Origin: Phenylobacterium sp.
Lineage (GTDB): Bacteria; Pseudomonadota; Alphaproteobacteria; Caulobacterales; Caulobacteraceae
Reading direction: 5' to 3'
Length of the DNA stretch: 64,000 nt
NCBI RefSeq assembly: GCF_030693405.1
Contig: NZ_JAUYAW010000052.1
Span: 13,590 to 77,589, forward strand
This document shows, one piece after another, positions 1 through 64,000 of the stretch. The translations under genes were made by a program, and so were the position numbers. The number at the start of each line of letters is the position of its first letter. Positions within the stretch are counted from its first letter, which is position 1. A model generated the notes under the pieces. The model saw only the letters and a program-made list of their open reading frames with translations, was not told the DNA's origin and did not search any database.

Positions 1-795
1 TATCCCGGCGAGCCGGTGGCCGCCCTGCGGCGCAAGTACGTGCCTATCTATCTGATGCATCGCTATCAGGTTGAGGCGGCCGGCAAGCTGCTGGGCGGGG
101 TGGATTTCGCCTATTCCGTGATTGGCGATGGCAAGGAGTCCGCGGCCTCAGTTCCAGCCCAGGCCCAGCGCGCGGCCCTGTCGGCCCTGCTGGCGGCCCT
201 GGATCCCGCCACCCTGGAGACGCCGCGCGGGCTCATGCCCCTGATGTCGGCCGGCCTCACCGGCCGCACCGACCGGCAGACCGAGATCGAGCTCTTCCCG
301 ACCCTGGCCGGGCCGATCTTCGATCCCCTGGCCGCCGCCGAGGTGGCCGCAGGCCTGCCCCTGGACGTATTATTGAACGACCAGCGCCTGGCCCGGCTGA
401 TCGAGCAGAACCGCCGCGATCCCTCCCTGCCCGGGGCCGGCGAGGCGCTGGACGCCCTGACGGCCAAGGTGCTCGCTGATCCCGCCGATCCAGCCCTCAT
501 CCCCATCGCCCAGCGGACCCAGGCCCGGGCCGTGCTGGACCTCGGCCGGCTGGCCCAGGACCCGGGCGCTGCGCCCGGCGTCACCGCCCAGGCGAGCGCG
601 GCCCTTGAGGCCATCGCGGCGCGGCTGTCGGGCGCCCGGGGCGGCGATGCCGCGACGCGGGCCCACCGCGCGCGGCTGGTGGCCCTGATCGAGGATCCCG
701 CGGAGCTTCGCCGACTGGCTGCGGCCAAGGAGATCCGTCCCGAGACGCCGCCGGGCATGCCCATCGGCTCGGCCGGCTGGCTGGATATGGACTAG
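1..795 (+). CDS. C-terminal part of a probable zinc-dependent metalloprotease (DUF4953/EcxA-like); 5' end lies outside the window
   Basis: Frame is open from base 1 to TAG at 793-795. The segment YVPIYLMHRYQVEAAGKLLGG resembles this family; the catalytic HExxH is not in the visible part. Confidence 0.5.
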   Translation, partial: YPGEPVAALRRKYVPIYLMHRYQVEAAGKLLGGVDFAYSVIGDGKESAASVPAQAQRAALSALLAALDPATLETPRGLMPLMSAGLTGRTDRQTEIELFPTLAGPIFDPLAAAEVAAGLPLDVLLNDQRLARLIEQNRRDPSLPGAGEALDALTAKVLADPADPALIPIAQRTQARAVLDLGRLAQDPGAAPGVTAQASAALEAIAARLSGARGGDAATRAHRARLVALIEDPAELRRLAAAKEIRPETPPGMPIGSAGWLDMD

Positions 796-813
796 GACCG
801 GCCTCCACTTCGC

Positions 814-899
814 CGTCATGGCCCGGCCCCGCCGGGCCATCCATGAACACCGGCGAAGGGCCGTGTGCATGGGCCCTCGGGTCAAGCCCGAGGGCGACG
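814..899 (+). repeat. CGTC-tagged double-hairpin REP/MITE-like element, family A
   Basis: CGTCATGGCCCGG...CCGGGCCATCCATG...CATGGGCCCTCGGGTCAAGCCCGAGGGCGACG, with terminal CGTC/GACG. Four more copies in the window. Lies between convergent genes. Confidence 0.85.
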
Positions 900-921
900 C
901 GGCAATGAGTCGGGCTCCCTT

Positions 922-951
922 GCTCAGCAAGGCTCAGCAAGGCTCAGCCAG
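922..951. repeat. 10-bp tandem repeat x3 (GCTCAGCAAG) overlapping the lysS stop codon
   Basis: GCTCAGCAAG GCTCAGCAAG GCTCAGCCAG at 922, 932 and 942. Confidence 0.9.
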
Positions 952-2626
952 CGACCAGGTCGCCGGCCAGGGCCTTGTCGATCAGCTCCAGGGTACGCTC
1001 GACCCCGAAGATGGCCACGAAGGAGCCGAAGCGCGGCCCCTGGCTCTGGCCGAGCAGGACTTCGTACAGCGCCGTGAACCAGGCCCGCAGGGGCTCGAAG
1101 CCCCCGGCCTTGCCGGCCTCGAACACCTCGTTCTGGATCGCCTCGGCGTCGGCGCCGGCGGGCAGGGCGCGCAGGCGGGCGGCCAGGTCCAGAATCGCCG
1201 CGCGCTCCTGGTCGGTGGGGGCGCGGAAGGTCTTCGCGGGCTTCACGAAGTCCTCGTAATAGTTGATCGCATAGCCGGCCAGGCGGTCGAGCAGCGGATG
1301 ATCGGCCGGCGTCGCGCCGGGGATGTAGCGGCTGATGAAGCCCCAGAGAATCTCCTTGGTCGAGGCGTTGGCCGCCGAGACCAGGTTCAGCATCAGGGCG
1401 AACGAGATCGCCGCGCCCTCGGCCGGGGGATCGCCTCGGTGGACGTGCCAGACCGGGTTGTCGATCTGCGGGTCGTTGGCGCCCTCGGCCTTCTTGCGGT
1501 TGAAGGATTCCAGCTGCTGCAGGTACTCGTCGGTGGCCTTGGGGGCCACGTCGAAGTGCAGCCGCTTGGCCGACTTCGGCGACTGGAACATGTAGTAGGC
1601 CAGGCTTTCGGGGGTGGCGTAGCGCAGCCACTCCTCCATCGAAAAGCCGTTGCCCTTGGTCTTGGAGATCTTCTGGCCGCCCTCGTCGAGGAACAGCTCG
1701 TAGTTGAAGCCCTCCGGCGGAGTTCCGCCCAGCACCTTGCAGACCTGGCTGGAGACCTTGACCGAGTCGATCAGGTCCTTGCCGGCCATCTCATAGTCGA
1801 CGCCAAGGGCGACCCAGCGCAGGGCCCAGTCGGGTTTCCACTGCATCTTCACATGGCCGCCAGTGACCGGGACTTCGACCCGCTCGCCGTCCTCGTCGGC
1901 GAAGATGATGGTTCCGCGGTCCACATGGCGTTCGAGCGTCGGGACCTGCAGCACCTTGCCGGTCCTGGGGCTCACCGGCAGGAAGGGGGAGTAGGTGGCG
2001 CGGCGCTCTTCGCCCAGCGTCGGCAGCATGATCTTCTGGATGGCGTCGAAGCGCTCCAGGGCGACCAGCAGGGTGGCGTCGAACCGGCCCGAGCGATAGG
2101 CCTCCGTCGACGACATGAATTCGTAGTCGAAGCCGAACCCATCGAGGAAGGCGCGCAGGCGGGCGTTGTTGTGGGCCGCAAAGCTCTCATGGGTCCCGAA
2201 CGGGTCGCGGACCACGCTGAGGGACTTTTCCAGGTCCTCCTGCAGCATCTCCTGGTTGGGCAGGCCCGGCGGGACCTTGCGCATCCCGTCCATGTCGTCG
2301 GAGAAGGCGATCAGCCGGGTGGGGACGGCGTCGTCGGTCAGCGCCCGGAAGGCGGTGCGAACCATGGTGGTCCGCGCCACCTCGCCGAAGGTGCCCACAT
2401 GGGGCAGGCCCGACGGGCCATAGCCGGTCTCGAAGATGACCGACCGCTGCAGGGGCTCCAGCGCAGCCACGGCCTCGTCGGCCTTGCCGGCATTGATGAG
2501 CGTAACGGCCAGATCCCGCTCGGCGTCGGACAGCCGCAGGCGCAGGATCCGCGCCAGCAGGGCGCGCGCCTGTTCGAACGGCCAGCTCTTGGCCCCTTGG
2601 GCCGCATGTGAAAGTCCCTGAAGCAT
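944..2626 (-). CDS. lysS: Lysine--tRNA ligase, class I
   Basis: HIGH-like [18 protein letters not shown]-like [22 protein letters not shown]. Start set at MLQGLS (2626); the longer ORF start lies inside a repeat. Confidence 0.95.
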
Positions 2627-2715
2627 GGCGCAGGCGGTAGCGCGCATGACCGCCTGCCTCAAGCGGCATTTGCCTGACGGGCCTTGCGTCGTGAGCTGTA
2701 CGGCCCACCTGCCCC

Positions 2716-2800
2716 GCTTCCCTCGGGCTTGACCCGAGGGCCCGTGCACACCTGGCCTGCTCGGTGCTCATGGATGGCCCGGTCAAGCCGGGCCATGACG
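2716..2800 (-). repeat. CGTC-tagged element, family A (reverse orientation)
   Basis: CCCTCGGGCTTGACCCGAGGG...ATGGATGGCCCGGTCAAGCCGGGCCATGACG is the reverse complement of the 814-899 type. Confidence 0.85.
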
Positions 2801-2839
2801 GCGGAGGGGGAGGGGTTGCGTCTCAGGCCGTTAGAGAAA

Positions 2840-2903
2840 ACCACGAAGGGCACGAAGATCACCAAGGGCGCGGTGTCTTCGTGCCCATTGTGCCCTTTGT
2901 GGT
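2840..2903. repeat. Imperfect 64-bp palindrome built from 9-bp subunits (CACGAAGNN), family C
   Basis: Left arm ACCACGAAGGGCACGAAGATCACCAAG (2840-2866); right arm CTTCGTGCCCATTGTGCCCTTTGTGGT (2877-2903). Confidence 0.75.
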
Positions 2904-2929
2904 GACCTTCTAACCGGCGCTCCGCGCCG

Positions 2930-3355
2930 TCAGCCCTCGGTGGGCGTCTGGAAGTGGCCGCGGATGGCGGCGACGGGCTTGGCGCGGGCTTCCTGCCAGG
3001 CCTCGACGTGGACCGATGAAATCCGGCGGCCGGCCTTCTTGATCTCCGCCCGGGCATAGGTGTCCATGGCCCGGCCCGGCCGCAGATAGTCGATGGTCAC
3101 GTCGATGGTCTTGGCGGGCCGGGGGCCGCCGGTGATCACCGCCAGTTGGGCCAGCGCCGTCATCTCCATGAAGGCGCCCAGCACGCCGCCATGCAGGGCC
3201 GGCAGCAGTGTGTTGCCGATCAGGTGCGGCGAGAAGGGCAGGATGGCGGTCATCTCGTCCCCGGCCAGCTCGGCCCGCATGCCGAGGAAGGCGATATAGG
3301 GGGTGCGCGCCAGGAAGGCGGCCAGCCGCTCGGCCGGTGTGGTCTCGGTGCTCAT
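2930..3355 (-). CDS. PaaI-family (hotdog fold) thioesterase
   Basis: LHGGVLGAFME and TIDVTIDYLRPG hotdog motifs. Confidence 0.9.
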   Translation of the reverse strand: MSTETTPAERLAAFLARTPYIAFLGMRAELAGDEMTAILPFSPHLIGNTLLPALHGGVLGAFMEMTALAQLAVITGGPRPAKTIDVTIDYLRPGRAMDTYARAEIKKAGRRISSVHVEAWQEARAKPVAAIRGHFQTPTEG

Positions 3356-3807
3356 GCGCCGCCTCCGATCAGGGCGAAGGCCGCCTGGGCTGTCGCCACC
3401 GGATCGTCGGGGTCGCCGTCATGGGCCAGCGCCCGGACAAAGGCGATGGTGCGGGTCAGCTTGTAGCAGTGGCCGTCGGCGATCAGGTCGGCCTGGGGCC
3501 TGGCCGGCCGCATATAGTCGATGCGCAGATCCAGCGTGCCCTGGGGGACCGCATTGGCTGCGCGGATCGACAGGCCGCAGACATGGTCGAGCAGGGTGGT
3601 GACGACGCCGGAGGCGATGACCCCGGTCTCGGGGTCCCCCACCAGGTCGGCGCGCCAGGGAACCCGGATGGCGCCGCGGGCTTCACTGATGGAGACGAAC
3701 TGGAAGCCCAGGGCCTCGGTTTGCGGAGTGCGGGTGACCATGTGCCGGGCCGCCTGCTCGTCCAGGCGCCCGGTCATGGCGGTGATGAAATCGGGCGGCT
3801 TGACCAT
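3352..3807 (-). CDS. PaaI-family thioesterase, paired with the downstream gene (4-bp overlap)
   Basis: GVIASGVVTTLLDHVCG and TLDLRIDYMRPA motifs. Confidence 0.9.
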   Translation of the reverse strand: MVKPPDFITAMTGRLDEQAARHMVTRTPQTEALGFQFVSISEARGAIRVPWRADLVGDPETGVIASGVVTTLLDHVCGLSIRAANAVPQGTLDLRIDYMRPARPQADLIADGHCYKLTRTIAFVRALAHDGDPDDPVATAQAAFALIGGGA

Positions 3808-3868
3808 CCCTGAGGGCCTAGCGGCTTGCCCTCGGGGCGGTCAACGAAAACGGCGCCGCCCGAGCGTC

Positions 3869-3973
3869 TTAGAACAGCGGCAGGGTGTTGCTGTAGGCGG
3901 CGATGGCGATGGCCAGGACAGGGGTGGCGGCCAGGGCGATGTTGGCGAAGGCGAGGAGGTTGGAGCGGATCAT
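3869..3973 (-). CDS. Small 34-aa hydrophobic protein, below the ORF-track cutoff (MIRSNLLAFANIALAATPVLAIAIAAYSNTLPLF)
   Basis: Translated by hand: ATG 3973 to TAA 3869. Nearly all codons end in G/C like host genes; one transmembrane-like stretch. Confidence 0.7.
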   Translation of the reverse strand: MIRSNLLAFANIALAATPVLAIAIAAYSNTLPLF

Positions 3974-4165
3974 GGCGGGTCTCTTCAGGTTTGTGTGGGT
4001 GGAGCGCGTCGGCCGCGTTCCGATGACCCGTGTATAGTTTCTCGCTCTTCGGAATACTCGTTAAGTCTTGGTCATGAGCTCGATTTCATAATATGAATAC
4101 TGTGTAATGAAGTGGACGTTTCGTAATCTGGCGGCGGCGGGCCGGGCTCACCATCTGGAGAGGCG

Positions 4166-5176
4166 ATGATCAGACCGCAGGACCTGCTCTGTCCCCGCCC
4201 CGAAGGGCTCTATTGCCCGCCCGGCGACTTCTACATCGACCCGGTCCGGCCGGTGGGGCGCGCCGTGGTGACCCACGGCCATGCCGACCACGCCCGCTCA
4301 GGCCACGGGGCGGTGCTGGCGACGCCGGAAACCCTGGCCATCATGGGCGAACGCTACGGCGCGGATTTCACCGCCACCCGCCAGCCCGCCCCCTATGGCG
4401 AGACGGTGGCCCGGGACGATGTGGAGGTGACTCTGGTCCCGGCCGGCCACGTTCTGGGCTCGGCCCAGGCGGTGGTCCGCTGGAAGGGCCTGACCATGGT
4501 GGTATCCGGCGACTACAAGCGACGGCGAGATCCCACCTGCGCGGCCTTCGAGCCCGTCCCCTGCGACGTCTTCATCACCGAGGCCACCTTCGGCCTGCCG
4601 GTCTTCCGTCACCCGGACGACGCCGGCGAGATCGCCCGGCTGCTGCGCTCGGTGGCCCAGTTTCCCGAGCGGACGCACATGGTCGGCGCCTATGCGCTCG
4701 GCAAGGCCCAGCGGGTCATCCGCCTGCTGCGCGAGGGCGGCTGGGACAAGCCGATCTATGTCCACGGCGCGCTGGAACGCCTGAACCGCCTCTATGAGGA
4801 CCACGGGGTGGACCTTGGCCCCCTGCTGCCGGCCACCGTCGACAAGAAGCAGGACTTCGCCGGCGCCATCGTGATCGGCCCGCCCTCGGCGCTGGTCGAT
4901 CGCTGGGGGCGGCGGTTCAACGACCCGGTCCTGGCCTTCGCCTCAGGCTGGATGCGGGTCCGCGCCCGGGCCCGCCAGCGGGGCGTGGAGCTGCCGCTGA
5001 TCATCTCCGACCACGCCGACTGGGACGAACTGACCGCCACGGTGGATGAGATCCGCCCTGGCGAGCTGTGGATCACCCATGGCCGGGAGGAGGCCCTGGC
5101 CCGCTGGTCCGAGCTTGCGGGCATTCCGGCCCGGGCGCTGGCCCTGGTCGGCTATGAGGAAGAGGACGAGGCGTGA
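4166..5176 (+). CDS. Ligase-associated DNA damage response exonuclease (metallo-beta-lactamase/beta-CASP fold)
   Basis: THGHADH, AGHVLGS, SGDYK, ITEATFGLP and SDHADW motifs; located next to an ATP-dependent ligase. Confidence 0.9.
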   Translation: MIRPQDLLCPRPEGLYCPPGDFYIDPVRPVGRAVVTHGHADHARSGHGAVLATPETLAIMGERYGADFTATRQPAPYGETVARDDVEVTLVPAGHVLGSAQAVVRWKGLTMVVSGDYKRRRDPTCAAFEPVPCDVFITEATFGLPVFRHPDDAGEIARLLRSVAQFPERTHMVGAYALGKAQRVIRLLREGGWDKPIYVHGALERLNRLYEDHGVDLGPLLPATVDKKQDFAGAIVIGPPSALVDRWGRRFNDPVLAFASGWMRVRARARQRGVELPLIISDHADWDELTATVDEIRPGELWITHGREEALARWSELAGIPARALALVGYEEEDEA

Positions 5177-5187
5177 GGCGGCCGTCC

Positions 5188-5454
5188 TCAGATGCAGGGC
5201 GGCAGGGTCAGCAGGCTGTCGTTCCACTGGCTTTTGGCATAGGCCCGCAGGTACTTGCCGTTCGGCCCATTGAGTATGTTGATCTCGGCCCGCTCGCCGC
5301 CGACCTGGAGATAGAAGGTGTCGCGGCCCCCCTCGATGGCGGCGATCACCTCGGCCTTGCTGCGCTTCCAGCCGTTGCCGCCCAGATGGGTGATCCCCTC
5401 GTGGGGGTTCTTCCGGGGCTGTCTCGTGATGCAGGTCACGCGGGCGTCGGCCAT
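5188..5454 (-). CDS. DUF3892-like small protein (88 aa)
   Basis: MADARVTCI...HEGITHLGG...GKYLRAYAKSQWNDSLLTLPPC matches the family pattern (YL.T..D....NNLL.LP.C) from memory. Confidence 0.7.
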   Translation of the reverse strand: MADARVTCITRQPRKNPHEGITHLGGNGWKRSKAEVIAAIEGGRDTFYLQVGGERAEINILNGPNGKYLRAYAKSQWNDSLLTLPPCI

Positions 5455-5546
5455 GGTCAGGGGCTCCCGGGCTTGCGCGCCAGTCGGCGCGGTCACCTCC
5501 GCTATAGCCGAACCGCTGCGGCGCGCCAGCCGGGGCCGGGCCTCTG

Positions 5547-7169
5547 ATGCGCGCCTTCGCCGATCTGCTCGACCGTCTGTCCCTGACCGCCTCGCGTAAC
5601 GCCAAGCTGACGCTCGTGCGGGACTATCTGGCCACAACCCCCGATCCCGACCGCGGGTGGGCGCTGGCGGCCCTGACCGGCGACCTCTCCTTTTCCGCCG
5701 CCAAGCCGGCCTTCATCCGCAAGGCGGTGGAAGAGCGGATGGACGCCGTCCTGTTCCGCTGGTCCTACGACTATGTGGGGGACCTGGCCGAGACCGTGGC
5801 CCTGGTCTGGCCCACCCGCCCCGGCGCCAACCGCGAGCCGGAGCTTTCCGAAGTAGTGGACGCCCTGGCCGGCGCCAGTCGGGCCGAGGTCCAGCGGCTG
5901 ATCGAGGGCTGGCTGGATGCGCTGACAGACCCCACCGCCCGCTGGGCGCTGCTCAAGCTGATGACGGGGGGCCTGCGGGTCGGCGTTTCCTCGCGCCTGG
6001 CCAAACAGGCCTGCGCCGATCTGGGCGGGGTGGCGATCGCCGAGGTCGAAGAGGTCTGGCACGCCCTGCACGCGCCCTATGAGGACCTGTTCGCCTGGCT
6101 GGAGGGTCACGGGGCGCGGCCCTCCCCCGATGTGCCGGGGCGGTTCCGGCCGGTGATGCTGGCCCAGGCCATCGATGAGGCCGTGGATTTTGGCCGCCTC
6201 GACCCGGCGGCCTATGCGGCGGAGTGGAAGTGGGACGGCATCCGCATCCAAGCCGTCAGCGAGGCGGGCGTGAAGCGGCTCTACAGCCGCACCGGCGACG
6301 ACATCTCGGCTGTCTTTCCCGACGTGGTCGAGGCGCTGGATTTCGAGGGCGCCCTGGACGGCGAGCTGCTGGTGCGCCGCGACGGCGTCGTCGCCCCGTT
6401 CGGCGATCTGCAGCAGCGGCTGAACCGCAAGACCGTCGACGCCAAGATGCTGCGGACCTATCCGGCCGCCATCCGCGCCTACGACATCCTGGCCCTGGAG
6501 GGCGAGGACCTGCGGACCCTGGCCTTCACCGAGCGGCGCGTCCGCCTGGAGGCGCTGGTGGCGCAGCTGGCCGATCCGCGCATCGATCTGTCCCCCCTGC
6601 AGCCCTTCGAGAGCTGGAGCGAGCTGGCCGACCTGCGAGCCGATCCGCCGGCGGGCGATCCGCAGATCGCCGAGGGGCTGATGCTCAAGCACCTGACCTC
6701 GATCTATGAGGCCGGCCGCCCCAAGGGGCCGTGGTTCAAGTGGAAGCGCGACCCGTTCCTGATCGATGCGGTGCTGATGTACGCCCAGCGCGGGCACGGC
6801 AAGCGCTCCAGCTTCTATTCCGACTACACCTTCGGGGTGTGGACGATCGCGTCCGAGGGCGAGCGGGTGTTGACCCCGGTGGGCAAGGCCTATTTCGGCT
6901 TCACCGACGCCGAGCTGAAAGAGATCGACAAGTTCGTCCGCGACAACACGATCGAGCGTTTCGGCCCGGTCCGTTCGGTCCGCGCCGAGCCGCATATAGG
7001 CCTGGTCTTCGAGGTGGCCTTCGAGGGTCTGCAGCGCTCCCCCCGGCACAAGTCCGGCGTGGCCATGCGGTTTCCCCGCATCAGCCGCCTGCGCTGGGAC
7101 AAGCCCCCTGGCGAGGCCGACGAGCTCTCCACCCTGGAGCGGATGCTCGACCAGATGGAGCGGCGGTAG
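5547..7169 (+). CDS. ATP-dependent DNA ligase (cisplatin-damage-response type)
   Basis: Motif I EWKWDGIR, LDGEL, EGLMLK, WFKWKRDP, and the C-terminal RFPRI motif. Confidence 0.92.
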   Translation: MRAFADLLDRLSLTASRNAKLTLVRDYLATTPDPDRGWALAALTGDLSFSAAKPAFIRKAVEERMDAVLFRWSYDYVGDLAETVALVWPTRPGANREPELSEVVDALAGASRAEVQRLIEGWLDALTDPTARWALLKLMTGGLRVGVSSRLAKQACADLGGVAIAEVEEVWHALHAPYEDLFAWLEGHGARPSPDVPGRFRPVMLAQAIDEAVDFGRLDPAAYAAEWKWDGIRIQAVSEAGVKRLYSRTGDDISAVFPDVVEALDFEGALDGELLVRRDGVVAPFGDLQQRLNRKTVDAKMLRTYPAAIRAYDILALEGEDLRTLAFTERRVRLEALVAQLADPRIDLSPLQPFESWSELADLRADPPAGDPQIAEGLMLKHLTSIYEAGRPKGPWFKWKRDPFLIDAVLMYAQRGHGKRSSFYSDYTFGVWTIASEGERVLTPVGKAYFGFTDAELKEIDKFVRDNTIERFGPVRSVRAEPHIGLVFEVAFEGLQRSPRHKSGVAMRFPRISRLRWDKPPGEADELSTLERMLDQMERR

Positions 7170-7182
7170 GGGCGAGGCTGTG

Positions 7183-7291
7183 CGTCCTTCGAGGCTCGCT
7201 TCGCTCGCACCACAGGATGAGGGAGGTTTGTGCAGGCTGAACCGTCTCAGTCTGTCCTCATCCTGAGGCGCCCGAAGGGCCTCGAAGGACG
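7183..7291 (+). repeat. CGTC-tagged element, family B (CCTCATCCTGAGG core)
   Basis: CGTCCTTCGAGGCTCGCTTCGCTCGCACC.CAGGATGAGG...CCTCATCCTGAGGCGCCCGAAGGGCCTCGAAGGACG; copies at 19361 and 28836. Confidence 0.85.
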
Positions 7292-7313
7292 AGGGCGGTC
7301 GCACAGCTTTCCC

Positions 7314-7400
7314 CGTCATGGTCGGGCTTGACCCGACCATCCATGAACACCGGATTGGACGCGGAGTGCATGGACCCTCGGGTCAAGTCCGAGGGTGACG
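7314..7400 (+). repeat. CGTC-tagged element, family A
   Basis: CGTCATGGTCGGGCTTGACCCGACCATCCATG...CCCTCGGGTCAAGTCCGAGGGTGACG. Confidence 0.85.
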
Positions 7401-7414
7401 GGTTGGTGAGCTGG

Positions 7415-7945
7415 TCACGGCAGCCGGCCCTCGGCCTTCAGGAAGGCGCGCAGGTCGCCGCCTTCGAAGAGCAGGCCCTCGACGCCGGCGCGGGCGGCGG
7501 CCTGCATGTCGCCGAGCTTGTCGCCGATCATGAAGGAGGCGGCGCGGTCCACCGGCCAGTCGGCCATGGCCCGCAGAAGCATGCCGGGATTAGGCTTCCG
7601 GTCGGGGGGATCGGGATGCCGATAGGTCTCGACCACCGCCTCGGGATGATGCGGGCAGTGGTAGAAGGCGTCGATCCGCGCTCCGTCCTTCGCCAGGTCC
7701 TCGGCCATGGCGCCGTGCAGGGCGTGCATGTCGGCCTCAGTGTAATAGCCCCGCCCGACGCCGGACTGATTGGTGACCACAAAGACCCACCAGCCGGCCC
7801 GGTTGAAGGCGGCGATCACGGCCTTGGCGCCGTCGATCCAGGTGAAGTCCGCCCAGCGGTAGACATACCCATGATCGACGTTCAGCACCCCGTCCCGGTC
7901 CAGGAAGAGGGCGGGTCTGGCGCGTTTTTCGGCGTCGGCGGCCAT
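7415..7945 (-). CDS. gmhB: D-glycero-D-manno-heptose 1,7-bisphosphate phosphatase (HAD-IIIA)
   Basis: FLDRDGVLN, VTNQSGVGRG, CPHHP, RKPNPGML and MIGDK motifs. Start set at MAADAE. Confidence 0.85.
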   Translation of the reverse strand: MAADAEKRARPALFLDRDGVLNVDHGYVYRWADFTWIDGAKAVIAAFNRAGWWVFVVTNQSGVGRGYYTEADMHALHGAMAEDLAKDGARIDAFYHCPHHPEAVVETYRHPDPPDRKPNPGMLLRAMADWPVDRAASFMIGDKLGDMQAAARAGVEGLLFEGGDLRAFLKAEGRLP

Positions 7946-7989
7946 AGTCTCCCCTGAAGGCTCGCGGGGCGACGGCGCCCCGGCGGCGG

Positions 7990-9912
7990 TTGTTTCACAA
8001 GCGGGCGGCGGCGGTCTATGGTCACAGGCGAAACGATCTGGAGTCCGCCCCCTTGTCCGAGCCCAAGTCCGCGTCCGTGTCGGCGTCCGCCACACCCGTC
8101 CTGGCGATCGATGATCTGAAGGTCACCTTCGACACCCATGACGGCGCCGTCCAGGCCGTGCGTGGGGTCAGCCTGCAGGTGGCCCGGGGTGAGACCCTGG
8201 GCGTGGTGGGCGAAAGCGGCTCGGGCAAGAGCCAGACCTTCATGACGGTCATGGGGCTGCTGGCCCAGAACGGCAGGGCCACCGGCTCAGTGCGCTTCCA
8301 GGGGAAGGAGATCCTGGGCCTGAAACCCCGGGCGCTGAACCGTCTGCGCGGCTCGAAGATGACCATGATCTTCCAGGACCCGCTGACGGCCCTGACGCCG
8401 CATGTGCGGATCGGCGAGCAGATCGCCGAGCCCCTGCGACTGCATCTGGGCCTGTCGGCCAGCGACGCCATGGCCCGCGCCCGCCAGTGGCTGGACCATG
8501 TGCGCATTCCCGACGCCGCCCGGCGCCTGCGCCAGTATCCCCACGAGCTGTCCGGCGGCATGCGCCAGCGAGTGATGGTGGCCGCGGCCATGGCCGGTGG
8601 TCCCGAACTGCTGATCGCCGACGAGCCGACCACGGCGCTGGACGTCACGGTCCAGGCCGAGATCCTCGACCTGATGGCAGAGCTTGGCCGCGAAACCGGC
8701 ACGGCCATGGTGCTGATCACCCACGACATGGGGGTCATCGCCCGCCTCGCCGACCGGGTCTGTGTGATGAAGGACGGACAGTATGTGGAGGAGGGGCCGG
8801 TGCGCGAGCTCTTCGCCACGCCCAAGGTCCAGTACACCCGCGACCTGCTGGATGCGATCCCGCGCCTCGACCGCGCCGACCGCGGCGGCCGGCCCACCGT
8901 CACGCCCGTGGCCGCCGACGCCCCGGTGATCGTCGAGGCCAAGGATATCAAGGTCTGGTTCCCCATCCGCCAGGGGCTGCTGGGCGGCATGCGCCAGCTG
9001 CGGGCCGTGGACGGCGTTTCCTTCGATGTCCGCCAGGGCGAGACCCTGGGCGTGGTGGGCGAGAGCGGCTGCGGCAAGTCAACCCTGTCCCGCGCCGTGC
9101 TGAATCTGGTCAAGCCCACCGACGGGGTCGTCACCCTGATGGGCCGCGACATCACCCACGCCCAGAAGGCGGAGATGCGGGCGGCCCGCAAGGACCTGCA
9201 GATCGTCTTCCAGGACCCGCTGGCCAGCCTCGACCCGCGCATGACCATCGGCGACTCCATCGCCGAACCCCTGAAGATCTTCGCCCCGCAGCTGAACCGC
9301 GACGCCCGGGACGCCGAGGTGGCCGGCATGATGGCCAGGGCCGGCCTGTCGCCCGAGCTGATCAACCGCTATCCGCATGAACTGTCGGGCGGCCAGAACC
9401 AGCGGGTTGGCATCGCCCGGGCCATGATCCTCAAGCCCAAGCTGGTCATCTGCGACGAGGCGGTCTCGGCCCTGGACGTCTCGATCCGCGCCCAGATCAT
9501 CGATCTGCTCATCGACCTGCAGAAGGAGATGGGTCTCGCCATGATCTTCATCAGCCACGACCTGGCCGTGGTCCGGGAGATCAGCCACCGGGTGATGGTG
9601 CTGTTCCTCGGCCGGGTGATGGAGCTGGCCGACCGGGACAAGCTCTATGCCGATCCCCAGCACCCCTATACCCGCGCCCTCCTGTCGGCCGCTCCCATCC
9701 CCGATCCCGAACGGGAGCGCAACCGCCAGCGGCTGAAGCTGACGGGCGAGCCCCCCAGCCCCATGGATCCCGCCGCGGCCCTTCGTTTCCTGCCCTCGCG
9801 GGTCAGCGTCGATCCCCTGGCGCCGATCTATGTGCCTCGCCTGAACGAGGTGGCGCCGGGGCATCTGGTGTCGGAATTCGACGTGGACTGGGAAAAGCGC
9901 GGCGCCGCCTGA
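7990..9912 (+). CDS. Fused tandem dipeptide/oligopeptide ABC transporter ATPase (OppD/OppF-like); true start may be TTG at 8053
   Basis: Two Walker A motifs ([16 protein letters not shown]), two ABC signatures (LSGGMRQ, LSGGQNQ) and HPYT motif. Confidence 0.9.
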
Positions 9913-9983
9913 GCCGGCAACCCGTCGGAAACCCTTCGGCGCGTAGCATGACTCGACCGCAACCCTGTCGAGTAGCCCCGTCC

Positions 9984-11093
9984 ATGTCCGCCCTGCAGAT
10001 CGAGGTGGTCCGTCCCCAGGACCTGACGCCGGCGCGCCTGGACCGCTGGAGTGAGCTGCAGGCTCAGCAGGACATCACCTATGACAGCCCCTTCCTGTCG
10101 CCCCACTGGGCGCGGGCGGTGGAGCGAGCCCAGGCCCGGGCGGCCACCGCCACCCGCGGCGTAAGGGTCGCGGTGGTGGGCGACGGGACCCAGGATCTGG
10201 GCTTCATGGCCGTTCATGTGGGGGGCGCCACAGCCCTGCCCGTGGGCGCGCCGCTCTGCGACTATCAGGGCCTGGTGGCCGCGCCGGGACTGGAGATCGG
10301 CGCCCGCGACATCGTCGCCGCCCTGGGGGTCCAGCGCCTCGACTTCTGCCACATGCTGGACGCCAGCGGCCCTTTCCAGGGCTTCTCGCACGGGGAATCC
10401 CTCTCGCAGGTGGCCGATATCGGCCCCAGCTACGAGGCCTACGCCGCCGAGCGCCGCGCCGCCGGCGTCGGCCTGCTCAAGGATTGCGACAAGAAGCGCC
10501 GCAAGGCGCAGCGGGAGGCGGGCGAGGTGGTCTTCACCCCCTTCAGCCGTGCGTCGAGCGACTTCGACCAGCTGATCGCCTGGAAGCGGGCCCAGCTCAA
10601 GGCCACCGGCCAGTTCGACATCTTCCAGCCCGGCTGGACCCGGCGGCTGATCTCCGACCTGTTCGAGAGCCGTGACCCGGAGTTCGGCGGCGCGCTGTTT
10701 TCCCTGCACATCGGCGGCAAGCTGGCGGCGGTTCATCTGCATCTGCGCGGCGCCCGCACCATCCACGGCTGGCTGATCGCCCATGATCCAGCCTTCGACC
10801 GCTATTCGCCGGGCCTGCTGCTGTTTCAGGACATCCTGCGCTGGATGGAGACCACCCCCTATCATCGCCTGGACCTCGGGGCGGGCGACTACCGGTTCAA
10901 GCGCGAGCTGGCCAACGCCCAGGTGAGCGTCGGCCACGGCTTTGTCGGCGTGCTCTCCCCGGCCACCCTGCTGCGGCAGGCCGCCTACAGCCTGCGCAGG
11001 GCCGCCGAATCCCTGCCCCTGGGGGGCATGTCGGAACTGCCGGGCAAGGCCATGCGCCGGGTCGACCGCCTGCGGGGCCTGCGCTCGGCCTGA
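9984..11093 (+). CDS. GNAT-family acetyltransferase, CelD/BcsL-like
   Basis: PFLSPHW, CDYQG, YSPGLLL and LDLGAGDYRFK motifs. Confidence 0.75.
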   Translation: MSALQIEVVRPQDLTPARLDRWSELQAQQDITYDSPFLSPHWARAVERAQARAATATRGVRVAVVGDGTQDLGFMAVHVGGATALPVGAPLCDYQGLVAAPGLEIGARDIVAALGVQRLDFCHMLDASGPFQGFSHGESLSQVADIGPSYEAYAAERRAAGVGLLKDCDKKRRKAQREAGEVVFTPFSRASSDFDQLIAWKRAQLKATGQFDIFQPGWTRRLISDLFESRDPEFGGALFSLHIGGKLAAVHLHLRGARTIHGWLIAHDPAFDRYSPGLLLFQDILRWMETTPYHRLDLGAGDYRFKRELANAQVSVGHGFVGVLSPATLLRQAAYSLRRAAESLPLGGMSELPGKAMRRVDRLRGLRSA

Positions 11094-11176
11094 CATTGCG
11101 AAGGGCGCCTTGGCCCGATAGGTTGCCGGCCTTTCCGCCCGCGGTTTCGGGCGGCCTCCCCGGACCTCCGATCCCC

Positions 11177-12385
11177 ATGACGCTTTCCATCGACGACATC
11201 CGCGCCGCAGCCGACCGGCTGAACGGCCATATCGAGCGCACCCCGTGCCGCCTGTCGAAGACGCTGTCGGAGATTACCGGGGCCGAGGTGTGGGTGAAGT
11301 TCGAGAACCTGCAGTTCACCGCCGCCTATAAGGAGCGCGGGGCGCTCAACAAGCTGCTGCAGCTGACCGACGCTGAAAAGAATCGCGGCGTGATCGCCGC
11401 CTCGGCGGGCAATCACAGCCAGGGTCTGGCCTATCACGCCGCCCGCCTGGGCATTCCCGTGACCATCGTCATGCCCCGCTCCACCCCCTTCGTGAAGGTG
11501 CAGCAGACCCGCGCCTTCGGGGCCGAGGTGGTGCTTGAGGGCGACGGCTATGACGAGGCGTCGGGCAAGGCCAAGCAGATCTGCGAAGAGCGCGACCTGG
11601 TCTTCGTCCATCCGTTCAACGACCTGGACGTCATGGCCGGCCAGGGGACGGTGGCCCTGGAAATGCTGGAGGACGTGCCGGACCTCGATGTCCTGCCCAT
11701 CCCCATCGGCGGTGGCGGGCTGATCGCCGGCTGCGCCACGGCGGCCAAGCACCTGAAACCCGGCATCCAGGTCGTCGGTCTGGAGCCGGCCATGTATCCC
11801 TCCTTCACCGCCCGGATGCGCGGCGTGAACGGGGCCAGCGGCACGGGCGGGGCGACCATCGCCGAGGGCATCGCCGTCAAGCAGGTGGGGGATGTCAGCT
11901 ATGGCGTCGCCCGGCCGCTGATCGACGAAGTCCTGCTGGTCGAGGAGCCCTTCTTCGAGCGCGCCGTGGCGCTGTACTGCAATGTGGAGAAGACCGTGGC
12001 CGAAGGGGCGGGCGCCGCCGCCCTCGCCGGTCTGCTGGCCTATCCCGAGCGGTTCCGCGGCAAGAAGGCCGGCCTGATCATCACCGGCGGCAATATCGAC
12101 ACCCGCCTGTTGGCGTCGGTCCTGACCCGGGAACTGGTGCGCGAGCAACGCCTGGTCTCCCTGCGGATCATCGGCGACGACCGGCCGGGTCTGCTGGCCA
12201 ATGTCTCGGCCATCATCGGTCAGATGGGCGCCAACATCGTCGAGGTGGCCCATAACCGCCTGGCGCTGGACGTGCCGGCCAAGGGGGCGGAGTTCGACAT
12301 CATGATCGAGACCCGCGACGCCAAGCACACCCAGGAAATCATGGACGCCCTGCGCGAGCGGGGCTATCCGCCCCGCGCCGTCTGA
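11177..12385 (+). CDS. ilvA: Threonine ammonia-lyase (PLP) with a single C-terminal ACT domain
   Basis: KFENLQFTAAYKERGA, ASAGNHSQG, PIGGGGLIAG, TGGNID; ACT segment DDRPGLLA. Confidence 0.88.
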   Translation: MTLSIDDIRAAADRLNGHIERTPCRLSKTLSEITGAEVWVKFENLQFTAAYKERGALNKLLQLTDAEKNRGVIAASAGNHSQGLAYHAARLGIPVTIVMPRSTPFVKVQQTRAFGAEVVLEGDGYDEASGKAKQICEERDLVFVHPFNDLDVMAGQGTVALEMLEDVPDLDVLPIPIGGGGLIAGCATAAKHLKPGIQVVGLEPAMYPSFTARMRGVNGASGTGGATIAEGIAVKQVGDVSYGVARPLIDEVLLVEEPFFERAVALYCNVEKTVAEGAGAAALAGLLAYPERFRGKKAGLIITGGNIDTRLLASVLTRELVREQRLVSLRIIGDDRPGLLANVSAIIGQMGANIVEVAHNRLALDVPAKGAEFDIMIETRDAKHTQEIMDALRERGYPPRAV

Positions 12386-12414
12386 CCTATTTCCGCCACG
12401 CCCTCCTCTCAAGG

Positions 12415-12906
12415 ATGCCCTTGATGCTTGCCCCCCTGTTCGCCCTGGCCGCGGCCCTCGCCCTGGTCGCCTGCTCTCCGCAAGGGGGGGAGGCGGCGTC
12501 CGAGGCCAAGATCTACATGGAGCAGAACGCCGAGCGCGACGGGGTCGAGACCCTGCCCTCTGGCGTCCAGTACGAGGTCGTGCGTTCAGGGCCTGCCGAG
12601 GGTCTGAAGCCGAGCCTGGGTGACGAGGTCAAGGTCCACTATGAGGGCAAGCTGGCCGACGGAGAGGTGTTCGACTCCTCCTATGAGCGCGGCGTGCCCG
12701 CGGCCATGCCCCTGGCCGGCCTGATCCCGGCCTGGCTGGAAGTGCTGCCGCTGATGCGGCCGGGCGACGAGTGGATCATCACTGTGCCGCCGGAGATGGG
12801 TTACGGGGAGTCCGGCCAGGGGCCGATCCCCCCCAACAGCGTGCTCATCTTCCGCATCGAACTGATCGACGTGCTGCCCGGCCCCGGCCGGGTCCAGCGG
12901 GGCTAG
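12415..12906 (+). CDS. FKBP-type peptidyl-prolyl isomerase with lipoprotein-like signal peptide
   Basis: VKVHYEGKL.DG.VFDSS and IPPNSVLIFRIEL motifs; LVAC lipobox-like sequence. Confidence 0.9.
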   Translation: MPLMLAPLFALAAALALVACSPQGGEAASEAKIYMEQNAERDGVETLPSGVQYEVVRSGPAEGLKPSLGDEVKVHYEGKLADGEVFDSSYERGVPAAMPLAGLIPAWLEVLPLMRPGDEWIITVPPEMGYGESGQGPIPPNSVLIFRIELIDVLPGPGRVQRG

Positions 12907-12930
12907 GCCCGCGCGCGTCGAAAATAGGCT

Positions 12931-14649
12931 CTAGAGGGCGGCCTCGAGCACCCCATAGAGGCGGGTGACGTCGATGGGCTTGCTCACATGGCTGTCCATG
13001 CCGGCGGCCAGGAGTTCGTTCACCTGGTGATCCATGGCGTCGGCCGACAGGCCGATGATCGGGGTCCGTCGCCGGCCCTGGCTCCGTTCCCGGGCGCGGA
13101 TGGCCGCCGTGGCCGCCAGCCCGTCCATCACCGGCATGCGCACATCCATCAGGACCAGGTCCCATTCGCCGGCCTCCCAGGCCGCGACGGCCGCGGCGCC
13201 GTCGGCGACCATGACCGGCTCGACCCCGAGCGGCGCCAGCAGGGCCTTTAGCACCACCTGATTGACCTCATTGTCCTCCGCCGCCAGCACCCGAAGCCCG
13301 TTCAGGCCGCCAGCCGGAGGGGCGGGGCCGTCGTTCGGCGCGGGCGCGGCGTCGCCGAGCCGGACCAGGGGCGCCGAGAGAGAGAAGGTCGAGCCCTGGC
13401 CCGGCGCGCTGGTCGCCTCCAGCGCCCCGCCCATCAGTCCGCACAGCTCGTGAGAAATGGCTAGGCCGAGACCGGTCCCCCCGTGCCTTCGGGGGGTTGA
13501 GGAATCCAGCTGGGCGAAGCGGACGAACAGGCGGCCGAGCTCGGCCTGGCTCATGCCCGGACCCGTGTCGCTCACCCAGAGTTTAAGCCGCCCGGAGACG
13601 GCCTCGGCGCCCAGGATGACCCTGCCTTCGTCGGTGAATTTCACGGCGTTGGACAAAAGGTTGAACAGCACCTGGCGCAGGCGGGTGGGATCGCCCTGAA
13701 AGACCCCTCGGGCGCTGTCGTCGACGGCCATCTCCAGCTGCAGGCCCTTGTCCAGGGCCAGGGTGGCGAAGGTGGCCCGGGCCGACTCTAGGATCTCATT
13801 GAGATCGAAGGGGATGGATTCCACCTCCATCTGGCCGGCCTCGATCTTCGACAGGTCCAGCACATTATTCAGGAGCGCGGTCAGGGCCTCGCCGGACTGG
13901 CGGATCACCTCCAGCCGTTCCCGCTGCGGGGCGCTGAGGGTGTCGCGGCTCATCACCTGGCTCATGCCCAGCACGCCGTTCAGGGGGGTGCGGATCTCGT
14001 GGCTCATGGTGGCCAGGAAGGCGCTCTTGGCGGCGTTGGCCGTTTCCGCCGCCCGTTCGCCATCCCGGGCGCGGTCCAGGGCCTCGGCCAGGGCGCCTTC
14101 GATGGCCTCCCGGTGCAGGGCGGCTTCCAGCACATAGGCGAACATGGCGCCGACCGCGATGGCGGCCACGGCGACTGCGGGCCAGGGGGTGGCGGCTGGG
14201 CTCAGCAACAGCCCTGCCAGGGCCATTGCGCCGACGGTGGTGAGCGCCGCGCCGCTGATCAGGCGGGACGCCGGCAGTTCGGCCGCGCCGCTCAGGGCGA
14301 CCGCGCCGATCATGGCCATGGCGGCGACCGCGGCGGTCTGATCCCCGGTCATCAGCAAGGCCAGCGGCATGGCCCCATAGCCCAGGGTCTCGATCAGGGT
14401 GAAGGCCGCCAGACCCTGCTCGGCCGAAGGCCCCGGCGCCGGGACCGCCAGCAGCCGGCGGCAGAGGAGTTGGTTGAACAACTGGAGGACGAAGTTGGTG
14501 ACAAACCAGGCGGCGGAAAAGGCGAAGGGCAGCCAGAGCAGGCTGCCGATGGCCGCCAGCAGAGTCAGAGGCAGGATCACCCGGGCGTCGCGCTTGCGAA
14601 ATCTCGCCACATCGACCCATCGGGGAGCCGGAGGAGACTCAGTGCTCAT
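12931..14649 (-). CDS. Membrane-bound hybrid sensor histidine kinase / receiver
   Basis: Hydrophobic N-terminus; H-box FLATMSHEIRTPLNG; NLLSNAVKFT; DTGPG; GTGLGL; receiver motif LMDVRMPVMDG. Confidence 0.92.
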   Translation of the reverse strand: MSTESPPAPRWVDVARFRKRDARVILPLTLLAAIGSLLWLPFAFSAAWFVTNFVLQLFNQLLCRRLLAVPAPGPSAEQGLAAFTLIETLGYGAMPLALLMTGDQTAAVAAMAMIGAVALSGAAELPASRLISGAALTTVGAMALAGLLLSPAATPWPAVAVAAIAVGAMFAYVLEAALHREAIEGALAEALDRARDGERAAETANAAKSAFLATMSHEIRTPLNGVLGMSQVMSRDTLSAPQRERLEVIRQSGEALTALLNNVLDLSKIEAGQMEVESIPFDLNEILESARATFATLALDKGLQLEMAVDDSARGVFQGDPTRLRQVLFNLLSNAVKFTDEGRVILGAEAVSGRLKLWVSDTGPGMSQAELGRLFVRFAQLDSSTPRRHGGTGLGLAISHELCGLMGGALEATSAPGQGSTFSLSAPLVRLGDAAPAPNDGPAPPAGGLNGLRVLAAEDNEVNQVVLKALLAPLGVEPVMVADGAAAVAAWEAGEWDLVLMDVRMPVMDGLAATAAIRARERSQGRRRTPIIGLSADAMDHQVNELLAAGMDSHVSKPIDVTRLYGVLEAAL

Positions 14650-14852
14650 GACAGCGATCCTGGATTGCGTCCCGACCGGTCGCCCGCAGGACGCGAGTCA
14701 TATTGGTGAACGGCTCTTAACGCTGTGTGAAAAGCGGGCAGCCCCCGGACCCATGGGATAGGCCGCCTACCAGTTTGGCGCCCGATCCGGGTAAATCAGC
14801 CAGCGCCGAAGACGTCTGGAGCCCCCGCGCCCGGAGGTCTAGGCTTGGACCC

Positions 14853-16031
14853 ATGTCATCCTCCCAGACCCTCACGCCCCGCGCGCTCGAGATCCTCGAG
14901 CGCCTGGTGGCTTTCGACACCACCTCGCGTCTCTCCAACCTGGCCCTGATCGAATGGGTCGAGGCCTATCTCGACGGCCACGGGGTCGGGCACCGCCGGG
15001 TGCCTAACGCTGAAGGGACCAAGAGCAATCTGATCGCCACCATCGGTCCGGACATTCCGGGCGGGGTGGTGCTGTCGGGCCATACCGACGTGGTGCCGGT
15101 GGACGGTCAGCCCTGGACCTCTGATCCGTTTCAGGTGACGTCGCGGGACGGGCGGCTCTATGGGCGGGGGACCTGCGACATGAAGGGCTTCCTGGCCCTG
15201 TCCCTGGCCGCCGTCCCCGACATCCTGGCCACCCAGCCGAAGAAGCCGGTCCACCTGGCCTTCTCCTATGACGAGGAGGTGGGCTGTATCGGCGCGCCGG
15301 ACATGATCCGCATCATCGCCAGCGAGCTGCCGAGGCCCGCGCTGGTGGTGGTCGGCGAGCCTACCAATATGGAGGCCGTCAGCGGCCACAAGGGGATCAA
15401 CACCTTCCGGGTGACGGTGCGCGGGCATGAGGCCCACTCCAGCCAGACCCAGCTGGGCGCCTCGGCCAATATGGTGGCGATCCGGCTGATGGGGCAGCTG
15501 TGTGATCTGGCCGAACAGCTGGAGCGCGATGCCGATCCGGCCTCGCCGTTTACGCCCAAACACGCGACGCTCACGGTCGGCCAGGTGAACGGCGGCACGG
15601 CGGTGAACATCCTGGCCCGGGAGTGTGTCTTCCTCTTTGACCTGCGCAGCCCGCCGGGCCTCGATCCTCAGGCGGTGCTGGCCCCCTTCTTTGCGGCCTG
15701 CGCGGCCGCCGACGCTGCGCTCAAGGCCCGCTTCCCCGACACCGGCGTCGAGGTGATCCAGCGCTCGCACACCCCGCCGCTCGCGCCGGAAACCGACGGG
15801 GCGGCCGAGGCCTTCGCCCGCCGGCTGGCCGGCGACAACGGCCCGGCCCGGGTGGTGGCCTTCGCCGCCGAGGCCGGCCAGTTCCAGGAGGCGGGCTTCT
15901 CCACCGTCATCTGCGGCCCGGGCTCCATCGACCAGGCCCACCAGCCCGACGAATTCGTCGAGGTCTCTCAGATGGAGCGGGGCGGAGCCTTCATGGCGCG
16001 CCTCGTCGACTGGGCCGCAGCGGGCGAATGA
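14853..16031 (+). CDS. argE: Acetylornithine deacetylase (M20 family)
   Basis: LSGHTDVVP, GRGTCDMKGF, YDEEVG, VGEPT and QAHQPDE motifs. Confidence 0.9.
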   Translation: MSSSQTLTPRALEILERLVAFDTTSRLSNLALIEWVEAYLDGHGVGHRRVPNAEGTKSNLIATIGPDIPGGVVLSGHTDVVPVDGQPWTSDPFQVTSRDGRLYGRGTCDMKGFLALSLAAVPDILATQPKKPVHLAFSYDEEVGCIGAPDMIRIIASELPRPALVVVGEPTNMEAVSGHKGINTFRVTVRGHEAHSSQTQLGASANMVAIRLMGQLCDLAEQLERDADPASPFTPKHATLTVGQVNGGTAVNILARECVFLFDLRSPPGLDPQAVLAPFFAACAAADAALKARFPDTGVEVIQRSHTPPLAPETDGAAEAFARRLAGDNGPARVVAFAAEAGQFQEAGFSTVICGPGSIDQAHQPDEFVEVSQMERGGAFMARLVDWAAAGE

Positions 16032-17028
16032 CCGCCCGGCGGCCGCGCAGGTCATTGGGATTCCAGGTCATGGCGCGGGCGATCTGCAGGGCCGAGACGC
16101 GGCGCTGCGCCTGAGTCCGTCGACGGCTTGTCCAGACCGGCCCCAGCCCGGAGACGGCGGCCTTGAACCCCCGCCAGGTTACGCCCAGCAGCGGGCGGTT
16201 CTGCGGCCGCAGGCTGACCACGGCGAAGGCCAGCAGATGGAGCGGCAGGATCACTGGCAGCAGCAGGGCCGGGGTGTTCTTGACCAGCACCCAGAAACGG
16301 TTGCGCGTGCCGTGGAAGACGGCGAATTCCGACTTCGGCCCCCCGGACGTGGCCGAGCCCTCATGGGCGATGACGGCCGCCGGGACCAGCAGGGTGGGCT
16401 CGCCGGCCAGCTGCAGGCGGTAGCCGAAGTCCACGTCCTCGCAATAGCAGAAGAAACTCTCATCCAGGCCGCCAAGGCTGAGGAACAGGGCGCGATCCAC
16501 CATCATCGCCGCGCCGCAGGGGGAGAAGACCTCCCCTTCGGGCGCATCGCCCGGATCCGGGTTCAGATAGCCCCCCCGATAGGGGATGGCCGGCCCCGAC
16601 ATGACGTCGCCCAGGCCGTCCAGCAAGGACCGGTCGCGGGCCATCACCTGGCGGGACGTGAAGGACAGAACCTGAGGATGACGGGCGGCGGCGGCCACAA
16701 GCTGCTCCAGCCAATCGGGATCAGGGTAGGCGTCAGGATTGAGCAGGACCAGCCAGAGGCCCCGGGCCTCGCGCGCCCCCAGGTTCACGCCGGCGGCGAA
16801 GCCGAGATTGGCCCCGGCCTCGATCACCCGGGCGAAGGGGTGACCCTTAGCCGCCCCATGGGCCTCGCCCTGAGGCGAGGCGTTGTTGACGATCAGCAAC
16901 TCGTGGTCGCCGAAGGTCTGGGCGGCCAGGGCGGCGACGCAGGCCGGCAGGCTGGCGGCGCTGTTATAGGCGACGATGACGACGCTGAGCGCAGGGGGCG
17001 CCTTGTCTTCGCCGAAAGGCTCGTTCAT
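15991..17028 (-). CDS. Glycosyltransferase family 2; 3' end overlaps argE convergently by 41 bp
   Basis: SVVIVAYNS, IVNNAS, NLGFAAGVN, LLNPDA and YCEDVDFGYR motifs. Confidence 0.88.
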   Translation of the reverse strand: MNEPFGEDKAPPALSVVIVAYNSAASLPACVAALAAQTFGDHELLIVNNASPQGEAHGAAKGHPFARVIEAGANLGFAAGVNLGAREARGLWLVLLNPDAYPDPDWLEQLVAAAARHPQVLSFTSRQVMARDRSLLDGLGDVMSGPAIPYRGGYLNPDPGDAPEGEVFSPCGAAMMVDRALFLSLGGLDESFFCYCEDVDFGYRLQLAGEPTLLVPAAVIAHEGSATSGGPKSEFAVFHGTRNRFWVLVKNTPALLLPVILPLHLLAFAVVSLRPQNRPLLGVTWRGFKAAVSGLGPVWTSRRRTQAQRRVSALQIARAMTWNPNDLRGRRAVIRPLRPSRRGAP

Positions 17029-17064
17029 GCCGGGGCGCGCTCCAATATCGATACGTAGAGTTTC

Positions 17065-17622
17065 ATGACCGCCATCACCCCGCTCGCCCTGCCCGAGGTT
17101 CTGCTTATCACGCCCAAGCGTCATGGCGATGCGCGGGGCTGGTTCGCCGAGACCTGGAGCCGCAAGACTCTGCGCGAGGCCGGCCTCGCCTGCGACTTCG
17201 TGCAGGACAACCAGGCCTTCAACGCGAAAAAGGGCACGGTGCGGGGGCTGCACTTCCAGACCGCGCCCCACGCCCAGGCCAAGCTGGTGCGGGTCCTGCG
17301 GGGCGCCATCTATGACGTCGCCGTCGATGTGCGGCCGGGCTCGGCGACCTTCGGCCAGTGGGTTGGGGCCGAACTGACGGCCGAGGGCGGCGAGCAGCTT
17401 CTGGTCCCCCGCGGCTTCGCCCACGGCTACTGCACCCTCACCGACGATTGCGAGCTGTTCTACAAGGTGGACGGCCTCTATGCGCCGGACTGCGAAGGCG
17501 GGGTGATCTGGAACGATCCGGACCTGGGCATCGATTGGCCGGTGACGGCGGACGGGGCCATCACCTCGGACAAGGACAAGATCCTGCCCCGCCTGAAAGA
17601 CATGCCGGAGGCCCATTTCTGA
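17065..17622 (+). CDS. rfbC: dTDP-4-dehydrorhamnose 3,5-epimerase
   Basis: GDARGWFAE, FVQDN, RGLHFQ, QAKLVRV and PRGFAHGY motifs. Confidence 0.93.
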   Translation: MTAITPLALPEVLLITPKRHGDARGWFAETWSRKTLREAGLACDFVQDNQAFNAKKGTVRGLHFQTAPHAQAKLVRVLRGAIYDVAVDVRPGSATFGQWVGAELTAEGGEQLLVPRGFAHGYCTLTDDCELFYKVDGLYAPDCEGGVIWNDPDLGIDWPVTADGAITSDKDKILPRLKDMPEAHF

Positions 17623-18458
17623 TGAGCGAACCGCAGAACGAACTGCTGGAAATCCTCAACCTCGAACAGATCGAGCTCGACCTCTATCGCGGCCTGACGC
17701 CGGCCCGGCAGGGCCAGCGCATCTATGGCGGCCAGGTGGTGGCCCAGGCCCTGACCGCGGCCTATCGCACCATCGAAGACCGGCTGTGCCACTCCATGCA
17801 CGCCTATTTCATCCGGCCCGGCGACCCGTCGATCCCGATCCTGTTTCAGGTGGACCGGGCCCGCGACGGCGGCTCGTTCTCGGTGCGCCGGGTGACCGCC
17901 ATTCAGAACGGCAAGCAGATCTTCAATCTGGCGGCCTCTTTTCAGGTCCCTGAGGACGGCTTCGAACACCAGGATCAGCTGCCCGTCGTGCCGGCGCCGG
18001 AGGACCTGCTGAACGAGGAGCAGCTGCGCGAGGCCGATGGGATTCCGCCCCGGGACCGGGACTGGCCTGTGGAGGTCCGCCCCATCGACCCGCAGCGCCG
18101 GGACCAGACCGAGCCCATGGCCCCGCTCTATAATGTCTGGTTCAAGGCCCGAAAGTCGGTGGGGACCGATGTGGCGGTCAACCAGTGCGCCTTGGCCTAT
18201 GGCTCGGACATGAGCCTGCTGGATGCGAGCCTGCGGCCCCATCCGGTCCCCCACGGCCACCTGCAGGTGGCGAGCCTCGACCACGCCCTGTGGTTCCACC
18301 GGGCCAGCGACTTCTCCGACTGGCACCTCTATGTCCAGGACAGCCCCTCGGCCTCGGGCGGGCGAGGCTTCAACCGGGGCTCGATCTTCGACCGCCAGGG
18401 CCGTCTGGTGGCCTCGGCCACGCAGGAGGCGCTGATCCGCCATCGCCCGCCGGGTTGA
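17622..18458 (+). CDS. tesB: Acyl-CoA thioesterase II
   Basis: IYGGQVVAQAL, HSMHAYFIRPGD and ASLDHALWFHR motifs; TGATG coupling to rfbC. Confidence 0.9.
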   Translation: MSEPQNELLEILNLEQIELDLYRGLTPARQGQRIYGGQVVAQALTAAYRTIEDRLCHSMHAYFIRPGDPSIPILFQVDRARDGGSFSVRRVTAIQNGKQIFNLAASFQVPEDGFEHQDQLPVVPAPEDLLNEEQLREADGIPPRDRDWPVEVRPIDPQRRDQTEPMAPLYNVWFKARKSVGTDVAVNQCALAYGSDMSLLDASLRPHPVPHGHLQVASLDHALWFHRASDFSDWHLYVQDSPSASGGRGFNRGSIFDRQGRLVASATQEALIRHRPPG

Positions 18459-18511
18459 TCCGTGACAGTCTTTCGTGACACCGGCGGCGAAGCCGGGAGC
18501 CAAGCGGGAGG

Positions 18512-19336
18512 ATGCTCATGAACGACCGGGTGAAGGTGGAGATCAAGAACGGCGTCGCCGACGTGCGCATGGTCCGCACCGACAAGATGAACGCCCTGGA
18601 CGACGCCATGTTCTCGGCCCTGATCGAGACGGGCGAGGCGCTGAAGACCACCAAGGGCGTTCGCGCCGTGGTGCTGTCGGGCGAAGGGCGCGCCTTCTGC
18701 GCCGGCCTCGACATGGGCTCCTTCGCCGCCATGGCCTCTGGCGAGCGCAACCGCGGGGCGGCCGATGGCGGGACCCTTTTGACCCCCAACCGCACCCCTG
18801 GCGGCTCCAACCGGGCCCAGCACGCCGTCATGGTCTGGCGCGAACAGCCGGTTCCGGTGATCGCGGCCATCCATGGGGTGGCCTTTGGCGGCGGCTTCCA
18901 GCTGGCCCTGGCTCCGGACATGCGCTTCGTGACGGCTGACGCCCGGATGGCGGTGATGGAGATCAAGTGGGGCCTGGTGCCCGACATGGGTGGCCTTGTG
19001 CTGATGCGCCATCTGGCCCGGGGCGACGTGATCCGCGAGCTGACCTATTCGGGCCGCATCTTCGACGGCGAGGAGGCCCATCGGCTCGGCTTCGCCACCC
19101 GGGTCTGCGCCGATCCCTTGGCCGAGGCGCTCGCCTTCGCCGCCGACATCGCCGGCAAGAGCCCCCACGCCATCCGCGGCGCCAAGCGGCTGATCGAACT
19201 GGCCGAGACACCGGCCAGCCAGCACGACATCCTGCTGGCCGAGAGCGCCGAGCAGGGCGCGGTCATCGGATCGCCCAACCAGAAGGAGGCGGTGATGTCG
19301 AACATGGAGAAGCGCCCGGCGGTCTACGCCGACTGA
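18512..19336 (+). CDS. Crotonase / enoyl-CoA hydratase family protein
   Basis: AFCAGLDM, IAAIHGVAFGGG and MEIKWGLVPDMGG motifs. Confidence 0.9.
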   Translation: MLMNDRVKVEIKNGVADVRMVRTDKMNALDDAMFSALIETGEALKTTKGVRAVVLSGEGRAFCAGLDMGSFAAMASGERNRGAADGGTLLTPNRTPGGSNRAQHAVMVWREQPVPVIAAIHGVAFGGGFQLALAPDMRFVTADARMAVMEIKWGLVPDMGGLVLMRHLARGDVIRELTYSGRIFDGEEAHRLGFATRVCADPLAEALAFAADIAGKSPHAIRGAKRLIELAETPASQHDILLAESAEQGAVIGSPNQKEAVMSNMEKRPAVYAD

Positions 19337-19360
19337 GGGCGTGCTCATTGCGGCCGTCCT

Positions 19361-19462
19361 CGTCCTTCGAGGCCCTTCGGGCGCCTCAGGATGAGGACGG
19401 ACTGAGGCGCCTCACCAGCCTCCCTCATCCTGAGGTGCGAGCGAAGCGAGCCGCGACGGACG
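19361..19462 (-). repeat. CGTC-tagged element, family B (reverse orientation)
   Basis: CGTCCTTCGAGGCCCTTCGGGCGCCTCAGGATGAGGA is the reverse complement of the 3' arm of the 7183 copy. Confidence 0.8.
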
Positions 19463-19479
19463 GAGGGCATCACCCCTCT

Positions 19480-19566
19480 CGTCGCCCTCGGACTTGATCC
19501 GAGGGCCCATGCACACCGTGGCCGGATCAGTGTTCATGGATGCTCGGGTCAAGCCCGAGCATGACG
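19480..19566 (-). repeat. CGTC-tagged element, family A (reverse orientation)
   Basis: CGTCGCCCTCGGACTTGATCCGAGGG...ATGGATGCTCGGGTCAAGCCCGAGCATGACG. Confidence 0.85.
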
Positions 19567-19610
19567 GCGGTGGGGTGGTGGGCATGAGCCCTCACGCTAC
19601 GCCCTAGGCG

Positions 19611-20744
19611 TTAGACAGGCGTCTGCCCCCACTCGGCGCGGACCGCCTCGTCCGGCTCCCCCGGCAGGGCCAGCGCCCGCTCGCCCGCAAAGGCGTCGGG
19701 CGGCAAGAGCTGCGAGAGCGCCCAGACCGCGGCGCCCCTGACGACGGGCGCCGCATCGCTCAGCCGCTCGCGCACCACCTCAACCAGGGCGGGATCTCCG
19801 CTGTTGCCTAGGGCGTAGAGGACGTTGCGCACGAACCGGTCGCGGCCCAGGCGCTTGACCGCGCTCTGAGTGAAGAGGGCGCGGAAGGCGGCGTCGTCCA
19901 GGGCAGCCAGGTCTTGCAGGCGCGGGGCCTTCAGGGCCTCGCGGGCCTGCAGCTTCGTCTCCCGGGCGCCCTGGGCGAACTTGTTCCAGGGGCAGACGGC
20001 CAGGCAGTCGTCGCAGCCATAGATGCGGTTGCCGAGCATGGCGCGGAACTCGGCCGGGATTGGTCCCGACAGTTCGATGGTCAGGTAAGAGATGCAGCGC
20101 CGCGCATCGAGCTGATAGGGCGCGGGGAAGGCGTCGGTCGGGCACACATCCTGACAGGCCCGGCAGGAGCCGCAGGCGTCCTCGCCGGGGGGATCGGGCG
20201 TCAGCTCCAGCGAGGTGAGCACCGAGCCGATGAACAGCCAGGAGCCGAACTGGCGCGAGACGAGGTTGGTGTGCTTGCCTTGCCAGCCCAGGCCCGAGGC
20301 TTCGGCCAGGGGCTTTTCCAGCAGGGGGGCGGTGTCGACGAACACCTTCACCTCGGCGCCGAAGGTCTGGACCATCCAGGTCGCCAGCTGTTTGAGCCGC
20401 TTCTTGATCAGGTCGTGATAGTCCGACCCTTGCGCATAGACCGAGATGGCGCCGCGATCGGGGTGATCCAGTATGGCGCGCGGATCGTGTTCCGGGCCGT
20501 AATTGACCCCCAGCATCACGGCGGAGCGGGCGTCCGCCCACATGGCCTGAGGGTGGGAGCGACGCTCCAGGGTCGTCTCCAGCCAGGCCATCTCCCCATG
20601 CCGGCCGTCTTCCACAAAGGCGGCCAGGCGCTCGCCAGCGATCCAGGGCTGGTCGGCCCGGGCCAGGCGGCAGTCGTCGAAGCCCAGGGCGAGGGCTTGG
20701 CGGCGGATCAGCGCTTCAGGGGGTTCAGAAATCGAGATCGTCAT
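19611..20744 (-). CDS. queG: tRNA epoxyqueuosine(34) reductase
   Basis: [39 protein letters not shown] and [14 protein letters not shown] (Fe-S) motifs. Confidence 0.93.
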
Positions 20745-21411
20745 AATGGGCCGCGGGCGCGAGCCCCGGCCAGCGATCGGCGAGGAGCGGCCGGAAGCAG
20801 GGCCGGGACTTTACTGTCATGTACCACGTCTTGACGACCGGAAAGTCGCGCCAGGGCACGTCGCCGAAATAGTCGATCACCGACAGATGCGCCGCGCCGG
20901 CGAAATCGGCCAGGCTGAGGCGCCGCCCGGCCAGCCAGTCGCGCTCGGCCAGCAGGCTCGCCAGATAGGTCAGATGGATACGCAGCGCCTCGCGTCCGCG
21001 ACGCAGGGCGGCCAGGTCCGGCGCCCCCATGCGCAGGAGGCGCTTTTCCATCTTCTCATGCAGCAGGAAGGAGCCGACCTCATAGTCGAACTTGCGGTCG
21101 AACCATTGCAGCAGCCGGCGGGCCTCGGCCCGATCGACGGCTTCGCGGCCCAAGAGGGCGGGTTCAGGGTGGCGCTCCTCCAGGTAGTCGAGGATGGCGC
21201 GGCTCTCACACAGAACCAGCCGGCCGTCGGGCCCGTCCTCCACCAGCACCGGCGTCAGGCCAGACGGGTTCAGCGCCGACAGGTCGTCAGGCTGCTCCCA
21301 GTAGCGGACGACCACGTCCTCGAACGCCAGGCGCTTTTCGCCGAGCGCCAGACGGACCTGCCGCGAGGCCGGGTCGAGCGGAAAGTGGTAAAGGGTGCGT
21401 TGGACGCTCAT
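20725..21411 (-). CDS. fzlA: GST-fold FtsZ-binding cell division protein FzlA
   Basis: 228 aa; [38 protein letters not shown] and C-terminal HYDDLDF match Caulobacter FzlA as I recall it; adjacent to queG. Confidence 0.85.
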
Positions 21412-21471
21412 GCCGGCATTTCGCCGCGAATGCGGACAGTTTGATCAGGTCTCGATAAGGCCTGGGGGGCC

Positions 21472-21487
21472 TTAAGGGCGCGTTTAC
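21472..21487. promoter_or_regulatory. Candidate CtrA box upstream of fzlA
   Basis: TTAA-GGGCGCG-TTTAC, one mismatch to TTAA-N7-TTAAC, about 60-75 bp upstream of the fzlA start. Confidence 0.5.
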
Positions 21488-21527
21488 GAAGCCTGCGGCG
21501 CCGCCCCATCTGGGTGACTCTGCGGCT

Positions 21528-22472
21528 TCAAGTCGCGGCGGTTTCTGCAAACGCGCCACCGTGGGGCTCGGCCCGGCCCCTCGGGTCGGCATGGATCAGG
21601 ATGTCGGCGGCCGGGAAGTGCTTCAGAAGGCGATTCTCGGCCTCGACGATGACCTGGTGGGCGGCGTCCAGGGTCAGGTCCGGATCCAGGTCGGCGTGCA
21701 TCTGGATGTGGACATAGGGGCCTGAGGCGCGGGTGCGCAGCTGGTGGATGTCGGTCAGGCGGTCGTCCTGCGTCATCAGCCGAACGATCAGCGCCCGCTG
21801 ATCCTCCGGCAGTTCGTGATCCATCAGCTGGTGGGCGGCCTCGCGGAAGACGCCGATGGCCGCCCAGACCAGCAGGGCCGCGACGATGAGACTCGCGACC
21901 CCATCCAGGCTGACAAAGCCCAGCAAGGCGGCGCCGGCCACGCCCAGGAGGGCGGCGAGATTGGAGGCGAGGTCCGAGAAATAGTGCGCCCGGTCGCCGG
22001 AGACGGCCACGGACCGGGTCTGGCGCAGCACCCGGGTCTGGGCGGCCACCAGAAGGCCGGTGAGCGCGATCGAGGCGGCCATGACGGCCATGGCCCAGCC
22101 CCCGTGGGTGATCGGCTGGGGGTCCAGAAGGCTGGCTATGGCCTCCCGGCCCACCAGGGCGGCCGAGGCGAAGACCAGGCCCGCCTGCATCAGGCTGGCG
22201 AAGGCTTCGGCCTTGCCGTGCCCGAAGCGGTGCTCGGCGTCGGGCGGGGCTACCGCGTAACGGACGGCGAAGAAGGTGATCAGGGAGGCGATCAGATCGA
22301 GGCCGGAATCCGCCAGGGAGGCCAGCACCGCTACAGATCCGCTGGCCACCCAGGCGCCGGTCTTCAGGGCGACCAGGACCAGGGCGACGGCCACCGACAG
22401 CAGGGTGATCCTGCGGGTCAGGGCGGCGGCCTGGGCCGGGGCCAGCGCCGGGGTGGAGGCGGATGCGGTCAT
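21528..22472 (-). CDS. Cation diffusion facilitator (FieF-like)
   Basis: SLADSGLD, DAEHRFGHGKAE, DRAHYFSD and IHQLRTR motifs. Confidence 0.9.
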   Translation of the reverse strand: MTASASTPALAPAQAAALTRRITLLSVAVALVLVALKTGAWVASGSVAVLASLADSGLDLIASLITFFAVRYAVAPPDAEHRFGHGKAEAFASLMQAGLVFASAALVGREAIASLLDPQPITHGGWAMAVMAASIALTGLLVAAQTRVLRQTRSVAVSGDRAHYFSDLASNLAALLGVAGAALLGFVSLDGVASLIVAALLVWAAIGVFREAAHQLMDHELPEDQRALIVRLMTQDDRLTDIHQLRTRASGPYVHIQMHADLDPDLTLDAAHQVIVEAENRLLKHFPAADILIHADPRGRAEPHGGAFAETAAT

Positions 22473-22542
22473 CCCCCGATCCTAGCCCCTGGCTCAGCCG
22501 GCGCCAGCGGGAGAATCCGCCCCCGCCGACGCCGGTGGTCGA

Positions 22543-23649
22543 TCAGGCCGCCTTGCGAGGCTCTGGGCCCACATAGACCGACTGGGGCCGCACCAGCCGA
22601 CCGCCGGCCAGCTGCTCACGGGCATGGGCCAGCCATCCCACCACCCGGCCCATGGCGAAGACGCAGGTGAAGGCCTGGGGCGGGAAGTCCAGGGCTTCCA
22701 GCAGGAGGGCGGTGTAGAACTCCACATTGGTGTCCAGCGGCCGGTCGGGCTTGTGGGTCTTGAGAATATCCAGGGCCGCGGCCTCGACGGCCTCAGCGAA
22801 GGCCACGCGGCCGGGGCGGGCGCCGGCGTCCTGGGCCAGGGCCCTCACCGGCCCCTTCAGCGCATCGGCCCGAGGGTCGCGGACCCGGTAGATGCGGTGG
22901 CCAAAGCCCATCAGCCGCTCGCCCCGGGCCAGGGCCGCCTCGATCCAGGCCCGCGCATTCTCCGGCTGGCCGATTCCGTCCAGCATCTCGATCACCGGCC
23001 CCGGCGCGCCCCCGTGCAACGGGCCTTTGAGCGCGCTGATCCCGGCCAGGACCGCCGAGGTCAGGCCGGCCCGGGTCGAGGCCACCACCCGGGCGGCGAA
23101 GGTCGAGGCGTTCAGGCCATGGTCGGAGACGGTCACCAGATAGGCGTCCAGGCCTGCGACCTGGGCGGCGGTGGGGGTCTGGCCGGTCAGCATGCGCAGG
23201 ATGTCCGCGGCATGGGGCTTCGCCGGATCCGGGGCGATGGGGCTCTGGCCGGCCTGGACGCGGACCACGGCCGGGGTGAAGACCGCCGGCGCGGCGATCA
23301 GCCTGAGGGCGGTGGCCAGATCATCCCCGTCGGGGAGACGGGCGATCAGGGCGCGGACCGCCTCCACCGGCTCAAGGGCGGCCAGACCCTCATCCAGGTG
23401 CGCCACCTGGGCGAACACCTCGACGCGGGCCTGGCCGAGGGCGGCGCCCAGATCAGACGGCAGATCCTCGAAGAAACCGCCGAACAGCAGGGCGGTGAGG
23501 TCCTCAAACGTGGCGTGGCCGGCCAGGTCGTCCAGGGAGCGGCCGCGGATGATCAGGCGGCCGGCCTGGCCGTCCACCTCCGACAGGACGGTGCGGGCGG
23601 CGACGACGCCTTCGAGGCCTTCGGGGGGCGCAGAAGCATGGGCGTTCAT
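22543..23649 (-). CDS. Citrate synthase / methylcitrate synthase family protein
   Basis: GLEGVVAART, DHGLNASTF, GPLHGGA, MGFGHRIYRVRDPRA and NVEFYTA motifs. Confidence 0.88.
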   Translation of the reverse strand: MNAHASAPPEGLEGVVAARTVLSEVDGQAGRLIIRGRSLDDLAGHATFEDLTALLFGGFFEDLPSDLGAALGQARVEVFAQVAHLDEGLAALEPVEAVRALIARLPDGDDLATALRLIAAPAVFTPAVVRVQAGQSPIAPDPAKPHAADILRMLTGQTPTAAQVAGLDAYLVTVSDHGLNASTFAARVVASTRAGLTSAVLAGISALKGPLHGGAPGPVIEMLDGIGQPENARAWIEAALARGERLMGFGHRIYRVRDPRADALKGPVRALAQDAGARPGRVAFAEAVEAAALDILKTHKPDRPLDTNVEFYTALLLEALDFPPQAFTCVFAMGRVVGWLAHAREQLAGGRLVRPQSVYVGPEPRKAA

Positions 23650-23704
23650 GGGGAGGCTCCGGTTTCGACTTGCGCGCGAGGATTTCGACCGGCAGGCTCC
23701 ACCG

Positions 23705-23728
23705 TCAATCTTGATCAATATAATCAAT
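23705..23728. promoter_or_regulatory. Three TCAAT direct repeats (and a TTGATCAA palindrome) between the divergent citrate-synthase-like genes
   Basis: TCAAT at 23705, 23715 and 23724; TTGATCAA at 23711-23718; AT-rich patch in a GC-rich context. Confidence 0.5.
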
Positions 23729-23737
23729 GTAGACCTC

Positions 23738-24913
23738 ATGACCGACTGGATCGCCGCGGACGAGGCCTGCGCCCGGCTCAATGTCCGCAGCCAGACCCTC
23801 TATGCCTATGCCAGCCGAGGGCGCCTGACCGCCCGGCCAGATCCCGCCGACCCCCGCCGCAGCCTCTACCGCGCCGCCGATGTGGCGGCCCTGGCGGAAC
23901 GAAAGGTCCGGGGCCGCAAGGCCGCCGCGGTGGCCGCCGGGGCCATCGCCTGGGGGGAGCCGGTGCTGGACTCGGCCATCACCACCGTCATCGGCGGGAC
24001 CCTCTATTATCGCGGCCGCGACGCCGCCGAACTGGCCGAGAGCCAGACCCTGGAGGCGGTGGCCCGCCTGTTGCGAGGTGGCGACGGGGCGGCCCTGAAG
24101 CGCACCGCCCGGGGCGCGTCGCCGACCGGCTCCGACATGCGGGCCCGGGCCTTTACGGCCCTGGCCCAGCGGGCCGGGATCGATCCGCCGGCGCTCGGCC
24201 GCCATCCCCTGGCGCTGGCGGTGGAGGCCGCCACCCTGCTGGATGTGCTCACCGATGCTGTGGCCGGGGCGCCGGCCAGCGGCGCCATCCACGAGCGCCT
24301 GGGCCAGGCCTGGGGCTGCGCCCGGGGGGATGGCGGCGCCGACCTGATCCGCCGGGCCCTGGTGCTGCTGGCCGACCATGAGCTGAACGCCTCGACCTTC
24401 GCCGCCCGGGTGGCGGCTTCCACCGGCGCGTCCCTGTCGGCCGCGGCGCTGGCGGGCCTCTCGGCCCTGTCGGGGCCGCGGCACGGGGGAGCTGGCGACG
24501 CCATGCGCGCCCTGGCGTCAGAGGCCGCGCAGTTGGGGCCGGCCGCCGCCATCGCCGCGCGGCTGGCCCAGGACCGCAGCCTGCCGGGCTTCGGCCACGC
24601 CCTCTATCCGGAAGGCGATCCCCGCGCCGAGGCCCTGCTGGCCCGGTTCGAGCCGCCGGCGGACCTCGCGGCGCTGAGGGTCGCGGTGGCCGGCGCCACC
24701 GGCCAGCGGCCCAATGTGGATTTCGCCCTGGTGGCGCTCTCGGAAGTTCTGGGATTGCCGAAGGACGCGCCCTTCGCCCTGTTCGCGGTCGCCCGCTGCG
24801 CGGGATGGATCGCCCACGCCATCGAACAGGTGCAGACCGGCGGCCTGATCCGGCCGCGCGCCCGCTACGCCGGGGTGGCGCCGATATCGAGTTCCGGCGG
24901 CTCGGCGAACTGA
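23738..24913 (+). CDS. Excisionase-like HTH fused to a citrate synthase-like domain
   Basis: N-terminal WIAADEACARLNVRSQTLYAYASRGRL (HTH_17/MerR-like); DHELNASTF, GPRHGGA, PGFGHALYPEGDPRA, PNVDFAL. Confidence 0.8.
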   Translation: MTDWIAADEACARLNVRSQTLYAYASRGRLTARPDPADPRRSLYRAADVAALAERKVRGRKAAAVAAGAIAWGEPVLDSAITTVIGGTLYYRGRDAAELAESQTLEAVARLLRGGDGAALKRTARGASPTGSDMRARAFTALAQRAGIDPPALGRHPLALAVEAATLLDVLTDAVAGAPASGAIHERLGQAWGCARGDGGADLIRRALVLLADHELNASTFAARVAASTGASLSAAALAGLSALSGPRHGGAGDAMRALASEAAQLGPAAAIAARLAQDRSLPGFGHALYPEGDPRAEALLARFEPPADLAALRVAVAGATGQRPNVDFALVALSEVLGLPKDAPFALFAVARCAGWIAHAIEQVQTGGLIRPRARYAGVAPISSSGGSAN

Positions 24914-25845
24914 CCGCCCTTGCGGTAGCGATAGAGATAGGACCCCACCACAGACTCCACGGCGGTGGCCTCGACCCCCAACTCGGCCAGGCCCGGCAGG
25001 GCCGGGTTGGCGACATTGTCCACCTTCAGCTGCGCCACCTGGTCGGTGGTCAGCGGTGGGGCGATCGGGGTCAGGGCCACGAGATTGCCCACCTGGCCGA
25101 TCAGGCTGGCGACGCCGAAGGGCAGGGGCAGCAGGAATCGGCGACGCTGGGTCTCGCTCAGCACCAGTTCCAGAAGCTGACGGAAGGTGAGGATGGCGGG
25201 ACCGCCAAGCTCATAGGTCTGGCCCGCGCTGGCGGGATTGACCAGGGCCGCGGCCACGGCCCGGGCCACGTCGCCGACAAAGACCGGCTGGAACTTCGTC
25301 TTGCCGCCGCCGATCAGCGGCAGGGCCGGCGACAGCACGGCCATGGCGGCGAAGCGGTTGAAGAAATCGTCCTCCGGCCCGAACACGATGGACGGCCGTA
25401 GGATCACCGCCTGAGGCAGGGCCTCGCGCACGGCGGCTTCGCCGGCCGCCTTGGTGCGGGCGTAGACCGAAGGGCTGCCCGCGTCCGCGCCGATGGCCGA
25501 GACCTGGACCATACGGGCGACGCCGGCGGCCTTGGCCGCCTCGGCCACGTTGCGCGCGCCTTCGGCATGTAGGCTGGCGAACTTCTGACGGCCGCTCTCA
25601 TAGAGAACGCCGACCAGGTTGACGCAGGCGCTGGCCCCGTCCAGCGCCCGGGCCACGGAGTCCTTGTCGCGGATATTGGCCTGGACCACCTGGATCTGGC
25701 CCACATCGCCAAGCAGCAGAAGGTCATAGGCCCGGGCGGGCTGGCGCACAGCCACCCGCACCCGATGCCCGGCCCGGGCCAGAGCCCGCACCACCTGACT
25801 TCCCACAAAGCCCGATCCGCCGAAGACGGTGACGAGATCCTGCAT
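24865..25845 (-). CDS. Complex I NDUFA9-family NAD(P)-binding protein (extended SDR)
   Basis: VFGGSGFVGS, VNLVGVL, YARTKAAGE and LRPSIVFG motifs. Confidence 0.9.
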   Translation of the reverse strand: MQDLVTVFGGSGFVGSQVVRALARAGHRVRVAVRQPARAYDLLLLGDVGQIQVVQANIRDKDSVARALDGASACVNLVGVLYESGRQKFASLHAEGARNVAEAAKAAGVARMVQVSAIGADAGSPSVYARTKAAGEAAVREALPQAVILRPSIVFGPEDDFFNRFAAMAVLSPALPLIGGGKTKFQPVFVGDVARAVAAALVNPASAGQTYELGGPAILTFRQLLELVLSETQRRRFLLPLPFGVASLIGQVGNLVALTPIAPPLTTDQVAQLKVDNVANPALPGLAELGVEATAVESVVGSYLYRYRKGGQFAEPPELDIGATPA

Positions 25846-25941
25846 GGCCCGGCCCGTTGATTTGCAAACTTCCCGAGCCGCCCGGATAGACGATGCGGAC
25901 CCCTGCTGCAATGCGACTTCAATTTCCGATGAAAAGGTCCG

Positions 25942-25970
25942 TTGACGCCCGTCTGGCTTTTCCCTAGTAG
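25942..25970 (+). promoter_or_regulatory. Sigma70-type promoter for tRNA-Leu
   Basis: TTGACG-N17-TAGTAG followed by a GC-rich discriminator. Confidence 0.6.
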
Positions 25971-25996
25971 TCCCGCCTCCCGATCCGACGGACCGG

Positions 25997-26083
<87 letters not shown>

Positions 26084-26184
26084 CCCCTTTCTCAGGTCTC
26101 CGCGGGGGTGGCCGTCCTTTGCTCCCCCGCAGGACATCCCAAAGCCGCGCGGCGAGGCCCGCGCCATCTGCGGAGCAAGCGGTC

Positions 26185-26802
26185 TTGGCCAATCATCTTC
26201 ACAAGGGCGACCTGCCGGCAGGCCTGTTCGATGGCGTCGAGTCGGTGGCGGTTGATTCAGAGACCATGGGCCTGCGTCTGGGGCGCGACCCGCTCTGTGT
26301 GGTGCAGATCTCGGCAGGCGACGGGGACGCCCATCTGGTCCAGCTGGACCGGGCGACCTATGACGCGCCGAACCTGAAGGCCCTGCTGTCCAATCCCGCG
26401 ATCACCAAGATTTTCCACTTCGGGCGATTCGACATCGCCATGTTCCATCTCCATCTGGGGGTGATGACCGCGCCCGTCTACTGCACCAAGATCGCCTCCA
26501 AGCTGGCCCGGACCTATACCGACCGGCATGGGCTAAAGGATGTGACCCGCGAGATGGTGGGCGTCGACCTGTCCAAGGCCCAGCAGAGCTCGGATTGGGG
26601 CGCGGCCACCCTCTCCGACGATCAGGTGGCCTATGCCGCCTCCGACGTTCTGCACCTGCACGCTGTTCGCGCCCGCCTCGACGGCATGCTGGCCCGGGAG
26701 GGCCGCGATGGCCTGGCGCGGGCCTGTTTCGAGTTCCTGCCGCATCGGGCCCTGCTGGACGTGGCCGGATGGGAAGACTCCGACATCTTCGCCCACACAT
26801 GA
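26185..26802 (+). CDS. rnd: Ribonuclease D-like 3'-5' exonuclease (probable TTG start)
   Basis: DEDDy motifs AVDSETMG, IFHFGRFD, CTKIASKL and QVAYAASDV. Confidence 0.85.
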   Translation: MANHLHKGDLPAGLFDGVESVAVDSETMGLRLGRDPLCVVQISAGDGDAHLVQLDRATYDAPNLKALLSNPAITKIFHFGRFDIAMFHLHLGVMTAPVYCTKIASKLARTYTDRHGLKDVTREMVGVDLSKAQQSSDWGAATLSDDQVAYAASDVLHLHAVRARLDGMLAREGRDGLARACFEFLPHRALLDVAGWEDSDIFAHT

Positions 26803-26809
26803 GGCCCTG

Positions 26810-27439
26810 GTGAGCGCCCTGGCATATGAGGCCCGCGGGCCGGCCTCGGCCCTGGCCATGGGGCGCTGGCGACGTCGCTCGCAGCTGATTCTGCGGCTGA
26901 GGGTGGTGTTGCCGGCGATCATCGCAGTGATCGTTCTCAGCCTCGCGGGACTGGTGACCTATAACAGCCTGGCCGGCGCCCCGGCCGAGCCGGAGGAGTC
27001 CGACGCGCCGATCCGGCTGGTCAATCCGCGGTTCATGGGCCGCGACGCCCAGGGCCGCTCCTTCGTCATCACGGCCAACAGCGCCGTGCGCGACGAGGAT
27101 GACTATCAGCGCGTCGTGCTGGACCGTCCGGCCATGGTGCTGGATGGCGAGGGTCTGAGCCCCATGCGCCTGTCGGCCCAGTCCGGCGTCTTCCACGAGG
27201 GCGACGGCCTCCTGCGGTTGCAGGGGGATGTGAGCCTGAACGACCCGGATGCGGCCTTCGACACCGGCAGCGCGGTGTTCGACACCACCACCGGCGTACT
27301 CGAGGGCGAGGGCCTGATCACCGGCGCCGGCCCCCTTGGAGAAATTCGTGCAAAGTCCTATGGCGTGTACGACAAGGGCGAGCGCATGGTCTTCAAGGGC
27401 GGCGTGAGCGGCACCATCACTCCGAACTCGCCGCGATGA
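26810..27439 (+). CDS. lptC: LPS export protein LptC (start approximate)
   Basis: RRRSQLI..LRVVLP N-terminal TM segment followed by a beta-rich domain; directly upstream of lptA-lptB. Confidence 0.8.
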   Translation: MSALAYEARGPASALAMGRWRRRSQLILRLRVVLPAIIAVIVLSLAGLVTYNSLAGAPAEPEESDAPIRLVNPRFMGRDAQGRSFVITANSAVRDEDDYQRVVLDRPAMVLDGEGLSPMRLSAQSGVFHEGDGLLRLQGDVSLNDPDAAFDTGSAVFDTTTGVLEGEGLITGAGPLGEIRAKSYGVYDKGERMVFKGGVSGTITPNSPR

Positions 27440-28038
27440 TGCGAAAGAGGCGTCTTGAGATGACATTTCTCCCTGCAGCCAGCCAGCGGACGCCCCTGTC
27501 GGCCCTGATGCTGGCGGCCGCCCTGCTCGCGGCGCCGGCCACCCCGGCGAACGCCCAATTGGCGGCGGGCTCCAATGCGCCTGTGGACATCACCGCCGAT
27601 GAGCTGGAGGTGATCAACGCCCGCTGCCTGGCCATCTGGCGTGGGTCGGCTGAAGCCCTGCAGGACAATTCCCGGTTGCGGGCTGACGTGCTGACCATTC
27701 GTTACGCCGCCGCCCGTCCGGCGCGCACGGGCGCGGAGTCCTCCTGCGGCGCGCTCCAGGGCTTGGACGCCCAGGGCTCGGTCTACTACGTGACGCCCGC
27801 CCAGCGGGTGCGGGCCAATGCGGCGGTCTATGACGCGGCCAGCGACACCATCACCATGACCGGCGACGTGGTCGCCGCCCAGGGCCAGAACGTGCTGCGT
27901 GGCGAGCGCCTGGTGATCCAGGTGGCCACCGGTCAGGCCCGGATGGAGACCAGCGCCCGGGGCGCTGGTACGCCAGGCCGCGTTCGCGGGGTCTTCTATC
28001 CCAATCAGACGCAGGGCCAGCCTGCGGCCAAGCGCTAA
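27436..28038 (+). CDS. lptA: LPS transport periplasmic protein LptA/OstA
   Basis: Signal peptide; PVDITADELEV and TITMTGDVVAAQGQNVLRGERL; position between lptC and lptB. Confidence 0.85.
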   Translation: MMRKRRLEMTFLPAASQRTPLSALMLAAALLAAPATPANAQLAAGSNAPVDITADELEVINARCLAIWRGSAEALQDNSRLRADVLTIRYAAARPARTGAESSCGALQGLDAQGSVYYVTPAQRVRANAAVYDAASDTITMTGDVVAAQGQNVLRGERLVIQVATGQARMETSARGAGTPGRVRGVFYPNQTQGQPAAKR

Positions 28039-28051
28039 GGGGGCCGACCAG

Positions 28052-28819
28052 GTGCTCGACAAACCCCAGGCGGCCGGCGCGCAGGGCCTTGCGCCAGGCG
28101 AAGGCCTGGTGGTCGACAATATCGGCAAGTCCTATCGCGGCCGTCCGGTGGTCAAGGGCGTCTCCCTGCGCCTGGCCCGGGGCGAAGTGGTGGGCCTGCT
28201 CGGTCCCAACGGGGCGGGCAAGACCACCTGCTTCTACATGATCACCGGCCTGATCGCCGCCGACTACGGGGCCATCTATCTGGACGGCGAGAACATCACC
28301 GCCCAGCCCATGTACCAGCGCGCCCGGATGGGTCTGGGCTATCTGCCGCAGGAGACCTCGATCTTCCGCGGCATGACCGTGGCCCAGAACGTCATGGCCG
28401 TGGTCGAGCTGCGCGAGCGCGACGGCGCCCGGGCCCGCGCCACGGTGAACCAGCTGCTGGAAGAGCTGCACATCGAGCATCTGCGCGACGCCCCGGCCAT
28501 CTCCCTGTCCGGCGGTGAACGCCGCCGCGTGGAGATCGCCCGGGCTCTGGCCAGCGAGCCGTCCTTCATGCTGCTGGACGAGCCCTTCGCCGGCATCGAC
28601 CCCCTGGCCATCGCCGACATCCGCGAGGTCATCTCCTATCTGAAGGGTCGGGGGATCGGCATCCTGATCACCGACCACAATGTCCGCGAGACCCTCGACA
28701 TCATCGACCGCGCCGCAATCATCCATGCGGGCGAGCTGCTGTTCGAAGGCTCACCGTCTGAGATCATCGACAACGCCGAGGTCCGCCGGGTCTATCTGGG
28801 CGACAGCTTCGGGGGCTGA
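28052..28819 (+). CDS. lptB: LPS export ABC ATPase
   Basis: GPNGAGKTT, LSGGERRRVEIARAL, DEPFAGIDP and ITDHNVRETL motifs. Confidence 0.95.
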   Translation: MLDKPQAAGAQGLAPGEGLVVDNIGKSYRGRPVVKGVSLRLARGEVVGLLGPNGAGKTTCFYMITGLIAADYGAIYLDGENITAQPMYQRARMGLGYLPQETSIFRGMTVAQNVMAVVELRERDGARARATVNQLLEELHIEHLRDAPAISLSGGERRRVEIARALASEPSFMLLDEPFAGIDPLAIADIREVISYLKGRGIGILITDHNVRETLDIIDRAAIIHAGELLFEGSPSEIIDNAEVRRVYLGDSFGG

Positions 28820-28835
28820 CCGCGGTCAGGCCTTG

Positions 28836-28945
28836 CGTCCTTCGAGGCTCGCTTCGCTCACACCTCAGGTTGAGGGAGGTGGGTGCGGGCGTCTCACTCC
28901 GTCCTCATCCTGAGGCGCCCTGCGACAGCAGGGCCTCGAAGGACG
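28836..28945 (+). repeat. CGTC-tagged element, family B
   Basis: Near-identical arms to the 7183-7291 copy. Confidence 0.85.
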
Positions 28946-28969
28946 AGGGCGGTCGCACAACCCCTCTCC

Positions 28970-29055
28970 CGTCATGGTCGGACTTGATCCGACCCTCCAT
29001 GACCACCGGCGAGCGGCTGTGCGCATGGACCCTCGGGTCAAGCCCGAGGGTGACG
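28970..29055 (+). repeat. CGTC-tagged element, family A
   Basis: CGTCATGGTCGGACTTGATCCGACC...CCCTCGGGTCAAGCCCGAGGGTGACG. Confidence 0.85.
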
Positions 29056-29080
29056 GTTGCGGGGTGGCGGCTTGCGGACC

Positions 29081-30364
29081 TCAGAGGCCGGCCAGGGCCT
29101 GGTCCAGGTCGGCGATGATGTCGTCCACATGCTCCAGACCCACCGAGAGGCGGATCACGTCAGGCCCGGCGCCGGCGGCGATCTGATCGGCCTCTTCAAG
29201 CTGGCGGTGGGTGGTCGAGGCCGGGTGGATGATCAGGCTGCGGGTGTCGCCGATATTGGCTAGGTGGGAGAACAGCTTGACCGCGCTCACCAGCCTGACG
29301 CCGGCGGCGTAGCCGTCCTTGAGGCCGAAGGTGAAGACCGCACCGGCGCCCTTCGGCGCGTAGCGCTTGGCCCGCTCATGGCTGGGATCGCCGGCCAGAC
29401 CCGCATAGGAGACCCAGGCGACCTTGGGGTGGGCCTTCAGCCACTCGGCGACGGTCTGGGCATTGGCGCAGTGGCGTTCCATCCGCAGGGCCAGGGTCTC
29501 GATGCCGGTGAGGATCATGAAGGCGTTAAACGGCGAGATGGCCGGCCCCAGGTCGCGCAGGCCGAGCGCCCGGCAGGCGACGACGAAGGCGGCCGGACCG
29601 AAGGCCTCGGTGAAGACCTTGCCGTGATAGCGGGGATTGGGGGCGCTGAGATTGGGCCAGCGGCCGCTGGTCCAGTCGAACTTGCCGCCGTCGATGATGG
29701 CCCCGCCGATGGAGTTGCCATGGCCGCCCAGGAACTTGGTCAGGGAGTGGACGACGATGTCGGCCCCGTGATCCAGCGGCCGGCAGAGATAGGGGGTGGC
29801 GAGCGTATTATCGACCACCAGGGGCACGCCCGCGGCATGGGCGACGTCGGCGATGCCGGCGATATCCATGACCACGCCGCCTGGATTGGCGATGGACTCG
29901 ATGAAGACCGCCCGGGTCTTGTCGTTGATCGCCTGGGCGAAGGCTTGCGGCTCCAGCTCCTCGACGAAGGTGACGCCCCAGCCCATGCGCTTGAAGCTCT
30001 GGCTGAGCTGGGTGATCGACCCGCCATAGAGCTTGCGCGAGGCGACGATATTGCAGCCGGGCTCCATCAGGGTGTGGAAGACCAGCAGCTGGGCCGCATG
30101 ACCGCTGGCCACGGCAAGCGCCGCGACCCCGCCCTCCAGGGTGGCCAGGCGGGCCTCCAGCACACCCGATGTGGGGTTGCCCAGGCGGGAATAGATGTTG
30201 CCGGCCGCCTCGAGATTGAACAGGGCCGCGGCGTGATCGGAATCGTCGAACACGTAGGAGGTGGTCTGGTAGATCGGCGTGACCCTCGCCTTGGTCACCG
30301 GATCAGGCGTCGCGCCTGCGTGAATGACCAGGGTTTCGGGGCGCAGGGGCGCAGAATCGGACAT
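29081..30364 (-). CDS. metY: O-acetylhomoserine aminocarboxypropyltransferase (MetY/Cys-Met metabolism PLP family)
   Basis: PIYQTTSY, YSRLGNPT, VVDNT, HSLTKFLGGHG and HLANIGDTRSLIIHPASTTH motifs. Confidence 0.85.
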   Translation of the reverse strand: MSDSAPLRPETLVIHAGATPDPVTKARVTPIYQTTSYVFDDSDHAAALFNLEAAGNIYSRLGNPTSGVLEARLATLEGGVAALAVASGHAAQLLVFHTLMEPGCNIVASRKLYGGSITQLSQSFKRMGWGVTFVEELEPQAFAQAINDKTRAVFIESIANPGGVVMDIAGIADVAHAAGVPLVVDNTLATPYLCRPLDHGADIVVHSLTKFLGGHGNSIGGAIIDGGKFDWTSGRWPNLSAPNPRYHGKVFTEAFGPAAFVVACRALGLRDLGPAISPFNAFMILTGIETLALRMERHCANAQTVAEWLKAHPKVAWVSYAGLAGDPSHERAKRYAPKGAGAVFTFGLKDGYAAGVRLVSAVKLFSHLANIGDTRSLIIHPASTTHRQLEEADQIAAGAGPDVIRLSVGLEHVDDIIADLDQALAGL

Positions 30365-30533
30365 TGGCGTCTTCCCTTATGAAACTCGTGTTCTGAGGGT
30401 CTGCGCCTAGCATGCCGAGGGGCTACGCCGAAACCGCCGACCTGAATCGTCGCAGGCCCGCGCGGAGTTAACCAATCGGTGTGGGATGGCCGTCTAGCCT
30501 TGCCAGCAAGAAGCAGGCCAGGAGGGCTGAACC

Positions 30534-32036
30534 TTGGCGCTCAGCGCGCGACTCGAGATCCGTCAGGGGCAGGGGCTGGTCATCACCCCCCAGCTGCAGC
30601 AGGCCATCAAGCTGCTGCAGCTGTCGAACCTTGAGCTGGAGGCCTATGTCGAGGGCGAGCTTGAGCGGAACCCTCTGCTGGCCCGGGACGAGGGGGAGGC
30701 AGAGCCCGCCCCGCAGATCGCCGACGGCGCTGGCGAGGCCCGCGCCGAGGCGGCCCTGGACGAGGTGGCCGCCGGTTCGGCCCAGAGCGACCTGGACGCC
30801 GCCCATGACGACGTCTCGCCTGGTGAGCGGGCCACCGGCGACGGGAGCGAGGCTGGTGAAGCCGGCGGCGCCATCGACTGGTCCAAGGCCGGCAAGGGCA
30901 GAACCTTCGAAGGCGACGGGGATGGCCTTGACGGCCTGGCCGCCCATGAAAAGAGCCTCGCCGAATATCTGACGGACCAGGCCGCCCTGCTGGGCTTCAC
31001 GCCGCCGCAGGCTGCGGTCGCCGCGGTGCTCATCGACGGAGTGGACGAGGGCGGCTATCTGCGCCTCGACCTGACCGAGACCACCGAGCGCCTGGGCTGC
31101 GAGCTCGCCCTGGTCGAGGGAGTCCTCACCCGTCTGCAGGGCCTGGAGCCCACCGGCGTCTTTGCGCGCGATGTCGCCGAATGCCTTCGGCTTCAACTGG
31201 TCGAGCGTGATCGCTGCGACCCTGCCATGTCGGCGCTGCTGGACAATCTCGACCTGCTGGCCCGCCGGGACATGGCGGGTCTGAAGCGCGCCTGCGGCGT
31301 CGATGACGAGGACCTGCGCGACATGCTCGCCGAGCTGCGCGCCCTGACGCCGCGGCCGGGCGCGGCCTTCGGCGGCGAGCCGAGCCAGCCGGTCTCGCCC
31401 GATGTCTTCGTGCGCGAGGGCCCGGGGGGCCTGTGGCTGGTGGAGCTGAACAGCGACACTCTGCCGCGCCTGCTGGTGGACCAGCGCTATCACGCCAAGG
31501 TTTCCGGCGGCGCGCGGTCGGACCAGGAAAAGACCTTCGTCGCCGACTGTCTGGCCACGGCCAACTGGCTGGTCCGCAGCCTCGACCAGCGGGCCAAGAC
31601 CATCCTCAAGGTGTCCAGCGAGATCGTCCGCCAGCAGGACGGCTTCCTGGCCTATGGGGTGGAGCACCTGCGGCCCCTGAACCTGAAGACCGTCGCCGAG
31701 GCCATCGGCATGCACGAATCCACGGTCAGCCGGGTGACGTCGAACAAGTATATCGCCACCCCCCGGGGCCTGTTCGAGCTGAAGTTCTTCTTCACCTCCT
31801 CGATCGCCTCGTCCTCCGGCGGCGAGGCCCATTCGGCCGAGAGCGTGCGCCATAAGATCCGCCAGCTCATCGACGCCGAAGCCCAGGGCGCCGGCGTCCA
31901 TTCCGACGACCAGATCGTCGAAATCCTCAAGGCCGGCGGCGTCGATATCGCCCGCCGGACGGTCGCCAAGTACCGGGAAGCCATGCGGATTCCCTCCTCG
32001 GTGGAGCGCCGGCGGGCGATGAAGGAAGCGGTCTAG
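30534..32036 (+). CDS. rpoN: RNA polymerase sigma-54 factor (TTG start)
   Basis: ITPQLQQAIKLLQL, MHESTVSRV and the RpoN box ARRTVAKYRE. Confidence 0.97.
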   Translation: MALSARLEIRQGQGLVITPQLQQAIKLLQLSNLELEAYVEGELERNPLLARDEGEAEPAPQIADGAGEARAEAALDEVAAGSAQSDLDAAHDDVSPGERATGDGSEAGEAGGAIDWSKAGKGRTFEGDGDGLDGLAAHEKSLAEYLTDQAALLGFTPPQAAVAAVLIDGVDEGGYLRLDLTETTERLGCELALVEGVLTRLQGLEPTGVFARDVAECLRLQLVERDRCDPAMSALLDNLDLLARRDMAGLKRACGVDDEDLRDMLAELRALTPRPGAAFGGEPSQPVSPDVFVREGPGGLWLVELNSDTLPRLLVDQRYHAKVSGGARSDQEKTFVADCLATANWLVRSLDQRAKTILKVSSEIVRQQDGFLAYGVEHLRPLNLKTVAEAIGMHESTVSRVTSNKYIATPRGLFELKFFFTSSIASSSGGEAHSAESVRHKIRQLIDAEAQGAGVHSDDQIVEILKAGGVDIARRTVAKYREAMRIPSSVERRRAMKEAV

Positions 32037-32092
32037 AGCCTGAGCGCGTTTTGATCCGATAACCGGTTCCCACTTATCGGAACGCGCTCTAG
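32033..32092. repeat. Short palindromic intergenic element of the RIME/CIR/BRU-RS type with CTAGAGC ends
   Basis: CTAGAGC..GAGCGCGTT..TCCGATAA CCGGTTCCCAC TTATCGGA ACGCGCTC TAG. The ends contain the TAG stops of both rpoN and asd. Confidence 0.7.
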
Positions 32093-33171
32093 AGCCGCCC
32101 CGACGACCTCAGAGCTTCAGCGATCTGCACGGCGTTGAGCGCCGCCCCCTTCAGCAGCTGATCGCCCGCCACGAACAGGGACAGGCTGCGGCCGGACGGG
32201 TCGGACAGATCGGTACGGATGCGGCCCACCAGCACATCATCCTGGCCCTGCGCTTCGGCGGGCATGGGGAAGTGGTTGGCGGCCTGGTCGTCCACCACCC
32301 GGACCCCGTCTGCGGCCGAGAGCCATGCCCGGGCCTCGGCCACGCTCACCGGCTCGGCGAACCGTACGGTCAGGGCCATGGCGTGGGCCCGCAGGGTCGG
32401 CACCCGGATACAGGTGAAGCTGGCCGGCAGGTCGGCGGCGCCCAGCAGGCGGCGCAGCTCGGCCATCACCTTCAGTTCCTCGCCATTATATCCCGTCTCC
32501 GGATCGATCCCGGCGTCGTGGCTGAACAGGTTGAAGGCGTAGGGGTGGGCGAGCACCTGGGGCGCATAGGCCTGGCCGGCCAGGGCTGCTGCGGTGGCGT
32601 CCCGCAGTTCGGCCATGGCCGCAGCCCCGGCGCCCGAGGCGGCCTGATAGGTGGAGCCGATCAGCCGGACGATCAGCCGTCTCGCGTGCAGCGGCGCCAG
32701 CACCACCGCGGCGATGGCCGCCACGCAATTGGGATTGGCCACCAGCCGGCCGTCCATCTCGCCGAGCCGCCAGCCATTGACCTCCGGCGTCACCAGGGGG
32801 GTGTCGGGGTCCATGCGGAAGGCCGAGGAATTGTCCACCACCCAGGCCCCGGCGGCGACCGCAAGCGGACCATAGCGGCGCGACAGGGTGGCGCCGGCGG
32901 AGAAGAAGGCGAGGTCGACGCCGTCGAAACTGGCTTCATCCAGGGCCTGGACGGTCACCGGCGCCCCCCGAAAGCTCAGGACCGTTCCTGCCGAACGGGG
33001 CGAGGCCAGCAGCCGCAGCGCCTTTACGGGAAAGTCCCGGCGCTCCAGGCAGCCGATCAGCTCGGCGCCCACGGCGCCAGTGGCGCCGACAATGGCCACG
33101 GTCAGGGGACGGGCCATGTCGGTCTTGGCGGGCGCCGGGCGGACCAGGGACGTTGCGAGGGACTGCGGCAT
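32089..33171 (-). CDS. asd: Aspartate-semialdehyde dehydrogenase
   Basis: AIVGATGAVG, VDNSSAFRM, ANPNC, STYQAASGAG and GDQLLKGAALNAVQIAE motifs; GGAGG SD upstream of ATG 33171. Confidence 0.93.
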   Translation of the reverse strand: MPQSLATSLVRPAPAKTDMARPLTVAIVGATGAVGAELIGCLERRDFPVKALRLLASPRSAGTVLSFRGAPVTVQALDEASFDGVDLAFFSAGATLSRRYGPLAVAAGAWVVDNSSAFRMDPDTPLVTPEVNGWRLGEMDGRLVANPNCVAAIAAVVLAPLHARRLIVRLIGSTYQAASGAGAAAMAELRDATAAALAGQAYAPQVLAHPYAFNLFSHDAGIDPETGYNGEELKVMAELRRLLGAADLPASFTCIRVPTLRAHAMALTVRFAEPVSVAEARAWLSAADGVRVVDDQAANHFPMPAEAQGQDDVLVGRIRTDLSDPSGRSLSLFVAGDQLLKGAALNAVQIAEALRSSGRL

Positions 33172-33174
33172 GGG

Positions 33175-33285
33175 AGCCTCCGGGGTCTGGCCGGAGGGAG
33201 GCTGGCTTTCCTTGGCCGACCCCATCCTTCCGGCGGGGTCAAGCAGGGATCGTCAGTCGGCTGCGGGCAGCCACGACCAGACCCC
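33175..33285 (-). promoter_or_regulatory. Putative translational attenuator RNA switch for asd
   Basis: Alternating GGGGUC/GACCCC segments at 33280-85, 33235-40, 33218-23 and 33182-87; anti-SD AGCCUCC (33197-203) pairs with SD GGAGGCU (33175-81). Confidence 0.7.
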
Positions 33286-33342
33286 TGCGCCCGCAAGCGC
33301 AGTGGTTTTAATAATCATGGTCATGGCGGCATGATGCAGCAT
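33253..33342 (-). CDS. Putative leader peptide MLHHAAMTMIIKTTALAGAGVWSWLPAAD (29 aa; alternative start 33324)
   Basis: Translated by hand. Eight consecutive Met/Thr/Ile/Lys codons directly upstream of asd, using AT-rich codons ATT ATT AAA ACC ACT. Confidence 0.75.
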   Translation of the reverse strand: MLHHAAMTMIIKTTALAGAGVWSWLPAAD

Positions 33343-33348
33343 GCGCCC

Positions 33349-33377
33349 CCGATAGGCCCAGACGGCGGCGCTGTAAA
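33349..33377 (-). promoter_or_regulatory. Candidate sigma70 promoter for the asd leader
   Basis: TTTACA-N17-TATCGG; the A of ATG 33342 is the 7th base after the -10 hexamer, consistent with a leaderless start. Confidence 0.45.
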
Positions 33378-33434
33378 GCGTCTGGCCCCATGGCTGATTG
33401 CGCCGCTTGAGCCGCGCGCCCATACCCGGGACCC

Positions 33435-34058
33435 ATGACGACGGGCATTCCTGACCAGGAACGGCGCATGAGCCTCTCGGCGATGCTCCGGGATCTCTGT
33501 GACCTGTCCCATGAGACCGAGGACTTCGGGGCCCTCATCGGCCGCTTTGGCCGCCGGGCGTTCGGGGCGCTGCTGTTCCTGTTCGCCGCGCCCAATCTGC
33601 TGCCGCTGCCGCCGGGATCTTCCACCTTCCTGGGCGCGCCCCTGCTGCTTTTTGCGCCCCAGCTGGCGCTCGGGGTGACCAGTCCCTGGATGCCGGCTGG
33701 GTTGCGGGCTCAACGGCTGGACATGGGCGTCCTGCGCGGCGCATTCCTGAAACTGGTCCCGAGGGTTGAACAGGTGGAGCGGGTCTCCAGCGCCCGGCTG
33801 ACCTTCCTGTTCGGCCCGGTCGGCGATCGCCTCATCGGCGTCTGCTGCACGGTCCTGGCCTTCGTGCTGATGCTGCCCCTGCCGTTGGGCAATCTGCTGC
33901 CGGCCACGGCGATCAGCCTGTTCGCTGTGGCCCTGCTCCAGCGGGACGGAGTTTTCGCCCTGGCGGGCTATGTGGCTACAGCGGTGAGCCTGGGGGTCCT
34001 GGCGCTCGCCGCCGGGGTTATCCACAGGCTTTTCATCGTGGCCATGAGCAGTCTTTGA
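33435..34058 (+). CDS. Exopolysaccharide synthesis ExoD-family membrane protein
   Basis: GRRAFGALLFLFAAPNLLP.PPGSST, PLPLGNLLPA and RDG motifs. Confidence 0.85.
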   Translation: MTTGIPDQERRMSLSAMLRDLCDLSHETEDFGALIGRFGRRAFGALLFLFAAPNLLPLPPGSSTFLGAPLLLFAPQLALGVTSPWMPAGLRAQRLDMGVLRGAFLKLVPRVEQVERVSSARLTFLFGPVGDRLIGVCCTVLAFVLMLPLPLGNLLPATAISLFAVALLQRDGVFALAGYVATAVSLGVLALAAGVIHRLFIVAMSSL

Positions 34059-34099
34059 CGCACTTGACACCAACCCGAGACAGGCGCGTTCTTGAACCT

Positions 34100-34735
34100 A
34101 TGCAAGTCCAAGTCACCGGCAAACACGTCGATGTCGGAGAGGCCCTGCGTCTGCGGGTCACCGACGAACTCACCAACAGCATTGGCAAATATATCGACCG
34201 CGCGGGCGGTGGGGCCGATGTTGTCGTCAGCCGCGAGGGCTACACCTTCAAGGTGGATTGCGCCCTGACCCTGGCCTCGGGGCAACAGCTCCAGAGCCAC
34301 GGCACCGGAACCGACGCCCATACGGCCTTCGATTCCGCCCTGCAGAAGATCGAGACCCGGGTCCGCCGCTATAAGCGTCGGCTGAAGGATCACCATCAGC
34401 AGGCGCTCGCCAAACAGGCCGAGACCGCCTCCTATTTCGTGCTTCGCACGCCCGAGGGCGAGGATGAGCCCGATTGGGACGATGATGCCCATCAGGGCTC
34501 TGAGGGCGCGCCGGCGGCCATGGTCATCGCCGAGACCGAGCGTCCGATCCGTGAAATGACGGTTTCCATGGCGGTGCTTGAGCTGGATATGACCGGCGCT
34601 CAAACAATCGTGTTCAGGAACGCCGCGCATGGCGGTTTGTCCGTGGTATATCGCCGGCCCGATGGGAATATCGGCTGGATTGATCCCGAGCGTACGAGGC
34701 CGGTGAACGGTACGGGCTCCAACGGCGCCGCCTGA
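34100..34735 (+). CDS. hpf: Ribosome hibernation promoting factor (long HPF/RaiA)
   Basis: MQVQVTGKHVDVGEAL, KIETRVRRYKRRLKDHH and VVYRRPDGNIGWIDP. Confidence 0.93.
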   Translation: MQVQVTGKHVDVGEALRLRVTDELTNSIGKYIDRAGGGADVVVSREGYTFKVDCALTLASGQQLQSHGTGTDAHTAFDSALQKIETRVRRYKRRLKDHHQQALAKQAETASYFVLRTPEGEDEPDWDDDAHQGSEGAPAAMVIAETERPIREMTVSMAVLELDMTGAQTIVFRNAAHGGLSVVYRRPDGNIGWIDPERTRPVNGTGSNGAA

Positions 34736-34812
34736 CAGCGGCCCGTCGACCCCCGACCCTCGCCGAGACCCGTGCGGCCTCGGACCCGTAGAACAGGCCT
34801 TCCGAAGCAAGC

Positions 34813-35277
34813 ATGCAGATCGGCGATATTCTGGATCGCGGCGCCATTGCGCTGCGTGTGAGCGCGACCGACAAGCGCCAGATCCTGGCCCACCTGGCCG
34901 AGCTGGCGGCGCGCAACTTCGGGCTGGAAGCGAGCACGGTTCTCGACGCGCTGAGCGAGCGTGAGCAGGCCGGCTCCACCGGGATCGGCCACGGCGTCGC
35001 CGTGCCCCATGCCCGGATCGAGGGTCTGGACCGGATTCGCGGGGTGTTTCTGCGGGTTGAACAGCCGGTGGCGTTCGAATCCATCGACGACCAGCCCGCC
35101 GACCTCATCTTCGCCCTGCTGGCCCCGCCGGAAGCGGGAACCGAGCATCTTCGCGCCCTGGCGCGGGTCTCGCGCATGCTGCGCAACGCCGACCTGCGTG
35201 AACATCTCCGCCAGGCCCGCACGCCGGACGCCCTGCACGCCCTGCTAGTTCAGGAGTCCGCGCCCTCCGCGGCCTGA
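34813..35277 (+). CDS. ptsN: PTS IIA-like nitrogen regulatory protein
   Basis: REQAGSTGIGHGVAVPHA and HLRALARVSRML motifs; follows hpf. Confidence 0.92.
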   Translation: MQIGDILDRGAIALRVSATDKRQILAHLAELAARNFGLEASTVLDALSEREQAGSTGIGHGVAVPHARIEGLDRIRGVFLRVEQPVAFESIDDQPADLIFALLAPPEAGTEHLRALARVSRMLRNADLREHLRQARTPDALHALLVQESAPSAA

Positions 35278-35308
35278 GCCGAAGGAGGGCGCTTAGGCGG
35301 TCAGCTCA

Positions 35309-35566
35309 TCAGTGGACCGAGACGGGCGCAAGCTCGTGCGCCAGGGCCGCGGCCATGGCGGCGTTGCGGTCGGTCAGGACCGCCAGGCGCTCGCCGTCGG
35401 CTCGGTGGACCGCATAGAAGGTCTGGTCCGGGTCCAGGTCCAGATGCATGGCCTCCCCCTGGACGGGGACGGTGGCCAGGATTTCAGCGGCCTTCACCGG
35501 GCGGACATAGACGAGGTCCGGTGCGCCCAGGGCGGCGAAAGCTTCAGTCGATAAGATCGGTGTCAT
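35309..35566 (-). CDS. DUF1150-family protein
   Basis: LVYVRPV, YAVHRADGERLA and HELAPVSVH; typical neighbour of hsp20. Confidence 0.8.
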   Translation of the reverse strand: MTPILSTEAFAALGAPDLVYVRPVKAAEILATVPVQGEAMHLDLDPDQTFYAVHRADGERLAVLTDRNAAMAAALAHELAPVSVH

Positions 35567-35690
35567 GATGACCACCTCCACAGGTTCGCAACGCGCCGGG
35601 CGCACGCCGGTTCAGCCGGACGCCTGACGTCTGCTCGGCCGCCCCGGAGGGCCGGCCGAAAGGATGAGGGACGATAGCGGTGATCGGGGT

Positions 35691-36113
35691 TCAACCGACC
35701 GTCCGGATGGGGATGCGCTTGACGACGGTCTCGGGTTCGGGCCGGGCCAGGTCGATGTGCAGCAGGCCGTGCTCCAGGACAGCGCCCTCGACCACCATGC
35801 CATCGGCCAGCACGAAGGTGCGCAGGAAGCCCCGGGCGGCGATGCCGCGATGCAGATAGGCGTCCTCGTCCTTGCCGCCGTCATCCTTGCGGGCGCCGGC
35901 GATCACGAGTTGCCGATCCTCCACATTGACGTGCAGCTGATCCGGCTTGAAGCCGGCCACGGCAAGCGTGATCCGCAACCGCCCTTCGCCGCAGTCCTCC
36001 ACATTGTAGGGGGGATAGGCTTCGGCGGCGGCCTTGGCGGCGCGCTCGATCCGGGCGCGGGTGTGCTCAAAACCGAGCAGAAACGGGCTGTCGAATACGA
36101 TCGTCCGGCTCAT
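35691..36113 (-). CDS. Small heat shock protein, Hsp20/IbpA family
   Basis: DSPFLLGF, YPPYNVE, LAVAGF, YLHRGIAARGF and GLLHIDL motifs. Confidence 0.92.
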   Translation of the reverse strand: MSRTIVFDSPFLLGFEHTRARIERAAKAAAEAYPPYNVEDCGEGRLRITLAVAGFKPDQLHVNVEDRQLVIAGARKDDGGKDEDAYLHRGIAARGFLRTFVLADGMVVEGAVLEHGLLHIDLARPEPETVVKRIPIRTVG

Positions 36114-36123
36114 CTGTCCTCGA

Positions 36124-36142
36124 GTCCTCATCAGAAAGCGAC
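36124..36142 (-). promoter_or_regulatory. Candidate ROSE-like RNA thermometer hairpin
   Basis: mRNA reads GUCGCU-UUCUGAUG-AGGAC: U(C)GCU opposite AGGA with a bulged G, in the hsp20 5' region. Confidence 0.5.
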
Positions 36143-36254
36143 TCCCCGGAAGGCCCGCCCAACAGGTCGGCGCGAGTCTTCCGGTTGACGATTATCTGGC
36201 GATGGAGGGCAGAGGTTTCAATATCTGGCCCCTCCCTGAGGATCAGGGGCCGTC

Positions 36255-37109
36255 TCAGCGGAACAGGAGCACCGGAACCTTGCCGGTCCGCACCATGGCC
36301 GTCGTGGTGGAGCCGACGAACAGCTCGCGGATGCGCGACTGCCCATAGGCGCCCATGACCAATAGGTCCCCCTGGCCCTGGCGGAGCTCGCCCTTGAGCG
36401 CGCCTTCGACATCGCCAGCCAGGGTCTTGATCACAGCCTCCGCCCGACCCGCCAGCAGGCCCTCGGCGGTCTGAACGCGGGCGTTCCGCTGGGGACCAGG
36501 ATCTCCGACGATCACCACGATGACCTCCAGGCCGGCGAAGGCCTGGCTTGCCAGCACATGGGTGAGGGCCTTGGTGGCGCTGGCGCCGCCGTCAAAGGCG
36601 ACCACGGCGCGGGTGATGGGCATGAAGACCCGGGGCGCCACCAGGACTGGCCGCACACTGCCGCGCACCACCCGCTCGACCTTGGCGCCCAGGCGGCCCT
36701 CCTCGAAATTGCGGCCCTCGCCACGCTTGCCGATGATCACCAGGTCGAAATCGGCCTCCAGCTCGATGATGGTCTGGGCGACTTCGCCATGCCGGTGAAT
36801 CAGCCCCACCTCGGCCACCCCGGCCTCTGTCAGGCGCCGGGCGGCGCCCTCCAGCATGGCCCGGCCGTGGGCCTGGGCGGCCTGGGCCCTGGCCTCGTCG
36901 GCCTTGGTCAGCTGTTCCAGCAGAACCTCGCTGGCGCCCAGGCCGACGCTGCCGGACAGGTCGAGACCGGCCCCGGCGGCGGTCTCATCGCGGTCGAGGA
37001 CGTGGAGAACGTCCACGCTGGCGCCCAGGCGGGTGGCGAACCAGGCGGCATGGTCACAGAGGCTGGGGCCGTAGGTCGAGGCGTCGATAGCGCAAAGCAG
37101 TTTGGGCAT
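36255..37109 (-). CDS. Universal stress protein (tandem USP domains)
   Basis: LCAIDASTYG, LVIIGKRGE, LGAKVERVVR and LVMGAYGQSRIRELFVGSTT motifs. Confidence 0.9.
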   Translation of the reverse strand: MPKLLCAIDASTYGPSLCDHAAWFATRLGASVDVLHVLDRDETAAGAGLDLSGSVGLGASEVLLEQLTKADEARAQAAQAHGRAMLEGAARRLTEAGVAEVGLIHRHGEVAQTIIELEADFDLVIIGKRGEGRNFEEGRLGAKVERVVRGSVRPVLVAPRVFMPITRAVVAFDGGASATKALTHVLASQAFAGLEVIVVIVGDPGPQRNARVQTAEGLLAGRAEAVIKTLAGDVEGALKGELRQGQGDLLVMGAYGQSRIRELFVGSTTTAMVRTGKVPVLLFR

Positions 37110-37122
37110 GGGCTGTTCCTCC

Positions 37123-38607
37123 TCAGTGGGCGCCGAGTTGCATCTCGGCGCCGTCCTTGTCGTGCCGGCCGAAGCGATCGACCATGGTGGCGCTGGCGGC
37201 GTTCAGGCCGATCACCTCCACCTGCGCGCCCTCCCGGCGGAACTTGAGCACCGCCCGGTCCAGGGCGCCCACGGCGGAAATGTCCCAGAAGTGCGCCTGG
37301 GAGACGTCGATCACCACGTTTTCGATCACCTCCTTGAAGTCGAAGGCGGCCGAGAATGTGTCGGCGGAGGCGAAGAAGATCTGCCCCTGGACATTGTAGG
37401 TGCGGGTTCGGCCGTCTTCGCTGAGGGTGCTCTGAACGGCCACGATCCGGGCCACCTTGCGGGCGAAGAAGATGCCGCTGAGCAGCACGCCCACCAGTAC
37501 CCCGCGGGCCAGGTCATGGGTGGCGACCACGACGATCACCGTGGAGACCATGACCACGGACGAGGACCAGGGATGGCTGCGCAGATTGCGGATCGAGCCC
37601 CAGTTGAAGGTGCCGATGGCGACCATGATCATCACCGCTACCAGGGCGGCCATGGGGATCTGCGCCACCCAGGGTCCAAGCACGACGATCAGGAACAGCA
37701 GGAAGGACCCCGCAACCAGGGCTGATAGCCGGCCGCGGCCGCCGGATTTCACATTGATCACGGACTGGCCGATCATGGCGCAGCCGCCCATGCCGCCGAG
37801 GAAGCCGGTGGCGAAATTGGCGATCCCCTGGCCGCGGCACTCTCGGTTCTTGTCCGAGCCGGTGTCGGTCAGGTCATCGATGATGGTGGCGGTCAGCAGG
37901 CTTTCCAGCAGGCCGACCACGGCCATGGTGGCGGCGTAGGGGAAGATGATCTGCAGGGTCTCAAGCGTCAGCGGGACCTGCGGCAGATGGAAGAAGGGGA
38001 TGCCTGTTGGCAGTTCGCCCAGGTCGCCCACGCGACGGACATCCAGGCCCATATAGATGGCCAGGCCTGAGAGCAGCACGATGGCCACCAGGGGGGAGGG
38101 GATAGCCCGGGTCAGACGGGGAAAGAGATAGATGATCCCGAGCCCTGCCGCGACCATGGCGTAGGTCTGCCAGCCCATGCCGATCAGCTCGGGCAGTTGG
38201 GCCATGAAGATCAGGATGGCCAGCGCATTGACGAAGCCTGTGATCACCGAGCGCGACACATAGCGCATCAGTCCGCCCAGGCGGGCCAGACCCGCGCCGA
38301 TCTGCAGAACCCCCATCAGCACCGTGGCGGCGAACAGATATTCCACCCCATGGTCGCGGACGAGGTCGCCGATCAATAGGGCGATGGCCGCGGTGGCGGC
38401 CGAGATCATGCCGGGGCGACCGCCGGTGAAGGCGATGATCACGGCGATGGAGAATGAGGCGTAGAGGCCGACCCGGGGGTCGACCCCGGCGATCACCGAA
38501 AAGCCGATGGCCTCCGGGATCAGGGCCAGGGCCACCACGATGCCGGCCAGGACGTCGCCGCGCACATTGGACAGCCAATCGCGCCTCAGAGTAGCGAGCA
38601 GATTCAT
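37123..38607 (-). CDS. SulP-family inorganic anion transporter with STAS domain
   Basis: [30 protein letters not shown] and [12 protein letters not shown] motifs; STAS segment FWDISAV. Confidence 0.92.
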
Positions 38608-38649
38608 ATGTTCGGATTTCAGTCGTTCATCAGGCCCAGCGCGGTAGGT

Positions 38650-38725
38650 GCGTCAGGGGGCCGTTCGTTGTCCGGGGGATAGGCGCCCGGCCGAGCCACC
38701 CGGCAAGCCGGGTCCGTCGATGGGG
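38650..38725 (-). ncRNA. Candidate structured 5' leader upstream of SulP (possibly the sul1 RNA motif)
   Basis: ACCCGG-CUUG-CCGGGU hairpin (38698-38713) plus a competing GCCGGGC segment. Position upstream of an alphaproteobacterial SulP gene fits the motif as I recall it; boundaries approximate. Confidence 0.4.
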
Positions 38726-38797
38726 GCGGCTATGCCTTGCCTGGGCGAATAATGCAACCAGCAGACGCCTTCGCCAGACCGGCGCCCGGGAAAAGGC

Positions 38798-38827
38798 GAA
38801 GGCCCGCAGCGTCAACTGCGGGCCTTC
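38798..38827 (-). terminator. Hairpin immediately 3' of tRNA-Ala
   Basis: Perfect 12-bp stem GAAGGCCCGCAG / CTGCGGGCCTTC with a 6-nt loop. Confidence 0.7.
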
Positions 38828-38828
38828 A

Positions 38829-38904
38829 TGGTGGAGCTAAGCGGAGTCGAACCGCTGACCTCTTGAATGCCATTCAAGCGCTCTACCAGCTGAGCTATAG
38901 CCCC
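38829..38904 (-). tRNA. tRNA-Ala (anticodon GGC)
   Basis: Reverse complement GGGGCTATAGCTCAGCTGGTAGAGCG CTTGA-ATGGCAT-TCAAG AGGTCAGCGGTTCGACTCCGCTTAGCTCCACCA. Confidence 0.97.
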
Positions 38905-38950
38905 AGGTCCTGGGTTCTTCGGGCGGGCTTGCCCTCCCGAAGAGGCGCGG

Positions 38951-38979
38951 AACCTAGTCAAAGGTCTGGCGGCGATCAA
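38951..38979 (-). promoter_or_regulatory. Sigma70-type promoter for tRNA-Ala
   Basis: TTGATC-N17-TAGGTT on the minus strand. Confidence 0.5.
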
Positions 38980-39009
38980 GCACCATTTTCAGGGCTGATC
39001 GCCGGGACC

Positions 39010-39480
39010 TCAATCTTCGTCCGGTTCGGGGATTCCCTCGATGTCGGCGTCGTCGAAATCCTCGTCCTCTTCCTCGAGGAAGGGCACGGCTTCGTCGTCG
39101 TCGTCCTCCAGGTCGTCTTCATCGCTGAAGCCGGCCAGATCGGCGTCGGGGGACTTCTTCTTGGCGACTCGTTCGACGGGTTCGGCGTCCTCGTCCTCGT
39201 CGTCTTCGACGGCGGGGTCTTCGATTTCGTCGATTTCCGGCGCGCCGAGATCTTCTTCCTCGTCCTCGTCGTCGTCGCTACGGGCCTTGACCTGATCTTC
39301 GGCCTCGGCTTCGGGCTCAGGCGCCGGCGCGCGACCGCGGACCCGGCGGTTCTTGACCGCCTCATCCGGATCAAATTCGGTATGGCACTTGGGGCACACA
39401 GCCGGCCGCTTGGTCAGGTCGTAGAACTTGGCCTGGCAGTTTGGGCAGACCTGCTTGGCGCCCAACTCTGGATTTGCCAC
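39010..39480 (-). CDS. TIGR02300 / FYDLN_acid family protein
   Basis: LGAKQVCPNCQAKFYDLTK..VCPKC followed by a very acidic tail. Confidence 0.9.
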   Translation of the reverse strand: MANPELGAKQVCPNCQAKFYDLTKRPAVCPKCHTEFDPDEAVKNRRVRGRAPAPEPEAEAEDQVKARSDDDEDEEEDLGAPEIDEIEDPAVEDDEDEDAEPVERVAKKKSPDADLAGFSDEDDLEDDDDEAVPFLEEEDEDFDDADIEGIPEPDED

Positions 39481-39593
39481 GTGGGCGATCCCCTAAAGAG
39501 CGGTTTGACAGAAGCCGGCTCCCTTGCCACGGGCCAGGGCGGCTGTCAAAAGCAAAGCCCCTCGGACAAACCCAAGGCCTTTAGGAGGCGTCC

Positions 39594-40946
39594 ATTTCCA
39601 TCACGGCGGCTGGACTGACCGCGACCCGCGGCGGCCCGCTGCGGGGCCGTGTGCGCGCTCCCGGCGACAAGTCCATTTCCCATCGCGCCCTGATCCTCGG
39701 CGCCATGGCCAGCGGAACCACGGAAATCACCGGCCTGCTTGAGGGCGAGGACGTCAAACGCACGGCGGGCGCCATGGCCGCCTTCGGCGCGCGGGTCGAA
39801 CGCCTGGGCGAAGGTCGCTGGCGCGTTGAAGGTCGGGGCGGCTTCTCCGAGCCCCTCGACGTGATCGACTGCGGCAACGCCGGCACCGGCGTGCGGCTGA
39901 TCATGGGGGCGGCGGCCGGCTTTGACCTCAGCGCCACCTTCACCGGCGACGCCTCCCTGCGTGGCCGACCCATGAACCGGGTGCTCAAGCCGCTCGGCGA
40001 GATGGGGGCGAGCTGGATCGCCCGGTCGGGCGGGCGCCTGCCGCTCACCCTGCGCGGCGGCGGGTTGAAACACACGGCCTATCGTCTGCCTGAGCCCTCG
40101 GCCCAGGTGAAGTCCGCGGTCCTGCTGGCCGGACTACACGCTGCGGGCGGGGCCGAGGTGATCGAGCCCGAGGCGACCCGCGACCATACCGAGCGGATGC
40201 TGCGGGCCTTCGGGGCGCAGGTGGAGATTGCGCCCATGGCCGACGGCGCCCGGCGCATCATCGTGCCCGGCGGCCAGGCGCTCAGCGGAACAGAGGTGGT
40301 GGTGCCGGGTGATCCGTCCTCGGCCGCCTTCCCGCTGGTGGCGGCCCTGATCACGCCGGGCTCGGAGGTGACGGTGGAGGGCGTGCTGCTCAACCCCCTG
40401 CGCGCGGCTCTGTTCACGACGCTGCAGGAAATGGGCGCCGACCTGGTCATCACCAATGTCCGCGAGGAGGGCGGCGACCAGGTGGGTGACGTCACCGCCC
40501 GACACTCGGCCCTGCGCGGCGTCGTGGCGCCCCCGGAGCGGGCGGCGGCCATGATCGATGAGTATCCCATCCTCGCCATTGCTGCGGCCTTCGCTGAGGG
40601 GCCGACCATCATGCGCGGCATCGGCGAGATGCGGGTCAAGGAGAGCGACCGGATCGCCCTGACGGCGGCGGGCCTGGCCGCCTGCGGCGTCGGCGTGGAG
40701 GAAGAGCCCGAGGGTCTGATCGTCAACGGCACGGTGCGGGCCAACCATCCGGTGGCGGGCGGGGGTCGGGTGACCACCCACGGGGATCACCGGATCGCCA
40801 TGGCGCATCTGGTCCTGGGCCTGGCGGCCGAGGCTCCGGTGAGCGTGGATGAACCGGGCATGATCGCCACCAGCTTCCCGGGCTTCGTCGAGATGATGAC
40901 CGGCCTGGGCGGACAGATTCAGGCCACGGAGCTGCAGCCCGCATGA
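39594..40946 (+). CDS. aroA: 3-phosphoshikimate 1-carboxyvinyltransferase (EPSP synthase); start codon uncertain (ATT 39594, ATC 39600, CTG 39615 or GTG 39651)
   Basis: [49 protein letters not shown] and DHRIAM motifs. Confidence 0.95.
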
Positions 40947-41590
40947 GCGGGGCGGGTGTGATTACGGTGGATGGGCCGGCGGCGTCGGGCAAGGGCACCA
41001 TCGCCTCGGGCCTCGGCCGGCTCTATGGCCTGCCGGTTCTGGACTCAGGCCTGCTCTACCGGGCTGTGGGCGTCCTGCTGCAGCAGGCCGGCGGCGATCT
41101 TGATGACGCCGCCGCGGCCGCCGCCGTGGCCCGCGCCATTCGGCCTGAGGCCCTGGACGATGACGCCTTCCGCACCCGCTCCGCCGGCGAGGCCGCCAGC
41201 CGGGTGGCGGTGCATCCGCAGGTCCGTCAGGTGCTGCTGGCCCTGCAGCGGGACTTCGCCGCCCAGCCGGGCGGGGCGGTGCTGGACGGGCGCGACATGG
41301 GCACGGTGATCTGCCCGAGCGCCGGGGCCAAGCTCTATGTGACCGCCCGGCCCGAGGTGCGCGCCGAGCGCCGCTGGCGCCAGCTGACGGGGCAGGGGGA
41401 GGCGGTCAGCCTGGAGGAGATCCTAGCCGATATCCGGGTGCGGGACGAACGTGACTCCGGCCGCGCGACCGCGCCCATGGCGCCGGCGCCGGACGCCGTC
41501 TTGCTGGACACCTCGGAAATGACTATAGACCAAGCCGCCGATGCGGCCCGCCGCATCGTCGAGGCGGCGCGCGCCCGCCAGGCTCCCTGA
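40943..41590 (+). CDS. cmk: Cytidylate kinase
   Basis: [35 protein letters not shown] and RDERD motifs. Confidence 0.95.
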
Positions 41591-41767
41591 ACCGGAAGAC
41601 TGGCCGAGCAAATCCAACCGCGCCTTTTCCTCGTACGGCTGCGGGCAAATTCATCTCGTGAGGTCCGCCTCACGTTTTCGGTTGCAACCCCTAACCTGAC
41701 GTCAGGACTCCGTCCCTGAGACCGCGCGCGGCCAGGGCGCCTGCGTCAATTCGAACGAAAGAGCACT

Positions 41768-43480
41768 ATGGCTGACGATAGGAGCCTCTCCCCCTCCCGC
41801 GACGACTTCGCCGCCCTCCTCGACGAGTCGCTCGGCGGCCGTGACTTCATGGAAGGCACCGTGGTCAAGGGCCTGGTGGTGGGCATCGAGAAGGACTTCG
41901 CCATCATCGATGTGGGCCTCAAGACCGAGGGCCGCGTCCTGCTGAAGGAATTCGGCGGCGAAGACGACTCCAAGGCCACCGTTGCGGTGGGCGACACCGT
42001 CGAGGTCTTCCTCGAGCGGGTCGAGAACGCCATGGGCGAAGCGGTCATCAGCCGCGACAAGGCCCGCCGCGAAGAAGCCTGGACCCGTCTGGAAGGGGTC
42101 TACGCCCTGAACGAGCCGGTCATGGGCTCCATCGTCGGCCGCGTGAAGGGCGGCTTCACCGTCGACCTCGGCGGCGCCTCGGCCTTCCTGCCGGGCAGCC
42201 AGGTCGATATCCGCCCGGTGCGCGACGTCGGCCCGCTGATGGGCAAGGAGCAGCCCTTCGCCATCCTCAAGATGGACCGTCCCCGCGGCAATATCGTCGT
42301 GTCCCGTCGCGCCATCCTGGAAGAAGCCCGCGCCGAACAGCGCACCGAGCTGGTGGCCCAGCTGCAGGAAGGCGAAGTCCGCGAAGGCGTGGTCAAGAAC
42401 ATCACCGATTACGGCGCGTTCGTGGACCTGGGCGGCATCGACGGCCTGCTGCACGTCACCGACATGAGCTGGAAGCGGGTCAACCATCCGAGCCAGGTTC
42501 TGGCGGTGGGCGACACCGTCAAGGTGCAGATCGTCAAGATCAACCCCGACACCCAGCGCATCTCGCTCGGCATGAAGCAGCTGCAGTCCGACCCCTGGGA
42601 CGGCGTGGAAGCCAAGTATCCCGTCGGCGCCAAGTTCACCGGCCGGATCACCAACATCACCGACTACGGCGCCTTCGTGGAGCTGGAAGCCGGGGTCGAG
42701 GGCCTGGTCCACGTGTCGGAAATGTCTTGGACCAAGAAGAACGTCCATCCGGGCAAGATCGTCTCCACCTCTCAGGAAGTGGAAGTGGTCGTCCTGGACG
42801 TCGATCCGTCGAAGCGTCGCGTGTCGCTCGGCCTGAAGCAGGCCATGGCCAACCCCTGGGACGCCTTCCTGGAAACCCATCCGGTCGGCTCCACCGTCGA
42901 GGGCGAAGTCAAGAACGCCACCGAGTTCGGCCTGTTCATCGGCCTGGACAACGACATCGACGGCATGGTGCACCTGTCCGACCTGGACTGGACCGCGCCG
43001 GGCGAGGAAGTCATCACCCGCTACCAGAAGGGCGAGATGGTCAAGGCTCAGGTCCTGGACGTCGACGTCGAGAAGGAGCGCATCTCGCTGGGCATCAAGC
43101 AGCTGGCCGGCGATCCGATGGCCGGCGACGCCTACCGCAAGGGCCAGACCGTCACCGTCACCGTCACCGAGGTCACCTCGGGCGGCATCGAGGTGCGGCT
43201 GGGCGATGATGAAGCCCCGATGACGGCCTTCATCCGCAAGTCCGACCTGTCCCGCGACCGGGCTGACCAGCGTCCCGAGCGTTTCGCCGTCGGCGACCGC
43301 GTCGATGCGCAGGTGGCCAATGTCGACAAGGGCGCCCGTCGTCTGTCCCTGTCGATCAAGGCCCTGGAAATGGCCGAGGAAAAGGAAGCCATCGAGCAGT
43401 TCGGCTCGTCGGACTCCGGCGCCTCGCTGGGCGACATCCTGGGTGCGGCCCTGCGCGAAAAGGGCCAGCCCAAGGATTGA
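41768..43480 (+). CDS. rpsA: 30S ribosomal protein S1
   Basis: Repeated S1 domains ([27 protein letters not shown] and others). Confidence 0.98.
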
Positions 43481-43512
43481 TCGTCCTGGCTTCAGGACAT
43501 TGATCTGAGATC

Positions 43513-43543
43513 GCCCCGTCCGGTTCGCCGGGCGGGGCTTTTT
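43513..43543 (+). terminator. Rho-independent terminator after rpsA
   Basis: GCCCCGTCCGG-TTCG-CCGGGCGGGGC-TTTTT. Confidence 0.85.
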
Positions 43544-43645
43544 CATGGCCATCGCCCCGAAAGCCCTGGGAGTGTTCCGCATACAGCCTTGAACATCCTC
43601 AGGGACTCGCCCATGGTCCCCCGCGCCGAACCTGCGGAAAGTGCG

Positions 43646-43927
43646 ATGATCAAATCCGAACTGATCGCCCGTCTGGCCGAGGAAAACCCCCACCTGACCC
43701 AGCGCGACATCGAGCGGGTGGTGGGCGTGGTCCTCGAGCAGATGATCGTGGCCCTCGAACAGGGCGGTCGCGTTGAGCTGCGGGGCTTTGGCGCCCTGTC
43801 GGTCAGGGCCCGCGACGCCCGCTCGGGTCGCAATCCGCGCACCGGCGAGCCGGTGGACGTCCGCGCCAAGCACGTCCCCTTCTTCAAGAGCGGCAAGGAA
43901 CTGCGCGAGCGCCTCAACGCCGACTGA
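43646..43927 (+). CDS. ihfB: Integration host factor beta subunit
   Basis: [26 protein letters not shown] and [14 protein letters not shown]. Confidence 0.95.
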
Positions 43928-43975
43928 GCCGCGGCCCCTGCCTTTCCCTGTTCCTATGCCTGAGGATCTCCTGGC

Positions 43976-44422
43976 GTGAGCATCGTCTCAGAATTCCGCG
44001 AGTTCATTTCCCGCGGCAATGTCATCGACCTGGCGGTGGGCGTCATCATCGGCGCCTCGTTCAACTCCATCGTCAAAAGCCTGGTGGACCAGGTGATCAT
44101 GCCGCCGATCGGACTGCTTACCGGCGGGGTAGATTTCTCGAGGCTGCGGTGGGTTCTGCGCCCAGAAAACCCCGAGACGGAGGCCATCGAGCTGGTGGCT
44201 ATCCAGTACGGGGCGTTCATCAACACGGTGATCCAGTTCGTCATCGTCGCCTGGGCGGTCTTCGTGCTGGTCAAGCTGGTGAACACCATCCGCCGCAAGG
44301 AGGCCGAAAAGCCGCCTGAGGCCCAGCCGGCGCCCTCGCCCACCGAGGTGCTGCTGATGGAGATCCGCGACCAGCTCAAGGCGCAGAACGGCGTGACCGG
44401 CCAGACCCCGCCCGCGCCTTGA
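43976..44422 (+). CDS. mscL: Large-conductance mechanosensitive channel
   Basis: EFREFISRGNVIDLAVGVIIG, YGAFINTVI and LLMEIRDQLK. Confidence 0.95.
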   Translation: MSIVSEFREFISRGNVIDLAVGVIIGASFNSIVKSLVDQVIMPPIGLLTGGVDFSRLRWVLRPENPETEAIELVAIQYGAFINTVIQFVIVAWAVFVLVKLVNTIRRKEAEKPPEAQPAPSPTEVLLMEIRDQLKAQNGVTGQTPPAP

Positions 44423-44473
44423 ATCATCGCGGCGCCTTGCGGACCAGGGGGACCATCCCCTAATCGACGAGAC

Positions 44474-45124
44474 ATGAGCGCCCCCCGCATCGCCTCCAAG
44501 ATCTGCGGCCTGTCCACGCCGCAGGCGGTCACCGCCGCTTTGGACGGCCAGGCGGCCTATCTCGGCTTCATCTTTTTTCCGGCCAGCCCGCGGGATATCT
44601 CGCCAGAGGCGGCCGGCGCCCTGACCGGACCCGTGCGCGGCCAGGCCCAGGTGGTGGCCGTCAGCGTCGATCCCTCGGACGCGCTCATCGATCAGATCAT
44701 GACTCACCTGCGGCCGGACCTGATCCAGCTGCACGGGGCTGAGCCGCCGGCCCGGGTAGCGGCCATCGGCCAGCGGACGGGCGCGCGGACCATCAAGGTC
44801 ATACCGGTGTCAGAAGCCGCCGATCTGGCGGGCGTCAGCGCCTATGACAGCGCCGCCGATCATCTGATGTTCGAGGGCCGTCCGCCCAAGGAGGCGGCCC
44901 TGCCGGGCGGCGTCGGGGCCCGCTTTGACTGGACACTCCTGTCGGGACGCAGGTTTTCGCGGCCCTGGTTCCTGGCCGGCGGCCTTGACCCCTGGAACGT
45001 GGCCGAGGCCATCAGCCTGTCGGGCGCGCCCGCGGTGGACGTTTCCTCTGGTGTGGAGCGCGGTCCCGGACTAAAGGACCCGGCCTTGATCACGGCCTTT
45101 CTGGACGCCGTGCGCCGCGCATGA
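44474..45124 (+). CDS. trpF: Phosphoribosylanthranilate isomerase
   Basis: KICGL, IQLHG, WFLAGGL and VDVSSGVE motifs. Confidence 0.95.
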
Positions 45125-45152
45125 CGAGCTCTTTGCAAGGACGCGCAAGACG

Positions 45153-46394
45153 ATGAACGCCCCGACGCACCCCCAGGCGCCGCCCGCGACGCCCAACGAT
45201 TTCGCCGCCTATCCGGACGCCAACGGCCGTTTCGGCGAGTTCGGTGGCCGCTATGTGGCCGAGACTCTGATGCCGCTGGTGCTGGACCTGGAGGCCGCCT
45301 ATCTGGCCACCAAGGAAGACGCCGCCTTCCAGGCCGAGCTGAATGGCTTGCTGACCCACTATGTGGGCCGACCCTCGCCGCTCTACTTCGCCGAGCGCCT
45401 GACCGACCATTTCGGCGGGGCCAAGATCTATTTCAAGCGCGAGGACCTGAACCACACCGGCGCGCACAAGATCAACAACTGCATCGGCCAGATCCTGCTG
45501 GCCCGCCGCATGGGCAAGACCCGGATCATCGCCGAGACGGGCGCCGGTCAGCACGGGGTGGCCACAGCCACGGTCTGCGCCCGCTTTGGCCTGCCCTGCG
45601 TGGTCTATATGGGCGCCGTCGACGTCGCCCGGCAGCGTCCGAACGTCTTCCGCATGAACCTGCTGGGCGCCGAGGTCACGCCGGTGACCAGCGGCGCCTC
45701 GACGCTGAAGGACGCCATGAACGAGGCCCTGCGCGACTGGGTTACGAACGTGGAGGACACCTATTATCTGATCGGCTCGGCGGCCGGCCCGCACCCCTAT
45801 CCGATGATGGTCCGGGACTTCCAGGCGATCATGGGCCGGGAGATCCGCGAGCAGATCATCGAGGCCGAGGGCCGCCTGCCCGACGCCGTGGTCGCCTGCG
45901 TTGGCGGCGGCTCCAACGCCATCGGCACCTTCCATCCCTTCCTGAATGACGAGCAGGTCCGGATCATCGGGGTCGAGGCCGCCGGCGACGGCATGGGCAC
46001 CGACCGGCACGCCGCGGCCATCAATGGCGGCCGCCCCGGCGTGCTCCATGGCAACAAGACCTACCTGCTGCAGGACGCCGAGGGCCAGATCACCGAGGCC
46101 CACTCCATCTCGGCGGGCCTCGACTATCCCGGCATCGGTCCAGAGCACTCCTGGCTGCACGATGTGGGCCGGGCCCAGTACCTGACCTGCACCGACACCG
46201 AGGCCCTGGACGCCTTCAAGCTCTGCGCCGAGCTGGAGGGCATCATTCCGGCCCTGGAATCGGCGCACGCCATCGCGCGGCTGTCCGACATCGCCCGGGA
46301 TGTGGGCAAGGGCGGAGTCGTGGTGATGAATCTGTCGGGCCGCGGCGACAAGGACGTGGCCACCGTGGCCGACCACCTGGGACGCACCATCTGA
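45153..46394 (+). CDS. trpB: Tryptophan synthase beta chain
   Basis: [35 protein letters not shown] and NLSGRGDKD motifs. Confidence 0.98.
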
Positions 46395-47224
46395 TGAAAT
46401 CCCGTATCGACGCGCGGTTTGCCGCCCTGAAAGCCGAGGATCGCGCCGCCTTCGTGGCCTATGTGATGGCTGGCGATCCGAACCGCGCCACGGCGCTGGA
46501 GATCCTCAAGGGCCTGCCCGCAGCCGGCGCCGACCTGATCGAGCTGGGCTTTCCCTTCTCCGATCCCATGGCCGAAGGCCCGCCCATCCAGAAGGCCGCC
46601 CAGCGCGCCCTGAAGGACGGCATGACCCTGAAGGGCGTCCTCGACCTGGCTGCGGAGTTCCGGCAGGGCGACGACACCACGCCGCTGATCATGATGGGCT
46701 ATCTGAATCCCCTGGTGACCTGGGGCTTTGAGGCCTTCGCCCAGGCCGCCGCGGCGGCCGGCATCGATGGGCTGATCATCGTCGACTGCCCGCCGGAGGA
46801 GGCCGATCCCCTGGCCGACGCCCTGGACGCAGCCGACATCTCCCTGATCCGGCTGGCCACGCCCACCACCGACGACAAGCGCCTGCCGGTGGTCCTGCGG
46901 CGGACCTCGGGCTTCGTCTACTACGTCTCCGTCACCGGGGTGACCGGCGCCAAGGAGGCCGACGCCGAGGCCGTGCGCCCGGCCGTGGCCCGCATCCGCG
47001 CTGCGTCTGGCCTGCCGGTGGCGGTGGGCTTCGGCATCCGCACGCCGGAGCGCGCTGGCGCCATCGCCCAGGTGGCCGACGCCGCCGTGGTCGGCTCGGC
47101 CCTGGTGGACGAGGTGGCCGAGGCTCTGGAGCGGAACGAAGACGTGACCGCCCGGGTGCTTTCCAAAGTCCAATCCCTGGCTAAGGCTGTCCGCTCAGCC
47201 CGCACCACCCCCGTTTCGGCCTAG
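46394..47224 (+). CDS. trpA: Tryptophan synthase alpha chain
   Basis: [27 protein letters not shown] and VGFGI motifs. Confidence 0.97.
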
Positions 47225-47236
47225 ATCCCGACAGAG

Positions 47237-48148
47237 ATGGCAGATCAGAAGAACGAAAAGCCCGCCCGCCCGCAGGGGAACCAGGGCGGCTGGCTCTCCC
47301 GGATCGCCCCGGGCATCCGCAACGCCTTCGTCAAGCGCGAGACGCCGGAGAACCTCTGGGTCAAGTGCCCCGACACCGGCGAGATGATCTACCGGCCGGA
47401 CCTCGAGGCCGCCCTTTGGGTGACCCCGTCGGGCCACCACATGCGCATCGGCGCCAAGGATCGGCTGAAGATCACCTTCGATGACGGCGCGGTCGAACGC
47501 ATCGCCACCCCGCACGTCACCGAAGACCCGCTGAAATTCCCCGACGACCGGCCCTATGGGGAACGGCTGAAGGCCGCCCGCAAGGCCACCGGCGAACACG
47601 ACGCCATGGCCATCGGCGTCGGCAAGATCCAGGGCCAGGAGACCGTGGTGGTGGTCCAGGACTTCGCCTTCATGGGCGGGTCGCTGGGCATGGCGGCGGG
47701 CGAGACCTTCATCAAGGCCGCCCATGAGGCCATCGCCCGGCAATGCCCCTTCGTGATCTTCACCGCCTCGGGCGGGGCGCGGATGCAGGAGGGGACCCTG
47801 TCCCTGATGCAGATGACCCGCACCACCCTGGCGGTGAACGAGCTGCGGGCCGCCGGCCTGCCCTATGTGGTGGTGCTGACCGACCCCACGTCGGGCGGGG
47901 TGACCGCCTCCTACGCCATGCTGGGGGACGTGCATCTGGCCGAGCCGAACGCCATGATCGCCTTTTCCGGCCGCCGGGTGATCGAGCAGACCATCCGCGA
48001 AATCCTGCCGCCGGGCTTCCAGCGCTCGGAGTTCCTGGCCGAGCGCGGCATGGTCGACCGGGTCGTCAGCCGGCCCGACCTGCCGGTCATGCTGGGCTCG
48101 ATTCTCACGACCCTGATGCTGGGACGCGCCCGTTCCCGCGCCGCCTGA
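47237..48148 (+). CDS. accD: Acetyl-CoA carboxylase carboxyltransferase beta subunit
   Basis: LWVKCP, FMGGSLG, SGGARMQEG and GGVTASYAMLGD motifs. Confidence 0.96.
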   Translation: MADQKNEKPARPQGNQGGWLSRIAPGIRNAFVKRETPENLWVKCPDTGEMIYRPDLEAALWVTPSGHHMRIGAKDRLKITFDDGAVERIATPHVTEDPLKFPDDRPYGERLKAARKATGEHDAMAIGVGKIQGQETVVVVQDFAFMGGSLGMAAGETFIKAAHEAIARQCPFVIFTASGGARMQEGTLSLMQMTRTTLAVNELRAAGLPYVVVLTDPTSGGVTASYAMLGDVHLAEPNAMIAFSGRRVIEQTIREILPPGFQRSEFLAERGMVDRVVSRPDLPVMLGSILTTLMLGRARSRAA

Positions 48149-48190
48149 CGCCGTCCCTCCCTCAAAGGCACCGCCGCCCGAGCCCCCGCC

Positions 48191-49510
48191 ATGTATGATC
48201 CGATCCGGGCCTCAGACGCGGTGATCGCGCGGCTGCGCGCCAACCATCCCAGCCTGATCGACCTGACCACCGGGCGGGTCGAGCGCCTGCTGGCGGCCCT
48301 TGGCCACCCCGAACAGCGATTGCCGCCGGTGATCCATGTGGCCGGCACCAACGGCAAGGGCTCGACGGTCGCCTATATGCGCGCCATCGGCGAGGCTGCG
48401 GGTCTCAAGGTCCATGTCCTGACCTCGCCCCATCTGGTCCGCTTCGCCGAGCGCATCCGGGTGGCCGGCGAGCTGATCAGCGACGCGGCGATGGAGGCCC
48501 TGATCAGTGAGGTGGAGGCCGCCAACGCCAGCGAGCCGATCAGCTTCTTCGAGATCACCACGGTCCTCGCCCTGCAGGCCTTCGCCAAGGTTCCGGCCGA
48601 TCTCTGCCTGATCGAAGTGGGCCTGGGCGGCCGGTTCGACGCCACCAACATCTTCGACGCCCCGGCGGTGAGCGTCATCACGCCTGTGGACTACGACCAT
48701 CTGGAGATGCTGGGGCCTGAGCTCTCCAAGATCGCCTGGGAGAAGGCCGGCATCATCAAGGCCGGCCGCCCCGTCGTGGTCGCCCGCCAGATGGATGAGG
48801 CGCTAGGGGTCATCACGGCGGAGGCGCAGGCCCTGGGCGCCCCCATGACCTTGATCGGCGCCGATGCGGACGCCTGGGAGGCCAATGGCCGACTGCTGGT
48901 GCAGTGGGGGGAGCAACTGCTCGACCTGCCGCCGCCGGCCCTGTTCGGCGCCCACCAGTTCGACAACGCCGGCCTGGCGGTCACCGCGATGCTGACCCTG
49001 GGCGATCCCCGCATCGACGAGGACGCCATGGCCCGCGGCGTGGCGTCCGCCCAGTGGCCCGCACGCTTCCAGCGCCTGCGGGAGGGTGCGCTCGGCCAGA
49101 TGGCGGCTGATCGCGGCGCGGTGCTGTGGCTGGACGGCGGCCACAATCCTCACGCCGGGGCGGCTCTGGCCCAGGCCCTGGCCAAACTCACCGCCCGCGA
49201 TCCGCGGCCCGTGGTTCTGATCGTCGCCATGTTCGCCCGCAAGGACGCCGTCGGCTTCTTCGCCCCCTTCGCCGATCTGGCCCCCCAGGTGGTGGCCACC
49301 AGCTTCGACTCTCCCAACGCCGCCCCGGCCGAAGAGATCGCCGCCGCTGCGAGGACGGCGGGGCTCGTGGCGCAGACGGCGGCTGACGTCACCGCCGCGC
49401 TGTCGGCCGCCCTGGCCCTGGAGGGTCCGGCCCCGCACGTCCTGATCTGCGGCGGCCTGCACTTCGCCGGCGAGGTCCTGGCCATGGACCCCGCGACCTG
49501 GCCCCGGTAA
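48191..49510 (+). CDS. folC: Folylpolyglutamate synthase / dihydrofolate synthase
   Basis: IHVAGTNGKGS, SPHLVRFAERI, EVGLGGRFDATN and LDGGHNP motifs. Confidence 0.96.
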   Translation: MYDPIRASDAVIARLRANHPSLIDLTTGRVERLLAALGHPEQRLPPVIHVAGTNGKGSTVAYMRAIGEAAGLKVHVLTSPHLVRFAERIRVAGELISDAAMEALISEVEAANASEPISFFEITTVLALQAFAKVPADLCLIEVGLGGRFDATNIFDAPAVSVITPVDYDHLEMLGPELSKIAWEKAGIIKAGRPVVVARQMDEALGVITAEAQALGAPMTLIGADADAWEANGRLLVQWGEQLLDLPPPALFGAHQFDNAGLAVTAMLTLGDPRIDEDAMARGVASAQWPARFQRLREGALGQMAADRGAVLWLDGGHNPHAGAALAQALAKLTARDPRPVVLIVAMFARKDAVGFFAPFADLAPQVVATSFDSPNAAPAEEIAAAARTAGLVAQTAADVTAALSAALALEGPAPHVLICGGLHFAGEVLAMDPATWPR

Positions 49511-49519
49511 GAGCCAGCC

Positions 49520-49849
49520 ATGGCGCGCACGAAACTGAACCCTGAATTTCCGATCACGGTGGACGGGGACCCCTATGTCTGGCGGCTGCAGCGCCAGCCC
49601 CAGTGGTCCAGCGACGCGGCCGAATGGCGCGGCATGGCCATCGCGGTGCGCCACGTGGAAGGCCAGCGGGAGGCGGTGGTGGAGTTTCCCCCCGGTCCGC
49701 AGCGCCGCTATGGCGCCCCGCAGCTCCAGCCCTCGCACATCCCCACCGATCTGGTGGCCCGGGCCATCACCTCGGCCATCGCCGCCGGCTGGGAGCCCCT
49801 GTCCCGGGGCAAGACGGTGGCTATCGTGGTCGACGCCGAGGGCCGCTGA
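49520..49849 (+). CDS. Hypothetical 109-aa protein
   Basis: Host-like codon usage, starts 9 bp after folC; no motif I recognise. Confidence 0.65.
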   Translation: MARTKLNPEFPITVDGDPYVWRLQRQPQWSSDAAEWRGMAIAVRHVEGQREAVVEFPPGPQRRYGAPQLQPSHIPTDLVARAITSAIAAGWEPLSRGKTVAIVVDAEGR

Positions 49850-49858
49850 GGGCTCGTC

Positions 49859-50476
49859 CTACGGGATCGTCCACCAGCGCCAGAGGACTAGGAAGAGTAG
49901 TCCGATCAGCAACAAGGGCCACCAGAGGTTGCGCCGCGGCCTCTCGGGCCGAACAGGGCGCGCGGCGGTCGCTCGCAGGCGGACCCAGTCGGTAGCTTCA
50001 TCCTCATCGTAGACGAAGCCCGTATAGTGGGCGACCAGCTGCATGGGCACGTCGAACGCGAAATCGACGCCATCCTCGTCCGCCTGCGCCTTGAGCGCCT
50101 TGGCTCTCAGCTCCGCCACGATGGCCGGGAGCGTTCCCTCCACGGCCAGGGGACGTGCCTCGTCGTCCGGGTCATGGGTCACTGACCATTCAAGCTGGCC
50201 GTTCCGATATCCGTGCGCATAGGAGTGCATGGGGATGGAGTACATCTCGCACCCCACGGCCATCTGGTCGGTGGTGGAAGCGGCCAGTTCGAGGTCGGTG
50301 GCCAGGTCCAGGTTCAGCTGACTGGTCACCACGATCCAACCCCCAGGAAAGGTGCGACAGCTATAGTCGCAATCCACCCAATCCCCCGTCGGCGCACCCG
50401 GTATGGGTTCAAGCCCCAGCGCCGCCAGAACCACCTCCAGCTCGACGCCCTGCACCCCGATTAAGGTCGCCCTCAT
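49859..50476 (-). CDS. Putative immunity protein with a C-terminal transmembrane anchor
   Basis: Acidic 205-aa protein; ATGA overlap with the upstream nuclease gene; C-terminus RRNLWWPLLLIGLLFLVLWRWW. Function inferred from context. Confidence 0.55.
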   Translation of the reverse strand: MRATLIGVQGVELEVVLAALGLEPIPGAPTGDWVDCDYSCRTFPGGWIVVTSQLNLDLATDLELAASTTDQMAVGCEMYSIPMHSYAHGYRNGQLEWSVTHDPDDEARPLAVEGTLPAIVAELRAKALKAQADEDGVDFAFDVPMQLVAHYTGFVYDEDEATDWVRLRATAARPVRPERPRRNLWWPLLLIGLLFLVLWRWWTIP

Positions 50477-51813
50477 GGCGCAGTCGCTCCGGGCTCAAGC
50501 TGCGGTTGGGTCGTTGCCCAGTCCCAGGGGAAGATTACTGAAATTGGCAGGCCAAGGGCGGCCCCAATATCCCGCGGGACCGAGTGGTCTACTCGATAGT
50601 TATTGAGTTCAATGGTGGCTTGTATTTGTCGCGGGCTTAAATGAGCCTTGCGCCCGAATTTCGATTCAATAAGTTGCTGCGGAAGTCCATTTTTGTATGT
50701 GCGCAGGTCAGGAAACGTGTGGCCCCCACCCGGTAGCTTGTGCGCGGTCTTTTTTGTCGGACCAGTCTTGTGGCCGCGCACAAAGTTCCTGACACGGGAG
50801 ACTCGCTCGCCCATCACTCCCTTAGCCTTAATCGGCAAGCCATCCATATGCTTGGCTACGCTTGCCCCGACCAAACCGGCGACGGTGGCTCCGGCAGCGG
50901 CCGCTTCCCTCGCTCTTGCGGCGGACTGCGCATTGAGGCCGCCATTTAGGGTATCCTGCGCCACAGACTCGGTTAACCCAGCTGCGGCGCCCGCCCGGGC
51001 CACATTGCCGCGCCGAGCGGCCAAGGCGCCGAGTGTTCCCCCAACGATAGCGCCGCCATAGTCGCCTGGCGTTCCGACCTTCCAATGCGCGACGTCGTCG
51101 ATAGCTTGGCCTATCACGCCGGCTGCGCCACCAGCCCCAGCCAGCGCGGCCGTTTCCCGAAGGATCAGCGGGGCTGTCTGCCCGATGCGAACACCTTGGG
51201 CGGCGGGGACGAGCGCCGCCCCCCATGGACCAAGAAGCGCCCCTGTGACGAGCACCTGACCGCCGACCCCCAGGACCTGTCCGGTCGTCCTTGCTGCGGC
51301 ATAGTTTTGAGCATCGGCGGCGTCCCGCGCGCGCTCTTGCGCCATCCGCTTCTGGTACGATGCGCCGAAATCGTCTCCCTGAAGAACATCGCCCACAGCG
51401 CCGAGGCCAGCATAGGCTTGGTCGCCCAGGCCGAGGGTGAATGCATCTTGCGCGCCGCGTGCGGCGGCGGCGGTTTGAGCCGTCGCCTCCTGCAGCCAAT
51501 CTTGGGCGGCTTGCCCAGGCTGCGCTGAGGCTGGCTTTCGGGTGGGCGTCGACGGACTCGGCGGCTTGGAAACCGCTGTGGACCTTGCTGCTGGACGAGG
51601 CAGGATCCGGCTTGCGCCGGTTTCAATGAGCTGTTCGGCTTTTGAAACCAGGGCGCTCTGCGCCGACTGCGCCGCTCTTTCCACGCCTCGACGGTACGTG
51701 TCCAAGGCCTGTTCGGACCGCTGAAGACCGCGTTGCAACTCCACCTCACGCGCGGCAATCCAGCTTTTCATATCGCCTGCGCCACGGCGCAGGGCGTCCT
51801 GAAACTGTCTCAA
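50473..51813 (-). CDS. Putative polymorphic toxin with a C-terminal PD-(D/E)xK (REase-fold) nuclease; TTG start
   Basis: C-terminal KGVMGE...FPD...IESKFG..LSPRQ; Gly/Ala-rich helical mid region; GAGGAG SD 6 nt before TTG; nuclease tip is AT-rich. Confidence 0.65.
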   Translation of the reverse strand: MRQFQDALRRGAGDMKSWIAAREVELQRGLQRSEQALDTYRRGVERAAQSAQSALVSKAEQLIETGASRILPRPAARSTAVSKPPSPSTPTRKPASAQPGQAAQDWLQEATAQTAAAARGAQDAFTLGLGDQAYAGLGAVGDVLQGDDFGASYQKRMAQERARDAADAQNYAAARTTGQVLGVGGQVLVTGALLGPWGAALVPAAQGVRIGQTAPLILRETAALAGAGGAAGVIGQAIDDVAHWKVGTPGDYGGAIVGGTLGALAARRGNVARAGAAAGLTESVAQDTLNGGLNAQSAARAREAAAAGATVAGLVGASVAKHMDGLPIKAKGVMGERVSRVRNFVRGHKTGPTKKTAHKLPGGGHTFPDLRTYKNGLPQQLIESKFGRKAHLSPRQIQATIELNNYRVDHSVPRDIGAALGLPISVIFPWDWATTQPQLEPGATAP

Positions 51814-51870
51814 GTCATGCTCCTCGATCGGACCGACGACGACTTCTCGCTCAGCGCGAGTTGAGGCCCG

Positions 51871-51898
51871 ATACTACCGCGGTTGAGCTTTGGAGCAA
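51871..51898 (-). promoter_or_regulatory. Sigma70-type promoter for the toxin gene
   Basis: TTGCTC-N16-TAGTAT on the minus strand. Confidence 0.6.
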
Positions 51899-51913
51899 GA
51901 ACAAAAGTAGAAC
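51899..51913 (-). promoter_or_regulatory. Alphaproteobacterial LexA (SOS) box
   Basis: GAAC-AAAAGTA-GAAC on plus = GTTC-N7-GTTC on minus, with AT-rich spacer; directly abuts the -35 hexamer. Confidence 0.8.
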
Positions 51914-52137
51914 ATCTACCCTGACGCACCGGCCGCATCTGACCCTCCCTAACGCCGCGCGGCTGCCGGCTGGGCGATGACGCGGGTGACTTCGGCCATG
52001 GTTTCGGCGCCTCAGGCGCAGAGGGGGCCAGGGCCTCGACTAGGCTGCGCCCCAGTGGGCGCGGCCTTAGTCCACCCGCGGCATGACCTCCTTGTAGTGG
52101 GTCTGCTTGATCAGATCGAAGGCTGGCCGCCTACCCC

Positions 52138-52539
52138 CTAGGCCCAGAGGTCGCCCACGCAGCGGCCGCGGGACGGCAGGTCTTCGAAGGCGCCCAGGCC
52201 GTCGAAATGGCGGATCGGCAGGTGAGCCACCTCGTCCGGCGGGGCGAGCCTTAGATTGACCGCCATCCGCCGCCGGCCGTCCGGCCGCAGGCGCAGGCCG
52301 CGCCAGGCGAGCACGCCGGCGCATGCTGGGCAGAACAGGACCTCCAGCCCCGGCTCGTCCTCGGCGATCCGGCTGTAGGACGAGGTCGGTCCGCTGAGCG
52401 CGATCCGCTCCCCCTCATAGTCATAGGCCCAGAGCGCGCCATAGCGGCGGCAGAGCGTGCAGTTGCAGGCGGTGACCGGGCCTGGGTCACCCTCCAGGGT
52501 CCACTGGCTCTGTCCGCAGTGGCAGGAACCGGTCAGCAT
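52138..52539 (-). CDS. GFA/CENP-V family zinc-binding protein
   Basis: GSCHCG, CNCTLCRRYG, FCPACAG and AVNLRL motifs. Confidence 0.9.
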   Translation of the reverse strand: MLTGSCHCGQSQWTLEGDPGPVTACNCTLCRRYGALWAYDYEGERIALSGPTSSYSRIAEDEPGLEVLFCPACAGVLAWRGLRLRPDGRRRMAVNLRLAPPDEVAHLPIRHFDGLGAFEDLPSRGRCVGDLWA

Positions 52540-52544
52540 GACGT

Positions 52545-52895
52545 TCAGCCCCTCAGGATCTTGCCCATCGCCTTGCCCCTAGCCAGTTCGTCGATGAGCT
52601 TGTCCAGGTAGCGGATCTCCCGCATCAGCGGGTCTTCGATGTCCTCCACCCGTACGCCGCAGATGACGCCCTTGATCTGGGCCCGCGCCGGGTTCATCGC
52701 CGGGGCCTGGGCGAAGAAGGTGCGGAAGTCCGACTGGTCGGCCAGCTGGGCGGCGAAGGCCTCGGAGCTGAAGCCGGTGAGCCACAGGATGATCTCATCG
52801 ACCTCGGCCCTGGTGCGGCCCTTGCGCTCGGCCTTAGCTACATAGAGCGGATAGACGCTGGCGAAGCTGGTGGTGAAGATGCGGTGTTCTGGCAT
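52545..52895 (-). CDS. DUF2200-family protein
   Basis: [29 protein letters not shown] and [14 protein letters not shown]. Confidence 0.85.
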
Positions 52896-52959
52896 CGGGC
52901 GCTCACACGTCAGCGGACGGCGGGGCGTCCGGTTCCAGGCGATCATGCCCCGGTTGGCC

Positions 52960-53133
52960 CTAGTCGTCGATGCCGGGGCGAAGCGGATCCCGCCCGTCCA
53001 GGCCCTCAATGTGGCGACGTTGCTGACGGACGCGGGCGCCCACGTCGTCCGGGCCAGGGCCATCGCGCTCGGGCGATTCAGGCAGCGAAGCCGGGGGGAC
53101 GGACGGCGGGGGCGGGGTGTCGGGAACAGACAT
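52960..53133 (-). CDS. Small 57-aa Pro/acidic protein, below the ORF-track cutoff
   Basis: AAGGAG SD 5 nt before ATG 53133; [60 protein letters not shown] at 52960. Confidence 0.5.
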
Positions 53134-53192
53134 GGACGCTCCTTGCCACCGGGTAACCGGCCGCGGCGAAGGCCGGTTCCCGGCGCCTGGGC

Positions 53193-54299
53193 TCAGACCG
53201 TCGGCACCGTGCCGCCGTCGATGACCACCTCGGTTCCGTGGATGGTGGCGGCGCGGTCGCTGGCCAGGAAGGCGATCAGGTCGGCGACCTCGTCCGGCGT
53301 ATTGGGCCGGCCGATGGGGATGCCGCCCAGCGCACGCATCAGGTCCTGGCGGGCGGTCTCCACGTCGCCGCCTTCGCTGGCCGCCAGCCGCTCGATCATC
53401 CGCGTGGCGGCTTCGGTCTCGGTGAAGCCCGGCGCGACGCTGAGCACGCGCACGCCCTTCGGCCCCAGTTCATTGGACAGGGCCTTGCTGTAGGCGCCGA
53501 GCGCGGCCTTGGCCGCGGCGTAGGCCAGGGTGGAGTCGTAGAGCGGCAGCCGGCGCTGGATGGAGGTGACATGGACGATCACCCCATAGCCCTGGTCCAG
53601 CATGGCCGGGGCCAGCGCCCGGTCGAGCCGCACGGCTGACAAGAGGTTCAGGTTCAGCTCATTCACCCAGTGGTCTTCGGTCAAAGCCGAAAACCCGCCG
53701 CCGGGCGTCGTCGAGCCGCCGAGACTGTGGACGATGAGGTCCACGCCGCCGAGCCGCTCAAGGACGACCCGCGCCAGCTCCGCTGCCCCGGCCGGATCGG
53801 CGAGATCAACGCCATGGAACAGGTCCGGCTGGGCTAGCTTCGCCGGCCGGGTCCGGGCGGCGCGGAAGACGGTGGCCCCGGCGCCGGCCAGCCGGTCGGC
53901 CACCGCTGCGCCCACCCCTTGTGTCCCGCCGGTCACCAGCACCCGGCGGCCGGTGAACTCGGCGTTCGAAGGCCGCGGCGTGATCTCCAGGGTCTGGATC
54001 AGGTCGCCGGCTAGGCGGAAGGCGTAGCGCAGGTCGGCGCGGCCGCCGGGGAAGGTCCCCGTGACGTGGGCGGTCACCACGCCGCCGTCGGCCGTGGGCT
54101 CGAAGCTGCGGGGCTCGGCGCGGAAACTGTAGAGCGCTCGCGCCTCGGCGGCCCAGTCGCGCACGGCGGCCCGGCCCTGGTGGTCGCGCTGTTCGTCGTG
54201 GACGTGCGCGTCCGGCGCGAAGCCGGCGGCGAGCGCGTCGGCGTCATCGGCCTCGGCGGCGGCGAAGTAGCGGGCGATCGGGGCGGGGAGTTTGATCAT
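53193..54299 (-). CDS. SnoaL/NTF2-like domain fused to an SDR oxidoreductase
   Basis: N-terminal IARYFAA..DADALAAGFAPDAHVHDE (SnoaL-like); then VLVTGGTQGVG and YAAAKAA (SDR). Confidence 0.85.
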   Translation of the reverse strand: MIKLPAPIARYFAAAEADDADALAAGFAPDAHVHDEQRDHQGRAAVRDWAAEARALYSFRAEPRSFEPTADGGVVTAHVTGTFPGGRADLRYAFRLAGDLIQTLEITPRPSNAEFTGRRVLVTGGTQGVGAAVADRLAGAGATVFRAARTRPAKLAQPDLFHGVDLADPAGAAELARVVLERLGGVDLIVHSLGGSTTPGGGFSALTEDHWVNELNLNLLSAVRLDRALAPAMLDQGYGVIVHVTSIQRRLPLYDSTLAYAAAKAALGAYSKALSNELGPKGVRVLSVAPGFTETEAATRMIERLAASEGGDVETARQDLMRALGGIPIGRPNTPDEVADLIAFLASDRAATIHGTEVVIDGGTVPTV

Positions 54300-54353
54300 G
54301 GGGCTCGGGCCTCTGGGGTGGCGATACCCCCGATCTGGCGCTATACAGATGTC

Positions 54354-54749
54354 ATGGCAAGAACCGACAAAATCGTAGGGTACTCACCTACAGGTAAGTT
54401 AGCCGACGTCACCCCCGACCTGGCGGCGAGCGGGGTCGAGACGGCGTTCCGCATGCTGGAGGGCCGCTGGAAGATGGTGATCATCTTTCACCTCTTCGAC
54501 CGCCAGGTGCTGCGGTTCTCCGAACTTGAGCGCGCCATCCCCGGCGTCTCGCAGAAGATGCTGATCCAGCAGCTGCGGGACCTGGAGCGCGACGGCATCG
54601 TCGAGCGCCAGATCTACGCCCAGGTGCCGCCCAAGGTGGAATACCGGCTGACCGACTGGGGCCAAGCCATGTGCCCGGCCCTGGACTCCCTGCTGGAATG
54701 GGCGGCCCAGAAGCCCGCCTCGCCGGCGGACCCCGCGCCTGCGGCCTGA
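54354..54749 (+). CDS. HxlR-family winged-HTH regulator (start uncertain)
   Basis: LEGRWKMVII, RFSELERAIPGVSQKMLIQQLRDLERDG and VPPKVEYRLT. Confidence 0.9.
   Translation: MARTDKIVGYSPTGKLADVTPDLAASGVETAFRMLEGRWKMVIIFHLFDRQVLRFSELERAIPGVSQKMLIQQLRDLERDGIVERQIYAQVPPKVEYRLTDWGQAMCPALDSLLEWAAQKPASPADPAPAA
54382..54399. promoter_or_regulatory. Inverted repeat, candidate HxlR operator
   Basis: ACTCAC-N6-GTAAGT (one mismatch to a perfect inverted repeat) at the 5' end of the regulator, divergent from the SDR gene. Confidence 0.45.
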
Positions 54750-54775
54750 CGGCGGAGACCCTACCGCCCCACGCC

Positions 54776-55024
54776 CTAGGCGCAGGGCTGGGGCTCGCCG
54801 CCGCCCAGGTCGATGCGGAAACAGTGCTCGTGGCCGTTGGCCAGGTCGCAGACGACCACCTGGATCTCCCCGCCCGAGTCGGCCGGCGGGTGGAAATCCT
54901 CCACATAGGCGAGGGCGGCGGCCTCGAAGGAGGCCTCCTCCACGATCTGTGCGGGGTGGTGGTCGTCCTGCCGGGCGTGAACGCTGAAGCGGCGCGAAAG
55001 CTCTTGGGTCTGCGGCATGGTCAT
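54776..55024 (-). CDS. Small conserved hypothetical protein (DUF5961-like)
   Basis: RRFSVHA...EEASFEAAALAYVE...GHEHCFRIDL; family name recalled, not verified. Confidence 0.55.
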   Translation of the reverse strand: MTMPQTQELSRRFSVHARQDDHHPAQIVEEASFEAAALAYVEDFHPPADSGGEIQVVVCDLANGHEHCFRIDLGGGEPQPCA

Positions 55025-55082
55025 CTCCTCCCCGGAAGAACGTGCAGGCGCCGGAAAGGATTCGTGAGCGCCGCGGCCCGCC

Positions 55083-56060
55083 TTAAGCCAGCTCGAACTG
55101 CCCGACGCGCTTGCGCAGGATGGCCTCGGCGTCGGCCATGATCTTGTCGATCAGGTCCTTCACGGTCGGGATGTCGTGGATCAGGCCCGCGACCATGCCG
55201 CAGGACCAGCCGCCGGCGTCCATATTCCCGTCGCGCATGATGGCCGGATAGACGCCTGCCACTTCCGGGGCGATGTCGGCGAAGGTGAGGGCGGCGCCCA
55301 TCTCCTTCTCCTTGGCCAGCAGGCGCTCCACGCCCGCGTTCACCAGCACCCGCTCGGTATTGCGCAGGGGCCGCATGATCAGCCGGGTGTCGAGCTCGCT
55401 GGCCTCCACCAGGGCCTGCTTCACATTGGGATGCACCGGCGCCTCCTGGGTGGCGATGAAGCGGGTGCCCATATTGATCCCGTCGGCGCCGAGGCAGAGC
55501 GCCGCGGCTAGCGACCGCCCATCGGCCATGCCGCCCGAGGCCAGGAACGGGATCTCCAGCTCCTCGGCCGCCCGGGGCAGGAGGATGAAGTTCGGCACGT
55601 CGTCCTCGCCCGGATGGCCGCCGCATTCAAAGCCGTCGACGCTGACCGCGTCGCAGCCGATGGCCTGGGCCTTCACCGCATGGCGCACGGCGGTGCACTT
55701 GTGGATCACCTTGATGCCCGCCTCTTTCAGGGCCGGCAGGTACTTCTGCGGATTGTTGCCCGCCGTCTCGACGACCTTGACGCCGGACTTCACGATCGCC
55801 TCGACAAAGCCCGGATAGTCCGGCGGCGTCACCGAGGGCAGGAAGGTCAGGTTCACCCCGAACGGCTTGTCGGTCATCCCCCGGCACCGGGCGATCTCGG
55901 CGGAAAGCTTCTCCGGCGTTCCCTGGGTCAGGCCGGTGATGATGCCAAGCCCGCCCGCATTGGACACGGCCGCGGCCATCTCGGCGAAGCCCACATAGTG
56001 CATGCCCCCCTGCACGATCGGATGCTCGACGCCGAGCAGGTCAGTGATGCGGGTCTTCAT
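55083..56060 (-). CDS. Nitronate monooxygenase / 2-nitropropane dioxygenase family
   Basis: HPIVQGGM, AVSNAGGLG, DGFECGGHPG, ASGGMADG and MGTRF motifs. Confidence 0.9.
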   Translation of the reverse strand: MKTRITDLLGVEHPIVQGGMHYVGFAEMAAAVSNAGGLGIITGLTQGTPEKLSAEIARCRGMTDKPFGVNLTFLPSVTPPDYPGFVEAIVKSGVKVVETAGNNPQKYLPALKEAGIKVIHKCTAVRHAVKAQAIGCDAVSVDGFECGGHPGEDDVPNFILLPRAAEELEIPFLASGGMADGRSLAAALCLGADGINMGTRFIATQEAPVHPNVKQALVEASELDTRLIMRPLRNTERVLVNAGVERLLAKEKEMGAALTFADIAPEVAGVYPAIMRDGNMDAGGWSCGMVAGLIHDIPTVKDLIDKIMADAEAILRKRVGQFELA

Positions 56061-56284
56061 GGTCGGCTCCTCCCGGGGGCTGTGTTTGTTGGGGCGGAGT
56101 CGTGCGCGGAATGGGGGGCGTGTGCAAGTGGGGCTGGGGCGAATGGGTCGCGAGTGGAAGGGTGGTCACATCGCCTCGTCGTGGAACCGTTCGCCTGTGG
56201 CTCACGCGCCGCCACTCTTCAAAGCAGACAACGAGGACCCTGGCGCTATAGTCACCAGCCAGCCAAGGGGGCATGCGGCGAAAA

Positions 56285-58207
56285 ATGACGGTCCAGATTA
56301 AGCCGACTCTCTTTGACGATCGATTTCTCGACAAGCACGCGGGCGCGATAATCAGCGACCTCAGTGTGGCGCTCGTTGAGCTGGTCGCAAACGCTTGGGA
56401 CGCCTACGCCACGCGGGTCGAGATTCAGTGGCCCGATGGCTCTCGAGACCGGCTATTTTCGATTAAGGACAACGGGAAGGGGCTGACCCGAGAGCAGTTC
56501 GCCCTGCGCTGGCGTACGCTCAATTACAATCGAGTTGCGGCAGAAGGCGAGTTTTCGCTTCCGCCCTCGGACCTTGGCAGCAGCAAGCCGCGACGTCCCT
56601 ATGGACGAAATGGGCAAGGGCGCTTAGCAGGCTTTGCCTTTTCTGATCCATACGAGGTGATCACACGAGCTGGCGGCGATGAGGTCACGTTCGAGGTCAG
56701 GAGATCGAGTGGAGCGCTGCCCTTCGACTGGCGAGAGATCTCCAGCAAATCAGCAAGCGACCATGGTCTTGAAATCCGCGCCACCCATGCAACGCGAACA
56801 CGGACCAACGCTGCGGCTGTTCGTGAAATGCTCGGTGCCCGGTTCCTGACGGACCCAGATTTCACCGTCGTCGTCGATGGCGTGACGGTGACGTTCGACG
56901 ACATCCCGAACGCCTTCCTACAGGAGAGCTTCGTCGGTGTGCCCGGCCACGGGCAGGTTCGAATTGTGATGATCGATGCGCAGCACGCGGACCGAACCAC
57001 GCGCCAACATGGAATCGCCTGGCACGTCAACAACCGCCTCGTCGGCGAGTGCGGATGGCTCGGGAGCGACTACAGTCGCATCCTTGACGGTCGCACTAGC
57101 GAAGCCAAGCGCTTCACCTTCATTGTGACGGCGGACTTTCTGGCATCAGCCAACGCCGTTCAGCCGGACTGGAGCGGGTTCAACCCTAAGAATGAAGTTT
57201 GGAAGCTCACACAGTCCTTGGTCCAAGACCGGATTCGCGAGCAGATCTTCGCCCATGGCGCTCAGCGACGAAAGGAGACCAAGGAGGCGGTCAAGGAGCA
57301 CCATGCCAACACAATCCGCAAAGCGCCGCCGCTGGCGCGGGAGCGGTGGAATGAGTTTGTCGAAGCAGTCGTCGACAGTTGTCCGGGCATTTCGGGTGAG
57401 CAGGTCGAACAGGTCGCGGGGATTCTCGCGAACCTCGAAGTTTCCCGTTCTCGCTACGGTCTCGTCGACAAGCTCCATCGCATGCAACCGAACGAGCTGG
57501 ACGAGTTAGACGCTATCCTGGGTGATTGGAGCGTGGCGACAGCCAAGGTGGCGCTCGATGAGATCCAAAATCGACTGAAGCTAATCGCCGAACTTCACGC
57601 CAAGTTGCGAGACGAGCGTGCCGACGAGGTTCGTGAACTGCAGCCCTTGATGGAACGCAGTCTGTGGGTATTCGGGCCTGAGTTCGAGACCATTGAGTTC
57701 ACCTCCAATCGCGGCATGTCGGAAGTTATTCGCAAGCTTCTGGGCCGCAAAGTGCGCGGCAGCCTGAACCGGCCAGACTTCGTCATCCTTGATGACGGCA
57801 GCGTCGGCCTGTTTTCTCGACCGAAATACGGTGACGGCTATGAGGTCGAGGGTATCGAGCATCTGGTTGTCGTTGAGCTTAAGCGACCCGGAATAGCGAT
57901 CGGCATGGACCACAAGAACCAGGCCTGGAAGTATGTCACTGAGCTTCTCGATCAAGGGCTGATCGAGGAGTCGACCAAGGTGACTTGCTTCGTCATGGGC
58001 TCGAAACTTGCGCCGCGAGAGCGAATTCGCGAGGAAGGCTCAACACGGATTGTTCCGCTTGCCTATGACACGTTTGTCAGGCGAGCTGAGTCGCGCATGC
58101 TGAACCTCTACGAGCGTCTTAAGGGTGCGCCGTTCCTCGCCGACCTTCAGGTCGACGTGGAAGGGTTTTTGGCACAGCCACCTCACCGCGGCCTGGATCT
58201 CGACTAG
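56285..58207 (+). CDS. GHKL (HSP90/MORC-like) ATPase fused to a C-terminal PD-(D/E)xK nuclease-like domain
   Basis: N-box ELVANAWDA, G1 KDNGKG, G2 GRNGQGR; C-terminal RPDFVIL...VVELKRP; lower GC than host genes. Confidence 0.75.
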   Translation: MTVQIKPTLFDDRFLDKHAGAIISDLSVALVELVANAWDAYATRVEIQWPDGSRDRLFSIKDNGKGLTREQFALRWRTLNYNRVAAEGEFSLPPSDLGSSKPRRPYGRNGQGRLAGFAFSDPYEVITRAGGDEVTFEVRRSSGALPFDWREISSKSASDHGLEIRATHATRTRTNAAAVREMLGARFLTDPDFTVVVDGVTVTFDDIPNAFLQESFVGVPGHGQVRIVMIDAQHADRTTRQHGIAWHVNNRLVGECGWLGSDYSRILDGRTSEAKRFTFIVTADFLASANAVQPDWSGFNPKNEVWKLTQSLVQDRIREQIFAHGAQRRKETKEAVKEHHANTIRKAPPLARERWNEFVEAVVDSCPGISGEQVEQVAGILANLEVSRSRYGLVDKLHRMQPNELDELDAILGDWSVATAKVALDEIQNRLKLIAELHAKLRDERADEVRELQPLMERSLWVFGPEFETIEFTSNRGMSEVIRKLLGRKVRGSLNRPDFVILDDGSVGLFSRPKYGDGYEVEGIEHLVVVELKRPGIAIGMDHKNQAWKYVTELLDQGLIEESTKVTCFVMGSKLAPRERIREEGSTRIVPLAYDTFVRRAESRMLNLYERLKGAPFLADLQVDVEGFLAQPPHRGLDLD

Positions 58208-58378
58208 GGATAGGGTTTGGTGGCCGCCGTAATTCGACGGCCGCAGACAACGCATTTCGAACTTGAATGGGGCTGTCGGTATTCAGCTCTTGAGCCGGGT
58301 TTCCATGCCCCTCTTCTAGAATACCGCCGCCCAAACCAGCAAAAGTGCGGCAGAACTCAAATTGTGCGGAGGAGAGCC

Positions 58379-58873
58379 ATGTACGAGGAGTGGCTGCAGG
58401 CCAGGGCTCCGGGATACAAGTCTCTGGCGCCCGCGGAACGGGACGCGATTGCCGGCTTCCTCCACTTCTGGGCCTTGTTCGAGGGGCGTCTCCTCAACGA
58501 GCGTGCCGGGCCAGACAAGATTTGTCGCTTAGCTGCGCGCTGGAACAGCGATGATCTAGCCGACTCAGCACCCGTTTGCGCCGCACTCAACTACTGGCGA
58601 AATCGGTACTTTGCTGGAGGAGAGCCCAATGGGCGCTTCGAAAGCCTTCTGTTCAGGCCTAACGATCATGAAGAACTGGTCGTAGATGTGATGGCCGGTG
58701 CGCCTGACGACGCAGAAAGCGTCATGGCAGCGGTTCTTCTGATCATCTACCGACTTCGAAACAACCTCTTCCACGGTCTGAAATGGCAGTACGGCCTGGC
58801 AGATCAGGAGGGCAACTTCCGGCACGCAAACCGAGTGCTTATGGAGGTGCTGGACCGATACGGAGACCTTTAG
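58379..58873 (+). CDS. Small helical protein with a HEPN-type RxxxxH motif
   Basis: IIYRLRNNLFHG; GGAGGAG SD; 164 aa; lower GC than host genes. Confidence 0.65.
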   Translation: MYEEWLQARAPGYKSLAPAERDAIAGFLHFWALFEGRLLNERAGPDKICRLAARWNSDDLADSAPVCAALNYWRNRYFAGGEPNGRFESLLFRPNDHEELVVDVMAGAPDDAESVMAAVLLIIYRLRNNLFHGLKWQYGLADQEGNFRHANRVLMEVLDRYGDL

Positions 58874-58975
58874 AGGGGCCTTTGTGATGCGTCCCCGTGG
58901 GCGGCTACCTTCTCCGTGGATTCAGCGCATAACCGGACCGGACCGGGCGCTGCTGGTGCATCGACTCGCCCAACG

Positions 58976-59000
58976 AAAAAGGGCCGGCTTTCGCCGACCC
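58976..59000 (-). terminator. Rho-independent terminator after trxA
   Basis: Minus strand GGGTCGGC-GAAA-GCCGGCCC-TTTTT. Confidence 0.8.
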
Positions 59001-59026
59001 CTTCTGCCATCTCTCAGGCCTCAGCC

Positions 59027-59362
59027 TTACGCCGCCGGCTGCACGCCGGCTTCGGAGAGCCATTCGAGGATCTTCTGCTTGGGCATGGCGCCGACCTTCA
59101 TGGACGACATCTGGCCGTCCTTGAACAGCATCATGGTCGGGATGCCGCGGACGCCGTAGCGCGACGGGGTGGTGGGGCTGTCTTCGATGTTCAGCTTGGC
59201 GATGGTGACCTGGCCGGCCAGGTCGTCGGAGATTTGCTCCAGGGCCGGGGCGATCTGCTTGCAGGGGCCGCACCACTCGGCCCAGAAGTCCACCAGGACC
59301 GGGCCTTGCGCCTGCAGCACGTCTTTCTCGAAGGACTCGTCGGTGACGGTGACGGTGCTCAT
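59027..59362 (-). CDS. trxA: Thioredoxin
   Basis: DFWAEWCGPCK and GVRGIPT motifs. Confidence 0.97.
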   Translation of the reverse strand: MSTVTVTDESFEKDVLQAQGPVLVDFWAEWCGPCKQIAPALEQISDDLAGQVTIAKLNIEDSPTTPSRYGVRGIPTMMLFKDGQMSSMKVGAMPKQKILEWLSEAGVQPAA

Positions 59363-59441
59363 GGAAGCTCCTTTTGCGACCCGGCGACAACGTGCGACGG
59401 GCGCTTCTCGATCCAGGATTTAAGGCGCAGGCGGCCGGCGA

Positions 59442-62400
59442 TCAACTCCTGGACCGGAGATCAGCCAGGGCCTGGGCCATCAGGAATTCTGGAACCGCCA
59501 TCAGCTTCGGACCATCGGTCCACACCAGGGCCGCCTCGATGGCCCGGCCGGGGAAGACCTCGGCCAGCACGGCGGCATAGAGCGCCATCTGGCGAATATA
59601 GGCGGGATCGGCGTCTTCTATTGCGTCGGGCGAGGGGCGGTTGGTCTTGAAGTCGGCCACCAGAACCCGGTCTGCGCGCACCACCAGGCGGTCGATGCGG
59701 CCGGAGATCTGCAGGCCTTGGGGCAGGGCGGCGGCTCGCCCGGCGATGGCCACCTCGGCCCGGCCGTCGGCTGCGAACACGTCGGCGAAACGGGGATCAG
59801 TCAGCACGGCGAGCGCCGCGCCCGCCATCTCGGCCCGCTGATCGTCGGTCAGGTCGGGCTCGCGGGCGAGGATGGCTGTGGCCGCGGCGTCGCGGTCCTC
59901 CAGGGGCAGATCGGGCAAGATCTGCAACAGCCGGTGGATCAGCTCGCCGCGGCGGAACCGGCCAAGCCCGCCGACGCGGGCGAGAGGCGAGGGCGCCAGG
60001 ATCTCGTCGGCCTCGCCCAGGTCGGACGGCGAGGCGAAGCGGGCCAGGGGATCTACGCCTGCATCGGCCCGCGCCCAGGCCGGCAGGGGGGCGGTGGTTT
60101 CGCTCGGCGCGGCGCCGCGGCCCAGCACCTGCGGGTCCTCGCCGAACCGCTGGGCCTCGACCTGGCCGCAGGCGGCGGGGCGCAGATGGGGGCCTACACC
60201 CTCATGGGCGAAGCCGGCCTGGATGGCCGCCCACCAGCCTTTGAGGTTCTCTTCCTTGGCCTTGGCGGCGATCCGGCCGCAGATCACCAGCCGGTCGCGG
60301 GCGCGGGTCAGGGCCACATAGAGCAGGCGATAGGCCTCCTCCTCGTCCTTGCGGGCGCGCAAGTCCCGCGCCGCCGTCGAGGCCGCGCAGTCCAGCGTCT
60401 TGGACGGGCACCAGAGGAAGCCGCCGTCTTCGGTTTCCAGGAGCGGCGAGCCGCGGCCCAGGCCCGAGAGCGTCGTCTCGGGCAGGAAGACGATGGGCGC
60501 CTCCAGCCCCTTGGCGCCGTGGGCGGTCATGACGCGGACCTCGTTGCGGGCCGCCTCCATCTCGCGCTTGACGGTGATGTTGAGCCCGGCGAGCGCGTCG
60601 GCCAGGCCCTCCAGGTCGCAGATCCCCCGCTGTTCGGCGGCCTGGGCCTGGACCAGGAACTCGTCCAGGGCGTCCTCGGCCTCGGTCCCCAGCCTGCGCA
60701 CGATCCTCTGGCGCATGGAGGCGCCGGCGCCGTCCCGCAGGGTGAGCAGCCGGCCGTAAAATTCGAACGGCCGCCGGGTCCGGGCCTCAGCCTGGGCGGC
60801 GGTGAGGAAGGCGAAGGCCTGTGTCCAGTCGGGGCGCTCATGGGCGCGGGCCTGCAGGGCGCTCCACAGGTCGCCGGGCTTGCGGGGCTTGGCCAGGGCG
60901 TAGAGGGCGTCGTCGTCCAGGCCGCAGAAGGGGCTCTTGAGCAAGGCCGCCAGGTTCAGCTCGTCCTGCGGGAACAGCACGAAGCGGGCCACGGCCAGCA
61001 AATCGTCGAAGATGATGTGCTCCGACAGGGCCAGCCGGTCGGCGCCGGCCACGGGCACGCCCCGGCGTTTCAGGGCGCGCAGGATGTCCTCGAACAGGGC
61101 CTTACGGCGGCGCACCAGGATCAGCACGTCGCCATAGCGGGCCGGCCGCCAGGCGCCGCGGGTTCCGTCGGATGCGTCCAGGTCCTTGTCGAACACCCCA
61201 TCGCCCCGGGCCACCAGGTCCTCGATCTCGCAGGCGATGTTCTCGGCCAGGCGGCGATTGGCGCTGGCCGGGCCTTCCACGTCCAGGGGCGCGTCCCAGG
61301 CCTCGCGCTCCTCGCCCTCGGGCTCACGCTCCAGGGGCCAGATGTCGACACAGCCCCGGTGGTCGCGGCGCATGGGGATGTGGCGCACGGCGTCCTCGCC
61401 CCGGGCCGGCGGCACGCCGCCCTGGGTTTCGGGCGCGGAAAAGACCGCATCGACAAAGCTCAGCACATCGATGGTGGAGCGCCAGGAGGCGGCCAGCGGC
61501 ACGCTCTCCGCCCGCGCTCCGGCGTCGTGGATGCGTGTGAGATAAGCCTCGGTCTCCAGTTCGAGACGTTCTGGCGCGGCGCCCTGGAAGGAATAGATCG
61601 ACTGCTTCTTGTCGCCGACCACGAACAGGCTGCGCAGGGCCTCGCGTTCGCGCCCCTCGCCTGCGAAGAACTCGGCGGTCAGCGCGCTGAGGATCTCCCA
61701 CTGTTCCGGCGCGGTGTCCTGGGCCTCGTCCAGCAGGATGTGGTCGATGCCGCCGTCCAGCTTGTAGAGCACCCAGGCGGCCATGGGGCGCTCGGCTACC
61801 AGGGCCCGGGTCTTCTCGATCAGGTCGCCGAAATCCAGCGCGCCGGCGGCGGCCTTCTCCTGGCCGTAGGCCGTCAGATAGGCCTTCGCCAAGACCAGCA
61901 CATAGGCGCTGTCCCAGGCGATGTTGGCGGCCCGCACCTGGTCCCGCGCCGTGGCCAGGCGGTCCTGTTCGTCCAGCAGGGCCTGGCGCAAGGGCTCAGC
62001 AGCCCCCAGGGCCTTGGTCTTGGCCACCCAGGTGGCCGGCGTGCCCTCGCCCCCTTGGGTGAACAGCGCCTTGAGCGCATCGGAGAGGGTCGCGTGCGGG
62101 TCGGCCGCCACCGCCGCAAGCGTCTGCGAACAGGACTGGTCGGTCTTGCCGCCCAGCGCCAGCACCTCCGCCGCCTCCCGCCACAGCGCCCGGTCGAGCT
62201 CGGCCATGGCGTCCGCCGCCACGGCCTCCGGATCGGCCTCGCCGTCGAAGCCGCAGGTCTGCCAGATCCAGGCGAGCGCGCCCTCCAGTCCGCCCTCGCG
62301 GGCGACAAAGGCGTCCAGGGCGCCGCGACGGGCCTCGAAGGTGGCGAACATCTGCTCGAAGGCGCGGAAGTCGAGACTGACCGACAGCCGCGCATAGGCC

Positions 62401-62939
62401 TGGGCCACGGCGCCGGTCCCGGTGAGCGCATGGCGGGCCACGTCCTGGCGGGCGGCCCGGGCGATCAGGGCCGCGGCCGGATCGTCCATCACCCGGAAGC
62501 CCGGCGAGATCCCCGCCTCCAGGGGGAAGCGCCGCAACAGCTTCTCGCAGAAGGCGTGGATGGTCTGGATCTTCAGCCCGCCCGGCGTCTCAAGCGCCTG
62601 GGCGAACAGGGCGCGCGCGGCCGACAGGCGGGCGGCGTCATAGTCGCTGGCCTTGCGGCCCTCCAGCCTGGCCAGCGCCTGGCGCAAGGCCGTATCATCG
62701 CACACCGACCACTGGCCCAGGAGGTCGAACAGCCGGCGCTGCATCTCGGCGGCGGCGGCCTTGGTGTAGGTGACACACAGGATGGCGGCGGGCGCGGCGC
62801 CGGCCAGCAGCAGCCGGGCCACCCGGTCGATCAGGGTCTTGGTCTTGCCCGAGCCGGCATTGGCGGTGACGAAGGCCGAGAGGTTCGGATCGGCCGCCGT
62901 GCGCTGGGGATCGATGCCGATGTCTATGACTGGGCTCAT
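59442..62939 (-). CDS. addA: Double-strand break repair helicase/nuclease AddA
   Basis: ANAGSGKT, LDEAQDT, VGDKKQSIYSFQGA, MTAHGAKGLE, LYVALTRARD and nuclease motif GRIDRL..ADFKTN. Confidence 0.96.
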   Translation of the reverse strand: MSPVIDIGIDPQRTAADPNLSAFVTANAGSGKTKTLIDRVARLLLAGAAPAAILCVTYTKAAAAEMQRRLFDLLGQWSVCDDTALRQALARLEGRKASDYDAARLSAARALFAQALETPGGLKIQTIHAFCEKLLRRFPLEAGISPGFRVMDDPAAALIARAARQDVARHALTGTGAVAQAYARLSVSLDFRAFEQMFATFEARRGALDAFVAREGGLEGALAWIWQTCGFDGEADPEAVAADAMAELDRALWREAAEVLALGGKTDQSCSQTLAAVAADPHATLSDALKALFTQGGEGTPATWVAKTKALGAAEPLRQALLDEQDRLATARDQVRAANIAWDSAYVLVLAKAYLTAYGQEKAAAGALDFGDLIEKTRALVAERPMAAWVLYKLDGGIDHILLDEAQDTAPEQWEILSALTAEFFAGEGREREALRSLFVVGDKKQSIYSFQGAAPERLELETEAYLTRIHDAGARAESVPLAASWRSTIDVLSFVDAVFSAPETQGGVPPARGEDAVRHIPMRRDHRGCVDIWPLEREPEGEEREAWDAPLDVEGPASANRRLAENIACEIEDLVARGDGVFDKDLDASDGTRGAWRPARYGDVLILVRRRKALFEDILRALKRRGVPVAGADRLALSEHIIFDDLLAVARFVLFPQDELNLAALLKSPFCGLDDDALYALAKPRKPGDLWSALQARAHERPDWTQAFAFLTAAQAEARTRRPFEFYGRLLTLRDGAGASMRQRIVRRLGTEAEDALDEFLVQAQAAEQRGICDLEGLADALAGLNITVKREMEAARNEVRVMTAHGAKGLEAPIVFLPETTLSGLGRGSPLLETEDGGFLWCPSKTLDCAASTAARDLRARKDEEEAYRLLYVALTRARDRLVICGRIAAKAKEENLKGWWAAIQAGFAHEGVGPHLRPAACGQVEAQRFGEDPQVLGRGAAPSETTAPLPAWARADAGVDPLARFASPSDLGEADEILAPSPLARVGGLGRFRRGELIHRLLQILPDLPLEDRDAAATAILAREPDLTDDQRAEMAGAALAVLTDPRFADVFAADGRAEVAIAGRAAALPQGLQISGRIDRLVVRADRVLVADFKTNRPSPDAIEDADPAYIRQMALYAAVLAEVFPGRAIEAALVWTDGPKLMAVPEFLMAQALADLRSRS

Positions 62940-64000
62940 GCCTCGCCCTCGCCGTCTTCGCCGCTGGTGGACCATTCGAACACCCGGGCCAGGTGGGCGT
63001 AGTCGCCGGCATAGTCATGGACGAACTGTGGGGCGGTCCGCGAGAGATAGGCCCGCTCAGGATCATCGAACTGGATCAGCAGGCGCAGGGCGCCGGCCAG
63101 GGCTTGTTCGGCGGCGTCATGGCTCTCGTCGCCTGCCGCCCCGCGGATCTCCACCTTGCCGGCCGGCTTGCGGCCGGTGACCTGCAGATAGACGAGGTCG
63201 CCGGGGGGCCTGGCCGGCACGCCCTCGAACCCGCCCCGGGCGACAATGGCCGCCGTCAGGGTCAGCTGCGGGGAGAAGCCGGTCTCGACCATCTTCTTCG
63301 AGGGCGCCTGGCCGGTCTTGTAGTCGAGGACGTGGGCATAGCCGTCCGGGCCGGTCTCGATCCGGTCGGCCTTGGCGGTCAGGGTGAAGTCCCGCAGGCC
63401 GGCGCGAACCGTGATCTCGCCCTTGGCCTCCACATGAATGTCGCGGCCATCGGCCCTTCGCTCGGCCTCCAGGGCGACCACCCAGGCGGCCGCCTCCTGG
63501 GCCAGGGCCTGCTCGCGGGCAAGGGACTCCGGCGGGGCGCCGGCGGCGACCAGAGCCTCCAGATAGAGGGCGGCGAACTCCCGGGCCGGCTCCGGCGGCA
63601 GGGCCTTGGGGTGGCGCCTGGCGAAGGTTTCGAAGGCCTCGTGGATGGCCGTGCCCCGGGCGCGGGCCTCCACCGGCTCATCCGGCCGCTCCAGCCGGTA
63701 GAGCTTCAGGATGTCCCGGGCCCAGACCGCATAGGGGTCCCGGGTCAGGGACTCGATCCGGGTGACGGCGAACTGGCTCGGCCGATCGGCCACCGGTGGA
63801 CGCGGGGCCGGGCGGCTGATCGGCTCATAGTCCGGCGCCGCATCCAGGGCTCTGGCCCAGTCCAGCAGGTCGGGGCGGCCGGGCAGGGTGAGGTCTGCGC
63901 CCCTGGCCAGGGTCTCCAGCCGCCAGAGCCAGCGGGACTTCACCGTCGGCTGGCCGTCCCGACGCTCCGAATGCAGCAGCACCACATTGGGGGCGCAGGC
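62936..64000 (-). CDS. addB: Double-strand break repair protein AddB, C-terminal part; 5' end lies outside the window
   Basis: LTRDPYAVWAR and nuclease motif KADRI..LDYKTG..PQL; 4-bp overlap with addA. Confidence 0.93.
   Translation of the reverse strand, partial: ACAPNVVLLHSERRDGQPTVKSRWLWRLETLARGADLTLPGRPDLLDWARALDAAPDYEPISRPAPRPPVADRPSQFAVTRIESLTRDPYAVWARDILKLYRLERPDEPVEARARGTAIHEAFETFARRHPKALPPEPAREFAALYLEALVAAGAPPESLAREQALAQEAAAWVVALEAERRADGRDIHVEAKGEITVRAGLRDFTLTAKADRIETGPDGYAHVLDYKTGQAPSKKMVETGFSPQLTLTAAIVARGGFEGVPARPPGDLVYLQVTGRKPAGKVEIRGAAGDESHDAAEQALAGALRLLIQFDDPERAYLSRTAPQFVHDYAGDYAHLARVFEWSTSGEDGEGEA

Follow-up and report, generated by a model that had tools for sequence, protein, structure and literature searches.

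Aspartate-semialdehyde dehydrogenase (Asd) stands where the routes to lysine/diaminopimelate, threonine, methionine and isoleucine diverge. How several end products are integrated at this enzyme is an old question, classically posed as the multivalent repression of E. coli asd, which Boy and Patte reportedly described in 1972 as repression by Lys, Thr and Met; its mechanism is not known to involve a leader peptide. For the thrA gene of Pasteurellales, a leader with Thr, Ile and Met codons is said to have been predicted by Vitreschak et al. in 2004.

Leader-peptide elements with "sequestor / anti-sequestor" hairpins have been predicted in Actinobacteria, where they control Trp, Cys and branched-chain genes; the authors report none for genes of Thr, Lys or Met (Seliverstov et al. 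2005, PMC1262725). In Sinorhizobium meliloti, SEP5, a 39-aa sORF at 3620220-3620339 of the SM2011 chromosome, upstream of an 'aspartate dehydrogenase' gene, contains six Thr and three Lys codons, is translated as judged by Ribo-seq and Western blot, was suggested by its authors to be a leader peptide, and was described as conserved in Sinorhizobium only (Hadjeras et al. 2023, PMC10117765). SEP5 is the sole published hint that we found of the asd leader family described below. An earlier note on this DNA, made from the sequence alone, had known of no such asd attenuator; this stands for the RNA switch and its mechanism, neither of which was given for SEP5, but not for the leader peptide, which had been suggested there (PMC10117765).

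We analyzed a 64,000-nucleotide stretch of a Phenylobacterium sp. contig (NZ_JAUYAW010000052.1, positions 13,590 to 77,589; "the window" below means this whole stretch), in which a short ORF and several RNA helices precede an asd gene. We consider it likely, at a probability of about 0.6, that this element is a ribosome-mediated leader-peptide attenuator controlling a second, accessory asd (asd2) with mainly translational output, where the stalling, the amino acids sensed in vivo and the output are what we infer. The leader family to which it belongs is widespread in Alphaproteobacteria and uncatalogued.

The leader ORF, its promoter and the second asd gene

The promoter, the leader ORF and asd2 are arranged as follows:

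33377..33372, minus strand: -35 box TTTACA of the leader promoter (T12, T13 and C15 invariant in a 21-sequence alignment)
33354..33349, minus strand: -10 box TATCGG, after a 17-nt spacer and 6 nt ahead of the leader ATG
33342..33253, minus strand: leader ORF of 29 codons plus TGA, MLHHAAMTMIIKTTALAGAGVWSWLPAAD, predicted to be translated (an ORF of 24-30 codons is open at the equivalent place in 37 loci)
33324..33301, minus strand: putative regulatory codon run ATG ACC ATG ATT ATT AAA ACC ACT (MTMIIKTT)
33171..32089, minus strand: asd2, aspartate-semialdehyde dehydrogenase, 360 aa from ATG 33171 (PRK14874, TIGR01296 and Pfam domains)

The earlier note had placed a 29-codon ORF with eight consecutive Met, Thr, Ile and Lys codons ahead of asd; both the ORF and the run were found there, and all of its coordinates proved correct on the minus strand, base for base. 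These four residues together make up 14% of the codons in the window's genes, where several codons of the run are rare members of their synonymous sets (AAA, 7% of Lys; ATT, 5% of Ile; ACT, 3% of Thr). Because the run nevertheless includes the series ATT ATT AAA ACC ACT and the same element occurs at 36 other loci, the leader is more than a chance ORF. A longer reading of the ORF from ATG 33423 (56 aa) was rejected, since the conserved promoter falls within the extension and the orthologues begin at the ATG equivalent to 33342.

The earlier note had also proposed a TTTACA-N17-TATCGG promoter with its transcription start at the leader ATG, and we found both boxes present and their position conserved in the family, the start itself being predicted. 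Of the 37 loci, 33 have a TT[TG][AC]C motif beginning at -38 to -35 relative to the leader ATG (34 when one at -42 is counted), and the orthologues have CTAGAG, TATCGG or TATATC at the equivalent -10 distance. A generic sigma-70 scan of the window region did not call the leader promoter, because TATCGG lacks the final T and makes a weak -10 box; the case for the promoter therefore rests on conservation. The conserved spacing of the -35 and -10 boxes predicts a start at the AUG or within about 2 nt of it. Since the -35 box begins 35-38 nt ahead of the leader ATG, the leader mRNA is probably leaderless, starting at or adjoining the A of this codon; in 26 of the 37 loci the leader ATG has nothing resembling an SD ahead of it.

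The downstream gene was identified as asd by matches to NCBIfam PRK14874 (377 bits) and TIGR01296 (347 bits), both over the cut-offs, and to the Pfam domains Semialdhyde_dh and Semialdhyde_dhC. Judged from the sequence, its translation likely starts at ATG 33171. An internal Met at 33117 was discarded as a start, as it is Val (GTA) in a 97%-identical orthologue (L002) and has no SD.

The earlier note overlooked that the leader-bearing asd is a second copy. The same genome contains another asd, on contig C10, which shares 40% identity and has no leader, and a leaderless asd was also present in all 20 leader-bearing genomes tested. The leader-regulated gene was always a second asd, and in the tree the leader is joined to two different asd clades. 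No leader was found upstream of the canonical alphaproteobacterial asd in 11 loci.

Spread and codon content of the leader family

We found the leader ORF, promoter and hairpins upstream of asd at 37 loci in at least 13 alphaproteobacterial families. All 19 asd2 orthologues in relatives, whose protein identity ranges from 100% to 43%, have a T/I/K/M-rich ORF of 24-29 codons at the same place; the leader is also present in Brevundimonas intermedia (L032) and an uncultured alphaproteobacterium, and a covariance-model search added 16 further loci, spread over about 11 other families and in each case upstream of asd. The covariance model R1, built without the window's subgroup, matched the window leader exactly (19.7 bits, E = 9e-4). 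The distance from leader ATG to asd ATG is 160-216 nt, and 167-185 nt in most loci. The earlier note had suggested a search for conserved leaders, and would have counted its proposal as refuted if orthologues were without the M/T/I/K run and the alternating stems; these 37 loci show the opposite. No T/K-run sORF was found upstream of actinobacterial asd in 78 loci. Rfam cmscan returned noise only and no leader family, for the window region at E up to 10 and for six related loci at E up to 0.1, and no leader family in Pfam or NCBIfam matched the leader peptide; the family as a whole matches none in these three collections and has been missed by genome annotation.

Residues 2-15 of the family contain 30% Thr, 14% Lys, 10% Ile and 5% Met, or 59% for the four together against the 14% background. 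Thr and Lys are enriched about 6-fold over background and are both present in all 35 distinct leaders, Ile being present in 27 and an internal Met in 18. The proposal that all four amino acids are sensed thus fits the codons of the window's lineage, but the family-wide signal is Thr plus Lys, with Ile common and Met in half of the leaders. Codon choice is biased as well (AAA 49 versus AAG 21; ATT 29 versus ATC 18), and AAA-ACN-ACC is almost invariant across the family. Between subgroups, the Thr/Lys/Ile/Met composition and the codon choice are kept, whereas residue order is not, and the C-terminal halves differ freely.

These patterns bear on another reading, in which the codons carry no starvation signal and the ORF either codes for a small protein with a function or is conserved as the by-product of an RNA structure, for example a leader that binds a metabolite or a protein. 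A partly conserved peptide core, ITRKTTR.GGA, can be read as peptide-level selection, and the peptide of the leaderless S. meliloti sORF trpL has a function of its own (PMC7968998, PMC10117765). Conserved Arg codons, in addition, mirror RNA pairing, ACCCG arms with CGGGU, as a by-product of a structured RNA would. However, it is composition and the choice of AAA and ATT that are conserved, not residue order; the sensing residues are end products of the downstream gene's own pathway, and in sister elements they change to Thr only before thrS and to His before hisS; and neither an Rfam riboswitch nor a protein family was matched. We regard this explanation as very improbable.

RNA helices, their conservation and the proposed output

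The RNA segments discussed below are located as follows:

33327..33270, minus strand: leader hairpin of the MFE fold, with the 5' arm (33327..33296) including the codon run and the 3' arm at 33291..33270
33285..33277, minus strand: segment 1, GGGGUCUGG, GGGGUC(UGG), within the 3' arm of the leader hairpin
33240..33218, minus strand: post-stop hairpin GACCCCGCCGGAAGGAUGGGGUC (segments 2 and 3), -14.6 kcal/mol, followed by GGCCAAGGAAAG and no U-tract
33240..33235, minus strand: segment 2, GACCCC, the 5' arm of the post-stop hairpin, complementary to segment 1
33223..33218, minus strand: segment 3, GGGGUC, the 3' arm of the post-stop hairpin
33203..33175, minus strand: SD-sequestering helix, in the MFE fold CCUCCGG (33197..33191) with CCGGAGG (33183..33177), -11.5 kcal/mol
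33192..33182, minus strand: segment 4, GGCCAGACCCC, covering the SD-helix loop together with the ends of both arms
33181..33177, minus strand: asd SD GGAGG

In the MFE fold, the codon run MTMIIKTT lies entirely within the 5' arm of the leader hairpin; that the run pairs with its own segment 1 had been overlooked in the earlier note. Segment 4, within which (CCA)GACCCC occupies 33190..33182 of the minus strand, is complementary both to segment 1 (9 bp, -17.9 kcal/mol) and to GGGGUCGGCC, which is segment 3 plus 4 nt (-19.0 kcal/mol). The default fold of the window pairs the asd SD in CCUCCGG:CCGGAGG. Sequestration of the SD, as proposed earlier, was therefore reproduced, but in a register shifted from the proposed AGCCUCC (33203..33197) with GGAGGCU (33181..33175); both registers mask the SD.

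The homologous helices are conserved in the family. Thirteen of the 14 pairs of the leader hairpin have changes on both sides. For the leader and post-stop hairpins together, 86% of cells are paired compared with 38-50% when the partners are slid, both-side changes occur in 15 of 21 pairs, and none of 500 shuffles matched the observed covariation score, with the reservation that the alignment from which covariation was counted had been fitted to the structure in the model, so that the pairing figures are inflated. The post-stop helix is kept in 37 of 37 loci (90% of cells paired), and compensatory sets of changes were seen in L015 and L033. With the arms numbered as in a classical attenuator (run in arm 1, post-stop hairpin 3:4), 85% of cells retain the alternative 2:3 pairing, compared with 38-52% when slid. 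In 37 of 37 loci, the sequence that pairs best with the 3' arm of the post-stop hairpin shares bases with the 5' arm of the RBS helix (median z -2.1 against dinucleotide shuffles), although this 4:5 complementarity reaches z < -2 in only 22 of the 37 individual sequences. For the alternative helices 2:3 and 4:5, then, conserved complementarity is a stronger argument than covariation. All 37 members have the SD paired with sequence upstream of it in their MFE folds. When RNAalifold was given a plain MAFFT alignment of 21 leaders, hardly any structure emerged, the subgroups being out of register there; a covariance-model alignment took its place. The alternating stems of the earlier note are conserved in the family, in part with covariation.

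GC-rich sequence folds strongly, and the region as a whole has a folding z-score of only -2.6, as could be expected if the ORF and hairpins had come together by chance in a GC-rich intergenic region. This explanation is refuted by the comparative data, namely 37 loci in many families, a fixed promoter distance, fixed spacing to asd, and compensatory changes.

A different output from the same stalling sensor would be premature transcription termination, brought about by a U-tract-less GACCCC...GGGGUC terminator or by Rho acting on the C-rich untranslated stretch before asd, with the SD helix being secondary. The geometry is that of a classical attenuator, with the run in arm 1, hairpin 3:4 following the stop codon, and segments 2 and 3 complementary to each other, and in many members the spacer 3' of the hairpin is C-rich and G-poor. 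True U-tracts follow the homologous hairpin in related thrS leaders and in three of the 37 asd leaders (L033, L120 and L131; at least 5 U in 8 nt), placing transcription termination within the family repertoire. In the window, however, there is no U in the 12 nt after the post-stop hairpin, in agreement with the earlier note, which had seen no U-tract, and no minus-strand terminator was called; most family members are alike, with two U or fewer in 22 of 37. In the sister thrS element, these organisms do rely on terminators with a U-tract; genome G256, for example, has both types, a related Thr leader ahead of thrS with a clear U-tract and an asd leader without one. In addition, the complementarity of the hairpin 3' arm to the anti-SD arm, found in every locus, would have no role in a pure termination model. 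The small equilibrium effect predicted on the RBS, given next, speaks for termination; on balance, we consider this output rather unlikely.

Under the translational output that we prefer, a ribosome on the run should ease access to the SD. Equilibrium folds of the window gave an SD unpaired probability of 0.31-0.35 with a ribosome on the run and 0.04 once it was beyond codon 17. A scan of this probability over ribosome positions gave a flat profile in most orthologues, because a 4-bp SD core remains paired, and the value was almost unchanged in L005, L008, L009, L021 and L032. RBS-opening free energy was used in its place and gave a modest but position-specific signal: 27 of 37 loci had their minimum with the A site between -5 and +2 codons from the last Lys codon, and under equilibrium folding a ribosome on the run eased RBS opening by 1-4 kcal/mol, with a mean difference of about 1.3 kcal/mol and no effect in some members. 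A core of 4-7 bp of the SD helix persists in the predicted 'stalled' folds of many members. Of the translational attenuator put forward in the earlier note, the leader, the helices and the relay complementarity proved conserved, whereas the easing of the RBS remained within these few kcal/mol; the translational output, which the folding energetics back only modestly, is what we infer.

Proposed mechanism and comparison with known systems

On the leaderless mRNA expected from a start at or adjoining the leader AUG, the eight Met/Thr/Ile/Lys codons, several of them rare, would form the 5' arm of the leader hairpin, whose 3' arm holds GGGGUCUGG. When the four amino acids are ample, the ribosome would reach the stop codon and the leader hairpin would close again behind it; the GACCCC...GGGGUC post-stop hairpin would form, and the asd SD would be shut in CCUCCGG:CCGGAGG. 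Asd2 would then be low, and the untranslated mRNA may be open to Rho or decay. When too little tRNA is charged with Thr, Lys, Ile or Met, the ribosome would stall on the run and keep the leader hairpin open. The free GGGGUCUGG could then pair directly with CCAGACCCC (33190-33182) in the SD helix, or it could pair with GACCCC and free GGGGUCGGCC for GGCCAGACCCC; by either route the SD helix would be broken and asd2 translated.

A broader reading, for which we would put the odds a little short of even, is that the element represents one form of an attenuator scaffold that is modular and shared across the Alphaproteobacteria as a class, whose sensing codons are swapped per target, the asd form having been joined to two separate asd clades, with termination largely given up for translational control, so as to provide a starvation-inducible Asd isozyme beside a constitutive one. 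The scaffold may join a leaderless leader ORF to a leader hairpin built from the sensing codons, a GCCCCGCC...GGGGC hairpin and a final relay onto the SD. We found sister elements with Thr-only codons ahead of thrS and with His codons ahead of hisS, and a covariance-model search of the window's own genome, in which the window's asd leader was passed over at the first filter, located such a His leader ahead of hisS. The swapped codons may be Thr/Lys/Ile/Met for the second asd, Thr only for an N-terminally truncated ThrRS, and His for hisS.

For the old question of integration at Asd, the element suggests a simple cis-acting answer, in which a single leader peptide would sum up how far several tRNAs are charged and relay this to the RBS of an extra asd. 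The extra Asd is probably switched on when the end products of the pathway run short, and such a leader family would account for the retention of two asd genes in many genomes. Knowing the family should also improve the annotation of small ORFs and 5' regions; it would add a case of classical attenuator geometry driving translation, not termination, and it may offer a compact, tunable amino-acid-responsive part for high-GC hosts.

Among described leaders, thrL (the E. coli/enterobacterial thr leader, Rfam RF00506 Thr_leader) resembles the asd2 leader in having a short ORF with codons for aspartate-pathway end products and, under the mechanism proposed here, mutually exclusive helices chosen by a stalled ribosome, and in both cases mixed codons would permit multivalent control. 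They differ in that cmscan gave no match, the target is asd rather than thrA, and Lys codons are obligatory in the asd family; the asd2 leader, moreover, is predicted to be leaderless, its hairpin has no U-tract, and an extra relay would end on the SD of the structural gene. Classical attenuators of the trpL/thrL/hisL type end in a hairpin plus U-tract, whereas the window hairpin is followed by GGCCAAGGAAAG, with 0 U.

Within the Alphaproteobacteria, S. meliloti trpL/rnTrpL is a leader peptide acting by ribosome-mediated attenuation on an mRNA that is leaderless from the AUG (PMC6614838, PMC10117765), both being features predicted here for the asd2 leader; trpL, however, senses Trp, has a true intrinsic terminator and controls trpE(G), and no SD-sequestration relay has been described for it. 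SEP5, compared by its published peptide and DNA alone, is also an alphaproteobacterial Thr/Lys sORF located 5' of a gene for an aspartate-pathway dehydrogenase, but it is longer, has its own SD (to judge by the cloning primer), and carries its Thr/Lys cluster at the extreme 3' end (…ARKTTAKTTTKTV). The actinobacterial elements share with the asd2 leader the proposal that translation of the leader decides SD sequestration, in high-GC genomes without U-tract terminators (PMC1262725), although they belong to another phylum and have other sequences.

The mechanism class is textbook, and the asd leader family is an extension of it rather than a surprise. As with E. coli asd, a branch-point enzyme would answer several end products together; here, a cis-acting leader would do the integrating, and it would act on a second copy of the gene.

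Leader ORF and RNA helices upstream of asd2

The minus-strand sequence upstream of asd2, the second, leader-linked aspartate-semialdehyde dehydrogenase gene, agreed in its details with the earlier note: a 29-codon ORF with eight Met, Thr, Ile and Lys codons, four hexamers (segments 1 to 4: GGGGUC, GACCCC, GGGGUC and GACCCC in mRNA order), an anti-SD/SD pair, the asd ATG and a TTTACA-N17-TATCGG promoter sequence ahead of the leader ATG were all found where it had placed them, and the absence of a U-tract after the hairpin was confirmed by sequence reading and a scan. The features are as follows.

33377-33372, minus strand: -35 box TTTACA (sequence reading)
33354-33349, minus strand: -10 box TATCGG, after a 17-nt spacer and 6 bases before the leader ATG
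33342 (ATG) to 33255-33253 (TGA), minus strand: leader ORF, 29 codons, MLHHAAMTMIIKTTALAGAGVWSWLPAAD
33324-33301, minus strand: codon run ATG ACC ATG ATT ATT AAA ACC ACT
33327-33296 and 33291-33270, minus strand: 5' and 3' arms of the leader hairpin (MFE fold)
33171, minus strand: asd start ATG, behind GGAGG

Codons for Met, Thr, Ile and Lys account for 14% of all codons in the genes of the window, where AAA, ATT and ACT contribute 7%, 5% and 3%, respectively, to their synonymous sets; given this low background and the rarity of these codons, an eight-residue run containing ATT ATT AAA and ACT is far from random. The MFE fold places the codon run in the 5' arm of the long leader hairpin and segment 1, GGGGUCUGG, inside its 3' arm, a pairing missed in the earlier note; therefore, a ribosome on the run would actively release segment 1, not merely leave it uncovered.

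In an alignment of 37 sequences, which was model-guided and fitted to the structure so that its pairing and covariation figures are flattered, the leader hairpin and the one following the stop codon were 86% paired, versus 38-50% with partners slid by 1-3 columns, and 15 of their 21 pairs had changes on both sides. The alternative pairing joins the leader 3' arm to the 5' arm of the post-stop hairpin; it was kept in 85% of cells (38-52% when slid), and the strong conservation of both segments left little covariation to be seen. Clear compensatory sets were nevertheless found at two loci of other genomes: L015 has, in its four successive segments, GGGAC, GUCCC, GGGAC and UCCC in place of the GGGGC, GCCCC, GGGGC and CCCC of most members, and in L033 the hairpin 3' arm has become GGACGGGG and its downstream partner CCCCGUCU. 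The alternating stems expected in orthologues are thus present, the leader and post-stop hairpins being backed by covariation and the alternative helices by conserved complementarity.

Most family members, whatever their downstream segment sequences, keep a UGCGCGCG-like motif towards the 3' end of the leader ORF (alignment columns about 92-100; about 33275-33262 in the window), and in several folds this motif is predicted to pair with the first leader codons. Such pairing would hide the 5'-terminal AUG after transcription of the leader is complete, possibly giving a logic of one ribosome per transcript.

Conservation, amino-acid content and promoter of the family

The orthologue comparison proposed in the earlier note revealed an ORF of 24-29 codons about 110-135 nt upstream of asd in every orthologue among relatives, down to 43% protein identity, with cores enriched in Thr, Ile, Lys and Met (e.g. 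MRRSTIKSAIKTTMPAG…, MRAFATMIITRKTTRSCGA… and MSRLTIKAITRKTTRCGGA…); the leader was also present in Brevundimonas intermedia and an uncultured alphaproteobacterium. A covariance model (R1), built from 12 leader sequences with the window's subgroup deliberately excluded, had matches in 28 of 401 genomes spread over the class and recovered the window's own leader at its exact coordinates (19.7 bits, E about 1e-3), and the matches with a Thr/Lys-rich ORF were all upstream of asd. The asd leader is a real, conserved regulatory element, and its earlier interpretation is supported.

Among 35 distinct peptides, residues 2-15 comprised 30% Thr, 14% Lys, 10% Ile and 5% Met; none of the 35 lacked Lys or had fewer than two Thr, and Ile occurred in 27 and an internal Met in 18, indicating that the family-wide signal is Thr and Lys, usually Ile and often Met. 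The proposed sensing of all four amino acids may hold for the window's lineage, which carries codons for each, but across the family only Thr and Lys are universal. Codon choice in these peptides was 49 AAA to 21 AAG and 29 ATT to 18 ATC.

TTTACA was nearly invariant in a 21-sequence alignment, and 33 of 37 loci had a -35-like TT[TG][AC]C whose first base is 35-38 nt ahead of the leader ATG; in one more the distance was 42 nt. Based on this position, the 17-nt spacer and a -10 box of the CTAGAG/TATCGG type, transcription is predicted to start at, or a base or two from, the A of the leader AUG. In 26 of the 37 loci, the leader ATG had nothing resembling an SD ahead of it.

Proposed mechanism and output

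From these features we infer ribosome stalling, the direction of regulation, the amino acids relevant in vivo and a translational output. When Thr, Lys, Ile and Met are plentiful, the pioneer ribosome would pass the run and terminate at 33255-33253, the leader hairpin would close behind it and GACCCC…GGGGUC would fold, keeping the asd SD locked. If the A site instead carried a hungry codon, the ribosome would keep the leader hairpin open, leaving the G-rich arm free to invade either the SD helix itself or the next hairpin; the SD would then open and asd2 be translated, which would also shield the mRNA from Rho and decay. A sharper response would be expected from the rare AAA, ATT and ACT codons, by analogy with the rare CUA codons of the E. 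coli leu leader.

The MFE fold of each of the 37 asd leaders had the SD base-paired to a segment upstream of it, and in each the best partner of the hairpin 3' arm overlapped the 5' arm of the SD helix (median z-score of this partner -2.1 against dinucleotide shuffles; below -2 in 22 of 37). In the window, GGGGUCUGG can pair with CCAGACCCC over 9 bp (-17.9 kcal/mol) and GGGGUCGGCC with GGCCAGACCCC (-19.0 kcal/mol), both competing with the SD helix CCUCCGG:CCGGAGG (-11.5 kcal/mol). When a 28-nt ribosome footprint was moved along each leader, using equilibrium folds of a surely kinetic process, 27 of 37 leaders had their minimum of RBS-opening free energy with the A site -5 to +2 codons from the last Lys codon; in the window, the unpaired probability of the SD in these equilibrium folds was 0.31-0.35 with the ribosome on the run, 0.04 past codon 17 and 0.06 in free RNA. 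The RBS-opening effect in such folds was modest, about 1.3 kcal/mol on average (1-7 per sequence) and almost nothing in some members.

The main rival is that the leader acts by termination, either Rho-dependent or lacking a U-tract; of 37 members, 3 had five or more U among the first eight bases beyond the hairpin and 22 had at most two, the window having none. Since the SD-helix evidence extends to all 37 leaders but the equilibrium effect is modest, we regard a translational relay onto the asd SD as the best-supported output, though not an established one; the translational attenuator of the earlier note gains support from the conserved ORF, helices and SD pairing, less so from RBS opening.

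R1 also matched Thr-only leaders, e.g. MSQVRATTTTTTTTRLGGP… and MLMMLQALNTTTTTRSGGP, upstream of an N-terminally truncated ThrRS (class II core and anticodon-binding domain only, starting MDDHDHR…), at these loci:

L125: 963-1092
L127: 1501-1628 (minus strand of locus)
L139
L140

These leaders, for which no Rfam family match was found, share the TR.GG scaffold and have a homologous hairpin followed by UUUUU, a genuine U-tract terminator; one genome (G256) carries both such a leader and an asd leader. These bacteria therefore use ordinary terminators where needed, whereas asd leaders mostly do not.

The window's own genome also contains a His leader sharing this scaffold, MTFALRHHGHHHHPISCGIGRGCAA (L144 1501-1625, contig C14 53293-53417, plus strand), with a TATAGG -10-like box before it, and after it a GAGCCCCCGC…GGACGGGGCUC hairpin without a U-tract, a CCCCGUCCGUC segment and then hisS (histidyl-tRNA synthetase, from L144 1755). 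A weak R1 match in this genome is a 27-codon ORF with no obvious amino-acid run, MVRFAMTSAATNCIPLAGRGAGCVRDT (L146 1501-1621, contig C84 41564-41684), followed by a GCCCCGCC…GGGGCUUGUUCUUUG terminator-like hairpin and a 194-aa gene starting MPFLLPLPETPRLETDRLVLRPL.

The second asd copy and relation to known systems

Two NCBIfam equivalogs matched the asd2 product above their curated cut-offs, and it contains both Pfam semialdehyde dehydrogenase domains; it is a bona fide aspartate-semialdehyde dehydrogenase, likely starting at ATG 33171 behind GGAGG. An internal Met 18 codons further on was rejected as the start, being Val (GTA) in a 97%-identical orthologue.

The window's genome also has a 40%-identical asd on another contig. 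This canonical type was present in all 41 related genomes, the window's type in only some, and all 20 leader-bearing genomes checked had exactly two full-length asd genes, one with and one without the leader (G423 has two additional asd fragments, on very short contigs). In a maximum-likelihood tree, leader-linked genes formed two well-supported clades: clade I, including the window's gene, with the leader in 27 of 27 members, and clade II, joining actinobacterial-type asd (support 100/98), with the leader in 10 of 11; no member of the canonical alphaproteobacterial clade had it. No such sORF was found at canonical asd loci or at 78 actinobacterial asd loci. One clade II member of the same order (L017 in G034, asd at 1501) has no leader ORF and still has a TTTACT-N17-TTAAAG promoter-like sequence upstream of asd, and may represent attenuator loss. 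In the window (30534-35277), rpoN (30534-32036, plus) and hpf (34055-34735, plus), which with ptsN (34813-35277, plus) usually form one cluster, are separated, as if by insertion, by asd2 and its leader on the minus strand and by a divergent gene of the exoD family (33435-34058, plus strand; Pfam ExoD E = 6e-48).

Ribosome-mediated attenuation is of a textbook kind (trpL, thrL, hisL), but compared with these classical transcription attenuators the asd leader lacks one defining feature, the U-tract terminator. It had no match to Rfam families, nor its peptide to Pfam and NCBIfam leader-peptide models, and full-text literature searches brought up no account of an asd leader peptide except SEP5, an S. 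meliloti sORF upstream of an 'aspartate dehydrogenase' gene that its authors suggest is a leader peptide, whose product has six Thr and three Lys and ends …ARKTTAKTTTKTV, and which was described as conserved only in Sinorhizobium, with no RNA mechanism given (Hadjeras et al., PMC10117765). A study of Actinobacteria (Seliverstov et al. 2005, PMC1262725) predicted 'sequestor' elements with leader peptides there and stated that genes for Thr, Lys or Met had yielded none. The value of the asd leaders lies in the breadth of an uncatalogued family, in a multi-amino-acid logic at a pathway branch point, in the consistent association with a second asd copy, and in what appears to be an attenuator turned into a translational switch.

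Follow-up and report, generated by a model that had tools for sequence, protein, structure and literature searches.

A LexA-boxed pair of a putative toxin gene and an immunity-like gene of Phenylobacterium sp. that resembles a colicin operon in logic and has no known export route

The window analysed here is the whole stretch of 64,000 nucleotides from Phenylobacterium sp., and the operon under study is read on its minus strand. Two genes only make up this operon: an open reading frame of 446 aa (50473..51813, minus strand), referred to as the toxin gene, and one of 205 aa (49859..50476, minus strand), referred to as the partner gene. The stop codon of the first and the start codon of the second overlap in the four nucleotides ATGA (50473..50476, minus strand), an arrangement which may couple their translation. 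The operon holds no lysis or release gene, the next open reading frame is convergent and the neighbours are housekeeping genes (folC, GFA and DUF2200); a neighbouring protein of 109 aa gave nothing meaningful in the curated libraries (Pfam, NCBIfam, PADLOC and PHROGs). Upstream of the toxin gene lies GTTCTACTTTTGTTC (51899..51913, minus strand), a perfect GTTC-N7-GTTC direct repeat of the alphaproteobacterial type with a T-rich spacer, which was read in the sequence as a putative LexA operator. It abuts the -35 hexamer TTGCTC (51898-51893) of a promoter (51871..51898, minus strand) having a 16-nt spacer and the -10 hexamer TAGTAT (51876-51871), followed by the ribosome-binding site GAGGAG (51825-51820) and a TTG start codon (51813-51811), both within 51811..51825 of the minus strand. 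Only 7 of 12 promoter positions agree with the sigma-70 consensus of E. coli, and a strict sigma-70 scan did not call it. The sequence and the list of open reading frames agree with the initial annotation on the box abutting the -35 hexamer, on the promoter, on the ribosome-binding and start sites and on the ATGA overlap of the two genes.

The operator was then judged by comparison. In the source genome the bare GTTC-N7-GTTC motif is barely enriched (76 sites found against about 59 expected), so a single box is little proof on its own. It is the T-rich-spacer subclass of the box and its conservation upstream of homologues that take it beyond chance. Across 12 homologous loci the pattern GTTC-T-nnn-TTT-GTTC is invariant, which makes 12 of the 15 box positions, and the flanks are unrelated. 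Immediately after the box, with no nucleotide in between, comes a TTGACA-like hexamer, at all 12 of these loci and also at two further ones (L039 and L044). A perfect box is present in three of the four divergent metagenomic carriers, and the box was found at 11 of 17 family loci. In the same genome recA has one perfect GTTC-N7-GTTC box and one with a mismatch, and ssb has the motif too. That homologues keep the box had been set beforehand as a test, and where it is conserved it sits at the -35 hexamer, in the 12 loci and the 3 metagenomic ones. On this comparative evidence the putative operator is functional and the toxin promoter is predicted to be under SOS (LexA) control, with LexA presumably binding to the box.

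The toxin has a helical N-terminus, a Pro/Ser/Thr linker (23% P, 14% S), a Gly/Ala-rich carrier region (17% G, 26% A) and a C-terminal nuclease tip, as derived from the open reading frame list, the alignment and the structure model; its N-terminus MRQFQ... is common to the closest homologues. The layout described earlier, with the motifs KG..GE, PD, ESK and LS.RQ at the C-terminus, is thus real. Its GC content had been put too low: the DNA of the tip has 52-56% GC and not about 44%, the toxin gene as a whole has 64% against 68% for the genome, and its GC3 is 0.64 against about 0.85 in the neighbouring genes. The toxin gave no sequence match in Pfam, NCBIfam, PADLOC or PDB and nothing meaningful in PHROGs, and it is because of this result in the first four libraries that calling it an apparently undescribed type was fair. 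It lacks a signal peptide and any marker of a secretion system, none of the trafficking domains (PAAR, VgrG, Rhs, TPS, LXG) was recognised in it, and the earlier remark that no signal peptide, T6SS marker or lysis gene is visible was likewise correct.

The tip comprises residues 321-446 (50476..50853, minus strand) and was modelled confidently, with a pLDDT of 75-89, in the topology alpha-beta-beta-beta-beta-alpha-beta-alpha, which fits the alpha-beta-beta-beta-alpha-beta core of the PD-(D/E)xK superfamily. Residues E336, D369 (50709-50707), E383-x-K385 (50667-50665 and 50661-50659) and Q396 of its PD-(D/E)xK-like core are invariant or nearly so; G335, D369, E383, K385 and Q396 are invariant across 25 and 60 diverse members of the tip family. 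D369, E383 and K385 are located on strands 370-374 and 377-386 of the model. The best Foldseek matches were 1wdj (probability 0.94) and a viral PD-(D/E)XK nuclease (probability 0.90); proteins of PD-(D/E)xK type top both fold libraries, with matches that are individually weak (E 0.07-0.17). By sequence, the tip profile matched none of the solved nucleases in PDB. None of the Tox-REase profiles of Pfam was matched, either by the toxin of the window (E <= 1) or by 60 relatives (E <= 0.01). The tip domain occurs in about 430 representative clusters, is covered by no Pfam model and carries a net charge of +12. The REase-fold tip of the initial annotation is borne out to this extent, that the model predicts a PD-(D/E)xK-like fold with an invariant D...ExK; the tip is probably a DNase.

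Residues 106-320 (50854..51498, minus strand) form the carrier module, in which ARGAQDAFTLGLGD is a conserved motif and which also has glycine-zipper helices and a single hydrophobic segment (187-205), as found from the invariant columns of the homologue alignment, the GxxxG-type motifs and the computed hydropathy. Within the source genome the carrier is common only to the toxin and its C12 paralogue and is absent from the other SOS-boxed toxin-like genes; among homologous loci its presence goes with the LexA box. Swapping of tips on the carrier was sought and not found, all carrier proteins recovered having the same tip, which is a weak negative as the search was word-limited. Behind another SOS-boxed toxin-like gene of the source genome, its second, lies a gene for a SUKH-1 protein, a match above the Pfam cut-off which counts in favour of the immunity reading. 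Also in the source genome, a LexA box at C23:80906 stands ahead of a phage-like cluster that includes a cell-wall hydrolase (Peptidase_M15_3).

The partner consists of an acidic alpha/beta domain, called domain A, and a C-terminal transmembrane tail of residues 183-205 (49930-49862). Its net charge is -14 overall and -19 in the soluble part, in agreement with the acidity noted earlier, and the tail is hydrophobic. The AF2 model is confident (pLDDT 89.5), with no convincing fold match in PDB and nothing meaningful in the curated libraries, and no DNA-binding domain was found in the partner by Pfam or by fold. A gene coupled by 4 nt recurs downstream of the homologues in three interchangeable types, which are sometimes fused (A, B, A+B and a third). 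In two congeners (G388 and G807) the toxin is cleanly deleted and the SOS promoter and partner are kept, as orphan immunity, and the tip gene is nowhere in either genome; the alleles without the toxin, L024 and L027, still have the same junction GCGCC-ATGA-GGGCG. In genome G032 the operon lies at the same folC site, with flanks that are 88-95% identical against about 51-52% for the toxin and 62% for the partner; the pair diverges far faster than its flanks. The 4-nt coupling, the co-variation with the toxin, the association with an Rhs tip and the survival as orphan all suit the immunity role which the annotation had given to the downstream gene, and by these sequence criteria it behaves as an immunity gene whose product may neutralise the tip. 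Orphan antitoxins occur in intracellular toxin-antitoxin systems too, and for this reason the orphan immunity is suggestive and not decisive.

The distribution of the toxin is patchy: it was found in 14 of 201 Caulobacteraceae genomes and 3 of 27 genera, and 400 other genomes of the class had none. One RHS-repeat protein (P0153) carries the same tip at residues 682-785, after a DPxGL junction, and the gene after it shows homology (E 2e-21) to the partner of L009 type; this Rhs version has no LexA box. No known trafficking domain was detected in 59 of 60 sampled tip-family members. Delivery by T6SS was considered and rejected, the sheath gene being absent from 9 of 10 carrier genomes.

We consider it somewhat probable that this LexA-repressed toxin-immunity operon encodes an SOS-induced, bacteriocin-like interbacterial DNase with its cognate immunity. 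In undamaged cells LexA would occupy the GTTC-N7-GTTC box and block the adjoining -35 hexamer; on DNA damage it would cleave itself, both genes would be transcribed and the ATGA overlap would couple the translation of toxin and partner. The basic C-terminal PD-(D/E)xK DNase tip would be the effector of the 446-aa toxin, and the acidic partner, anchored in the inner membrane through the helix at its C-terminus, would bind and neutralise the tip in the producer. As the operon comes without a gene for export or lysis, the toxin would probably be released through lysis of a fraction of the damaged cells. The glycine-zipper carrier would then probably aid the tip across the membrane of related cells lacking the matching immunity, where it would cut DNA. 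Comparison shows the conservation of the operator, the predicted fold and the motifs of the tip, the co-inheritance and rapid divergence of the pair, the use of the tip by an Rhs protein and the orphan immunity; LexA binding, DNase activity, neutralisation, release by lysis and entry into target cells are inferred. Against the bacteriocin reading count the weak fold matches and the missing sequence-profile match to a solved nuclease, the lack of a signal peptide, secretion marker or lysis gene together with the absence of T6SS from 9 of 10 carriers, and the absence of alternative tips on the carrier, unlike classic polymorphic toxins.

The evidence favours an interbacterial toxin over a suicide nuclease, which we regard as unlikely. 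The latter would be an intracellular SOS-triggered suicide or abortive-infection module, like BapE or like a toxin-antitoxin system, from which nothing exits the cell: toxin and partner would be made together and, under persistent damage or phage attack, the partner would be lost or titrated and the own chromosome destroyed. The lack of export, lysis and secretion markers and of T6SS agrees with it, Caulobacter offers a precedent in BapE, an SOS-induced self-killing endonuclease, and the membrane tail could make the partner degradable or sequestrable. However, the same tip serves as C-terminal cassette of an Rhs protein with a partner-type gene, which is the signature of a delivered toxin, and an orphan immunity gene under an intact SOS promoter is useful against the toxin of neighbours but of little use in suicide. 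A conserved carrier of 320 residues with glycine-zipper helices is also needless for an intracellular nuclease, the genome with the bapE promoter (G210) has no homologue and PADLOC gave no match.

It is much less probable again that the toxin is the cargo of an SOS-induced phage-like particle, or that a prophage lysis cassette supplies the lysis and perhaps the packaging. The boxed phage-like cluster with its Peptidase_M15_3 hydrolase could provide such a function and toxin residues 81-263 gave a weak PHROG match (E 8.5e-4), but the matched family is of unknown function, the match lies in low-complexity Gly/Ala sequence and the neighbours of the operon are housekeeping genes. Tape-measure and virion proteins came up in the viral fold search at a probability of only 0.02-0.11, and with the PHROG match being weak the toxin was rejected as a virion-ejected or tape-measure protein. 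The lowest probability, a very small one, is given to an SOS-induced DNA-repair or processing nuclease with a regulatory or anchoring partner and no toxin. A place in the SOS regulon and a PD-(D/E)xK fold, which is common to many repair nucleases, would suit it, but the patchy spread (14/201 family genomes, 3/27 genera, 0/400 others in the class), the rapid divergence against the flanks, the low GC3, the Rhs fusion of the tip and the loss of the nuclease where the partner is retained do not fit housekeeping repair.

In enterobacteria and pseudomonads, nuclease bacteriocins under LexA control belong to textbook knowledge, and our literature search found no equivalent described behind the alphaproteobacterial direct-repeat LexA box. 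By its sequence features the operon resembles those of colicins in logic, is unrelated to them in sequence and is without a known export route. It also suggests that, among the SOS-regulon proteins of alphaproteobacteria annotated as hypothetical, some are weapons and not repair factors. Three protein families without a Pfam model are defined by these data, namely the tip (about 430 clusters), the SOS-tracking carrier and the immunity-type domains, of which there are at least two, one of them confidently folded and without a solved relative. The operon is a tractable case for studying by what route a large cytoplasmic toxin that lacks a secretion signal gets to other cells, and whether DNA damage can induce the immunity as well. 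A more speculative proposal, which we hold to be doubtful, is that the glycine-zipper carrier gives self-sufficient delivery without a secretion system and that immunity forms a damage-sensing inducible loop. If true, SOS lysis of a few damaged cells would free the toxin, the carrier would take the DNase across the envelope of neighbours, and an attacked cell would turn on its own protection through the DNA damage caused by the toxin, because the immunity gene stands behind the same LexA operator even in toxin-less strains. With the clean toxin deletions that keep promoter and immunity, a single chromosomal site seems to offer natural genotypes of producers and of immune non-producers, which is useful for work on the population dynamics of bacteriocins among Caulobacteraceae of freshwater and soil.

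Among known systems, the best structural matches to the tip are the TT1808/Uma2-type and other PD-(D/E)xK proteins (1wdj, viral PD-(D/E)XK, VRR-NUC, DUF559), with which it shares the E...D...ExK...Q catalytic pattern. This likeness extends to the fold and no further (E 0.07-0.17), without a sequence-profile match, and those proteins are stand-alone enzymes, unlike the toxin tip. In the published descriptions consulted, BapE of Caulobacter crescentus is a DNA-damage-induced endonuclease that fragments DNA and acts on the chromosome of its own cell, and no immunity partner is mentioned, whereas the present operon has a candidate for one. The bapE promoter carries a GTTC-N7-GTTC box (PMC13004042), so the bacterial family and the promoter box are shared. 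The exact published bapE promoter had no match among the 201 family genomes or in an exact contig scan; with 2 mismatches it was located in G210, which has no toxin homologue at E <= 1 and whose genus is without matches. By this comparison, made at the level of that genome and not against the BapE sequence itself, BapE is not a detectable homologue of the toxin. Type II toxin-antitoxin modules have a small toxin and a DNA-binding, autoregulating antitoxin which is usually encoded upstream, whereas here the toxin has 446 aa, the partner is downstream and without a DNA-binding domain, and regulation is by a putative LexA box.

With the polymorphic toxins (Rhs, CdiA) the system shares the tip that ends an Rhs protein after DPxGL and is followed by a partner-type gene, the interchangeable and sometimes fused immunity types, and the orphan immunity genes. 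It differs from them in that 59 of 60 sampled members have no known trafficking domain, no alternative carrier tips were seen, and expression appears tied to LexA, the Rhs version being without the box. The nuclease colicins and S-type pyocins are alike in an operator at the promoter that puts expression under the control of DNA damage, in a modular toxin with C-terminal nuclease and an acidic, co-expressed immunity gene directly downstream, and in fast-evolving toxin-immunity pairs with immune non-producers in the population. There is no sequence or Pfam relationship to them, also none for 60 relatives (Pfam, NCBIfam and PDB). The DNases among colicins are of HNH type and the other nuclease colicins are RNases, whereas the tip here is PD-(D/E)xK-like. 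The present operon is without a lysis gene and is chromosomal at a housekeeping site, its LexA box is the alphaproteobacterial direct repeat, it has a glycine-zipper carrier where those toxins have receptor domains and Tol/Ton-dependent translocation domains, and its immunity protein has a membrane tail.

The window corresponds to C56:13590-77589 of an assembly of 3.40 Mb (68.2% GC), and on re-reading its minus strand all operon features of the initial annotation were recovered: the LexA-type box GTTCTACTTTTGTTC (51913-51899), the abutting -35 TTGCTC (51898-51893), the -10 TAGTAT 16 nt after it (51876-51871), GAGGAG (51825-51820), the 446-aa toxin ORF with a TTG start (start 51813, end 50473) and the 205-aa partner ORF (49859-50476), which overlaps the toxin by ATGA. 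The protein layout described for the toxin was likewise accurate, but the tip DNA, put at about 44% GC, measured 52-56%, compared with 64% for the whole toxin gene and 68% for the genome. The promoter agrees with the E. coli consensus at only 7 of 12 positions and was not called by a strict promoter scan.

A single box, taken alone, is not beyond chance, because 76 GTTC-N7-GTTC sites were observed in the genome against ~59 expected. A T-rich-spacer subclass of these sites stands out and includes the toxin's box, and in the same genome the motif also occurs at recA (a perfect box plus a second, mismatched one) and ssb. That the box is more than chance is decided by comparative sequence evidence. 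Toxin homologues were found in 14 of 201 genomes of the family (3 of 27 genera) and they keep the box, a perfect copy lying upstream of 11 of the 17 loci, with most of the others truncated or having over-called starts. In 12 loci aligned on the box, 12 of the 15 positions are invariant (GTTC-T-nnn-TTT-GTTC) and a TTGACA-like hexamer follows gap-free, with unrelated sequence on either side. Four divergent metagenomic carriers have three perfect boxes and one with a single mismatch; two of the three perfect ones continue into TTGACA or TTGACT. Repressors classically act from operators that overlap the -35, and we infer that LexA binds the toxin box.

The toxin gave no sequence match in Pfam, NCBIfam, PADLOC or PDB. 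Its AlphaFold model, for which 32 homologues were aligned, has low confidence as a whole (pLDDT 57) but is good (75-89) for residues ~320-425, which have the topology alpha-beta-beta-beta-beta-alpha-beta-alpha. Across 25 and then 60 diverse tip members G335, D369, E383, K385, G387 and Q396 are invariant and K331 and E336 nearly so, which gives the E...D...ExK...Q pattern of PD-(D/E)xK nucleases. The best PDB fold match of the tip is 1wdj (TT1808, of restriction-endonuclease-like fold; probability 0.94, E 0.17), with a restriction enzyme also among the matches; a search of viral models had PD-(D/E)XK nuclease (probability 0.90), DUF559, VRR-NUC and restriction endonuclease among its top matches. 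These searches agree with each other, and because each match is weak the PD-(D/E)xK-type fold is graded as likely and not as proven. The nuclease signature noticed earlier in the C-terminus is supported by the model topology, the invariant D369/E383/K385 and these fold matches. The net charge of the tip is +12.

A tip profile matched 430 representative clusters at E <= 1e-3 (306 at E <= 1e-10), and among the matches listed nearly every protein has the tip at its C-terminus or close to it. No meaningful Pfam domain was found in 59 of 60 sampled members; the one exception, P0153, is an RHS-repeat protein in which a DPxGL junction leads into glycine-rich helices and the tip, and its stop is overlapped by 4 nt by the gene of P0199, a homologue of the partner in loci L009 and L010 (33% identity, E 2e-21). 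Polymorphic toxins are defined by a C-terminal cassette on Rhs and other architectures, each with a matching downstream gene; on this comparison the tip is a toxin domain. The database gene call for the 589-aa protein P0011 merges the toxin with the GFA-family gene that lies upstream, a start-site artefact, and shows that the same GFA-toxin adjacency is present in a relative.

The partner is modelled as a confident alpha/beta domain (pLDDT 89.5, pTM 0.79) with no convincing solved relative in a PDB fold search; its soluble part has a net charge of -19 and its C-terminus is a hydrophobic helix (residues 183-205). The tip family has three partner types, all coupled to the toxin stop: domain A as in the window, alone or with a membrane tail; domain B, unrelated to A, which occurs alone (L009, L010, L039, the Rhs locus) or fused behind A (L004, L007, L008, L016 and a paralogue on contig C12); and a third type (L044). 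In L012 (842-1183) and L013 (396-659), further domain A-like ORFs are encoded on the opposite strand, upstream of the toxin, and may be additional orphan immunity genes.

At the same site in genome G032, folC and the 109-aa ORF are 88% and 95% identical to those of the window, against ~51-52% for the toxin and 62% for the partner; G817 is the reverse (toxin 92%, partner 86%, flanking 109-aa ORF 82%). The cassette has therefore been swapped, or has diversified, separately from its surroundings. The most telling population evidence comes from G388 and G807, where the order is DUF2200, GFA, box with promoter, leader, short remnant, ATGA and partner (73% and 70% identical to the window's, respectively). 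The remnant in L024 is ten codons ending in the same GCGCC-ATGA-GGGCG junction as in the window, and a tip-domain gene was absent from both whole genomes while positive controls gave matches; the toxin was thus cleanly deleted and the SOS promoter and immunity gene retained. These alleles look like the immune non-producers of bacteriocin systems.

Identity around the cassette is mosaic (L024, L027, L029 and L003 against window 48191-53063; in G388 the 109-aa ORF 100%, partner 73%, GFA 87%), which suggests recombination breakpoints flanking the operon. The 109-aa orphan ORF (49520-49849, plus strand, convergent with the operon) has no family match. It is a genuine, conserved ORF: of 41 genomes of the genus, 20 keep it at 67-100% identity, and in several congeners it has another context with no folC nearby.

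Several more genes behind T-rich-spacer boxes in the same genome encode toxin-like proteins with low GC3. A 385-aa paralogue with the same tip in an F.LYH variant (C12:~600-1870, minus, L002/L023) has its own box GTTCTTACTTTGTTC and an A+B-type partner cut by the contig end. A LexA-boxed 319-aa protein of low GC3 with an ..EVHHRVAL.. C-terminus (C40:95193 and ~1.6 kb downstream, plus) is overlapped by a 180-aa ORF matching SMI1/KNR4 (SUKH-1) above Pfam's cut-off, and the pair is a second candidate SOS-boxed toxin-immunity system with an unrelated toxin. Two orphan proteins behind such boxes, of 378 aa with an NRGHHYIP tip (C3:23353, plus) and 217 aa with an EEIHHSIAL tip (C40:20125, minus), are laid out like toxins and match nothing in Pfam. 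Within this genome the carrier module is shared with the C12 paralogue and not with the other SOS-boxed toxin-like genes. In a word-limited search, all proteins found with the carrier region had the same tip, so that no tip-swapping was seen on it.

The toxin operon has neither a signal peptide nor a lysis gene, as noted at first, and no trafficking domain, and the T6SS sheath gene is absent in 9 of 10 carrier genomes including the window's own (99.95% complete). The LexA box goes with the carrier module and the Rhs version is without it, and SOS control therefore seems linked to the way in which the carrier functions. A single hydrophobic segment and numerous GxxxG-type motifs occur in this module; the toxin is probably freed by lysis of damaged cells and probably passes the membrane with help of this glycine-zipper region, the least secure step in the model. 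Elsewhere in the genome, a LexA-type box (C23:80906 and ~2 kb downstream, minus) precedes a phage-like cluster with a Peptidase_M15_3 cell-wall hydrolase and a terminase-like ORF (assigned by reading; no Pfam match), a possible release helper or SOS-inducible lysis function.

The proposal of an SOS-boxed nuclease toxin with immunity draws support from box conservation, tip fold and motifs, the Rhs link and the toxin-less alleles. The operon is rather probably an SOS-induced, bacteriocin-like interbacterial DNase with its cognate immunity; the main rival, a suicide or abortive module acting inside the cell, is considered unlikely. All these functional statements come from sequence comparison and predicted structure.

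The literature covered by the search contains no report of SOS-boxed toxin-immunity pairs in Alphaproteobacteria. The nearest regulatory analogue is BapE, the SOS-induced endonuclease of Caulobacter; the genome with the bapE promoter (G210) has no toxin homologue at E <= 1. There, the bapE promoter region as published recurs, with 2 mismatches, at L020 (C1 ~1560990) beside a tRNA-like stretch, and on the other side a 107-aa Zn-ribbon-like ORF, a 126-aa ORF and a SRAP (SOS response associated peptidase) gene. With polymorphic toxins the operon has the cassette logic in common, although the window toxin is without a trafficking domain. Colicins and S-pyocins are alike in logic but differ in ancestry; of the features of that family, the toxin operon lacks the lysis gene and the domain homology. 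The protein families that make up this probable bacteriocin-like system are undescribed.

Follow-up and report, generated by a model that had tools for sequence, protein, structure and literature searches.

Two adjacent, co-oriented genes of a Phenylobacterium sp., previously put forward as a candidate new two-gene anti-phage system, are in all likelihood two unrelated and independently mobile genes, horizontally acquired, one being a stand-alone Shedu nuclease of the GHKL type and the other a member of a family of solo genes. Judged by its sequence, gene 1 is a GHKL ATPase fused to a PD-(D/E)xK nuclease, a defence-related architecture, and is a member of a described single-gene class of defence nucleases, GHKL-type (type I-D) Shedu, alias paraMORC3. 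The statement of the first-pass annotation that the pair could not be matched to a named system therefore no longer holds for gene 1, which matches this class (PMC12137116; bioRxiv 10.1101/2023.08.10.552793). Both genes are cargo of a fast-changing chromosomal defence hotspot that extends from trxA to a nitronate monooxygenase gene. The features of the locus, in the coordinates of the window (the whole stretch of 64,000 nucleotides that was analysed), are the following.

55083..56060, minus strand: nitronate monooxygenase gene, left flank (Pfam NMO, 8e-63)
56130..58968, no strand: variable cargo cassette of the trxA / nitronate monooxygenase hotspot (blastn, GC)
56225..56252, plus strand: promoter-like site in the cargo, 5' of gene 1 (consensus scan, 9/12 matches)
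56285..58207, plus strand: gene 1, predicted GHKL-ATPase type (type I-D) Shedu nuclease, 640 aa (motifs, profile and fold matches)
58236..58378, no strand: module boundary and upstream region of gene 2 (divergence of a metagenome contig, L175)
58379..58873, plus strand: gene 2, 164-aa all-helical protein with a HEPN-like motif (start, alignments, AF2)
~58972-59003: trxA terminator (sequence)
59027..59362, minus strand: thioredoxin gene trxA, WCGPC motif, right flank (translation)
59442-62975: addA, beyond trxA (Pfam)

The two co-oriented genes reported earlier are indeed present as open reading frames at 56285-58207 and 58217-58873. An alternative ATG for gene 1 is found at 56273. Gene 2 lies inside the second frame and starts at the ATG at 58379, preceded by a GGAGGAG ribosome-binding site, so that it begins 171 nt past gene 1 and not 9 nt. 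The low GC content noticed in the first reading was real, but the hand-counted value of 56-57% was slightly low: computation gives gene 1 59.0% and gene 2 58.6%, where the window as a whole has 68.8%, while the GC3 of the two genes is 67-69% compared with 91-94% in the flanking genes. This near identity of the two genes in GC and GC3 is compatible with a joint arrival. The promoter-like site upstream of gene 1 is a weak candidate because 0.8 such sites are expected by chance. No methyltransferase adjoins either gene, as had been remarked at the outset, the flanks being occupied by nitronate monooxygenase, trxA and addA.

The cassette has a GC content of 59.3% (window, 68.8%) and contains exactly gene 1 and gene 2 and nothing else. 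Its borders were defined by blastn comparison with three genomes of the same genus: on the left, conservation ends at about position 56129, after ...GTGTGCAAG, and on the right it restarts at about 58968 with CGAAAAAGGGCCGGC, at the trxA terminator. The window strain and these three sisters thus make up a set of four genomes with common breakpoints and four different cargos, those of the sisters including AbiU, a TPR-PIN protein and other genes, and the nitronate monooxygenase gene is 98-99% conserved among the sister genomes.

The product of gene 1 can be divided into four predicted regions.

56318..56794, plus strand: GHKL ATPase domain with motifs I-IV, residues ~12-170 (Pfam HATPase_c_3, invariant residues, PDB profile)
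56810..57184, plus strand: beta-rich transducer-like middle domain, residues ~176-300 (AF2 secondary structure, Foldseek)
57194..57694, plus strand: helical region, residues ~304-470 (AF2 helices)
57716..58123, plus strand: Shedu-type PD-(D/E)xK nuclease domain, residues ~478-613 (hhalign)

The intact GHKL motifs, helical middle and C-terminal PD...ELK motif that had been read from the letters are all confirmed by 22 homologues, by Pfam and by the AF2 model. The N-terminus matches Pfam HATPase_c_3 (E = 5.6e-14), as do all 22 homologues, among which motif I (E32-x3-N36-x2-D39), motif II (D62-x-G64-x-G66) and motif III (G107-x2-G110-x-G112) are invariant, together with G161 of motif IV (H160-G161); the codons of E32 and N36 are at 56378-56380 and 56390-56392. 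Profile search against the PDB returned matches to MutL and Hsp90. The AF2 model, of moderate confidence (pLDDT 74.7), begins with the GHKL domain, followed by a transducer-like domain rich in beta strands and a helical region, and ends in an alpha/beta domain at the C-terminus. In a Foldseek search this model gave alignments of 360-480 columns to fragments of Hsp90/TRAP1, MORC2/3/4 and MutL that comprise the N-terminal and middle domains (E ~1e-10 to 1e-11), and the GHKL-associated middle ('N24') domain that characterizes GHKL Shedu is recognizable both in these matches and in the model. The modelled helices of the third region (304-339, 349-365, 371-387, 390-398, 405-413, 417-441 and 448-463) may form a clamp or a linker.

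The nuclease motif, R496-P-D498 ... E531-L-K533 ... Q546, has D498, E531, K533 and Q546 invariant in the 22 homologues (codons: D498, 57776-57778; E531, 57875-57877; K533, 57881-57883). When the C-terminus of the gene 1 family was compared by hhalign with 13 canonical SduA_C proteins, the two aligned over 150 columns with a probability of 97.6% (P = 4.8e-12), and the catalytic D/ExK/Q columns of Shedu line up with D498/E531/K533/Q546. Applied directly to gene 1, the Pfam SduA_C model gives 12.5 bits (E = 0.17), under its cut-off of 27 bits, and a marginal match is seen in only 2 of the 22 homologues. A GHKL protein of the same class that does pass this cut-off (27.5 bits) matches gene 1 over residues 33-576 (E = 2e-18); it is the nearest such protein tested and only 21% identical. 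The top 50 Foldseek matches of the whole model are on the GHKL side only, and PADLOC, Pfam and NCBIfam likewise returned for gene 1 nothing but GHKL N-terminal matches and the marginal SduA_C one.

Among the described systems, the closest in architecture is VcSduA of Vibrio cholerae, a GHKL-type Shedu whose protection by a single gene has been validated experimentally and requires the ATPase Glu and the nuclease Lys (Nat Microbiol 2025, PMC12137116). Type I-D Shedu has exactly the architecture of gene 1 (Gu et al., bioRxiv 10.1101/2023.08.10.552793), and formerly went by the name of paraMORC3 (Iyer, Abhiman & Aravind 2008). Gene 1 shares with VcSduA and type I-D proteins the order of domains (GHKL motifs I-IV, middle domain, helical region and DUF4263/Shedu PD-(D/E)xK nuclease) and the condition of a single gene located in mobile or defence islands with neither a conserved partner nor a methylase. 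VcSduA is also of similar length (~640 aa), and the catalytic residues stand at comparable positions (E32 of gene 1 for E27, K533 for K557); the kinship is drawn from architecture and from the common Shedu nuclease domain, not from direct alignment. The alphaproteobacterial clade to which gene 1 belongs, which at 90% identity makes up over 1,100 clusters, scores under the Pfam SduA_C threshold. Canonical SduA of Bacillus cereus and E. coli (Doron 2018, Loeff 2023, Gu 2023) is likewise a stand-alone defence gene with a homologous C-terminal nuclease (the hhalign comparison above) and the same D...ExK...Q constellation, but it is a tetramer-forming protein that lacks an ATPase and senses DNA ends through a small N-terminal domain, whereas gene 1 is presumably regulated by ATP-driven dimerization of its GHKL domains. 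With MORC, MutL and Hsp90 the protein has in common the N-terminal ATPase, in which all ATP-binding motifs are present, and a transducer-like domain; it differs from them in having no CW domain, zinc finger or MutL C-terminal endonuclease, in carrying a PD-(D/E)xK fusion instead, and in having no eukaryote-like role in chromatin.

By analogy with the GHKL-type Shedu family, a mechanism can be proposed in which the N-terminal GHKL domains would dimerize upon ATP binding and the transducer-like and helical middle regions would form a clamp engaging DNA. ATP binding and hydrolysis would then license the C-terminal PD-(D/E)xK centre (D498/E531/K533) to cut invading DNA, and the cell would be protected directly and not through abortive infection, with no need for a partner protein or a methyltransferase.

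A different identity for gene 1, that of a GHKL restriction endonuclease of the BbrUII/HgiDII kind (Type II) or of a modification-dependent, Type IV-like enzyme instead of a Shedu protein, is very improbable. It would account for the match to the NCBIfam BbrUII/HgiDII family (NF050001, E = 1.2e-24) and for a PADLOC hit to REase_II (2e-8), and the overall length is comparable to that of these enzymes; moreover, GHKL-nuclease proteins like gene 1 were first described in restriction-modification contexts (Iyer et al. 2008). Nevertheless, the matches are confined to the GHKL N-terminus (from residue 24 or 28 to 211, hence the first ~210 residues only), the NCBIfam one reaching 86.9 bits against a cut-off of 550, no methyltransferase was found in the flanks within the window or in the neighbourhoods of the homologues, and the C-terminus lines up with the Shedu nuclease domain. 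The PADLOC run that had been recommended hit only the GHKL end of gene 1, through REase_II, and gave no match for gene 2. The other reading to be weighed is the one from which the analysis started, namely that the genes form one two-component defence system, in which an ATP-gated DNase would act as sensor and effector and a HEPN RNase would supply a second effector or a back-up. In its favour are the adjacency, common orientation and shared atypical GC and GC3 of the genes, the fact that together they are the whole cargo of the hotspot, and the precedent of two-component variants within Shedu, such as KELShedu (PMC12577705). Against it, a gene 1 homologue was found within 8 kb on either side in 0 of 80 gene 2 loci, and gene 2 near a gene 1 homologue in 0 of 80 gene 1 loci (63 with at least 700 nt of downstream sequence), so that the pair is absent from all 160 sampled loci, as it is from 13 further contexts (0/13); the closest gene 1 homologues, at 80% identity, have no gene 2. 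The neighbourhoods of the two families are distinct from each other: gene 1 homologues occur in varied contexts (ICE, Gabija and NTase-conflict neighbourhoods), in which any one family recurs in at most 4 of 85 loci, and gene 2 has settings of its own. The metagenome contig L175 is 100% identical to the window over 55967-58235, hence through the whole of gene 1, and becomes unrelated from 58236, 28 nt past the gene 1 stop, where the ribosome-binding site and ATG of another gene follow; this divergent part is 96 nt at the end of a metagenome contig and could be an assembly chimera. Gene 2, set off by its gap and provided with its own ribosome-binding site, is similar in DNA to its nearest relatives in the coding sequence only, and the interval between the genes has no Rfam match, credible small ORF, or convincing terminator or promoter. 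By these co-occurrence data the two-gene reading, which also faces the assignment of gene 1 to the described type I-D Shedu, is largely refuted and hardly credible. What the data do support is the fallback of the first-pass annotation, two independent defence genes side by side, where a defensive role for gene 2 is one that we infer.

The second gene encodes a protein of 164 residues, a length of about which is found in every homologue, and the following motif is its most conserved feature.

58751..58783, plus strand: invariant motif R125-L-R127-N-N-L-F-H132-G-x-K135 (two homologue alignments)

The RNNLFH string pointed out from the sequence is part of RLRNNLFHG, invariant in 28 homologues. 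In an alignment of 60 homologues R125, H132 and G133 never vary, conservation of R127, N128 and N129 is at least 90%, and the motif can be read either as Rx4H (R127-NNLF-H132) or as Rx6H (R125-x6-H132). For this protein AF2 gives a confident model (pLDDT 90.4) that is helical throughout. As regards the proposal that gene 2 is a HEPN protein, the Rx4-6H motif stood and a family match did not follow: HEPN Pfam families at E <= 5 were hit by 0 of the 28 members, a PDB profile search gave nothing even with a profile of 60 sequences, NCBIfam and PADLOC had no match, and in PDB and BFVD Foldseek retrieved no structure for the model below E = 0.7, nor any HEPN structure among its top matches. Comparison by hhalign with HEPN_AbiU2 and with HepT and HEPN alignments assembled from hits in genomes gave probabilities below 1% with only the motif aligned, a test of little or no power because the known HEPN families used as controls also failed to detect one another. 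A literature search for the motif string returned no papers. One UniRef name in the family reads 'HEPN AbiU2-like'.

At 50% identity the gene 2 family falls into about 1,765 clusters, almost all of them of single-domain proteins, and it was found in 155 species genomes, 10 plasmids (7 of them conjugative) and 33 viral contigs. Its members sit on ICEs, where they adjoin trb/tra and relaxase regions, on plasmids and on prophages, often within defence islands, and their neighbours include PD-T7-1, Lit, a PDC-S57-like protein, a Ppl-like protein, CBASS, Abi_C and AbiJ_NTD4. The family lies outside Pfam-A, NCBIfam and PADLOC, its sole matches being PHROG 27260 and 19013, both with no assigned function, and a tblastn search of deposited phage genomes with gene 2 gave no match. 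No partner is conserved throughout the family, and the neighbours of 315, 355, 346, 320 and 503 aa bear no relation to one another; in a single subclade only, a T5orf172/GIY-YIG gene recurs upstream, and it is absent from the window.

With the HEPN superfamily (HepT, AbiU2, Csm6/Csx1) gene 2 shares the Rx4-6H motif with Asn after the Arg and Gly after the His, an all-helical content in which the motif is followed by one terminal helix, and the association with defence or mobile elements; it departs from it in having no HEPN match in Pfam, the PDB or by fold, and no antitoxin partner of the MNT type. The motif and the helical content would support a HEPN assignment, and because of the invariant R-x-R-N-N-L-F-H-G-x-K motif a dimeric HEPN-like RNase effector is tentatively taken as the most likely activity, at slightly under an even chance. 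A more specific proposal, which has to be called doubtful, is that the family represents a stand-alone immune effector of ~165 aa, a minimal HEPN-like RNase with an RLRNNLFHGxK site and no partner or antitoxin, distributed in many phyla, missed by Pfam, NCBIfam and PADLOC, and with a predicted fold for which neither PDB nor BFVD offers a detectable neighbour. It is also possible, if unlikely, that gene 2 is not a HEPN RNase effector and instead serves the mobile element (ICE, plasmid or prophage), for instance in anti-defence, in regulation, or as an immunity or accessory factor; the RxxxxH would then be a coincidence or part of a different active site. The failure of every sequence and fold method to retrieve HEPN in spite of a confident model points in this direction, as do the conjugative plasmids, the ICE transfer regions and the viral contigs, and the missing antitoxin-like partner would be unusual for a free HEPN toxin. 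On the other side stands the invariance of the R/N/H motif, in which the Arg is followed by the typical polar residue and the His by Gly, and which is the sole segment that aligns with HepT; furthermore, gene 2 occupies here a chromosomal site at which the other alleles are defence genes of the Abi type, and elsewhere the family lies within arrays of known defence genes.

The proposal of a two-gene system, therefore, does not hold and should be dropped as such. What remains is of interest for both families and for the locus. Gene 1 adds an alphaproteobacterial clade to GHKL-type Shedu, and since the nuclease half of its proteins escapes the standard models of Pfam and PADLOC, annotators probably under-count this subtype. 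The gene 2 family is large and unannotated, travels on mobile elements and is found in the midst of known defence genes. The locus itself is a clean, integrase-free defence hotspot with four alleles within one genus, in which an apparent second recombination point separates the two cargo genes, and it provides a small natural case of defence-gene shuffling via flanking homology.

The first-pass annotation had taken positions 56285-58873 for a candidate two-gene anti-phage system pairing a GHKL ATPase-nuclease with a HEPN protein. Two co-oriented open reading frames (here gene 1 and gene 2) are indeed present in the window, arranged with their flanks as follows.

Further left than the monooxygenase gene: HxlR regulator and SDR
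55083-56060, minus strand: nitronate monooxygenase gene, left flank
56285-58207, plus strand: gene 1, 640 aa; an in-frame ATG at 56273 adds four residues
58379-58873, plus strand: gene 2, about 164 aa, start ATG 58379 after GGAGGAG; longer ORF 58217-58873
59027-59362, minus strand: trxA (WCGPC motif), right flank, with addA/addB beyond

As originally noted, no methyltransferase lies around the two genes, the flanking genes examined being those of the monooxygenase, HxlR, SDR, trxA and addA/addB. The longer plus-strand frame first assigned to gene 2 (58217-58873) exists, but the GGAGGAG sequence and the length of the homologues, all of about 164 aa and beginning at the methionine of ATG 58379, place the start at this codon, so that the genes are separated by a 171-nt gap and are not near-contiguous. 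The GC content of genes 1 and 2 (59.0 and 58.6%) against that of the window (68.8%), and their GC3 (69 and 67%) against that of the flanking genes (91-94%), mark both as clearly foreign; gene 1 is of horizontal origin.

Three genomes of the same genus have the flanks of the window, with AddA 93-96% and the monooxygenase 98-99% identical. On the left, flank conservation stops near 56129, and on the right it restarts near 58968, where the trxA terminator lies; the segment that varies among the closest relatives is 56130-58968. With identical breakpoints, four same-genus genomes carry four cargos.

Cargo of the trxA/nitronate monooxygenase site in four same-genus genomes
Window: predicted GHKL-type Shedu (gene 1) and gene 2
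G410 (locus L016): 182-aa ORF and AbiU (PADLOC 1e-168)
G412 (locus L017): 1,320-aa TPR-PIN protein (PF20698)
G402 (loci L018/L019): membrane protein, lipoprotein and unknown protein, split over contig ends

This intergenic site is a defence hotspot. Neither an integrase nor a flanking repeat was found at it in the four genomes, and the simplest explanation would be cargo exchange via homologous recombination in the conserved flanks. The 182-aa ORF of G410 (L016, 5674-6222), without a family match, directly precedes AbiU and could be an accessory gene of it.

The reading of gene 1 as a GHKL ATPase with a C-terminal nuclease is borne out. Pfam HATPase_c_3 matches residues 26-139 (E = 5.6e-14), and motifs I-IV (E32-x3-N36-x2-D39, D62-x-G-x-G66, G107-x2-G110-x-G112, H160-G161) are invariant among 22 homologues of 53-80% identity. 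In the AF2 model (pLDDT 74.7), the GHKL domain is followed by a beta-rich domain (176-300) and an extended stretch of helices (304-470); residues 478-613 form an alpha/beta domain at the C-terminus. Foldseek searches of the PDB with this model returned Hsp90/TRAP1, MORC2/3/4 and MutL N-terminal-plus-middle fragments (E about 1e-10 to 1e-11), which supports a GHKL domain followed by a putative transducer-like domain. At the C-terminus, R496-P-D498, E531-L-K533 and Q546 are invariant in the same 22 homologues.

Pfam SduA_C (DUF4263) matches gene 1 only marginally (E = 0.17; 12.5 bits, the cut-off being 27), as it does 2 of the 22 homologues, and the nuclease relationship was therefore tested by profile comparison. 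Proteins passing SduA_C were gathered from 700 genomes of the same class and phylum, and 13 canonical ones were aligned into a profile, which was compared by hhalign with the last 210 residues of the family of gene 1. The two align over 150 columns (probability 97.6%, P = 4.8e-12), D498 coinciding with the D, E531-x-K533 with the ExK and Q546 with the Q of the Shedu profile. Moreover, an SduA_C-positive GHKL fusion from the same class (L037) matches gene 1 residues 33-576 (E = 2e-18). From these comparisons, gene 1 is predicted to encode a GHKL-type Shedu nuclease. Identification as BbrUII/HgiDII (NCBIfam) or REase_II (PADLOC) was rejected, these models matching the GHKL N-terminus only, far under cut-off.

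Such an architecture, HATPase_c_3 plus a GHKL-associated middle domain, has already been described as type I-D Shedu (Gu et al., bioRxiv 10.1101/2023.08.10.552793); these proteins, for which the name paraMORC3 was used earlier (Iyer et al. 2008), are present in roughly 1.2% of genomes (PMC12137116), and gene 1 is an additional member. A protein of this kind, VcSduA of V. cholerae (Adams et al., Nat Microbiol 2025; PMC12137116), protects E. coli, as a single gene, from T1-like phages at all MOIs tested, which its authors read as direct restriction sparing the host cell; protection depends on the Glu of the ATPase and on the Lys of the nuclease, the mutants being E27A and K557A, respectively. 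VcSduA and gene 1 are alike in domain order and size, their kinship being one of architecture and shared domains, not of alignment; E27 and K557 are the equivalents of E32 and K533.

At 90% identity the gene 1 family comprises over 1,144 clusters; most come from Alphaproteobacteria, and their annotation is only 'ATP-binding protein'. In seven genomic contexts its neighbours are unrelated; they include housekeeping genes, DpnII with a Gabija-like pair, and the trb operon and NTase-conflict gene of an ICE. In the Sphingobium nicotianae ICE (L001, 4348-7929), a 504-aa NTase-conflict protein precedes the homologue, which lies at the end of the trb T4SS operon (TrbI-DUF2274-AlpA), the cargo region of the ICE. 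In an Agrobacterium tumefaciens island (L004, 362-8610) the homologue is accompanied by a Gabija-like OLD-TOPRIM ATPase plus UvrD, a DpnII/MboI gene and a convergent 217-aa AHJR-like protein with a faint HepT-like match.

Genes 1 and 2 are independent and do not form one system. Co-occurrence in other genomes was not found: gene 2 is absent from all seven contexts and from 80 metagenome loci of gene 1 (of which 63 extend 700 nt or more downstream), and no neighbour family recurs in more than four of 85 gene 1 loci. Conversely, the exact peptide RLRNNLFHG is encoded in 155 species genomes, and no gene 1 homologue lies within 8 kb on either side in the best 80 of these loci. Among 400 sampled genomes of the class, gene 1 occurs only in that of the window and gene 2 in one other. 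Furthermore, a 2,365-nt metagenome contig (Ga0208243_1010381) matches window positions 55967-58235 at 100% identity, spanning the monooxygenase start, the left junction and the whole of gene 1, and departs at 58236, 28 nt past the gene 1 stop, where it continues with a ribosome-binding site and the ATG of a different gene (MTGKRKRYTA...). Unless it is an assembly chimera, this contig would represent a natural allele with gene 1 and without gene 2, and the divergence at 58236 thus a second recombination point within the cargo. DNA similarity of gene 2 to its nearest relatives (71-74%) is limited to the coding sequence. These data argue against a new two-gene system and favour the alternative offered in the first-pass annotation, two independent genes side by side.

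A profile search of 1.84 billion representatives assigned 1,765 clusters to the gene 2 family at E <= 1e-3 (1,206 at <= 1e-10), nearly all single-domain proteins of 160-180 aa. F27, E35, R76, R125, H132 and G133 are invariant, and W31, Y77, R127, N128, N129, K135, Q143 and N146 nearly so. A confident AF2 model (pLDDT 90.4) consists entirely of helices and has the motif at the end of helix 112-131, before the terminal helix. No match was found in Pfam, NCBIfam, PADLOC or PDB sequences, nor by Foldseek against the PDB and BFVD (best E = 0.76), and the only PHROG matches are to two function-unknown families (27260 in 28/28 members, 19013 in 19/28). Comparison by hhalign with HEPN_AbiU2, HepT and HEPN (PF05168) alignments built from genome hits gave nothing significant, in a low-power setting where the known HEPN families missed each other too; the sole stretch aligned with HepT was lRNNLFHG with mRnrLiH. 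The Rx4-6H motif (Asn after Arg, Gly after His), the helicity and the context suggest a HEPN protein, a reading that we hold as slightly less than an even call. Gene 2 might possibly serve a mobile element instead, for example in anti-defence or regulation.

The contexts of the family point to phage-host conflict. On islands carried by ICEs and plasmids, its members accompany PD-T7-1, Lit (peptidase U49), a Ppl-like TrlF ATPase and a T5orf172/GIY-YIG gene resembling PDC-S57. They also occur in CBASS and SIR2-STAND neighbourhoods, beside Abi_C and AbiJ_NTD4, in prophage-like regions and 33 IMG/VR contigs, and on ten plasmids (seven conjugative); no partner is conserved across the whole family. 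Two defence islands, on ICE and plasmid DNA, have a gene 2 homologue as their last gene: L055 (4048-8492), after a PD-T7-1-like gene, Lit/peptidase U49 and GIY-YIG, and L134 (plasmid pSinA, 821-6501), after a Ppl-like 'TrlF' ATPase, a TauD dioxygenase, a 312-aa unknown protein and GIY-YIG. In a subclade whose identity to the window protein is 42-46%, a T5orf172/GIY-YIG gene of about 167 aa (PADLOC PDC-S57-like), absent in the window, regularly lies 30-70 nt upstream while outer contexts vary (loci L050, L054, L055, L058-L060, L062, L070, L072, L073, L077, L089, L107, L108, L134, L135), and the two may form a module distinct from the arrangement in the window. Rhodobacterales/Hyphomicrobiales homologues (L047, L053, L057, L067, L068, L071) have a prophage- or GTA-like context (Phage_attach, DUF6441), with a common ORF of about 385 aa upstream and a 210-aa ORF downstream.

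The domain composition and catalytic residues of gene 1 are established. A mode of action can be proposed for it from the literature on VcSduA and Shedu: ATP would drive dimerisation of the GHKL heads, the middle domain and helical clamp would engage DNA, and the PD-(D/E)xK domain would then be licensed to cut invading DNA, giving direct rather than abortive immunity. Far more tentatively, gene 2 might act as a homodimeric HEPN-like RNase switched on by infection; as an unannotated family it is worth a cheap experimental test. In the alphaproteobacterial GHKL-Shedu clade to which gene 1 belongs, the nuclease domain escapes both SduA_C of Pfam and the Shedu models of PADLOC; standard defence annotators probably under-count this clade.
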